DNA of 35,263 nt from Candidatus Woesearchaeota archaeon (GTDB lineage: Archaea; Nanobdellota; Nanobdellia; Pacearchaeales; GW2011-AR1), in the NCBI GenBank assembly GCA_964440825.1, contig CAYYKU010000003.1, positions 1 to 35,263 of the forward strand, given 5' to 3'. A model generated the notes under the pieces. That model was not told the origin of the DNA. It worked only from the letters and a program-made list of their open reading frames with translations, and did no database searches. Numbering within the stretch: position 1 is the stretch's first letter; each line of letters starts with the position of its first letter. Of the stretch, positions 1 through 35,263 are shown piece by piece. The position numbers and the translations under genes are program-made.

Positions 1-330
1 ATTCTTCATCTTAATTACTTTGCAATTTAAGGGCCTTTTTTCCTCATCAATTAATGTATTGATAGCTTCATTCAAATCAAAGTTTACAGCCCAAACATAA
101 AAATGTGTTTTAGGGTTTGCGAGTATTTTATCCTTGAGCCCCCCATAGCAATCGAAGTCATTGTCTCTTGATCCATGTACTAATGCAACAGGAGATGTTA
201 TTCGATCATGCGTGGTGGGTCTGCAAAGACAGGGGAGTTCTGTAACACTCATTATTCCAAAAATATCTCTTAGTGTATCTTCAGTTTCACTTGTGTGAAA
301 ATAATGATTATAAAACGGAATAGTTATCAT
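1..330 (-). CDS. hypothetical protein, 3'-truncated by window edge
   Basis: Manually translated open frame from ATG at 330 (MITIPFYNHYFHTSETEDTLRDIFG...KMKN) running off position 1. ATGA overlap with the stop of the upstream ORF. Confidence 0.7.
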   Translation of the reverse strand, partial: MITIPFYNHYFHTSETEDTLRDIFGIMSVTELPCLCRPTTHDRITSPVALVHGSRDNDFDCYGGLKDKILANPKTHFYVWAVNFDLNEAINTLIDEEKRPLNCKVIKMKN

Positions 331-617
331 TTTTGTTTTCCTACTTCTCGGGCATCTAATTTATTCTGCAGTAACCATGCAATATACTGTTCTTCAGAAG
401 GTCTAACTTTTTTAGTACCTATCGGAGGAGTTATTTTAATCTGATCATCTTCTTTTTTGTAGTCTTTAAAACTAATGACTCTTACACTATAGCTGTTCTT
501 AGTTGCCATTACATGTCTTACTCCGCCGCATGTTTGTATGCCCAGATATACGTATGGGTTTTTGCCAATATTTGTTTGATATATTTCTCCAAAAACAAGT
601 TTATCTTCTATACTCAT
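327..617 (-). CDS. hypothetical protein (96 aa)
   Basis: ORF track 327..698. Start moved to ATG at 617 (MSIEDKL), which forms an ATGA overlap with the aminopeptidase stop. Confidence 0.65.
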   Translation of the reverse strand: MSIEDKLVFGEIYQTNIGKNPYVYLGIQTCGGVRHVMATKNSYSVRVISFKDYKKEDDQIKITPPIGTKKVRPSEEQYIAWLLQNKLDAREVGKQK

Positions 618-1684
618 AATTTCCACTCTCCCTTTTCTTGAATAACTTTTCCATCGACAATTAATTTCGCTTTCTTCATAGACTTTACAATATCCCAATG
701 AATTGCAGAATCATTTCCGCCGCCGTTATCTTTATACGCCATTCCCAGTGCTAGATGTATTGTTCCTCCAATTTTTTCATCGAATAAAAGGTTATTTGTA
801 TATTTTGTAACTTTAGGATTGCACCCAATTCCAAGCTCTCCAACATAAGAAGCATTTTCATCAGTTGCTAACATTTCCTTTAATAAATCTTCATTCTTAC
901 TGGCTTTAGACTCGACAACTTTTCCATTTTCAAATTTTAAGAAAATATTAGAAACTTCTTTTCCATTCTTAATCGAGTTGTAATCAAATTTAATCCATCC
1001 ATTCAAACTTTCTCTAACTGGTGCCATAAAAATTTCTCCTGCAGGCATATTGTCAAAATCTAAATCCGACTTAGCAAGTTCTCCATGAACTTTCATTTTC
1101 AAATCAACTCCATCACCAATTAAATGAACAGAAGAATTTTCTTTAAATTTAGATAGTGCTTTATTCATAATTCTCTTTAACTTATTCCAATCTTGTAAGC
1201 ATGCAGAATAAACAAAATTTTCATACTCAGTAAAAGACATTTCTGCTTCTTGTGCTAAAGCTAAACAAGGATATGCGATAGTACATCTTTTTATTTTGTC
1301 TTTTTCATTACAAACATAGTCTGATATTTTATGTGTAATTTTTCCACGAGTAGTCATTTTCTTAGAATCACAATTTGATAACTCTCGAGTGTTTAACTCG
1401 GTATCAATTCCAATATATCCGTCTGCTTGTTTTACAGTATCAAACCAATATTCGGGGAAATGTTCTAGCTGTTCTTTAGTTGCATATTTATAGAAAAAAT
1501 CATTAACTTCTGGAAGTCCGACTCTAACGATAGGAATTGCTTTTTGTAAAATAATTTCTTTATATAATTCAACTAAAAAAGGAATTGATTCGCTTCCGCC
1601 AGAGATAATTACTTTATGTCCTGGTTTAACTTTAACTCCTTCTCTCACAGCAAGTTGCGCAAGTTTTCTAGTTCGTGGATCCAT
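614..1684 (-). CDS. aminopeptidase, peptidase M29 family (AmpS/AmpT-like)
   Basis: M29 motifs NMPAGEIF, GELGIG, LFDEKIGGTIHLALG, SAIHWD. Confidence 0.92.
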   Translation of the reverse strand: MDPRTRKLAQLAVREGVKVKPGHKVIISGGSESIPFLVELYKEIILQKAIPIVRVGLPEVNDFFYKYATKEQLEHFPEYWFDTVKQADGYIGIDTELNTRELSNCDSKKMTTRGKITHKISDYVCNEKDKIKRCTIAYPCLALAQEAEMSFTEYENFVYSACLQDWNKLKRIMNKALSKFKENSSVHLIGDGVDLKMKVHGELAKSDLDFDNMPAGEIFMAPVRESLNGWIKFDYNSIKNGKEVSNIFLKFENGKVVESKASKNEDLLKEMLATDENASYVGELGIGCNPKVTKYTNNLLFDEKIGGTIHLALGMAYKDNGGGNDSAIHWDIVKSMKKAKLIVDGKVIQEKGEWKL

Positions 1685-1685
1685 T

Positions 1686-2192
1686 TTATCTTGCTGCCTC
1701 CATATTTAACGGAATAACTTTATCTGGAGCTATAGATGAAATAGACATTCCCCACATAGATCTGTTAGCAAAGTCAAAATTAAATTCTAGTTTGGGAGCA
1801 ATACCTATCTGTCGCACTCTTTTTAATTCTAATTTCATTTGTACGGGCTTGTCTAGGGAAACTTCTCTTCTGAAGTGCTCATCTAGTCTGGCAATTTTGA
1901 CTCTTCCAGTTAATAATATTGATCTTAATTTGTCAAGAGAGGTCTCTCCCAATTCTGGAAGTTTATCTTCTTGTATTAATCTTTCTACCAAAGCATATTC
2001 TGCTTGCGCTATACAAAGATGATATCCTCTAGGAGTGGCATAATGTACTATTTCTCCTCTTGCTACTGGAGGTTCGGAGATATTAAATAAAAAGACAGCC
2101 GCCCGACCATCCTGGTCTTCTTGTTTAAAATTTACATAACCTGGTAGGTAAACATCTTGTGCTAAGAATTCTTGTACGTTTCTTGGATCCAT
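1686..2192 (-). CDS. hypothetical protein, possible hot-dog-fold (FcoT-like) thioesterase
   Basis: 168-aa ORF. Central helix HY...HLCIAQAEYALV followed by the strand IARLDEHFRREV resembles FcoT-type hot-dog proteins. The resemblance is by eye only. Confidence 0.45.
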   Translation of the reverse strand: MDPRNVQEFLAQDVYLPGYVNFKQEDQDGRAAVFLFNISEPPVARGEIVHYATPRGYHLCIAQAEYALVERLIQEDKLPELGETSLDKLRSILLTGRVKIARLDEHFRREVSLDKPVQMKLELKRVRQIGIAPKLEFNFDFANRSMWGMSISSIAPDKVIPLNMEAAR

Positions 2193-2193
2193 T

Positions 2194-2448
2194 TTATTTT
2201 CTCCTGACTTGACTATATTTTAAAATAAACTGTTGTGCCATCATAGATAAATTTAATTTAGCCGTAGGTTCTCCTTCAACTAAACCTCGGTCTACTCTTT
2301 CGTCTCTAGATACTACTTCATATATTTTGTATCCTTTTTCTGAAGGTTCAGCTGTAAAAGTATGTAAACAAATCGGAGGTCGCATTACATTACATATAAG
2401 GTTTCCTTCTGGTGTTCTATCCAAAGTTAATTCGTAATCAGTTTTCAT
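2194..2448 (-). CDS. hypothetical protein (84 aa)
   Basis: ATG ORF tightly coupled (1-nt gap) to the downstream gene. Confidence 0.65.
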   Translation of the reverse strand: MKTDYELTLDRTPEGNLICNVMRPPICLHTFTAEPSEKGYKIYEVVSRDERVDRGLVEGEPTAKLNLSMMAQQFILKYSQVRRK

Positions 2449-2550
2449 TTTATTTTAGAATTCATAGGCGAATTCAATCAGCACTTTGCCAATCAATCAC
2501 CTTAATTATATGTATTATTTTGACTTTAAAAACTTATAGAATACTTAAAA

Positions 2551-2607
2551 TGAGCTCTCAGGAATTGAGGCCTCAGCAGAGGTCATCCTCGCAGGAAACC
2601 TGGGACC
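2551..2607 (-). repeat. degenerate copy of the tRNA-Ile 3' end with a 29-nt insertion in the T-loop
   Basis: + strand tgagctctcaggaattga[29 nt]acctgggacc versus tRNA tgagcccgccaggatttgaacctgggacc. Confidence 0.6.
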
Positions 2608-2640
2608 TGGTTCTAAATTAAAAAATCATTTTTAGAAAAA

Positions 2641-2714
2641 TGAGCCCGCCAGGATTTGAACCTGGGACCCCCGCCGTATCAGAGCGGTGCGCTACCGGGC
2701 TGCGCTACGGGCTC
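2641..2714 (-). tRNA. tRNA-Ile(GAT), no intron, CCA not encoded
   Basis: Reverse complement GAGCCCG TAGCGCAGCCCGGTAGCGCA CCGCT CTGATAC GGCGG GGGTC CCAGG TTCAAAT CCTGG CGGGCTC A folds into a cloverleaf. Confidence 0.96.
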
Positions 2715-2876
2715 AATATTATGCACTCAAGACTCTGAAAATTCATAATCCTGAACGATTAGAGGTGATACCCTCAAAATATTCTAATTTAGTTGGTTTT
2801 TAAAAGTTAGTATTTACTCTTTTTGCAATAAAGTATTCATCCAAACCCTTATATACATATTCGAACTGGATTAATT

Positions 2877-3116
2877 ATGGACACACATCTAAAAATTCAT
2901 AATAAAACTTCGATTTCTTTTAGAAAATCAAAGAAAAGTATTCAAAGTTTCAAAACTCTAGGAATAACAACGAGAAAATATTATTCTGAAAACGACAGAA
3001 CTAGAGAGAGATATAAAAAAGCAGGTGATAGAATGCGTGAAAGATTTAGAAAATCAAAAGGACTTAGAGCAGACGGTAAATTAAAGAGACGTGTAAGAAG
3101 AAGAAAAAGAAAGTAA
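2877..3116 (+). CDS. small, highly basic hypothetical protein (79 aa)
   Basis: ATG ORF filling the gap between the tRNA and dnaJ, with TTATATA about 28 nt upstream. Very K/R-rich. Confidence 0.55.
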   Translation: MDTHLKIHNKTSISFRKSKKSIQSFKTLGITTRKYYSENDRTRERYKKAGDRMRERFRKSKGLRADGKLKRRVRRRKRK

Positions 3117-3120
3117 AATT

Positions 3121-4182
3121 TTACTCATCTAATAATCTTAATTCTTCATATAATTTTGCTTGAGCTTTACTCAATTTCTTAGGAGTGGTTACTGTAATGT
3201 TAACGAACTGGTCTCCATGATGGCTTGGACTATTCAAAACCGGAATTCCTCTTCCTTTAAGTCTTAAAACGCTTCCAGATTGTGTTCCACTAGCTACTTT
3301 GATTTTTATTTCTTCAGAATTTAATGTTGGGATTTTTATTTCTGCTCCGAGTGCTGCCTGTGCGAAGCTTATATTTAAGTCCATAAAAATATCGGATCCA
3401 TTTCTTTTGAAGATTTTGTGAGGTTTAACCTTGATTAATAAATATAAATCTCCATCTTCCCCATTTTTCGTTGCGTTTCCACCACCAGGAATCCTAAGAG
3501 TTTGTCCATTATCAATTCCTTTTGGAATTTTAACTTTAACTTTTTCTCTACTTTCAAAAACTCCCTTTCCGTCGCAATGAGGGCATTCATTTTCAGGAAT
3601 TTGTCCTTCGCCATTACAGTTATCACATCTTCCAACTTGGCTAATCATACCGAATGGAGTTCTTTGGTTAATTTTTATTCTGCCTTGACCATTACATTTT
3701 GAACATTTTCTAAATACTTTATCTTCAGCTCCAGTTCCATCACATAATTCGCATGGGACATTTTTCTTAATTAAAATTTCTTTCTCAACTCCGAAAACAG
3801 CTTCATTAAATTCTATGGTTATTTCATAACGTAAATCCGGATCAACTTCTTCATCCTCATCATCATATCCTCCTCCGAAACCATTTCTAAATAAATCTCC
3901 AAATATATCTTGGAATCCGCCGCCATGAGAATGAGATGAACGACCGCTAAATGGATTTTCCTCACCCATATCGTGCTTCTTTCTCTTTGCAGGATCTCCA
4001 ATAGTGCTGTAAGCCTCGTTTATTTCTTTAAATTTATCTTCATATTCTTTTTTCTTGTCAGCTGCTGCTTTATCTGGATGATACTTCAAAGCTAGTTTCT
4101 TGTAAGCTTTCTTAATAGTATCTTCAGAATCGGTCTTCTTCACGCCGAGTATTTCATAATAATCTTTCTTTACTGCTGCCAT
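3121..4182 (-). CDS. dnaJ: chaperone DnaJ (class A)
   Basis: J-domain with HPD, G/F region, four CxxCxGxG repeats (CELCDGTG, CSKCNGQG, CDNCNGEG, CPHCDGKG) and C-terminal domain. Confidence 0.97.
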   Translation of the reverse strand: MAAVKKDYYEILGVKKTDSEDTIKKAYKKLALKYHPDKAAADKKKEYEDKFKEINEAYSTIGDPAKRKKHDMGEENPFSGRSSHSHGGGFQDIFGDLFRNGFGGGYDDEDEEVDPDLRYEITIEFNEAVFGVEKEILIKKNVPCELCDGTGAEDKVFRKCSKCNGQGRIKINQRTPFGMISQVGRCDNCNGEGQIPENECPHCDGKGVFESREKVKVKIPKGIDNGQTLRIPGGGNATKNGEDGDLYLLIKVKPHKIFKRNGSDIFMDLNISFAQAALGAEIKIPTLNSEEIKIKVASGTQSGSVLRLKGRGIPVLNSPSHHGDQFVNITVTTPKKLSKAQAKLYEELRLLDE

Positions 4183-4227
4183 AGTAGATAAGAAACGTTT
4201 GCTTTTTTAAATCATTCGTAATAGAAT

Positions 4228-6033
4228 TTACTTCTTCTCGTCAACAACTTCTGCATCAACTACTTTAGAATCGTTCTTAGTTTCAGCTTGTGCAGCTTGT
4301 TCTTTAGCAGATTGTTCGTAGATTTTTACACCAAGTTCTTGTGAGATTCTCTTTGTGTTTTCTAATTCTGCTTTGATAGTTTGTATATTAGTGCCGCTCA
4401 ACGCTTTCTTCAATTCATCTATTTGCTTTTGTATTTTTTCAATTGTATCTTTCAATTCTGCTTTGTCTTTGTATTCTTCCATCATTTTTTCAGTAGCATA
4501 AACTATAGATTCAGCTTCATTTCTAGCCATAATCAATTCTTTCTTCTTCAAGTCTTCTTCCTTGAATTTCTCAGAATCTTTTACCATTTTTTCAATTTCT
4601 TCTTCAGTTAAAGCTCCACCAGTAACAACAATCTTCTGTTCTTTACCAGTTCCTAAGTCTTTAGCAGAAACTTTTACAATACCGTTTGTATCAATATCAA
4701 AGGTAACTTCAATTTGAGGTATTCCTCTTGGTGCTGGTGGTATTCCAACTAAGTCGAATTTACCTAAAGATTTATTGTCTTCAGCCATTTCCCTTTCACC
4801 TTGTAAAACATTGATTGTTACAGCTTGTTGACCATCAGCAGCAGTTGTGAAAACTTCGCTCTTCTTTGTAGGGATAGTTGTATTTCTATCAATTAAAGCA
4901 ACTCTAATTCCGCCCATTGTTTCAATACCTAATGTTAAAGGTGTAACATCTAAAAGTAAAATATCTGTGATATCACCACCGATAATTGCGCCTTGGATTG
5001 CAGCTCCTAAAGAAACGGCTTCATCTGGGTTAACAGATTTGTCTGGAACTAAACCAGTAAGATCTTGAACTATCTTTTGAACCATAGGGATTCTTGTAGA
5101 ACCTCCAACTAAAATAACTTTATCAATTTTTGGATTTTTAGCGTCTTTGATTGCTTGTTTTACTGGATTCTTTAATTTTTCAAAAATAGGATCGCAGATT
5201 TTTTCAAAATTTGCTCTTGTTATTGTAACATCTAAGTGCTTTGGACCATCAGCGCCAGCAGCAATATAAGGGATAGTTACCTTTGTTTGTTGAGCTGAGC
5301 TTAATTCAATCTTTGCCTTTTCAGAAGCATCTCTAAGTCTTTGTAAAGCAACTAAATCTGTTTTCAAATCGATTCCATTGTCTTTTTTGAATTCAGCAGC
5401 TAAATAATCAATTAATAAGTTATCAATATCATCTCCACCTAGGAAATTATCTCCGCTTGTAGACTTAACTTCAAAGATTCCGCCACCAAGTTCTAAGATA
5501 GAAACATCAAAAGTTCCGCCACCAAAGTCGAAAACTAAAATTGTGTGATCATGAGATTTTTCCAAACCATATGCTAAAGAAGCTGCAGTTGGTTCGTTAA
5601 TAATTCTTTTTACGTTTAATCCAGCAATAACACCTGCATCCTTTGTTGCATTTCTTTGAGCGTCTCCAAAATAAGCTGGAACTGTGATAACAGCATCAGT
5701 TACTTCATGGCCTAAATATGCTTCAGCATCTTTCTTTAATTTTTGTAAAATCATAGCAGAAATTTGTTCAGGAGAATATTCTTTGTCTCCAATTTTTGTC
5801 ATTTTCTTTGTACCCATTAATCTTTTGATACTTCTAACTGTGTTCTTTGTATTTGCAACTGCTCCTCTTTTTGCAACATCACCAACTAAAATTTCATCTC
5901 CTGTGATAGAAACTACGCTCGGTGTTGTATTATTACCTTCAGTATTTGGAATAATTTTTGCTCTTCCACCTTCCATGATGCTTACAGCTGAGAATGTTGT
6001 TCCTAAATCAATTCCTATAATTTTGTTGTTCAT
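4228..6033 (-). CDS. dnaK: chaperone DnaK (Hsp70)
   Basis: [46 protein letters not shown]. Confidence 0.99.
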
Positions 6034-6587
6034 TTTGTATCCTTTAACCTACTAACTTTGACTTTTGATGCCCTTAAAAGCTTTTCGTTTATTAAATATC
6101 CCTTCTGAATCTCTTCCACGATGACGTTTTCTTTTTCACCTTCAACTCTAACTACTGCTTCATGAATATTTGGATTAAAAGTTCCTTTTGTATTAATTAC
6201 TTTCAAACCAAATTTTGTTAATGTTTCTTTTAATTCGTCGTAAATCATTTGAACTCCAGGATCTTTATTATGCTTTAAGGCAAGTTCAAAATGATCTAAT
6301 GTAGGTAATAATTCTGAAATTAAATTTGCATTTGCATTAACTAAAATTTCTTGTTTTTCTTTGTCCATTCTTTTTCTAGAATTATCAAATTCTGCTTGTA
6401 ATCTTGCAATTTTATCCATATATTCTGCTTCTTTGCTTACTTCTTCCTGAGGAACTTCTGCTGCTGCATCTTTGAAAGCGTTTAATATTTTGTTCATCAT
6501 TTCATTACCTTCAGCGTCGGTCATTTCTGGCTCTTCAGCTGTCTGGGGTACTTCTACTTTTTTTTTCTGTTTTTCAGTTTCTGTCAT
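6030..6587 (-). CDS. grpE: nucleotide exchange factor GrpE
   Basis: [25 protein letters not shown]...LLRAS.VKV. ATGA overlap with dnaK. Start set at the ATG at 6587. Confidence 0.95.
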
Positions 6588-6680
6588 AAATATAATTCGC
6601 AATAATGCTTTTTAAAGGGTTTGGTTTTTGGTTTTTTCTCAGAGGCTCAGCTTTAAAAACCTATTTTTAGATATATTTTT

Positions 6681-7214
6681 ATGGTAAAAATCAAAGGAAA
6701 TGAAATAGCTCTTCCAAGTATAACAAATTCATTTGAACGTAGATCTGTCCAAATTCAAAATAGTATTATCTCTACATTAAAAAAATTAGGAATAGAAAGA
6801 GATAATGTTAGAATGCCTATGGAAAGAATTGCACAAAAAAAAGCACCAGCTTCTGTAGAATGGTGGTTCCAAGGAAGAAACTTAAAATATAGTTATGCTC
6901 TAATGCCTAGATTTATAGAAAACCTTTGTGTTATAGATAAGGTTTTGAAAATAGAAGTTGATAAGTTCGTTTCTAAAGAAATAACCTTCGATCAATTTGC
7001 TCGTGAATTTTCCGAAGATGATGATTTATCTGACCAACTTAAAGAAGCAAGAAAAACACTCGGCGTTGATGAAGGTGAAAAAGATTTCGAACTAATAAGT
7101 AAAAAATATAAAGATTTAGCAAGACAGCACAATCCGGATATGCCTGAAGGAGATCACGAAGTTTTTCAAAAAGTTAATGCTGCTCATAAGTTAATAAAAA
7201 AAGAATTAACTTAA
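6681..7214 (+). CDS. protein with C-terminal J-like domain (HPD replaced by NPD)
   Basis: ARKTLGV...ISKKYKDLARQHNPD...FQKVNAAH. Divergent from grpE, with TTTAAAAA at 6652. Confidence 0.85.
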   Translation: MVKIKGNEIALPSITNSFERRSVQIQNSIISTLKKLGIERDNVRMPMERIAQKKAPASVEWWFQGRNLKYSYALMPRFIENLCVIDKVLKIEVDKFVSKEITFDQFAREFSEDDDLSDQLKEARKTLGVDEGEKDFELISKKYKDLARQHNPDMPEGDHEVFQKVNAAHKLIKKELT

Positions 7215-7263
7215 ACTTATTTATCACCACAATTCTTATAAATCAAATTTTTATTCAAAAATA

Positions 7264-7797
7264 ATGAGTTTTCCTAATGTGGCCCTGAGAATAAATATGC
7301 CCAACAACGCAAGAGATTTTTTTAATTTATTAGATAAGGATAGGATTGAAAGAATCGTAGGGGATTTTCAAGGGCCAATTTCTAGGCTTGGGCAGAGAAT
7401 TACTACTGTTGGAGATTATTTTGGAAAAGTAGACGGTTGGTATGAAATGCAAAATTTGTCATTCGGGTCTACAGTTCCAACATTAAAAAAGCTCAAGCCA
7501 AATAAAGACCTATACTCTCCTATTCATCTGGTTGGTGAACCTGAGTTTGATTGTGCAGATGTAACTAATTTCTTCTATTCTATGAACTTTAGAGCACCTC
7601 ACGATTATAAACTTAAAGTCTATAGTCAAAGTGTAAGTCCTAAAGGCGAAAAATTAAAACATTTAATTGGAGAAGATAGGTTAGTTGTTGACTTTAGTTA
7701 CTCTCTCTTTCCTATGCCTACTCCCCAGATACTAGGGGCTTATCAATTTGAAAATGTTCCCAATGGGGGAATAATTCTCCGTGCAGGTAAATTGTAA
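7264..7797 (+). CDS. hypothetical protein
   Basis: 177-aa ATG ORF with upstream TTATAAA. No motif recognised. Confidence 0.7.
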   Translation: MSFPNVALRINMPNNARDFFNLLDKDRIERIVGDFQGPISRLGQRITTVGDYFGKVDGWYEMQNLSFGSTVPTLKKLKPNKDLYSPIHLVGEPEFDCADVTNFFYSMNFRAPHDYKLKVYSQSVSPKGEKLKHLIGEDRLVVDFSYSLFPMPTPQILGAYQFENVPNGGIILRAGKL

Positions 7798-7803
7798 AAT
7801 TTA

Positions 7804-8442
7804 TTATTTTAATCTTAAAAAAATCTTTCCGCCTTTTATAGCCATTCCTAAAATCTCTACTTTTGAAGGAAGTTTTTTTACGTAACATTTGTCTTTAGTG
7901 TAGGCTTTCAATTCTAAACTTTGTTCAAGTTTTGTTAAAGTGATATCTTTCTTTACAGTAACTCCGGGTGTTTCAATTTCATAAATTAATCCTTCTGGTA
8001 ATCTTCTAATAGTTGACTTTGCCGGAACTTGTTTCAATTTTGCTCTTCTTTCTTGTTCGTCTTCAGAAACCTTTTCATTAAATCTTTCAATAGAACTAAC
8101 AGTCTTGGTCTGTTCAACTGGTTGTGGATTCATTGCCTGCATATTTGGCATTCCAGTTGAAAATTGTATTTTGAAACCTTTAGGTTTAGGCCCATTCATG
8201 TTGTCCATGTTTGACATTTCTTTTTCAATTTGTTTCATTAAGGTATTAACAATCCCATTAAGTCCAAAGGGCAACTTCATATCATTCACTGCTTGCTGCA
8301 TTTGTACTTCATCATTATTACCTAGCATCCCATAATCTTCTTGAGCAGATCTTTTATCTTTCAATGGAACGCCGCACCAAGGACAGTATAGAAACTTTCT
8401 GTCTACTTTCTCTTTACATGAATGGCATTTTTTCTTAAACAT
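7804..8442 (-). CDS. zinc-ribbon protein with probable C-terminal Hsp20/alpha-crystallin-like domain
   Basis: N-terminal CHSC...CPWCG. C-terminal beta-rich IYEIETPGV...DITLTKLEQSLELKA...YVKKLP...GKIFLRL. Start set at the ATG at 8442. Confidence 0.7.
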   Translation of the reverse strand: MFKKKCHSCKEKVDRKFLYCPWCGVPLKDKRSAQEDYGMLGNNDEVQMQQAVNDMKLPFGLNGIVNTLMKQIEKEMSNMDNMNGPKPKGFKIQFSTGMPNMQAMNPQPVEQTKTVSSIERFNEKVSEDEQERRAKLKQVPAKSTIRRLPEGLIYEIETPGVTVKKDITLTKLEQSLELKAYTKDKCYVKKLPSKVEILGMAIKGGKIFLRLK

Positions 8443-8503
8443 AAAATTAAAACCTCTTAAAATATCAAATTCTTGAGTATTTAAATAACTTTGGTCATAG
8501 AGT

Positions 8504-9145
8504 TTACGCACGTATTATTCCTCTATGTGTTAGATATTCTAAAACCGCTTCATCTTTTTCTCTATCTAGAACTATTCCCTTTATCGGAACTTGCGTTTGT
8601 TTAATATCGCAATCTCTATATATTTTTAAATTATTTTTATCATAACCATAATAACTTTCCGCAGAGATTATGGGCTCTCCAAATCTTTTAAATGGTTTTC
8701 CAGAAAGAATACTTCTAAAGATCGGTCTTTTCATCGTGCAATATTTTCTGCCCTTTTCACTAACTCGAGTTTCTCTATCTATTACTGCATTCACCACATC
8801 TTGAGTTATTAAATACACTTCCAATATTTTCATATTGCGCTTAAGAATTCGTCTTATTTGTCCATTTGTTTTTCCAGCTAGTCTAATTGTAGCATCATCG
8901 AAATTGTGTAATCCTAGACAATATACAACTGGTTCCTCTACATCTCGGAATCTATCTTTTTGATAATGTTTTAAATCTGGACCCCATCTTTTATTTCCTA
9001 CCTTTGTTTCAACCCAAAATCCCTCAAGCGAATTATGAAAATCAGGAACATGTTTACCATCATCTACATGTGATTCAAATCCTGGAAAATATGCTTGAAA
9101 ACAACTCTCAAATCTTGCACCAATACCCGTGCTTATGTCTGTCAT
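8504..9145 (-). CDS. putative PD-(D/E)XK nuclease-fold protein
   Basis: FE...VPDF...FWVETKVG motif followed by YQ. Start set at the ATG at 9145. Confidence 0.6.
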   Translation of the reverse strand: MTDISTGIGARFESCFQAYFPGFESHVDDGKHVPDFHNSLEGFWVETKVGNKRWGPDLKHYQKDRFRDVEEPVVYCLGLHNFDDATIRLAGKTNGQIRRILKRNMKILEVYLITQDVVNAVIDRETRVSEKGRKYCTMKRPIFRSILSGKPFKRFGEPIISAESYYGYDKNNLKIYRDCDIKQTQVPIKGIVLDREKDEAVLEYLTHRGIIRA

Positions 9146-9198
9146 AAAATAAAACATCAAAATCTCTTTATAAGAATTGTTACATAAAAAAGAGTATA

Positions 9199-9849
9199 TT
9201 AGAGAATTTTCCCTAGCTCATTTACACTTTCAATAACATACTTTGCACCAGCCTTTAGCAATTCCTTTCTATTGTTACTGCCTGTTAAAACTCCTACTGA
9301 ATTCATTTCTGCGTTTTTTGCTGCAAGGTGATCAAAGATAGAATCGCCTACCATTAAACATTCAGAAGGTTTAACTTTTAATTTCTTAGCCACCAAAAGA
9401 AGTTGTTTGGGATTGGGTTTACCTATTTTAACATCATCAACCGTTACAACTTCTTTAAATAGTGCTTGAAAATCTTGCGTTGTAGAATGAACAAACGTAA
9501 TTCTGGATGAACCTGTAGCGACTCCAACTTTATATTTTTTCTTTAATTTTTTTATTGTATTCATAACGCCTGGAAAGGCAATATTTTGTGTACCTAAAAA
9601 TTTAAAAAAATGATATCTTCTTTCTTCTCTAAGATCTACTATTTTTTCTTTGAATTTATGTCTTTTCTTTAGTATTTCAAATATTTTAGTGGTTGGCTGA
9701 CCAATTAATTTTTCAAGTTCACCTTTCTTTATTTTTATTTTATGTTCTAAAAGTAAATCCTTAAATGCTGCAACATGATAAGGCATAGAATCAATTAATG
9801 TGCCATCCAAATCAAAAATAATTGCCTTATACTCGTCTCTCTTTTTCAT
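9199..9849 (-). CDS. HAD-superfamily phosphatase (beta-PGM/PGP-like)
   Basis: FDLDGTLIDS, VATGS, KPNP, VGDS..D. Confidence 0.93.
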   Translation of the reverse strand: MKKRDEYKAIIFDLDGTLIDSMPYHVAAFKDLLLEHKIKIKKGELEKLIGQPTTKIFEILKKRHKFKEKIVDLREERRYHFFKFLGTQNIAFPGVMNTIKKLKKKYKVGVATGSSRITFVHSTTQDFQALFKEVVTVDDVKIGKPNPKQLLLVAKKLKVKPSECLMVGDSIFDHLAAKNAEMNSVGVLTGSNNRKELLKAGAKYVIESVNELGKIL

Positions 9850-9879
9850 AGGATTAAAAGATTTATTCTATTTATAATT

Positions 9880-10242
9880 TTATCTAAATATATACACTTT
9901 GTTTTCAAGACTACTGGGGCTTATTTTGGGCGGGGCTTCACCTGCAGCAACCTTATACGTAGCCGGAGCAAGTATTTGTATAAATTTAGGGCTTTGCCAT
10001 TCTGAAATATTATTAACTAAGTTTACTAGGCCATATCCCGAACATTCCAAAATAATTACTCTATTTTCTATCTTGAATCTTTTAGGGGATAAATTTGCAA
10101 TCTTAAAAGCCTCTTTTAATTGAGTTTCATATTCTTTTTCATTAGATCTGTCACTAGAAAATAAAAGATACATAGCATTATAGTAAAACTCTTCTGGCTT
10201 TAAGAATTCCATAACTTTAACAATAGGATCTTCCATTTGCAT
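9880..10242 (-). CDS. hypothetical protein
   Basis: 120-aa ATG ORF with upstream TTATAA. Confidence 0.65.
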   Translation of the reverse strand: MQMEDPIVKVMEFLKPEEFYYNAMYLLFSSDRSNEKEYETQLKEAFKIANLSPKRFKIENRVIILECSGYGLVNLVNNISEWQSPKFIQILAPATYKVAAGEAPPKISPSSLENKVYIFR

Positions 10243-10284
10243 AAAAATATATGGATTATAAGTTTATATTATTTGCTATTTGAT

Positions 10285-11178
10285 CTAGTTAATCATCATT
10301 GCTAAATGATTTAAATCAGCTGCATCTTCTACTATTTTAATGGCGTGTCTTGCAAAATCAAAAGATTCTTGTTTGGATAAAAGCTCTGCATTCTTTCTAA
10401 CTTTTTCTTTTATCTTATATATTTTCTCCATTATTTCAAAATTATTTGTATAGTAAAAATCAAAAGACAATTCTAGTCCTTCCTTTGAAAGAAGAAGTAA
10501 ATCTTTTAATTTTTCAGTTTTTTTAGTTTTTGATCTAACATTTGTTCTCCAAAGACGGTGTATCTCATCTCCTATTTTTTCAAGAGAAAAAGAATAAGTA
10601 AAAAGGGCTCTTCCTTTTATTGGATCCGAATAAGACATTTTATTTATTGCTCTTTCCAAAAACAAACAAAACTTATTTATTTCCCTATCTCTGTTATCTA
10701 GGCTATCTTGGGTTTCGCATTCTTTTCCGAATAGGTCTTCAATTGCAGAATCATAAAACATCAAAACCATCTGAAAAACTCTTTTGAATATTTCATCCAG
10801 ATCTGAATAGTTTCCTCCGCCGATATCTTTGATCACATAAGTATTTTTATTTTGAGAAACAAGAGCATATCCAATAAGCTCTGTCATAGTGTCTATGATT
10901 TTTGAGCTAATATCTTCTTTAGATTTAATTTCAATTTCATCAATTCCTTGAGCATACAATGCATGTACTCTTCTGGCCAATACAATTCTATCTTCATTTT
11001 CAAAAATTATTTGAGCCTTTTTTATAGAAATTTCTTTATTGTTTGTAATAACTAAAGACCTATCTTGTAATGAAACTTCTATCTCTGGATTTTTATCTAT
11101 CGCATTTTGTCTAACCCACTCGATTGGAAGAGTTATGGTATATGCTTGATTTGCCTGCTTTATTACTTTTCTTATCAT
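10285..11178 (-). CDS. archaeal AbrB-PhoU-family (phosphate uptake regulator-like) protein
   Basis: N-terminal AbrB-like RKV...AYTITLPIEWV, ALYAQGIDEIEI, and PhoU-like helices DREINKF and LEKIGD. Confidence 0.82.
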   Translation of the reverse strand: MIRKVIKQANQAYTITLPIEWVRQNAIDKNPEIEVSLQDRSLVITNNKEISIKKAQIIFENEDRIVLARRVHALYAQGIDEIEIKSKEDISSKIIDTMTELIGYALVSQNKNTYVIKDIGGGNYSDLDEIFKRVFQMVLMFYDSAIEDLFGKECETQDSLDNRDREINKFCLFLERAINKMSYSDPIKGRALFTYSFSLEKIGDEIHRLWRTNVRSKTKKTEKLKDLLLLSKEGLELSFDFYYTNNFEIMEKIYKIKEKVRKNAELLSKQESFDFARHAIKIVEDAADLNHLAMMIN

Positions 11179-11258
11179 TTTATATCAATTATATCATTTA
11201 TATAAGAAATATATAAATGTTTCTATGGCGTCAAGATATTGAAAAGGACAAAAATAAA

Positions 11259-12098
11259 ATGGAAAAACACATCGACTTTCATACGCATACATTCTACTCT
11301 GATGGATTGGGAACACCAGAAGATATAATAAAAGCAGCTAGGTTTAATGGAATAGACTACCTAGCTATAACAGATCATGATAATGTAAGGGCCCATAGAA
11401 ATGCTCGTGAACTCGGAAGAAAGTGGAATGTAGAAATAGTTCCGGGAGTTGAAGTAAGTACTGATAAATATCATATACTAGGTCTTGGGATAAATCTGGA
11501 AGCAGAGACACTTAAAGATTTTCTTGCTCTATCTGAAAAAGCACAAAGAAAAGTTTGTGAAGGAAAAATTGCAGGATTGCAAACGCAAGGAATACCTATT
11601 AGTCTTGAAAAAGTTATGAAATATTGCCCCGAGTCTCGTTTAGGAAAAATGAACATTTGGTATGTCATGGCTCAAGATGGAGAATGTAAGGAATTTTTCA
11701 GAAGCAAAGGAATCCCGGTTATAACGTATAACGCCTATAGCAATTATATCGAAAGATCACAGAGTGATGTCAGTGATAAGGATACTGAAATTGCTCCAAG
11801 CGAGGCAATAAGGCAAATACATTTAGCAGGCGGGAAAGCTTTCATAGCTCATCCATTCAAAGAAATAAAAGACATGCATGAATTAGACGTACTTGTTGAG
11901 CAAGGTTTGGATGGAGTTGAAATACAACCAAATCATAATGGAAGAAACGAACCTTTCAGAGAATATGCAAAACAGCGTAATCTTTTAATCACATATGGAT
12001 CTGATTGGCACGGAGGAGTGTTCGATAGAGCTATGTTAACTTGGAGAGGAGAAAACGTTCTTGATTCAAGACTTGCAGAAGCATTAGGGATAAATTAA
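11259..12098 (+). CDS. PHP-domain phosphoesterase (TrpH/YciV-like)
   Basis: DFHTHTFYSDG, AITDHD, PGVEVS, HILG, AHP, GSDWH. Start set at the ATG at 11259. Confidence 0.9.
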   Translation: MEKHIDFHTHTFYSDGLGTPEDIIKAARFNGIDYLAITDHDNVRAHRNARELGRKWNVEIVPGVEVSTDKYHILGLGINLEAETLKDFLALSEKAQRKVCEGKIAGLQTQGIPISLEKVMKYCPESRLGKMNIWYVMAQDGECKEFFRSKGIPVITYNAYSNYIERSQSDVSDKDTEIAPSEAIRQIHLAGGKAFIAHPFKEIKDMHELDVLVEQGLDGVEIQPNHNGRNEPFREYAKQRNLLITYGSDWHGGVFDRAMLTWRGENVLDSRLAEALGIN

Positions 12099-12817
12099 TT
12101 TTTAGCGCTTTTCCAAATCATATCAAAATGTTTTCTGTAGCCGTCAGCAATTTCTTTTTGTTTTACAACTATTGCAAAGGGAGAAAATTTATTCCATAAG
12201 ATTATTGCAATCTTTTCTCCATAAATATTAATAGCCATGGGGGAAGAATATTTTTCAGGTAGATACCTTATTTCTGACAAAGGAATTTTTGGATTTTTTC
12301 CTTCAACATCTTTATTAAAAATAATTTTTGTTTTAATTTTTTCTTTAACTCTTCTTTTATCAAACCAATGAAAATAGAATTCCAAACCTTCATAGGCCAT
12401 TTCAGACGCGCCGATAATTAGAATTTCCTTTTTCTCAGAAAGTTGGTCTTCAAATACAGATTTTAAACCTTCTTTACCTTTGAAAAACAACGTGTCTCCT
12501 CCATGTTTTTCTTTAGCGGAATTAAATAATTCTATCATCTCTGGCAAAATTTCATTTATTCTATTTTCTCTTTCTTCTTCTATTTCTTTAAACCTATTAG
12601 GATTAGCAGCACTAAAAATCTTTTTCCCATTTTCTACCATATATCCGATAAGTCCCTTACCAATTAGTCTTTCTGTAGTATCATAAATAACTCTTCTGTG
12701 AAGTTTTGTTTTTCTAGAGATTGTTCCGGCAGGACGGGGCCCTATTTCTAATAATGTTGAATAAACTAATGCTTCGTTATCTGTAAGTCCTAGTGATTTT
12801 AATTTAATAGTGTCCAT
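12095..12817 (-). CDS. TrmB-family transcriptional regulator
   Basis: LGLTDNEALVYSTLL...HRRVIYDTTERLIGKGLI winged HTH, plus effector domain (IYGEKIAII...FDMIWK). Confidence 0.88.
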   Translation of the reverse strand: MDTIKLKSLGLTDNEALVYSTLLEIGPRPAGTISRKTKLHRRVIYDTTERLIGKGLIGYMVENGKKIFSAANPNRFKEIEEERENRINEILPEMIELFNSAKEKHGGDTLFFKGKEGLKSVFEDQLSEKKEILIIGASEMAYEGLEFYFHWFDKRRVKEKIKTKIIFNKDVEGKNPKIPLSEIRYLPEKYSSPMAINIYGEKIAIILWNKFSPFAIVVKQKEIADGYRKHFDMIWKSAKN

Positions 12818-12848
12818 TATTTATCTAGAGTTATTTTCTTTATATATC

Positions 12849-12874
12849 TTGTGGTGATAAAAGTCACCTCACAA
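12849..12874. promoter_or_regulatory. palindromic operator candidate between divergent TATA boxes
   Basis: TTGT-GGTGA-TAAAAG-TCACC-TC-ACAA, located between the TrmB TATA (minus strand, about 12839-12847) and the ligase TATA-like TTCATATA (about 12876). Confidence 0.55.
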
Positions 12875-12904
12875 ATTCATATAGGTTTCAAAGTTAGTCT
12901 AAAT

Positions 12905-14044
12905 ATGGCAAACAAAAAACAAACACAAAGAATTCAAATTGGTAAACCAATTGAGTCTATGAATCCAATATTCATGAGAGCACCTGATGAAAAAATTTAT
13001 GCTGAGATAATTGCAACACATGGTGGGAGAACACTTGCTGAAATAAAGCAAGATGGTTATAGATTACAAATTCATAAGAAAGACGGAATTGTTAGAGCAT
13101 TTACTAGAAGTCTAAATGAAGTTAATTTAGGGATTTTTCCGGAGTTAAATTCTTCTTTGGCAGGTTTGCCAGATTGCATACTTGATACAGAGGTTACTGG
13201 TTTTGGTTTAATAGGCTATGATGGATTTCAGTCAATAAAAAAGAGATTCAGAAATAAAGTTTCTTCTGAAAGTTTAAAGAAATATTTAGAATCTGGTTTA
13301 ACCTCTGAATTTCCAGTAGGGCTTACTGCATTTGATACTTTATATTGGGAAGATAAAAAATTAATTAATTTACCTCTAATCGAAAGAAGAAAAGTCACCG
13401 AAGGAATTTTAGAAGCAAGAATAAGTCCGAGTGTTCAAAGAAGTTTCACAGAACCAGTAAAGCTAGAAGAATGGTTTGTAGAATTAACAGATAGTAAATA
13501 CGAAGGATTAGTTTGTAAAAATCCAAATTCATTATACTTGCCTGGAAAAGAAACAACTGAATGGTTAAAACTCAAAAGAGCAGAAACTCTTGATTTAGCA
13601 ATACTGGGCGTTTATTTAGATGGAGATTCAATTTCGCAAGTTCTATGCGGAACTTATAATCTAGCAGAAGGAAGATTTGAAACACTTGCAAAAGTTAATG
13701 CAAAAAGAGAAGGAGCAAATAAAACACTAGCTACTATTTTAAATGGAAAACTCTGCGAAGAAAAACCAGAAAATATATTCTTAAATCCAGCAATAGAAAA
13801 AAACTCTGAGCAAATGCCTTCCTATTTTGTAAAACCAGAAAATTCTGCAGTTTTAGAAATTGCATCTATGAACTGTCATTACGGAAATAATACTTGGCAC
13901 TCTTGTGGTTATGATGGCGCAAACGCTTACTCATTAAGAATTGCTTGGCTAAAAAGAATAAGAGAAGACAAGAGTATAACTAACGTATCAACAACTGAAA
14001 AAGTAAGAAAAATGTATTCTACATTCGGAGGACAAAATGAGTGA
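12905..14044 (+). CDS. minimal ATP-dependent DNA ligase (NTase + OB, no N-terminal DNA-binding domain)
   Basis: Motif I EIKQDGYR, III ILDTEV, IIIa AFDTLY, IV YEGLVCK, V WLKLK, VI LR.....RIREDK. Start set at the ATG at 12905. Confidence 0.9.
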   Translation: MANKKQTQRIQIGKPIESMNPIFMRAPDEKIYAEIIATHGGRTLAEIKQDGYRLQIHKKDGIVRAFTRSLNEVNLGIFPELNSSLAGLPDCILDTEVTGFGLIGYDGFQSIKKRFRNKVSSESLKKYLESGLTSEFPVGLTAFDTLYWEDKKLINLPLIERRKVTEGILEARISPSVQRSFTEPVKLEEWFVELTDSKYEGLVCKNPNSLYLPGKETTEWLKLKRAETLDLAILGVYLDGDSISQVLCGTYNLAEGRFETLAKVNAKREGANKTLATILNGKLCEEKPENIFLNPAIEKNSEQMPSYFVKPENSAVLEIASMNCHYGNNTWHSCGYDGANAYSLRIAWLKRIREDKSITNVSTTEKVRKMYSTFGGQNE

Positions 14045-14606
14045 AACTCTAACTGAAGTGCAAATTGAGAAGAATAAAAAAGAAATGCTTGGGCTCATCA
14101 AAGGAATTAAGCGAGAAGGTATAGGCGATTTATGTAACTGGTTAACTGGAAGTGATTTTTTTTATGCTCCCGCAAGTACTAGACATCACGGAAATTTTAA
14201 AGGCGGCCTAGCCGCGCATAGTTATGAAATTTACAAAGAATTTGATAGACAAGTAGATCATTACGGATTAGAAGTTCCAAAAGATTCGAGAGTTTTAGCT
14301 GCGTTTCTACACGATGCTTGCAAAATTGATTTATACGTTGAAAATACTTTGAAAGGCGGAAAGACATCCGAAGCTAAACCTTACAAAATAGAAGAAGCTT
14401 TTCCATTTGGACATGGTGAACGTTCCACGCTTATAGCTCAAAGACACATAAGTCTTACAGATCAAGAAGCGATGCTAATCCGATGGCACATGGGTCCATA
14501 CGATAAGAGTTTTGAAGATTACAAAGAAAAAATAGAAAAAACTCATCCTGAATGTGTTTTATTTCACCATATAGATCATGAAGTTTCTCTTTACATGGGG
14601 CTTTAA
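14037..14606 (+). CDS. HD-domain phosphohydrolase (YhaM-like/phage-type)
   Basis: APASTRHH...GGLAAHS...LHDACK...GHGERS...IRWHMG. Overlaps the ligase stop and has GGAGG upstream. Confidence 0.88.
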   Translation: MSETLTEVQIEKNKKEMLGLIKGIKREGIGDLCNWLTGSDFFYAPASTRHHGNFKGGLAAHSYEIYKEFDRQVDHYGLEVPKDSRVLAAFLHDACKIDLYVENTLKGGKTSEAKPYKIEEAFPFGHGERSTLIAQRHISLTDQEAMLIRWHMGPYDKSFEDYKEKIEKTHPECVLFHHIDHEVSLYMGL

Positions 14607-14635
14607 TGTTAACTAAATTACAATGGAGGAACGAA

Positions 14636-14710
14636 CGATTCGCTTTCGAATAAATAGTTGTCAAAGACAATAAACTGTTTTCAGATAGACTATTTCACGA
14701 ATGCAAATCG
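14636..14710 (+). ncRNA. candidate structured cis-regulatory or small RNA (three-way junction)
   Basis: CGATT/AATCG, GC/GC, TTCG/CGAA and AAATAGT/ACTATTT form a long stem enclosing the hairpins TGTC-AAA-GACA and CTG-TTTT-CAG. It ends 1 nt before GAGGAG. Confidence 0.5.
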
Positions 14711-14720
14711 CGAGGAGAAA

Positions 14721-15191
14721 ATGACAGAACAACTTGAAAGACAACTTATAAGTTTGATCGCAGCAGATAGAATGGATGTTCCAATATCTAGCATGTCTGG
14801 TAAACTTAAAAGAATGAAACCAAAACTAGCAAATGCTATTGACTTACCTGGAGCAGATTACTCTGGAGAAAGAGTTTATGCAAGAGTAGAAGTAGAAGAT
14901 AAGCTTAAGGCAAGAACAATGTCTGAAGCAGTAAGTGATTTTTGTACGGAATATCCAAAATATGGACAAGTTCTTACTCAAATGATTGAGGACAAACGTG
15001 CACAAAAAGAAACACATCTTTACTTCGGAATGAATGCTGGTTGTCGATTAACTGCAGATGATTATCTTGGCGTTATGGCTAATTTAGGATTCACAGAAAC
15101 ACAAGCAAGAAACTTATACGAACCTTTAATCGTGACAAGCAGAACAATCTCAAAGAAGAGAGACGAAGAACGAAGTATACTTATTGCTTAA
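14721..15191 (+). CDS. hypothetical protein (156 aa)
   Basis: ATG at 14721 preceded by GAGGAG (14712-14717) and followed by a terminator hairpin. Confidence 0.8.
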   Translation: MTEQLERQLISLIAADRMDVPISSMSGKLKRMKPKLANAIDLPGADYSGERVYARVEVEDKLKARTMSEAVSDFCTEYPKYGQVLTQMIEDKRAQKETHLYFGMNAGCRLTADDYLGVMANLGFTETQARNLYEPLIVTSRTISKKRDEERSILIA

Positions 15192-15202
15192 AAAAATTAT
15201 TT

Positions 15203-15232
15203 GAGCCGGAAAACCGGCTCTTATTTATTTTA
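15203..15232 (+). terminator. GC-rich hairpin followed by a T-rich tract
   Basis: GAGCCGG-AAAA-CCGGCTC then TTATTTATTTT. Confidence 0.75.
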
Positions 15233-15270
15233 TATAAATCCTTAAATACTCTTTTTTTTGATATTTATTT

Positions 15271-15864
15271 ATGGAACCTGCACAATACTGTATTGGATCA
15301 AAAGAAAATATAGTGAGATTTATCCAAGATGTTTGGCCTTCCAAGGCATATCCCTATGTAAAAGGAGCCTATGATTCTAAATATTTAGGATTTAAACGAG
15401 AACCTTGGGAAGATTTAGCGATAAAAAGTACATTATTTACTATTGCAGCCGTACCTATTACTCGAGAAAAATTTAGGGTAAAAAGAACAAGTGGCAGCCT
15501 AGAAGACTCCGAATTATTCTCTTTCGGAATCCATACTTTAAATGTAAAACCTGGAAACTTTAAAAGATTTGATATGTTTAAGAGAGATGAAATGAAATTA
15601 GGGCACAAGACTATTCCTAACTTCGAAACCTATCCTCTTGAAATTGCTACAGGTCTTTATAGTTATATAGGGAATCTTGAGGACCTTGCAAAAAAAGGCG
15701 TATGTGCTCCAATATCTCCAGATGTATTTAATATTTTTAATGTATTCAATAAGGCAGTAGAAGAGATTCCTAGCGAGCTTGCCCCTTTCTTAGATGAAAA
15801 CTATAAGCGCGCTGCTTTGGATTGTTTAAAAGAGACTTTTAAGTATTCACAAGTTATTTGTTAA
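15271..15864 (+). CDS. hypothetical protein
   Basis: 197-aa ATG ORF with TTAAATA upstream. No motif recognised. Confidence 0.7.
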   Translation: MEPAQYCIGSKENIVRFIQDVWPSKAYPYVKGAYDSKYLGFKREPWEDLAIKSTLFTIAAVPITREKFRVKRTSGSLEDSELFSFGIHTLNVKPGNFKRFDMFKRDEMKLGHKTIPNFETYPLEIATGLYSYIGNLEDLAKKGVCAPISPDVFNIFNVFNKAVEEIPSELAPFLDENYKRAALDCLKETFKYSQVIC

Positions 15865-15866
15865 AT

Positions 15867-15950
15867 TTATTTTTTTAAAACACTCTTTGCGTTTCTAACC
15901 ATTTGTAATTCTTCATTTGTCGGAATTACAAAAACTTTTACTTTTTTAAA
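15867..15950 (-). pseudogene. ackA: acetate kinase C-terminal relic
   Basis: Manual translation FKKVKVFVIPTNEELQMVRNAKSVLKK* contains the acetate-kinase C-terminal VIPTNEEL motif. In-frame stop upstream and no start before the motif. Confidence 0.75.
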
Positions 15951-15988
15951 TCAGTTATATTTTTATACGCTTCTTTCTTTAGTGAAGT

Positions 15989-18247
15989 ATGGAGAAAAAA
16001 ATAGCAGCAAAGAAAACAAAGAAGTTTTATGTAACAACACCAATTTATTATCCTAATGATATTCCCCATATAGGTCATGCATATACAACTGTTGCGGCGG
16101 ATATTCTAGCAAGATGGCATAAATTATTGGGTGAAGACGTGTTCTTCTTAACAGGAACGGATGAACATGGTAAAAAGTTAGAAAAAACAGCACTTGCAAA
16201 AGGCAAGAAGCCGAAAGAATTTATAGACGCATTAATTCCCGAGTTCAAATCTGCATGGAAGAAGCTAAATGTAGAATATGATTATTTTATACGAACAACA
16301 GACAAAGCACACGAAAAAGTTATACAAGAAGTTTTGCAAAAATGTTTTGATAATAGAGATATTTATCTTGGAAGTTACAAAGGACTTTATTGTGTTGGTT
16401 GTGAAGCATATTATACTGAAAAAGATTTAGAAGAGGGTTGCTGTCCTATACACAAAAAGCCAGTAGAAAATCTAAACGAAGCAAGTTATTTTTTTAAGTT
16501 ATCTAAATACAAAGATAAATTACTAAAACTCTATAAAGACAATCCAAATTTTATATTGCCAAAAGAAAGAGCAAATCAGATAATCAACTCAGTAAAAGAA
16601 GGGCTTCAAGATTTAAGTATCTCTAGAACAAGTTTTGATTGGGGAATACCTTTACCTTTTGATAAAAAACATGTTTGCTTCGTCTGGTTTGATGCATTAT
16701 TCAATTATTACTCCGCAACAAGAGAAAAGGGCAAAAGTAAATATTGGCCAGCAGAAGTTCATCTAGTAGGAAAGGACATAGTCTGGTTTCATACGGTTTA
16801 CTGGCCAGCTTTCTTAATGTCTGTAGGGCTAGATTTGCCAAAGAGTGTTTTTGCTCATGGATGGTGGACATTTGATAAAGAGAAAATATCAAAATCAGTT
16901 GGGAAAGTTATAAACGTAGATGAACTAATCTCAATTGCGGGAGTAGATTCCGCTAGGTATTTTTTATTTAGAAATACTGCTTTCGGACAAGACGGAGATT
17001 TTTCTGAAAAGGCACTAATTGAAAGACATAATACTGAATTGGCAAACAAATTGGGAAATTTGGTCTCAAGAGTTTCTGCTTTAGTGGAAAAATATGGTTT
17101 AACTAAAACAGAAAATAAACTTTTGAATAAATTAAATCTTAAGAAAATAGAAACTCATTTTGAAAACTATGAAATTGATAAAGCATTGAATGAAATCTTC
17201 TCTTTCATAGACAAAACAAACGAATACGTTCAAGAAACTGAACCTTGGAAAACAGGAGATAAAAAGGCCCTTTATGAATTAGCAGATTCAATAAAAGCAA
17301 TTACGATTTTACTCTCTCCCTTTATGCCTGGAACCTGCGAAAAGATTTCAAAAGTTTTTAATTTTAAGATAGACTATAAAGAAATTTCTAAACCTCTTAA
17401 AGTTTCAAAGATTAAGAAAGCAGATATCCTCTTTACAAAAATAGAAGTAGAAGAAAAACCTATAGAACAAAACAAATCTTCAGTAAATAATTATAAAAGT
17501 TATTTGATGGGTGCTGAAAGAATTTTAGATAAAGAATTAGAAAAATTAGATATTAAAATAAAAAAGAAGGGCGAAGATAGGCTTCTCTTAATTCCAGATA
17601 ATAAACTTAAAGAATACCTATCATTAGTTGAAAACAAATTAGATAATGGATTTTGGAACGAAGTGGTTGGAGAAAGGATATTATTTGTTTTTAAGCTAAA
17701 AAATGGCAAAGTTAAAAGAATAGAATTCGGTAAATCTAGTCAAAGTGAAATCACAAAGCTTTGCTCAGAATTTGCAAATGAAAAACCAGAGAATACAGCA
17801 GATATATTAGGGTATTTATCAAAGAATCCTTTTTATTCAGATTATATTTTGAATTATAAAAACAATCAAAAAGTTATTAAACAAGAAATATCTGGAATAA
17901 TTACAATGGCAGACATGATTAAATACGATGATTTCGCAAAATTAGATTTAAGAGTTGGAACTATAAAAAACGTTGAAGATTTAGAGGGTGCAGACAAACT
18001 TTGGAAGTTAACGGTTGATTTAGGAACAGAAATTGGTCAAAGAACAATTTTGGCAGGAATAAAGAAATACTACTCTAAAGAAGAACTTACAGAAAAACAA
18101 ATTATTGTTATTGTAAACTTAGAACCGAGAAAAATGAAAGGCTCTGAATCTCAAGGAATGTTATTGGCAGCAGGAACTGCAGGATCCGATACTTGTATCT
18201 TAGTTTCTCCAGAGAAGAAAGTTGAAAATGGAACTAAGATAGGATAA
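15989..18247 (+). CDS. metG: methionine--tRNA ligase with an extra inserted domain and C-terminal tRNA-binding OB domain
   Basis: YVTTPIYY, HIGH, GTDEHG, CVGC...CPIH knuckle, VWFDAL, KISKS; C-terminal DLRVG...NLEPRKMKGSESQGMLL. Confidence 0.97.
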   Translation: MEKKIAAKKTKKFYVTTPIYYPNDIPHIGHAYTTVAADILARWHKLLGEDVFFLTGTDEHGKKLEKTALAKGKKPKEFIDALIPEFKSAWKKLNVEYDYFIRTTDKAHEKVIQEVLQKCFDNRDIYLGSYKGLYCVGCEAYYTEKDLEEGCCPIHKKPVENLNEASYFFKLSKYKDKLLKLYKDNPNFILPKERANQIINSVKEGLQDLSISRTSFDWGIPLPFDKKHVCFVWFDALFNYYSATREKGKSKYWPAEVHLVGKDIVWFHTVYWPAFLMSVGLDLPKSVFAHGWWTFDKEKISKSVGKVINVDELISIAGVDSARYFLFRNTAFGQDGDFSEKALIERHNTELANKLGNLVSRVSALVEKYGLTKTENKLLNKLNLKKIETHFENYEIDKALNEIFSFIDKTNEYVQETEPWKTGDKKALYELADSIKAITILLSPFMPGTCEKISKVFNFKIDYKEISKPLKVSKIKKADILFTKIEVEEKPIEQNKSSVNNYKSYLMGAERILDKELEKLDIKIKKKGEDRLLLIPDNKLKEYLSLVENKLDNGFWNEVVGERILFVFKLKNGKVKRIEFGKSSQSEITKLCSEFANEKPENTADILGYLSKNPFYSDYILNYKNNQKVIKQEISGIITMADMIKYDDFAKLDLRVGTIKNVEDLEGADKLWKLTVDLGTEIGQRTILAGIKKYYSKEELTEKQIIVIVNLEPRKMKGSESQGMLLAAGTAGSDTCILVSPEKKVENGTKIG

Positions 18248-18295
18248 TTTTTTTGTATCCACAACCTTTAAATATCTCAATCATTTTAATACAAT

Positions 18296-20569
18296 ATGGA
18301 AAAGAGGTATATTGCGTGGTTATCGGAGATTTCTAAAACAGACGTTCCAATTGCCGGCGGTAAAGGTGCAAATTTAGGTGAAATGTATAATTCTGGTTTC
18401 CCCGTTCCTCCTGCTTTTATTGTAACAACAACTGCACATCATTATTTCATGGAAGCTACGGGTCTAAAAGAAAAAATTAATCACTTGCTTTCCAAAATGA
18501 ATATTGAAGATACAAAAGTTCTAACTGAAAAAGCTAAAGAAGTTAGAGAACTAATTATTGAAACAAAAATGCCTGAAGACTTACGGCAAGAAATAGTTGA
18601 AGCTTATGATAACTTTAATGTAGACTTAAATGAAATGAAAGCAGCACCTGATGCGTTAGCAATTATGAAAACAGCGAGAGATTCTATTTTTGTCGCAGTT
18701 CGTTCATCTGCAACAGCTGAAGATCTAGCAGAGGCTTCATTTGCAGGACAACAAGATAGTTTCATTAACGTAAAAGGAAATGATGAATTAATTCAAAAAG
18801 TTAAAGCAGTTTTTGCATCCGCATTTACAGCAAGAGCAATTTATTATCGATTGAAAAAAGGTTTCGATGCTTACGTTGGGATTGCTGCAGTGGTTCAAAG
18901 AATGATTAACTCTGATAAATCTGGAGTTATGTTTTCTAGAGATCCAGTAAAGCAAGAGCATATTTTAATTGAAGCTGTTTTTGGCCAGGGAGAAGGTATT
19001 GTTTCAGGCAGAATCAAACCAGACAGTTATGTGGTTTCAAATGATTTTGATATTATTAGTGAATCCGTTTCTGAAAAGAAAATGGCAATAGTTAGAGATT
19101 CTTCAGGTATAACTAAATCTGTAATATTAAGTCCTGAAAAAGCTAAGCAAAAAGTTTTGAAAACATTTGAAGTTAAACAATTAGCAGAATTCGCTGTAAA
19201 GTTAGAGAAACATTATGGGCATCCGCAAGATATTGAATTCGCAATGGAAGATGGTGCAATCTTTATCGTACAAACAAGAGCTGTTACAACCTTAGTTGAT
19301 AAACGTGGAGATGCAGAGTTATCTGGAAAGATTTTAGTTTCTGGCTTAGGTGCAAGTCCAGGTATTGGATCTGGTCCTGTAAGAATTATTAGATTAATGG
19401 AAGATTTAGATAAAATAAAAGAGGGTGACGTTTTAGTAACACAAATGACTAACCCGGATATGGTGGTTTCTATGCAAAAGGCTTCTGCAATTGTAACTGA
19501 TGAGGGTGGAGTGACTGCTCATGCTGCAATAGTTTCTAGAGAAATGGGTATTCCTGCTGTTGTTGGAACTGATAATGCTACTTCTGTTTTAGAAGATGGT
19601 CAAGAAGTAACTGTTGACGGTACAAATGGTAAAGTTTACTTAGGTAAAGCAGAAAATAAGAAAGTTGAAGTTCTTCCCGTAGTCGAAACAAAAACAAAAA
19701 TTAAAGTTTTGGTTGACTTACCAGAATTTGCAGAACGTGCAGCAAAAACAAAGGCATATGGTGTTGGTTTAGTAAGAATGGAAGGAATTATTGCTACAAA
19801 TGGAAAGCATCCACTTTACTATGAAGATAATGAAAAAATTGATGAATATCAAGAAGTTTTGAAAAAAGGATTTGAAAAAATAGCTGAGAATTTTATTGGA
19901 AAAGAAATTTGGGTAAGGACATCTGATATACGTTCTGATGAATATTCTAATTTAGAAGGAGCACCTAAAGAAATAGAAAGAAATCCAATGCTCGGTTTGC
20001 ACGGAATAAGATTCTCATTAAAACATCCTAAGATTTTCAAGGCTGAATTACTCGCAATGAAAGAATTAGCAGATAAAGGGCATAAGTTCGGAGTAATGTT
20101 CCCGCAGATTATTTCCCTAGAAGAAGTTAAAGCTGCTAAAAAGATTTTAGAAGAATTGGAAATGATTGGCAATCCAAATATTAAATGGGGATTAATGATT
20201 GAAACTCCTGCAGCTGTAATTTTAATCAAAGACTTCTGTCAACAAGGCATAAATTTCATTTCCTTTGGAACAAATGATTTAACTCAATATACTTTAGCAA
20301 TTGACAGGGGAAATGATGAGGTTCAATATCTATATAATGAAACTGGTTGGGCAGTATTAAAACAACTTTCAAAAGTTATAAGAGAATGTAAGCAATTTAA
20401 GGTAGAAACATCTATTTGCGGACAAGCTGCATCTAAAAAGGAAATGGTCGAGTTTTTAGTTGGGCAAGGAATTGATTCTTTATCCGTAAATGCTGATGCT
20501 GCTAAGGAAGTTTCTGAATGGGTAAAAGCCTTAGAAGATAATCCACCACAAAAGAAAGTTGAGATGTAA
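18296..20569 (+). CDS. ppsA: phosphoenolpyruvate synthase (pyruvate, water dikinase)
   Basis: GGKGANLGE, AVRSSATAED..EASFAGQ, TDEGGVTAHAAIVSRE, ERNPMLG, SFGTNDLTQ. Confidence 0.96.
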   Translation: MEKRYIAWLSEISKTDVPIAGGKGANLGEMYNSGFPVPPAFIVTTTAHHYFMEATGLKEKINHLLSKMNIEDTKVLTEKAKEVRELIIETKMPEDLRQEIVEAYDNFNVDLNEMKAAPDALAIMKTARDSIFVAVRSSATAEDLAEASFAGQQDSFINVKGNDELIQKVKAVFASAFTARAIYYRLKKGFDAYVGIAAVVQRMINSDKSGVMFSRDPVKQEHILIEAVFGQGEGIVSGRIKPDSYVVSNDFDIISESVSEKKMAIVRDSSGITKSVILSPEKAKQKVLKTFEVKQLAEFAVKLEKHYGHPQDIEFAMEDGAIFIVQTRAVTTLVDKRGDAELSGKILVSGLGASPGIGSGPVRIIRLMEDLDKIKEGDVLVTQMTNPDMVVSMQKASAIVTDEGGVTAHAAIVSREMGIPAVVGTDNATSVLEDGQEVTVDGTNGKVYLGKAENKKVEVLPVVETKTKIKVLVDLPEFAERAAKTKAYGVGLVRMEGIIATNGKHPLYYEDNEKIDEYQEVLKKGFEKIAENFIGKEIWVRTSDIRSDEYSNLEGAPKEIERNPMLGLHGIRFSLKHPKIFKAELLAMKELADKGHKFGVMFPQIISLEEVKAAKKILEELEMIGNPNIKWGLMIETPAAVILIKDFCQQGINFISFGTNDLTQYTLAIDRGNDEVQYLYNETGWAVLKQLSKVIRECKQFKVETSICGQAASKKEMVEFLVGQGIDSLSVNADAAKEVSEWVKALEDNPPQKKVEM

Positions 20570-20608
20570 ATAATTAATTTATTTGTTAGTTGTACTTGAG
20601 TCAATAAT

Positions 20609-21724
20609 TTACACTAATATTAAAATTTCTCTTCCAACAAATTGTTTTTCTCTAGATTCCTTTATCGGCATTGGGACTTTCTCATCTAGCTCGTAAACTT
20701 TCAATCCGGTTGCGGTAGTAATTCTATAAACACTAACGCAATATTTTCTAATAAATGGCATTGTCAAAACAATTTTTGCATTTGGAGTTTTCAATTCTTT
20801 CATTCTTTTTAAAATTGGAATAATCAATTTTTCAAATTCAGCGATATATTCTGGAGCATCTCGTTCTTTCATTTTTTTCCTAACAAGTTCTCCTAAAGCA
20901 GGTTCCGTTGCAACGCCATTAATTCTAGCAGTAGGGAATCTCACAGAATCTCCAATATTCAATCTAGCTCTTCCCTTTACATCATATTTAGACTTTAACC
21001 ACTCAATATTTTGTTTAGCTCCTGTAATTGCATATCTGTCTTTATCTCCTCCGATGCAATTTATCCCTCTCAAGATAGCTTCCTGAACAATTACTCCAAT
21101 TCCACAGAACGGATCTGCAAGCAATTCACCTTCTCTAACTTGAGACAAATTAATCAAAATTTTGGCAAGTCTTGGCGAAATAGCAAGTGCCTCTCTCCTG
21201 ACTGGTTTATGCATATCTCTTTCTTTGACTTCTTTATAAGAATAGTTCTGTTCTACTAAACCAAAATAAATTGTTTTTTGATTATTATAATAGAAAAATT
21301 CTACATCTGCATGAGTAAACTCAAAATCATCACCTTCTTGCATTTTTATTCTACCTTGGCTATGTCTAACTTGCGCCTTAAGTTTCTCTTCTTTGAACTT
21401 CTTTTGAAGCATATCTTCAATCTCTGAAACGGTTTCCTCTTCGCCATTTCCAATTACAGTATAATTAAACTTTCTTTCTGGAGCAAAATAATTATCGATG
21501 TATGTTTTCAAATCCTTGTTAGTTTTTATTGGATTTGCTTTTGCAATTTTCAAAACTCCTCCAAAGTCTTGTACATTAAATTTAATAGCATCCGCAACCG
21601 AAACTATCAAATAATTATTATCAAAAGAAACAATTTCATAAGCAATTCCGTGGCTTTTCAAGTAAGAGATAACTTCCGCATAGGATAATGTCGGGTTTCT
21701 GCCAAGTAGAAAAAAGTATTCCAT
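20609..21724 (-). CDS. Trm11/UPF0020-like SAM-dependent RNA methyltransferase
   Basis: ISPRLAKILINL, DPFCGIG, ATEPALG in place of TDPPYG. ATG at 21724. Confidence 0.8.
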   Translation of the reverse strand: MEYFFLLGRNPTLSYAEVISYLKSHGIAYEIVSFDNNYLIVSVADAIKFNVQDFGGVLKIAKANPIKTNKDLKTYIDNYFAPERKFNYTVIGNGEEETVSEIEDMLQKKFKEEKLKAQVRHSQGRIKMQEGDDFEFTHADVEFFYYNNQKTIYFGLVEQNYSYKEVKERDMHKPVRREALAISPRLAKILINLSQVREGELLADPFCGIGVIVQEAILRGINCIGGDKDRYAITGAKQNIEWLKSKYDVKGRARLNIGDSVRFPTARINGVATEPALGELVRKKMKERDAPEYIAEFEKLIIPILKRMKELKTPNAKIVLTMPFIRKYCVSVYRITTATGLKVYELDEKVPMPIKESREKQFVGREILILV

Positions 21725-21795
21725 CTCCAAATTAACAATTTAGCCATTATAAGCTTTTTGAATAGTTTTTTAAATCATCCTTTCGTGAAATTAGT

Positions 21796-21951
21796 ATGAT
21801 AAAGAAAAGATTATGTCCGGATTGTAAGAAAGAGTTCGACTTTGACACATTAGCACACTTTAAGAAAAAATACTGCCCTACATGTTCTAAGGAAAGAAAA
21901 AAGGCCTACGAAAGCATTCACGAAATTTCTATAGAAGATTGCGACGATTAA
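21796..21951 (+). CDS. small zinc-finger protein (51 aa), not in ORF track
   Basis: Manual translation MIKKRLCPDCKKEFDFDTLAHFKKKYCPTCSKERKKAYESIHEISIEDCDD. TTTAAAT about 27 nt upstream. Confidence 0.75.
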   Translation: MIKKRLCPDCKKEFDFDTLAHFKKKYCPTCSKERKKAYESIHEISIEDCDD

Positions 21952-21955
21952 AATC

Positions 21956-22969
21956 CTATTCTTCAACATGAAAACCTAGCATCTTTGCATGTTGGGCCAT
22001 TGTTATTGAATAGTTTGTTTTCTCTCTGCTTATTTGGTCGACAATATTGTGATATTCTCCTTTTCTTATCATATTTCTTACAGCATTAGATTTACCCACA
22101 TTTGCCACTTCCATAATCAAAGTTCTTTTCTCTCCCAGTTCATAAGGAATAAGTCTTTGGCAAAGAACGTATTTTAGAGAATCAGCAAGCTGTTTTTTAG
22201 CAGAGTCTTGTTCTTCTGATGGAAATCTAGATGCATACTCCCAAATAGCTTGTCCGCTATCCCCACTATGTAATGTAGTAAAAACTAAATGGCCTGAATT
22301 TGCAGCCTGCAAAGCAATTTTCGCAGTTTCATTATTCTTTATTTCTCCAATTAATAGCACATTTGGATCTTCCCTTAAAGCGGCCTCTAATCCCTTTTCA
22401 AATGAAGTTACGTGTCTTCCTATTTCTCTTTGTGAAATCATACTTTGACCGCCAGAATAAAGATATTCAATTGGGTCTTCAATAGTAACGATATGTTCGC
22501 CACGCGTTTCATTTATTCTTTGAATTAGGGCAGCATTAGTTGTAGATTTTCCAGAGTTAGTTGCACCGCAAACCAATATAAGTCCTTTCTTCATATGTGT
22601 AATCTCCTCCCAAATTTCTTTATATGGAAAACCTATTTTTTCAACAGACATAATCTCACTAGGAATTACTCTTATTGCAAGGCTTACTCCGTTTTCATCT
22701 CTAAAAGTATTCACTCTAAATCTATACCCGCAATAACTATAGGAAGAGTCTACTTGTTTTTCTCTTGCAAACTCTTCAATTTTTTCAGGAATTAATAATT
22801 TTTTTACAATATCGTCAATTTCTAAAGCACTTATATGGTCTTCAGTAACCGATTCTAAAATTCCTTGTTTTCTAATAATTATAGGTATATCATTTTTAAT
22901 ATGTATATCTGAAGCTTTTCTTTTGATCGCTTCCTGAAGAATATCTTCTATGTTTACATCATCTGCCAT
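21956..22969 (-). CDS. PilT/PilU-family type IV pilus ATPase
   Basis: ASDIHI, RFRVNTF, GATNSGKST, TIEDPIE, ALREDPNVLLIGEI, GHLVFTTLH, AVRNMIR. Confidence 0.9.
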   Translation of the reverse strand: MADDVNIEDILQEAIKRKASDIHIKNDIPIIIRKQGILESVTEDHISALEIDDIVKKLLIPEKIEEFAREKQVDSSYSYCGYRFRVNTFRDENGVSLAIRVIPSEIMSVEKIGFPYKEIWEEITHMKKGLILVCGATNSGKSTTNAALIQRINETRGEHIVTIEDPIEYLYSGGQSMISQREIGRHVTSFEKGLEAALREDPNVLLIGEIKNNETAKIALQAANSGHLVFTTLHSGDSGQAIWEYASRFPSEEQDSAKKQLADSLKYVLCQRLIPYELGEKRTLIMEVANVGKSNAVRNMIRKGEYHNIVDQISREKTNYSITMAQHAKMLGFHVEE

Positions 22970-23124
22970 GTCTAATTCAACTTCTCTTAGATTATAAACT
23001 TGCTTGCAAAATACTACAACTGTTTGATAGATAAAATTCTTAGAATTTATTTTTCACTATTGAAAATATACCTCACATTGTTCCTATTGGCTACACATAT
23101 AATCTTTCTTTTATTAAATAAAAT

Positions 23125-23322
23125 ATGGTGAACGAAACACAATACAAACCGCAAGCATATCAGCAAGGAGCTGGAGTATTGAGAGTCTCAGGAAACGTGA
23201 GGGGGTCTTCTTCTGGCCTTGAAAAACACACGCCTAGAATTTCTTTATGGGATTCCATGAGTCCTGAAGATCAAGTAAGGGCAGCTCATTTAGTGAGTCA
23301 AAACGATGCTTATTATTGGTAA
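23125..23322 (+). CDS. small hypothetical protein (65 aa)
   Basis: ATG ORF in an otherwise empty intergenic gap, with a TATA-like CATATAA upstream. Confidence 0.5.
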   Translation: MVNETQYKPQAYQQGAGVLRVSGNVRGSSSGLEKHTPRISLWDSMSPEDQVRAAHLVSQNDAYYW

Positions 23323-23356
23323 AAGGGATCTTTAGTATCTTTGACTAAATTGCCTA

Positions 23357-24775
23357 TTAAATAATTTTTTTATTTTTCCACTTTCCATCTCTTATGTACA
23401 GCCAAGAAACTAATGCAGTTAAAACATTTGATATTGGATACGACCACCAAATTCCGTTTATTCCCCAAGTAGTAAATTTGGATAATCCAAATGCAAATCC
23501 GAATAAGAATATTAAAGATATAATTGATAACTCCATGGCTTTTCTAGTATGTCCAGAACCCATAAGCATACCATTTATAGCCATTTGAAATCCTATGAAT
23601 CCAAAGCTTAATGCCATTGCCCGCACATAATATGCACTTTCAGAAATTAATTCTATTTGGCCCGGAACAAATAAGGTTATGATATCTTTTGCGAATATAA
23701 AAAATACAGCTCCTAAGAGAGTTAGCGAAAGGAAGGAAATTATCATTCCACTATTAGAAATTTTTTCTACCCTATTTAATTTTCCAGCCCCTATGTTTTG
23801 TCCAACCATCGTAGATATTGCCATTGAGAAACCTACTGCAGGTACAATAACTAATGAAAGCACTCTAACTCCCAGACCATATGCTGCAATAGATATCGTT
23901 CCAAATCCAGCTACTAAAACGGTCAAGACTAACATATTTATAGAACGCATTGATTGTCCGATTGCAGAAGGCAGACCTAATAAAAACATTTTTTTGAAAA
24001 TATTCCACTTAGGAAATATATCTTTGACGTGCATTTTAATTACGTGGTTTCCTCTGAGTAAAATATAAATTCCAATTAAACATGAAATTGCTTGAGAAAT
24101 TATCGTTGTCCATGCTGCACCAGCAACACCAAATCCTGGAATAATCTTCCAGCCAAGTATAAAAATAGGATCCAAAATAAGATTTAAAATTACTGATCCA
24201 ATTACAATATACAGTGGAATTTTAACTTCTCCAACACCTCTCATTAAAGATTGAAAGCTAAAATAAACATAAGAGAAAACTAGGCCAATGAATGAAACTT
24301 GTAAATATCTAATTGCATCAAAATTAACTTCTTGAGTCGCACCCATTAAAGTTATAAGAAAGTTAGAAGAGAAATAGCCAACTATTCCTAAGATAATTGA
24401 GATAAAAAACATAATAGAAATTGTTTGTGAAGATACAAAATTAACTTTCTCTTTGTCTTCCCTTCCTTTATGCTGCGAAACCAAAATAGTTCCTGCCATT
24501 GCCAATCCACTTCCAAAAGAAGTAATCAAGAATAAAACTGGCCAGCTAAGCGAAATAGAAGCAACCGCATTTGCACCCAAACGACCAACCCAAAACATAT
24601 CTGTCAAGCTGTAAATCATCTGTAAGAGCATTGCAAAAATTATTGGTAATGAAAGGAACATCAAAACTTTTAGAATTGGGCCGTGTAAAAGACTATTTTT
24701 TTCAGCAATTTTTTCCCCAATCGGACCAGCGATTTTCGGAGGAACATGGCTGTCCGTTAACTTCTTTTTTTTCAT
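23357..24775 (-). CDS. MATE-family efflux transporter
   Basis: About 12 hydrophobic segments; DMFWVGRLG, NLILDPIFI, GVAGAAW, VGQNIGAG. Confidence 0.93.
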   Translation of the reverse strand: MKKKKLTDSHVPPKIAGPIGEKIAEKNSLLHGPILKVLMFLSLPIIFAMLLQMIYSLTDMFWVGRLGANAVASISLSWPVLFLITSFGSGLAMAGTILVSQHKGREDKEKVNFVSSQTISIMFFISIILGIVGYFSSNFLITLMGATQEVNFDAIRYLQVSFIGLVFSYVYFSFQSLMRGVGEVKIPLYIVIGSVILNLILDPIFILGWKIIPGFGVAGAAWTTIISQAISCLIGIYILLRGNHVIKMHVKDIFPKWNIFKKMFLLGLPSAIGQSMRSINMLVLTVLVAGFGTISIAAYGLGVRVLSLVIVPAVGFSMAISTMVGQNIGAGKLNRVEKISNSGMIISFLSLTLLGAVFFIFAKDIITLFVPGQIELISESAYYVRAMALSFGFIGFQMAINGMLMGSGHTRKAMELSIISLIFLFGFAFGLSKFTTWGINGIWWSYPISNVLTALVSWLYIRDGKWKNKKII

Positions 24776-24815
24776 AAACATCAAAGCTCGGAAGGGTTAA
24801 TAAAGGTTTAGAGAA

Positions 24816-25217
24816 TTATTTCTTCAAATAAATAAGTTCCATAATTAAAGTTACAATTCCTATAAAAAATCCAGTTATTAGGCCCATAAGTGTTTGATTG
24901 AGGGCATACCCTATTAGTGCACCAGAAGCAACAAAATCAACTACTATTCTTGAATAAACCCAGGGGCTTGTTTTCTTCGTCTTAAAATCTTGAATTACAT
25001 TTGTAACTGATCCGAATAAAACCATAATTCCAAGAAAACCTCCAAAAAATCTTCCAATAGTGTCCCTAATCCTGCTGTCTTTGAGAACTGTATCTGCTGA
25101 GACTCTTGCACTGTCTATACTTTCTTTCTTACCTTCTATAAGTGTTGGTTAGCTAGCCGTATAGTTCTTCTTGTTTTCATCTTCTATTTTGTCAATTAAT
25201 TCAGTAGTTGTTTCCAT
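24816..25217 (-). pseudogene. small membrane protein gene interrupted by one in-frame TAA
   Basis: ATG at 25217 is in frame with the ORF-track fragment. The only interruption is TAA at 25149-25151 (codon 23). Confidence 0.65.
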
Positions 25218-25253
25218 ATTTCATTCACTTTCTAAACATATTTAATTCAAGAC

Positions 25254-25273
25254 TGTCGTAATTGACGGCGACA
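25254..25273. promoter_or_regulatory. inverted repeat between divergent TATA boxes
   Basis: TGTCG-N10-CGACA, between TTAAATAT (minus strand) and TTTAAATA (plus strand). Confidence 0.45.
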
Positions 25274-25313
25274 AAAAAGATATATTTAAATATCATTTAT
25301 ATTTAGAATATTT

Positions 25314-26057
25314 ATGGAAGAAGAATTTCTAACGAGATTTGGAATGACGCCTATTGAAGCAAAAATTTACAAAACACTTCTGTCTTTAAAGGAATCCCAA
25401 ATTGGGCAAATAATAGAAAGAACTAATTTACACAGAGGCACAGTTTACAATTCTCTGCAAAAATTATGCGAAAAAGGATTTGTGAGTTTCATAAGGCGAG
25501 ATGGTGCTGGTTATTACCATTTAACCAATATTAATATATTTCATAAAAAAATTGAGATTGAAAGAAAAAAACTTAAGGACATGGATAAAAAAATACAAGA
25601 AATAAAACAGATATCACAGTTAAATGAACTTTTGGAAAAACCTGCGATGGAAGTTTTAACTGGTGACGATGGATTCAAGACATTTTTGAAAGATTTGTTT
25701 GATTATTGTTACCGAACAAAAAAGGAATATTTATTTATGGGTCGTGGAAACGAAATGATTGAGCATTTTGGAGAAGAGTATTATGGGCAGACCCAGGAAT
25801 TAAAGAAGAATTTAAAATTAAAATGCCGAGTTATGTTAAATGAGTCTGCAAAAAAAGAGCCTGTAGGAAAGATTGCTGTGGGTGATGTAAAATATGTTGC
25901 ATGGAAAAATCCGAGCCAAACTTCTACTTGGATTTATGGAAATAAAGTAATTATTGTTATGTGGAAAGCAAATCCTATAAAAGTTTTAATTATAACCAGT
26001 AAAGAAGTAAAAGACAGCTACACTAGTTTTTTTGAAGAAATGTGGTCTCATTGTTAA
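25314..26057 (+). CDS. TrmB-family transcriptional regulator
   Basis: FGMTPIEAKIYKTLL...HRGTVYNSLQKLCEKGFV; IYGNKVII...FFEEMW. Confidence 0.88.
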   Translation: MEEEFLTRFGMTPIEAKIYKTLLSLKESQIGQIIERTNLHRGTVYNSLQKLCEKGFVSFIRRDGAGYYHLTNINIFHKKIEIERKKLKDMDKKIQEIKQISQLNELLEKPAMEVLTGDDGFKTFLKDLFDYCYRTKKEYLFMGRGNEMIEHFGEEYYGQTQELKKNLKLKCRVMLNESAKKEPVGKIAVGDVKYVAWKNPSQTSTWIYGNKVIIVMWKANPIKVLIITSKEVKDSYTSFFEEMWSHC

Positions 26058-26124
26058 AAGTTGATCTTTGAAGCAAGGCTGGTTAAATAAAAAAAGATAT
26101 AAACTCATTCTAATATTTGATTGT

Positions 26125-27000
26125 ATGGAAATTCATTTAGCTTCAATGGAAAATATAACTTGCTGGGCATTTAGAAAACTGTGCCTTCCAGCAACAGATT
26201 CTTATACTGGTGTATTAAGTTTGACCAATCTAATAAAGAGATCAAATATTTGGGAAGAAATAGATACTTTCAAAATAGAAGGACAAAGGCAATGGGTTCA
26301 AGTTGCAACTTCAAAAGAAACTGAATGCTTTGCTTTTATTAAGAAGTTGGAAGAGGAAATAAAAAATCATCCGGAGAAAGATAATGTTTACGGAATTCAA
26401 CTAAACGCGAGCTGTCCTTCACCAAATTTAATTAGAATTGGGCAAGGTCCTGCTTTGATAAAAAGAGTCACTAAAGTTTGTAATCTAATAAAAGAATTAT
26501 TGAAGCAAGACAAATTTAAAGTTGGAATAAAATTAAGGCTGGGTTTAAACGATATGGAAGTAAGGCAAGGCAAAGTCATTACTTTACTAGGCGAATTAGA
26601 GAAGATTGCAAAGGACAACCCTAATTTTACAAATGTAACTATTCATTTTAAACATGCTCAAGAATCTTCCTCTGCAAAATACGACTATTCTTTGATTAAT
26701 GAAATAGCATCATTCAGCTTACCACTAGTTTTGAATGGAGGAGTAAATAATTCTGAAGATGCAAAAAAATTAATGGAAATGATTTCTACTGAAAACAGAA
26801 AAAACATTAAAGGAATAATGATTGGTAGGGAAGCTCTTAGAAATCCAGATTGTTTTTCAGAAATAAACTCTGAAATTAATAATTCTTCAAACAAGAATAG
26901 GACTCAAAAAGAAATTTCCTCAGAATTTCAAAATTTTTGCAAAGAGCACAATCCAAAACCAATTTATTTAGCTACGATTAAAGAACGAGTGAATATCTAA
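26125..27000 (+). CDS. tRNA-dihydrouridine synthase (Dus) family protein
   Basis: LASMENIT, LNASCPSP, GPALIK, KLRLG, TIH, NGG, GIMIGREALRNP. ATG at 26125. Confidence 0.85.
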   Translation: MEIHLASMENITCWAFRKLCLPATDSYTGVLSLTNLIKRSNIWEEIDTFKIEGQRQWVQVATSKETECFAFIKKLEEEIKNHPEKDNVYGIQLNASCPSPNLIRIGQGPALIKRVTKVCNLIKELLKQDKFKVGIKLRLGLNDMEVRQGKVITLLGELEKIAKDNPNFTNVTIHFKHAQESSSAKYDYSLINEIASFSLPLVLNGGVNNSEDAKKLMEMISTENRKNIKGIMIGREALRNPDCFSEINSEINNSSNKNRTQKEISSEFQNFCKEHNPKPIYLATIKERVNI

Positions 27001-27049
27001 AAGTTAAATTCTAAACCTTTAAAAACCGCTAAAAATATACTAGTTTAAC

Positions 27050-27200
27050 CCCCTCATAGCTCAATGGTAGAGCACGCGGCTGTAGGTTACTAGCATGGAC
27101 ATACCCTTTCGGGTTAGGATGAGATGCGATAAGATTGTATTCGCTAGAATATGATGTCAGCAGGACCCGTGTTACCCCGGTTCGATTCCTGGTGAGGGGA
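27050..27200 (+). tRNA. tRNA-Tyr(GTA) with 80-nt intron (27086-27165) at position 37/38
   Basis: Acceptor CCCCTCA/TGAGGGG-A (C1-G72), D arm GCTC/GAGC, anticodon stem CGCGG/CCGTG, CTGT/GCAG central helix with 3-nt bulges, TTCGATT T-loop. Confidence 0.92.
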
Positions 27201-27293
27201 TAGGATTTATGGTCGATATTTTTAGGGATTTAAAAAACACGGAATCGAACCTACATAAGAAGATTTTTAAGGAAAGTTTTTATTAGAAATAAT

Positions 27294-27725
27294 ATGGAAT
27301 TCAAATTTAATGAAGTAAAATTAATACCTCATGAAATGTCTGTAGAATTTATTGCAGAATCCAAAAATAAAGAGATTCGAGTAATCATGTCTATTTTGCA
27401 GTTGGCGAAGATTTGGGATACTGACAAAACCTTGAGAAAGGGCATGGATTTCGGGACTTCAGAATTGGAAGAGGGGTGCAAGGAAACATTAGAATTGTTA
27501 AAAAATTTTCCAAATATTTCTATCAAAAATAATTCTCTGTTATTTGACAAGTTTTCAGTAAAGAAGTGGCAAGAAGAGCTCCTTATTTGGGTAGAAGACT
27601 TATCTGGTTGGAATAATGAAGGAATTAGAATTTATATAATGGATGATATTTACAATTCTTTTTTGAAAGACAAAATCTCAAAAGTTGAAGTAAATTCAAA
27701 ATCTATCAATTTTCTAGAGAAGTAA
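27294..27725 (+). CDS. hypothetical protein
   Basis: 143-aa ATG ORF lying between the tRNA and its 3'-end duplicate. Confidence 0.7.
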   Translation: MEFKFNEVKLIPHEMSVEFIAESKNKEIRVIMSILQLAKIWDTDKTLRKGMDFGTSELEEGCKETLELLKNFPNISIKNNSLLFDKFSVKKWQEELLIWVEDLSGWNNEGIRIYIMDDIYNSFLKDKISKVEVNSKSINFLEK

Positions 27726-27753
27726 TCCCCTAAGAACTGGAAAAAAATTCCGC

Positions 27754-27773
27754 TTCCTGGTGAGAGGATAGGA
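27754..27773 (+). repeat. att-like direct repeat of the tRNA-Tyr 3' end
   Basis: ttcctggtgagaggatagga versus ttcctggtgaggggatagga at 27186-27205 (19/20 identical). Confidence 0.8.
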
Positions 27774-27865
27774 ATTTTCAGTATAAGTTAGGTTTTTATC
27801 TATCTTAAAAAATATATTCTTTTGATTATACAAATGTATTTATATCTAAAAAAAGACCTATTTTT

Positions 27866-28930
27866 ATGCTAAATAACATTCAACCAATACAATTTGGAGA
27901 CATAGGGTTTAGTCTTATTCAGGGAGGAATGGGTGTTGGAATTTCTAAAGATGATCTTGCTGCAGCAGTTGCAAATGAAGGCGGAGCAGGAATAATTGCT
28001 AGCGTTGGGTTAAATTTCTTAAATGAATTAGATGGAAACTATAATAATCATAGTACTGAAGCGTTCAGAGAAACAATCCGTTCAGCAAGAAAAAAATCAA
28101 ACGGTGTAATTGGTGTAAATATTATGCATGTTCTTACAGACTACCAACAACAAGTTGAAGCAGCAGTTGAAGAAGGTGTTGACTTAATTATTTCTGGCGC
28201 AGGAATTCCAAAAGATCTTCCTTCTTTTCTAAATGGTAAAGACATAAAATTACTTCCCATTGTTTCATCCGCAAGACTTGCTGAAATGATGTGTAAAGCA
28301 TGGTCTAAATATAATCATTTACCGGACGGAATCATAGTAGAGGGTCCAATGGCTGGAGGGCATCTAGGTTTTTCAAGAGAGCAACTAGCAGACCCTAACT
28401 TCGTAAGAAATGGACTTGCAAGAATAGTTGCTGAAGTTATTCAAGTAGTCAAACCTTATGGAATACCTGTGATTGCAGCAGGCGGAATTTTCTATGGTGG
28501 AGACATAAAGAAATATCAAGATCTTGGTGCAGCAGGTGTTCAAATGGCAACCAGATTTGTAACAACAGATGAATGTGATGCAGATATAAGGTTCAAACAA
28601 GAATATCTTGGATCAACAAAGGAAGACATTATAATAATCGACAGTCCAGTAGGCATGCCTGGGAGAGCAATTGATAACGAATTTTTGGCTGCAGTAAGGC
28701 GGGGCGAAACACGCCCTAATAAATGTGGGTATCATTGTATCAAATCTTGCAAACCAAGAGAAACTCCCTATTGTATTGCAGCATCGTTGATAAATGCTCA
28801 AAAGGGCAAACTCGAAAACGGCTATGCTTTTTGTGGTTTAAATGCTCATTTATGTAAGGAGATCGTTCCTGTAAGAAAAGTTTTTGAAAGTTTAGATGCA
28901 GAATACGTAAGCGGAAAAACAAGTAATTAA
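27866..28930 (+). CDS. nitronate monooxygenase / FabK-like flavoprotein
   Basis: IQGGMGVG, ISGAG, EGPMAGGH, AAGGI, GVQMATRF.TT.EC, SPVGMPGRA, Cys cluster C...CIKSC...YCI. Confidence 0.88.
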   Translation: MLNNIQPIQFGDIGFSLIQGGMGVGISKDDLAAAVANEGGAGIIASVGLNFLNELDGNYNNHSTEAFRETIRSARKKSNGVIGVNIMHVLTDYQQQVEAAVEEGVDLIISGAGIPKDLPSFLNGKDIKLLPIVSSARLAEMMCKAWSKYNHLPDGIIVEGPMAGGHLGFSREQLADPNFVRNGLARIVAEVIQVVKPYGIPVIAAGGIFYGGDIKKYQDLGAAGVQMATRFVTTDECDADIRFKQEYLGSTKEDIIIIDSPVGMPGRAIDNEFLAAVRRGETRPNKCGYHCIKSCKPRETPYCIAASLINAQKGKLENGYAFCGLNAHLCKEIVPVRKVFESLDAEYVSGKTSN

Positions 28931-28932
28931 TT

Positions 28933-29541
28933 TTAAATTTTAGTAATCTTCTTTCCTAAAATAACTATTGCTTCGCCGTCTTTTATTATATAAACTGGAG
29001 ATTTAACTATCTTCTTAAGTTCTTTAATTTCTGCAGAAAGAGTATTTTCATAATGTGGGAAAATGAACAATTTTACACTATTAATTGCTTTCAAATTTTT
29101 AAGATTAATATCGTTGCTGTCTCCCTGGCTTCCAAAATCAACCCCTTTAATCGAATCATTGACTATTATGCTTCCAGCACTAACGCCAATGTAGAGTTTG
29201 TCTTTACTTATAAAATTTTTAATATATTTATCAAAACCAGTTTTTTTCATTCTGTCTAAAATATAAAACGTGTTTCCTCCGCAAGAATAAACAATATCAA
29301 AATTTCCTAGAGGGGTAGAGATATTTTCCGTAATATTCGCACGAACCATATTTTTCTTTTTTATTCCAAGTGTTATTAACTGTTTTTCAACTGCTTTGAC
29401 AAATTCTAGTTGTATTTTTTCTAATAATGTATGAACAATAAGTACCCTACATTCAGAAACTGGTTTATCTAATAGTTTTTTAGTTTCATCTATCAATTTC
29501 TTGTTAGAAATTCCGTCTGAAGTTAAAATCATTCTTTTCAT
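28933..29541 (-). CDS. peptidase S51 (peptidase E)/GATase1-like protein
   Basis: GGNTFY, YIGVSAGS, FPHY. Confidence 0.85.
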   Translation of the reverse strand: MKRMILTSDGISNKKLIDETKKLLDKPVSECRVLIVHTLLEKIQLEFVKAVEKQLITLGIKKKNMVRANITENISTPLGNFDIVYSCGGNTFYILDRMKKTGFDKYIKNFISKDKLYIGVSAGSIIVNDSIKGVDFGSQGDSNDINLKNLKAINSVKLFIFPHYENTLSAEIKELKKIVKSPVYIIKDGEAIVILGKKITKI

Positions 29542-29652
29542 ATTTTATTGAATTAGTTTAAGTATAAAAAACTTACTTTTAATTCTAAAATTGTAGTCCC
29601 TAATTAATAGTAAAAAACAAAAGTTTAAAAAGGAATAACTCGACATAGATTT

Positions 29653-30471
29653 ATGGAAGATTACAAAGCAATGTATGAAGAAGAAAGAGCAAGAGCTGAT
29701 GGATTATCTACGAAGGTAAGTAAATTAGAGCAAGATTTAGTTTCTACTAAGAAGGTAATAAGTTGTTTTTCACATGATGCTCGTTCATCTTTGGCAGTTG
29801 CTAGTTCTCAAGTAGAATTAGTACACATGCTATTAGAGCCAACTGATAAAGCAGATGTATTTAATTTGACTAGTGAAGTTGTTAGTTATCTTCCTCTTTT
29901 GGAAAAGCGTATTAAAAGAGTAGCTAATATGTATCAACAATATCTTGACATGGAAAGAATGGAGCGAAGAGAGTATATTTTGCAACCTCAAAGAATTAAT
30001 CTTCTCCATATAATTAATGAAGCAAGAGAGGAAGTAGATGAAGGAGTAGTAAAAAAATTAAAGAAACCTGTAAAAATAGTTTATAATATGGTTGAAAGCC
30101 ATGTTGCGGAGGATTTTGCGTTATTTAATGGAGAAGAAGACAAAATTAGAAGTTGTTTGAGTAATCTCATTCAAAACGCATATGAGGCTGCCTTGGACAA
30201 CACTGAGGTACATATTTATCTAAATTCAGATAGGGATAATCTTTCTATTGAAATTACAAACAAGGGGGCAATTCCTAAAGAGTTAAGAGATCCTGAAAAA
30301 TTGTTTGCGTATGGTGCAACATCTGGAAAGAAAAAAGGTAATGGTATTGGAACCCACACTGCAAGATTATTTGCAAGAGCTCATGGTGGAGAAATCACCT
30401 TCCAGACTAGTGATAAAACAAATTCAACATTATTTAAAATAGAACTTCCAAAATCCGTGGATGAAGATTAA
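29653..30471 (+). CDS. cytoplasmic histidine kinase (HisKA + HATPase_c)
   Basis: H box FSHDARSSL, N box NLIQNA, G1-like TNKGAIP, F box LF, G2 GNGIG. Confidence 0.85.
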   Translation: MEDYKAMYEEERARADGLSTKVSKLEQDLVSTKKVISCFSHDARSSLAVASSQVELVHMLLEPTDKADVFNLTSEVVSYLPLLEKRIKRVANMYQQYLDMERMERREYILQPQRINLLHIINEAREEVDEGVVKKLKKPVKIVYNMVESHVAEDFALFNGEEDKIRSCLSNLIQNAYEAALDNTEVHIYLNSDRDNLSIEITNKGAIPKELRDPEKLFAYGATSGKKKGNGIGTHTARLFARAHGGEITFQTSDKTNSTLFKIELPKSVDED

Positions 30472-30601
30472 ATTACCTTTCAAATTTCCTTTTCTTTTTC
30501 TACTTAGATAAAATTATACATAGCTTTTCTGTTAAATTGTATGTCACTAGAAAGTAATAACAAATACATATGTTTAAATACTTCATGTTATTAGTTAACT
30601 T

Positions 30602-31174
30602 ATGGAAAACAAAAGAAATAGTAAAACACTAAAAAATTTAATGGTGATTTTAGTCGGAATGCTAGTTATAACTCTTGCACTTTTAATTCACACAATTTTT
30701 CAACTAACACTTATCCAAATTACAGTGTTGTGTTGGATTTTTACAACACTCTTTGCAATATGGGGGATTTTAATTATAGATCCGAAAGTGAACGTAAATC
30801 CTATCCAATTTATTGAAAAGGAAGTAATAAGAGAAATTCCTGTAGAAAAAAATGTGTTTATAGATCGGCCCTATGCAGTAGAGAAAGAAGTTTTTATCGA
30901 TCGACCAGTAATTGTAGAAAAAGAAATAGTCAAGGAAGTTCCTGTAGATGTTGAAAGAATTGTTTATAGAACAGTAAAGGCTCCGCATAGAAACTTAAAT
31001 ATCCCTAAATACGAGTTTGTTGGTTCAACATTAGCAGAAACTTATCATAAAAGAACCTGTAGATTTAGTAAGTTAATTAAGAAGAAATACAAATTGCACA
31101 GTAATTATGCCCACACATTTAAAGTTAGACATTTTAAAGCTTGTAAGGCCTGTATTAATGTGAAGAAAAAGTAA
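30602..31174 (+). CDS. membrane protein with VEKEV/VPV repeats and C-terminal Cys/His metal-binding motif
   Basis: Two TM segments, repeat tract, YHKRTC...CKAC. Confidence 0.75.
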   Translation: MENKRNSKTLKNLMVILVGMLVITLALLIHTIFQLTLIQITVLCWIFTTLFAIWGILIIDPKVNVNPIQFIEKEVIREIPVEKNVFIDRPYAVEKEVFIDRPVIVEKEIVKEVPVDVERIVYRTVKAPHRNLNIPKYEFVGSTLAETYHKRTCRFSKLIKKKYKLHSNYAHTFKVRHFKACKACINVKKK

Positions 31175-31186
31175 TTAATTTTATAT

Positions 31187-31867
31187 TTAAAATTCTTTAA
31201 TTCTCTTTTTTTTATCTTCTTCCGCCATAAATCCTTCTTCAACTAAAAACTCTAAAAACGGAATAACTTTTACTCCTTCCGGAATTTTATTAACTAACTC
31301 AATATCAATCAAGCCTTTATCAGAAAGCGCAGCCATTGTTTCGTCAAAGAAACTTAAAACACTATCTCTTTTAAAAGAATTTTTCATTGTCTCTTCATCA
31401 AAGGTTTTTGTATATTTCTCTCTTAGCTTTTCTTTAGGCAAATTAAAGTCCTTTCCCTCTTCCAAACCTAAAGACTCTCTCAAAAACGCCTTAAAATCGA
31501 AATTAGGGCAATTGGAGAAGCAACTCAAGCTAGGAACCTCATCTAAAAATTCGGGATTTCTAGCAACTGGAAAAGCTCGACAAACAATTGGCCTATTTTT
31601 ATGTATTATACATTTATTCTCACTCAAAAAAGGACAAGGTTCCTGAGTCAAAGAATACCCCGTACAGAAATATTTTTTACTTTTTTTATCAAATACACAG
31701 TCAATAGGCTTAATCACAATATTAATATTTTTAGAGGTAGCTAATTCCTTAAGTTTTTCAACTTCCCATTCAAATAATGGTAAACCTTTAGCAGAACTGC
31801 CTTCATCAGAAATCTTTCTGCAACATTCTCCGCAGCAAATACACTTAAATTTTAGCCCCATCTCCAT
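31187..31867 (-). CDS. YkgJ/CxxCxxCC family cysteine-cluster protein
   Basis: CICCGECC, CPFL...CIIH..RPIVCRAFP. Confidence 0.85.
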   Translation of the reverse strand: MEMGLKFKCICCGECCRKISDEGSSAKGLPLFEWEVEKLKELATSKNINIVIKPIDCVFDKKSKKYFCTGYSLTQEPCPFLSENKCIIHKNRPIVCRAFPVARNPEFLDEVPSLSCFSNCPNFDFKAFLRESLGLEEGKDFNLPKEKLREKYTKTFDEETMKNSFKRDSVLSFFDETMAALSDKGLIDIELVNKIPEGVKVIPFLEFLVEEGFMAEEDKKKRIKEF

Positions 31868-32079
31868 CCAGGTTTTTCACCTTTTTTATAGCAAATCCAG
31901 AGTAAGATTACAGTAAATATGAGAACCGCAATCAAATTTTTCAACCATTCATGATCATCTATTCTCGTGATTGTTAAAGTAAAAAGAACAATCCAAGCCA
32001 AAATAATTAGCCATCCTTCCCAACTGCAAGGATACCATCCCCAGCCATAGTGTTTAGCCTTAAACCACAACTTTTTCAT
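31852..32079 (-). CDS. small Trp-rich membrane protein
   Basis: WFKAKHYGWGWYPCSWEGW plus two TM helices. Confidence 0.75.
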   Translation of the reverse strand: MKKLWFKAKHYGWGWYPCSWEGWLIILAWIVLFTLTITRIDDHEWLKNLIAVLIFTVILLWICYKKGEKPGWRWG

Positions 32080-32152
32080 AAAATATGGGGGGAAAAAGAT
32101 ATTATAAATCTATCATAAACATCCTTATAAAGTAGATTGAATATACTTAATT

Positions 32153-32497
32153 ATGGATCTAGAAAGTATAGATTACATTTCAAGAAATCCAAATAGGGAA
32201 GATAGTAGAAAACTACCGCCCTCTATTTTTTTAAATTCTCTGAGATATTATCATGCAATTGTTTTACAGAAGGATTTTTCAAGAGAAAAATTTATTGAGT
32301 TAATTCCAACAGCACTTCCAAGTTATACCCATGGTTCTGTTTGGCATCATGTTCCCTTCGGAGGAATTGATCCTAATTATGGTAAATATGCCGTCATTCT
32401 AAAAGATAAATTTATAGAAGTAATGTCTGAGCAAGATAAAGGAGGGGAACATCTTATTGACCTTTTAACTAATCTTGCGAAAAGATCGAAGTCATAG
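32153..32497 (+). CDS. hypothetical protein
   Basis: 114-aa ATG ORF with TTATAAA about 27 nt upstream. Confidence 0.65.
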   Translation: MDLESIDYISRNPNREDSRKLPPSIFLNSLRYYHAIVLQKDFSREKFIELIPTALPSYTHGSVWHHVPFGGIDPNYGKYAVILKDKFIEVMSEQDKGGEHLIDLLTNLAKRSKS

Positions 32498-32502
32498 ATT
32501 TT

Positions 32503-33174
32503 TTAGTTACTTTGATTTTTCAAAGGAGGAATACCTTTTTCTTTACAAACCTCTACAAGTGATTGTGCTTTTTTCTTCTCTTTTCTTCTTTTTAGGTGTG
32601 AAAATACATAAGGTATAGCAAACATTGTGCATCCAAGGCCCGCCATTTGTAATAAAAACGCTTGTCCCATCATAACATATCCAGAAACCTTATCTGTTCT
32701 AGCTAGATATTCTGCTACTCCTGGATTCACTTCATTGATTTGTTCTTTTCTAAGCTGAAGTCTTTCTGCCAAACCTGCAAGATTTCCTAACTGTTCATTC
32801 TGTGAAGCAGCATTTTCTAATTGTACTTTTTCAAGTTTTGAAACTATTGCTCCGGATTTAAAATTATTTCTATTAAAGTCGAATAGATAATTCTTCTTGG
32901 AATGTTCAATAGCTCTCCCTAATTCTTTTACTGCAGGATTAATATCGCAATATTCTTTTATTATTTCCGGTGCATTCTTTGCCCTATAGTCTTGATATTT
33001 GTAATGGCCTGCCGCAAGTAAAGTTGTAGCTAGAGCGCTCACAATTGAAAGGCGAGTTCCATATTTACTAACTACTTCACCTATGGAGGGAGTAGTTGTT
33101 TGAGTCATTAATTCTTCAGAATGTCCGACGTTAATGTGTTCTTCAGGATTAGTATAATCTATTGTTCCAACCAT
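32503..33174 (-). CDS. hypothetical membrane protein
   Basis: 223 aa with two hydrophobic segments flanking a helical region. Confidence 0.7.
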   Translation of the reverse strand: MVGTIDYTNPEEHINVGHSEELMTQTTTPSIGEVVSKYGTRLSIVSALATTLLAAGHYKYQDYRAKNAPEIIKEYCDINPAVKELGRAIEHSKKNYLFDFNRNNFKSGAIVSKLEKVQLENAASQNEQLGNLAGLAERLQLRKEQINEVNPGVAEYLARTDKVSGYVMMGQAFLLQMAGLGCTMFAIPYVFSHLKRRKEKKKAQSLVEVCKEKGIPPLKNQSN

Positions 33175-33221
33175 AAAAATAATAAGAAAAACACTCTTTT
33201 AAAGATTATTATACTAAAAAA

Positions 33222-34595
33222 TTAATTGTCTCTTTTAGGTTCAGCTAAGAAATAAACCATATTAGATTCAACTTCATGGATTTGTCCTTCTTTCTCGAAT
33301 ACAGCCAATGCTTGGGGTAATGCAAATTTACCAACAACTCCGACAGTTGAATAAACTACATAACTAAATGTTCTTTCTTCACCAGAACTCATATAGCCTA
33401 AGTCCCACTGGATTCTTCTATTATTAGCATCAATCTTTGTAGGTTTGATTATAGTATCAAACTTTTCATAAATCTTAACAATTCCAGGTATTCTATCAAC
33501 CAAGGAAACATTTGTAACATTTCTTTTTGCCTTTACATGTAATTTAATCTTTAATGCAAACTGTCCAGAATTTGTTCTTATGGGCAATACAGACTTAATT
33601 ATTTCTAATTTTGTTTGCGTATATCTTCTTATTCCTGTGACAATCAATAATAGTGCTATTATAATCAATAATGGATTCAAATAATTAGTCTTTATTTTAA
33701 CAGCAAAACTTTCTGCAGGACCTAATTTTTTACTCCAAGTATAAGTTACATAAAGTCCTTTTCTGCTTGCAGAGTCAGGTTCAACGCTAAATGATGTAAA
33801 TAATCTACTAATTATATCTTTCTTAACTTCAACAACTACATTCTCATTTACATTTCCATAGTTTATTTTAGAAATATCATTTGTTTTAATTAACCATCCA
33901 TCAACAACATTCTTTGATTCAACCCCTGTCTTTTCGCCTAAATAAATCCTGCCTTCTAATGTTCTAAGTCCTCGGTCAGTTTTAACTTCAGCTGTTAATA
34001 AGTAAGAGCCCGCTTCAATTTTTTCTAATTTGCTCTTTGGAACATCAATACTTATTTCTGCTTTGCTATTAGCTTTTACACTAAAAGTTTGTTCAACATT
34101 AAAAAATACTGAACTAAATTTAGCATGAACATTATTCAAATTAATTCCTTCTTTATTTTGTATGTAAAATGATATCTTATCTGAATCTGGACTGTTAACG
34201 TCAGAAGAAATACTTAATGCATCTTCAATTCTAACTACTCTAACAACCATTGTTCCTTCATAATCTTGCTTTGTTTCTGTATTTCTTAATGCGACTGCAA
34301 AAGCATAGGCAGCAGGGCCTTGTGCGATCAATTCAGTTGTTGGATAAACATCAAAAACTAATGAGTTCTTTCCACCATTCAAATAAAAGGGTGTGGAAGG
34401 AAAAACCTTAACTGCTGTTAATGTATATATTAAATAATTACCTGCATTGGCGCCGCTTATTGTTACGGGTACTTGTGCAGCTTGAGTTAATTCTGGAATT
34501 ACTGCAACGTCTAATGAATCTTGTTTTAATTCAAATGCAGACACAAAAGATACTAATAAAAATAAGATAAATAATGTTGCTATGCTCTTTTTCAT
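33222..34595 (-). CDS. secreted/membrane-anchored beta-rich (Ig-like) surface protein
   Basis: Signal peptide MKKSIATLFILFLLVSFVSA, beta-rich domains, TM helix PLLIIIALLLIVTGIRR, and a further beta-rich C-terminal domain. Confidence 0.75.
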   Translation of the reverse strand: MKKSIATLFILFLLVSFVSAFELKQDSLDVAVIPELTQAAQVPVTISGANAGNYLIYTLTAVKVFPSTPFYLNGGKNSLVFDVYPTTELIAQGPAAYAFAVALRNTETKQDYEGTMVVRVVRIEDALSISSDVNSPDSDKISFYIQNKEGINLNNVHAKFSSVFFNVEQTFSVKANSKAEISIDVPKSKLEKIEAGSYLLTAEVKTDRGLRTLEGRIYLGEKTGVESKNVVDGWLIKTNDISKINYGNVNENVVVEVKKDIISRLFTSFSVEPDSASRKGLYVTYTWSKKLGPAESFAVKIKTNYLNPLLIIIALLLIVTGIRRYTQTKLEIIKSVLPIRTNSGQFALKIKLHVKAKRNVTNVSLVDRIPGIVKIYEKFDTIIKPTKIDANNRRIQWDLGYMSSGEERTFSYVVYSTVGVVGKFALPQALAVFEKEGQIHEVESNMVYFLAEPKRDN

Positions 34596-34644
34596 GCTAA
34601 TCTTCAATTATTCTATTTTATAAATCTTTTTATAGTCTTTTATA

Positions 34645-35148
34645 CTATCTTTTTCCTTCTAAATTAAGGAAAGCCTTGGTATCTTCGACGAAACTTTGTG
34701 CTTTTGCAGTCAATGTATCTTCGTATTCCTCTGCAGTTGTTCTCATAATATACTTATCATAAATTCCTCTTAATGTTTTGTAAAATGGACTCTTATCCCA
34801 TGTTTCCTCATAATCTCTTTTTACAAGAGCTTTTGTAACAATTTTTACTTCACCTTTATTTGTTTTGATTTTCTTTCCATTTTCTTCAACTTCTACTTCG
34901 GACATACCGAGGATGTGCCATTTTACTTCTAGAACATATTGGTAATAATCTGTAACTTTTTTCTTTATTTTCCATTTAATTTGTATTTCTTTAGAAGAAC
35001 CACTTACTTTCTCTATATACTCCTCTTCAGCAATGTTACTATATCCTTCATTCTTAAACCAATTATAACAAAAAGTATACAAATCTGAATAACCAAAAAA
35101 CCCTTTATGTTTTAAGGTTTGCTCAAAAACCATTTTTTCTTCAGCCAT
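34645..35148 (-). CDS. hypothetical protein
   Basis: 167-aa ATG ORF. No motif recognised. Confidence 0.75.
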   Translation of the reverse strand: MAEEKMVFEQTLKHKGFFGYSDLYTFCYNWFKNEGYSNIAEEEYIEKVSGSSKEIQIKWKIKKKVTDYYQYVLEVKWHILGMSEVEVEENGKKIKTNKGEVKIVTKALVKRDYEETWDKSPFYKTLRGIYDKYIMRTTAEEYEDTLTAKAQSFVEDTKAFLNLEGKR

Positions 35149-35263
35149 TTTTTTTCTTTAACTATATAAATATAATAAATAAGGGATATTTAAATGTTTT
35201 TAGAGTTCAGCTGTGTTGCATGATTAATCTATAACCTTAAGAATTCTATATTTTGATCTATAT

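Follow-up and report, generated by a model that had tools for sequence, protein, structure and literature searches.

A conserved pair of short DNA ligase and YhaM-like HD-domain protein behind a TrmB-family regulator in a small-genome archaeon

A compact module consisting of a TrmB-family regulator, a TATA box with a palindrome and a two-domain ligase whose gene overlaps that of an HD-domain protein is encoded in the 35,263-nt stretch of DNA analysed here (the window), and this core is well conserved. The short ligase and its YhaM-like partner, a predicted nuclease, probably form an inducible set of tools with which broken DNA ends are trimmed and sealed. The host archaeon has a very small genome (assembly of 817,525 bases, 79.9% complete), and its nearest named loci are labelled Woesearchaeota or Nanoarchaeota. 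The system is narrower than first proposed. The gene layout described in the initial annotation stands, as do its ligase-HD core, its accessory ligase and its likening of the HD protein to YhaM; its distinctive motif III, folded spacer and orphan gene do not, nor do the parts it assigned to an RNA, a 156-aa partner protein and a PHP gene.

The regulator (240 aa; 12095–12817, minus strand; PF01978, E 2.8e-12) is divergent from the ligase and comprises an N-terminal winged helix and a C-terminal domain without a family name; its match to TrmB (PDB 3qph) is restricted to residues 6–140, and the domain search detected no sugar-binding C-terminal domain. A TATA-like box, TTTATATA (12839–12846), and the putative operator, the palindrome GTGGTGA-N6-TCACCTC (12851–12870), were read from the sequence between the two genes; the box, a candidate promoter element, is separated from the palindrome that follows by 4 nt and from the TrmB start codon by 22 nt, and an identical box with identical spacing occurs in four relatives (G002, G003, G004 and G006). 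The 817,525-base assembly has a single copy of the operator core, GGTGA-N6-TCACC (0.18 expected). The regulator-palindrome-ligase arrangement was read correctly from the start. TrmB and TrmBL1 of the Thermococcales share the winged-helix PF01978 domain and recognize palindromic sites with GTGA/TCAC half-sites, as in the operator here, and a position after the TATA box is typical of archaeal repression; the regulator here differs in its lack of a detectable sugar-binding domain and in its putative targets, which are DNA-metabolism rather than sugar genes. The palindrome would be bound by this regulator and, because it sits downstream of the TATA box and ahead of the expected transcription start, binding would silence the rightward unit.

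That unit begins with the ligase gene (379 aa; 12905–14044, plus strand; PF01068 4.5e-30, TIGR00574 6.8e-39), which overlaps the HD gene (189 aa; 14037–14606, plus strand; identified by Foldseek and VIA-align against YhaM) by 8 nt (ATGAGTGA), as the initial annotation had it, with GGAGG just upstream, inside the ligase gene. Beyond its last gene, that of the 156-aa protein, stands a terminator-like hairpin, GAGCCGG-AAAA-CCGGCTC, with a T-rich tail (15203–15230, plus strand; stem 15203–15220; seven pairs, six of them G-C), where the initial annotation had placed a terminator; three such sites occur in the region against a shuffle mean of 2.0, so the site alone is weak evidence.

Co-occurrence of ligase and HD gene, proposed at the outset, was confirmed as a tightly coupled, conserved pairing behind TrmB and palindrome. 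A search with the HD profile gave 80 genome loci and 74 viral loci; in 27 of the 80 genome loci, 26 of them with archaeal labels, the HD gene is immediately preceded, on its own strand, by a ligase gene encoding 347–397 aa, and none of the other 52 bacterial-labelled loci and none of the 74 viral loci has the pair. A related regulator is directly divergent from the ligase in 13 of the 27 and lies within the 5-kb flanks in five more, with no TrmB gene inside the fetched 5-kb flanks of the remaining nine. By regular expression the operator pattern stands upstream of the ligase in 23 of these 27 loci, with three other matches in 217,681 nt, a count that is not independent because the expression was composed once the sites had been seen; two of the three other matches are also upstream, before extra ORFs that precede the ligase (L024 and L046). 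In an even sample of the class (401 genomes), a ligase at least 46% identical was found in three other genomes, all three with adjacent HD gene, TrmB gene and operator. The module is patchy, the HD gene occurring in 5 of the 401. One genome, G400, has the TrmB gene, the operator, a related ligase and the 156-aa gene but no HD gene, and in G140, G348 and G230 distant family ligases stand alone, so the ligase can do without an HD partner. The ligase tree also departs from taxonomy: the ligase of G400, which belongs to the same family of organisms, is 38% identical, whereas ligases of other families are 46–48% identical.

Alignments of the ligase to PDB structures begin at about residue 215–245 of three-domain ligases, in agreement with the initial annotation that the N-terminal DNA-binding domain is missing; a match to PF04679 is weak (1.4e-4, under the cut-off). 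The claim that all nucleotidyltransferase motifs are present was likewise upheld, motifs I, III, IIIa, IV, V and VI being invariant in 24 family members (alignment A3). The reading of DTE rather than DGE in motif III as a distinctive trait was not, because D94 and E96 are conserved and the residue between them varies across the family (T/S/A/C). The best matches are replicative DNA ligases (TIGR00574, as above; PDB 4eq5, 6.5e-24); TIGR02779, the model for NHEJ ligases, is matched at 6.8e-28, under its cut-off, and some family ligases have a precomputed match to PF09414 (RNA_ligase) besides PF01068. On the tree the ligase falls in a distinct clade (35 rows, SH-aLRT 100) beside full-length archaeal ligases of the same order, and the HD-linked ligases are grouped (2 label changes against a shuffled mean of 17.7). 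Minimal ligases of the same nucleotidyltransferase-OB architecture, without an N-terminal DNA-binding domain, include the Chlorella virus ligase and bacterial LigC and LigE; the family described here, with lengths of 350–397 aa, forms a clade of its own and comes with a regulator, an operator and an HD gene.

Eight residues of the HD protein are invariant (H51, H61, H92-D93, K96, H126, H151 and D180), and its AF2 model has a pLDDT of 91.5. The predicted structure is YhaM-like: the HD profile matches YhaM in the PDB at 9.5e-4, Foldseek aligns the model with YhaM (9h3f) at E 5.4e-4 and TMq 0.63, every other match being above 0.2, and in VIA-align YhaM reaches Z 16.5 (rmsd 3.0 over 166 residues), the second-best structure 9.1. 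The resemblance to MOBH relaxases (TraI_2) that was also suggested is not significant (1 of 13 members, E 0.13). Modelled fold and metal-binding residues are shared with YhaM and the HD dyads align, at 18–19% identity; YhaM has an N-terminal OB domain, whereas the archaeal protein has none and matches YhaM residues 103–282 only. According to PMC12107432, YhaM of Bacillus and Staphylococcus is an exonuclease that degrades ssDNA and ssRNA in the 3'-5' direction, depends on Mn and needs its HD dyad; it forms hexamers, its OB domain is needed for ssDNA binding, and transformation by ssDNA requires it. Since YhaM degrades RNA too and the archaeal protein is without the OB domain, the substrate of the latter is not fixed, and since HD enzymes carry out many chemistries, likeness of fold alone does not set its reaction. 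Phage homologues of the HD protein adjoin SSB in 39 of the 74 viral loci and lie near Sak/RecT/Bet annealing proteins, exonucleases, ERCC4, SbcCD, DnaB and primase.

The reading that we hold at somewhat better than even is that a repressor controls the module, whose enzymes trim the 3' ends of DNA and close the break. The regulator would bind GTGGTGA-N6-TCACCTC and repress the rightward unit; upon induction, the two-domain ATP-dependent DNA ligase would be expressed and, through translational coupling, the HD protein, a predicted metal-dependent nuclease or phosphoesterase, would be made with it; acting on single-stranded tails and on mispaired or blocked termini, the HD enzyme would trim or unblock the 3' ends so as to yield a 3'-OH, and the ligase would then seal the nick. 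Such a module would be functionally comparable to the ligase and 3'-phosphoesterase of LigD, with unrelated parts and no Ku. In both systems an accessory ATP-dependent ligase that lacks the Lig1-type DNA-binding domain is paired with Mn-type 3'-end cleaning, predicted in the case of the archaeal module; they differ in that the end processor here has an HD fold rather than the LigD phosphoesterase fold and is a separate gene rather than part of a fusion, in the absence of a polymerase domain, and in the ligase itself, which is closer to archaeal replicative ligases (6.5e-24) than to LigD/LigC structures (5.8e-7). Neither Ku nor the LigD phosphoesterase domain (PF13298) was found in the 79.9%-complete assembly, as the initial annotation had anticipated. 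A further parallel is the putative repair operon DRB0098-DRB0100 of Deinococcus radiodurans, described in PMC1997131 as inducible by irradiation and as encoding an HD-kinase PNKP, a macro-domain protein and an ATP-dependent ligase-like protein (DRB0100) for which DNA ligation could not be demonstrated. It too joins an accessory ligase homologue without the DNA-binding motif to an HD end-healing candidate; there the HD domain and a polynucleotide kinase form one fusion protein and the operon includes a macro-domain gene, whereas the HD protein here is YhaM-like and standalone, with no kinase or macro domain, in a unit with a TrmB-type regulator.

Processing of incoming or recombining ssDNA, in which the HD protein would trim 3' tails and the ligase seal recombination joints, shares its chemistry with break repair, and sequence cannot tell the two apart. 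It agrees with the role of YhaM in transformation (PMC12107432), with the phage homologues in recombination modules beside SSB and near single-strand annealing proteins, with the patchy distribution of the module and with the discordant ligase tree, and, if true, could serve DNA acquisition by a host-dependent archaeon; but in the 27 loci the archaeal module has no uptake, SSB or annealing genes as neighbours, and we consider it unlikely. Slightly less likely still is repair of RNA, with the HD protein healing 2',3'-cyclic-phosphate or 3'-phosphate ends or trimming RNA 3' ends and the ligase sealing RNA: YhaM acts on ssRNA (PMC12107432), HD domains are end-healing phosphoesterases in PNKP-like proteins (PMC1997131) and PF09414 matches occur in the family, whereas the ligase has an OB domain with motif VI and matches replicative DNA ligases best, and the 27 loci contain no 5'-kinase, which 5'-OH RNA breaks would need. 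That the HD protein is instead a phosphohydrolase of nucleotides or small molecules (for example dNTP, a signal nucleotide or a 5'-adenylate), linked to the ligase by metabolism or proofreading, is improbable. Many such enzymes belong to the HD superfamily and appear among the weaker fold matches (Z 6–9), and the protein lacks the OB domain to which YhaM owes its affinity for nucleic acids (PMC12107432), but YhaM stands far above all other HD structures in both structural comparisons, and the phage context is one of ssDNA metabolism.

Broader and narrower readings of the module fare worse. That the short ligase is the sole, hence replicative, ligase of the organism is hardly credible, even though the assembly holds no second PF01068, no PF04675 and no NAD-ligase match and G003 likewise shows the short form only. 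The assembly is 79.9% complete, and misses through incompleteness are common, as three of 41 relatives show no ligase at all; a full-length ligase with the N-terminal domain is present in 36 of the 41, and G001, G002 and G006 carry both types. In G001 and G002, the nearest relatives, the full-length gene is flanked by genes whose counterparts here sit at contig ends (contig C29 is cut at 9218 of 9219, adjoining small contigs C86 and C63), which by synteny places the full-length ligase of this genome in an assembly gap; judged from these comparisons, the short ligase is additional to a normal full-length one.

It is very unlikely that ligase, HD protein, structured RNA, 156-aa end-binder and PHP protein form one obligate break-repair or anti-nuclease defence system, although all five lie together in the window; PADLOC gave no match for the four core proteins and so no support for defence, and this reading is already contradicted for the RNA and the PHP gene. 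The supposed structured RNA, in the 114-nt spacer between the HD and 156-aa genes, is a copy of a dispersed inverted repeat with arms CGATTCGC...GCAAATCG (14636–14710, plus strand). With a folding energy of -21.3 kcal/mol the spacer is slightly more stable than shuffled sequences (z -2.0; 6 of 200 equally good), and it has no Rfam match at E<=1; the repeat pattern, whose reversed control has no match, is matched exactly seven times, in 4 of 41 genomes, with the outer stem alone conserved among copies, and is missing from the closest relatives, where the gap from HD gene to next ORF is 29 nt (G002) or 33 nt (G006). By these comparisons the spacer element is incidental rather than a conserved part of the module. 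The PHP gene (11217–12098, plus strand) does converge on the TrmB gene, with a 4-nt overlap; its best NCBIfam matches, nucleoside-bisphosphate phosphatase and RNase RNM, are both under the cut-offs. Its linkage is confined to the genus, and in G004 it lies ~35 kb from the TrmB and 156-aa genes.

The 156-aa protein (14721–15191, plus strand), the last of the unit, is no orphan: it belongs to a large archaeal family, with 630 homologues at E<=0.001 (138 representatives at 50% identity). It has no Pfam, NCBIfam, PHROG, PADLOC or PDB match, and the suggestion that it binds ends gains nothing from its pI of 6.6, its poor model and its lack of a fold or family match. Nor does its gene track ligase and HD as first supposed, for 12 of 41 relatives have it, whereas the HD gene is present in 4 of 41. 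In six (G004, G007, G023, G026, G030 and G032) it is directly divergent from TrmB without ligase or HD gene, and in G018 one 152-aa ORF call intervenes; in three lineages (the G000/G002/G006 group, L031 and G400) it comes after a family ligase, with the same operator in front. Being mostly alone behind the same regulator, it appears from its gene neighbourhoods to be co-regulated cargo of that regulator and operator rather than a specific partner of ligase and HD protein. In relatives without the ligase, the strict operator pattern precedes the 156-aa gene in L018, L020, L022 and L023, and variants read by eye precede it in L017 and L021.

The gene anatomy described in the initial annotation is real, as borne out by gene calls, domain matches and contig coverage of the junctions. 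A TrmB-family regulator gene (12095–12817, reverse strand) is separated by an intergenic region of 87 nt from the gene for a 379-aa ATP-dependent DNA ligase (12905–14044, forward strand), which is followed, also on the forward strand, by the gene for a 189-aa HD-type protein (14037–14606), a 114-nt spacer, a 156-aa ORF (14721–15191) and a hairpin with a T-rich tail (15203–15220). Regulator with operator, ligase and HD protein make up a module of which all three parts are conserved, and the HD protein is translationally coupled to the ligase; the two genes overlap by 8 nt (ATGAGTGA), and GGAGG lies inside the ligase gene just 5′ of the overlap. The source assembly is 79.9% complete and totals 817,525 bases over 86 contigs, one of which, C3, is the window; GC content is ~32%. 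Assembled contigs of runs X1–X3 span the locus with zero differences, which is evidence of contiguity only, and the TrmB–ligase and HD–spacer–156-aa junctions are bridged by contigs in a second sample. Of 14 runs, none was listed as an RNA holder of the locus. Beyond the terminator lie a methionyl-tRNA synthetase (MetRS) gene, starting at 15989, and, before it, a 197-aa ORF (15271–15864, forward strand) that has no family match and is represented in relative G002 by two tandem paralogues (L014, 6823–8088), 46 and 92% identical.

The accessory DNA ligase is intact. It consists of an adenylation domain (PF01068 at 4.5e-30, above the Pfam cut-off) and an OB domain (PF04679 at 1.4e-4, below the cut-off in the window protein; precomputed PF04679 matches are found in many family members), and the N-terminal DNA-binding domain is missing, as originally claimed: PF04675 was found neither in the protein nor in the assembly, only ~45 residues precede motif I, and PDB matches start at residue ~215–245 of three-domain archaeal ligases. 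The best PDB match was 4eq5 (6.5e-24), 2hiv aligned over residues 7–372, and LigD- and LigC-type structures reached only ~1e-6. Across an alignment of 24 family sequences, motifs I, III, IIIa, IV, V, and VI keep their catalytic residues, almost all without any substitution (K48, D50, G51, R53, E96, F143, D144, E200, G201, K205, K222, and K224 invariant, as are R345, R353, D355, and K356 of motif VI; D94 kept in at least 90%). The middle residue of motif III is T, S, A, or C across the family, so the DTE singled out in the initial annotation is no special feature.

The ligase family numbers ~115 cluster representatives of 350–397 aa that are 34–91% identical, and its named members carry the labels Nanoarchaeota, Pacearchaeota or uncultured archaeon; full-length ligases are sharply separated from it, first appearing at E ~1e-26. 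A quickly built maximum-likelihood tree with 54 ligases places the family in one clade (35 rows, SH-aLRT 100), separate from the full-length ligases and from another, second type of short ligase found in relatives (7 rows in a clade of their own; 307–340 aa, 24–31% identical; loci L191–L197 of genomes G013, G030, G031, G034, G036, and G039). TrmB, HD and operator are absent at the loci of this second type, which was set aside. A viral origin of the ligase was not upheld either: in 68 IMG/VR loci, the ligases are all distant, at 24–34% identity over the adenylation domain.

The window ligase is the sole PF01068 match of the 79.9%-complete assembly, in which no NAD-dependent ligase was found. 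A ligase with the N-terminal domain is present in 36 of 41 genomes (the source and 40 relatives), including six of the seven other genomes of the genus, and full-length and short ligases occur together in relatives G001, G002, and G006. The full-length gene of G001 and G002 adjoins a gene of ~790 aa, the counterpart of which here (93–95% identical) is truncated at the final base of contig C29, and counterparts of the genes beyond its opposite flank are found on two small contigs, C86 and C63. From the end of C29 and the matches to C86 and C63, the absence of a full-length ligase is best explained as an assembly gap, and the short ligase is an accessory enzyme. The separate full-length ligase that the initial annotation asked to have confirmed was not found in the assembly itself; synteny with G001 and G002 places its gene in a contig gap.

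Pairing of ligase and HD protein, part of the co-occurrence that the initial annotation suggested checking across DPANN, CPR and viral genomes, was borne out among archaea. An HD-profile search of one genome per species gave 80 loci and a search of IMG/VR gave 74, and the HD loci were scanned with a ligase HMM built in this analysis. A ligase of 347–397 aa lies directly upstream of the HD gene on the same strand in 27 of the 80 (in one, L050, a 77-aa ORF call intervenes), and 26 of these pairs are among the 27 archaeal-titled loci; no ligase accompanies HD in the other 52 bacterial-labelled loci or in any of the 74 viral loci. The remaining pair, L035, is titled Acidobacteriota, but its order of TrmB, operator, ligase and HD with MetRS downstream is that of the archaeal loci; misbinning of an archaeal contig is a more probable source than a bacterium. 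In an even, class-wide sample of 401 genomes, the source genome included, HD was found in five and the family ligase (E ≤ 1e-35) in nine. All three other genomes with a ligase at least 46% identical (G188, G313, and G353) have TrmB, operator, ligase, and HD, two of them being identical to loci already in the HD-locus set. Distant family ligases occur without HD, alone in G140, G348, and G230 (32–34% identical) and with the 156-aa gene next downstream in G400 (38%). Rare and patchy overall, the pair is thus closely linked inside a single subclade. Ligase identity is discordant with taxonomy (38% for G400, of the same family, vs. 46–48% for ligases of other families), which suggests lateral movement.

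A dedicated regulator with a putative operator is conserved with ligase and HD. The regulator carries the winged-helix TrmB domain (PF01978 at 2.8e-12; PDB 3qph at 2.3e-6); the C-terminal sugar-binding domain PF11495 gave no Pfam match at E ≤ 0.01 and Atlas leads of 0.78–0.80, and Atlas linked the C-terminal domain only to unnamed clusters and, weakly, to Regulator_TrmB and PLDc_2. The intergenic sequence between TrmB and ligase, TTTATATA-TCTT-GTGGTGATAAAAGTCACCTC, contains the palindrome GTGGTGA-N6-TCACCTC (12851–12870), and the assembly contains its core, GGTGA-N6-TCACC, a single time vs. 0.18 expected. A regular expression for the operator, written post hoc from inspected sites, matched within −260 to +60 relative to the called start of the ligase ORF at 23 of the 27 pair loci and just three times elsewhere in 217,681 nt, two of these matches preceding extra ORFs 5′ of the ligase (L024 and L046). 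At 13 of the 27, the immediate divergent neighbor is a related TrmB gene, and such a gene lies elsewhere in the locus in five more (L024, L027, L029, L034, and L046); the motif is present also in loci with no TrmB gene in the fetched flanks. Half-sites of the GTGA/TCAC kind resemble the TrmBL1 site. In archaea, sites for repression usually lie after the TATA box and ahead of the expected start, and we infer that the window regulator is a repressor.

The 156-aa protein is a cargo of the same regulator and no specific partner of ligase and HD. Far from being an orphan, it belongs to a family with 630 homologues found at E ≤ 0.001 and, after clustering at 50% identity, 138 representatives, which an exhaustive profile search showed to be nearly all stand-alone proteins of ~155–170 aa, or fragments, with no informative Pfam fusion in the few longer members. 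No family, fold or defense-system match was found: the family profile gave nothing below E 0.6 against the PDB, Atlas matches were ≤0.81 and without family, and the structure model is poor (pLDDT 62.4, pTM 0.30). The suggested role in end binding finds no pointer in the protein (pI 6.6). Its gene is present in 12 of the 41 genomes vs. four for HD, and stands mostly behind TrmB without ligase or HD, which makes it a shared cargo; ligase–HD may have been either inserted into the TrmB/156-aa pair or lost from it. In G004, G007, G023, G026, G030, and G032, it and a TrmB gene of the same subfamily are immediate divergent neighbors, with no ligase or HD; one ORF intervenes in G018, no TrmB adjoins it in G037, and the contig ends there in G029. 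At loci lacking ligase and HD, the strict operator pattern lies 5′ of it in L018, L020, L022, and L023; variants were read by eye in L017 and L021, and no match was found at the G026 gene (L208). It follows a family ligase in the group of the source genome, G002 and G006, in L031 and in G400. Four cargo forms are thus seen behind TrmB and palindrome: 156-aa alone, ligase–HD, ligase–HD–156-aa and ligase–156-aa. The 156-aa family often adjoins the MetRS gene (window 14721–18247; L020, L208, and L209), so an order in which TrmB, the 156-aa gene and MetRS stand together may have come first.

The HD protein matches phrog_28876, annotated "metal-dependent phosphohydrolase" (1.4e-25), as well as phrog_5889 (2.5e-28); Pfam gave no match at E ≤ 0.01 for the window protein (PF01966 at 0.093), with PF01966 matched by 8 of 13 family members. 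A YhaM-type HD domain with the metal-binding pattern H…HD…H…H…D is present, and H51, H61, H92-D93, K96, H126, H151, and D180 are kept in 13 aligned relatives. YhaM is the sole significant solved relative of the family profile (9.5e-4 in the PDB), and with the AlphaFold2 model (pLDDT 91.5) it was recovered by Foldseek (9h3f, E 5.4e-4, TMq 0.63; every other match >0.2) and by VIA-align (Z 16.5, rmsd 3.0 over 166 residues, chain residues 103–282; next 9.1). The likeness is limited to the HD domain of YhaM (residues 103–282), whose N-terminal OB nucleic-acid-binding domain has no counterpart in the archaeal protein. Resemblance to MOBH (TraI_2), also suggested initially, is not significant (PF07514 in 1 of 13 family members, E 0.13).

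YhaM has been described as a Mn-dependent 3′–5′ exonuclease of ssDNA and ssRNA that is required for transformation (PMC12107432). On induction, the archaeal HD enzyme would trim or unblock DNA 3′ ends and the ligase would then seal the ends so treated; prediction of a complex between the two (ligase alignment A3, HD alignment A1) scored 0.00 in two runs and is neutral on this point. Less probable rivals of this reading are the handling of incoming or recombining ssDNA by the module, repair of RNA by the pair, and a role of the HD protein as a nucleotide hydrolase. Supporting context comes from phages, in which the HD family is set in ssDNA metabolism: phage members adjoin SSB in 39 of the 74 viral loci, and Sak/RecT/Bet annealing proteins, exonucleases, ERCC4, SbcCD-like proteins, DnaB and primase are encoded nearby. 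In phages (L104–L177), the stand-alone HD gene beside SSB looks like a split form of the OB + HD architecture of YhaM. The lack of Ku and LigD stated in the initial annotation agrees with the 79.9%-complete assembly, where neither Ku (PF02735) nor the LigD phosphoesterase (PF13298) was found, nor were they in gene-cluster maps of the 27 related loci. Anti-nuclease defense has no support from PADLOC, whose models gave no match at E ≤ 0.01 to any of the four core proteins (TrmB, ligase, HD and 156-aa).

The nearest precedents of the module are LigD and the radiation-induced DRB0098–DRB0100 operon of Deinococcus, in which a candidate HD domain for end healing is likewise joined to a ligase homologue that has no DNA-binding motif (PMC1997131). 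A literature search on ATP-dependent ligases with HD domains or end healing yielded these two only, and full-text searches on DNA ligase in DPANN or Woesearchaeota gave no account of the module. New are the combination of parts, the operator and the restriction to small-genome archaea; the parts themselves belong to known families. A more far-reaching and rather improbable reading takes TrmB and palindrome as a conserved, regulated slot of these small-genome archaea with lineage-exchanged cargo, an unrecognized inducible DNA-end regulon in which ligase–HD would be a split, non-homologous counterpart of the LigD ligase and 3′-phosphoesterase and the 156-aa family a new DNA-metabolism factor; by analogy with YhaM in bacterial transformation, ligase–HD in such a slot could process ssDNA acquired from a host or from the surroundings.

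DNA repair is considered minimal in archaea with very small genomes, and a conserved, separately regulated second ligase with a YhaM-like nuclease would constitute a compact route of end processing and sealing from parts not previously seen together. Testable items are the predicted operator of an uncharacterized TrmB subfamily, the stand-alone YhaM-type HD domain, common in phage recombination modules too, the two-domain ligase family, which may interest enzymologists, and the first regulatory context of the 156-aa family, with its hundreds of members.

Two further elements had been attributed to the locus. The spacer between the HD and 156-aa genes had been read as a structured RNA, which did not hold: Rfam gave no match at E ≤ 1 over 12000–15400 except a chance match at 12828–12891, folding was only modestly better than that of shuffles (z −2.0), and the gap is 29 nt in G002 and 33 nt in G006, the closest relatives. 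The extra ~75 nt here (14636–14710) are a copy of a dispersed inverted repeat whose arms, CGATTCGC…GCAAATCG, enclose 35–57 nt of variable sequence and in which only the outer stem is conserved; the pattern has seven exact matches in 4 of the 41 genomes, all of the same genus (reversed control, 0). Other copies occupy unrelated intergenic sites (also L184, L185, L187–L190, and L018), two of them at a distance of 70–200 nt from a tRNA gene. The element, which may be MITE-like or a small RNA, is no part of the module.

The PHP-domain gene (11217–12098, forward strand) is YciV/TrpH-like at the family level, as initially proposed, with matches below curated cut-offs; its link to the regulator did not extend beyond the genus. 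It is present in 8 of the 41 genomes, near TrmB only in the five ligase-bearing genomes of the genus, separated by ~35 kb from TrmB and the 156-aa gene in G004, and absent from the wider set of 27 loci. Adjoining it in the window, and also in G001, G002, G003, and G006, is the gene for a 297-aa protein (10285–11178, reverse strand) with weak AbrB/MazE-like (5.7e-4) and PhoU (3.8e-3) matches. The PHP ORF is probably over-called by 14 codons at its start (11217–11258); ORFs in relatives are 282–291 aa, with a stop codon within the stretch matching those 14 codons.
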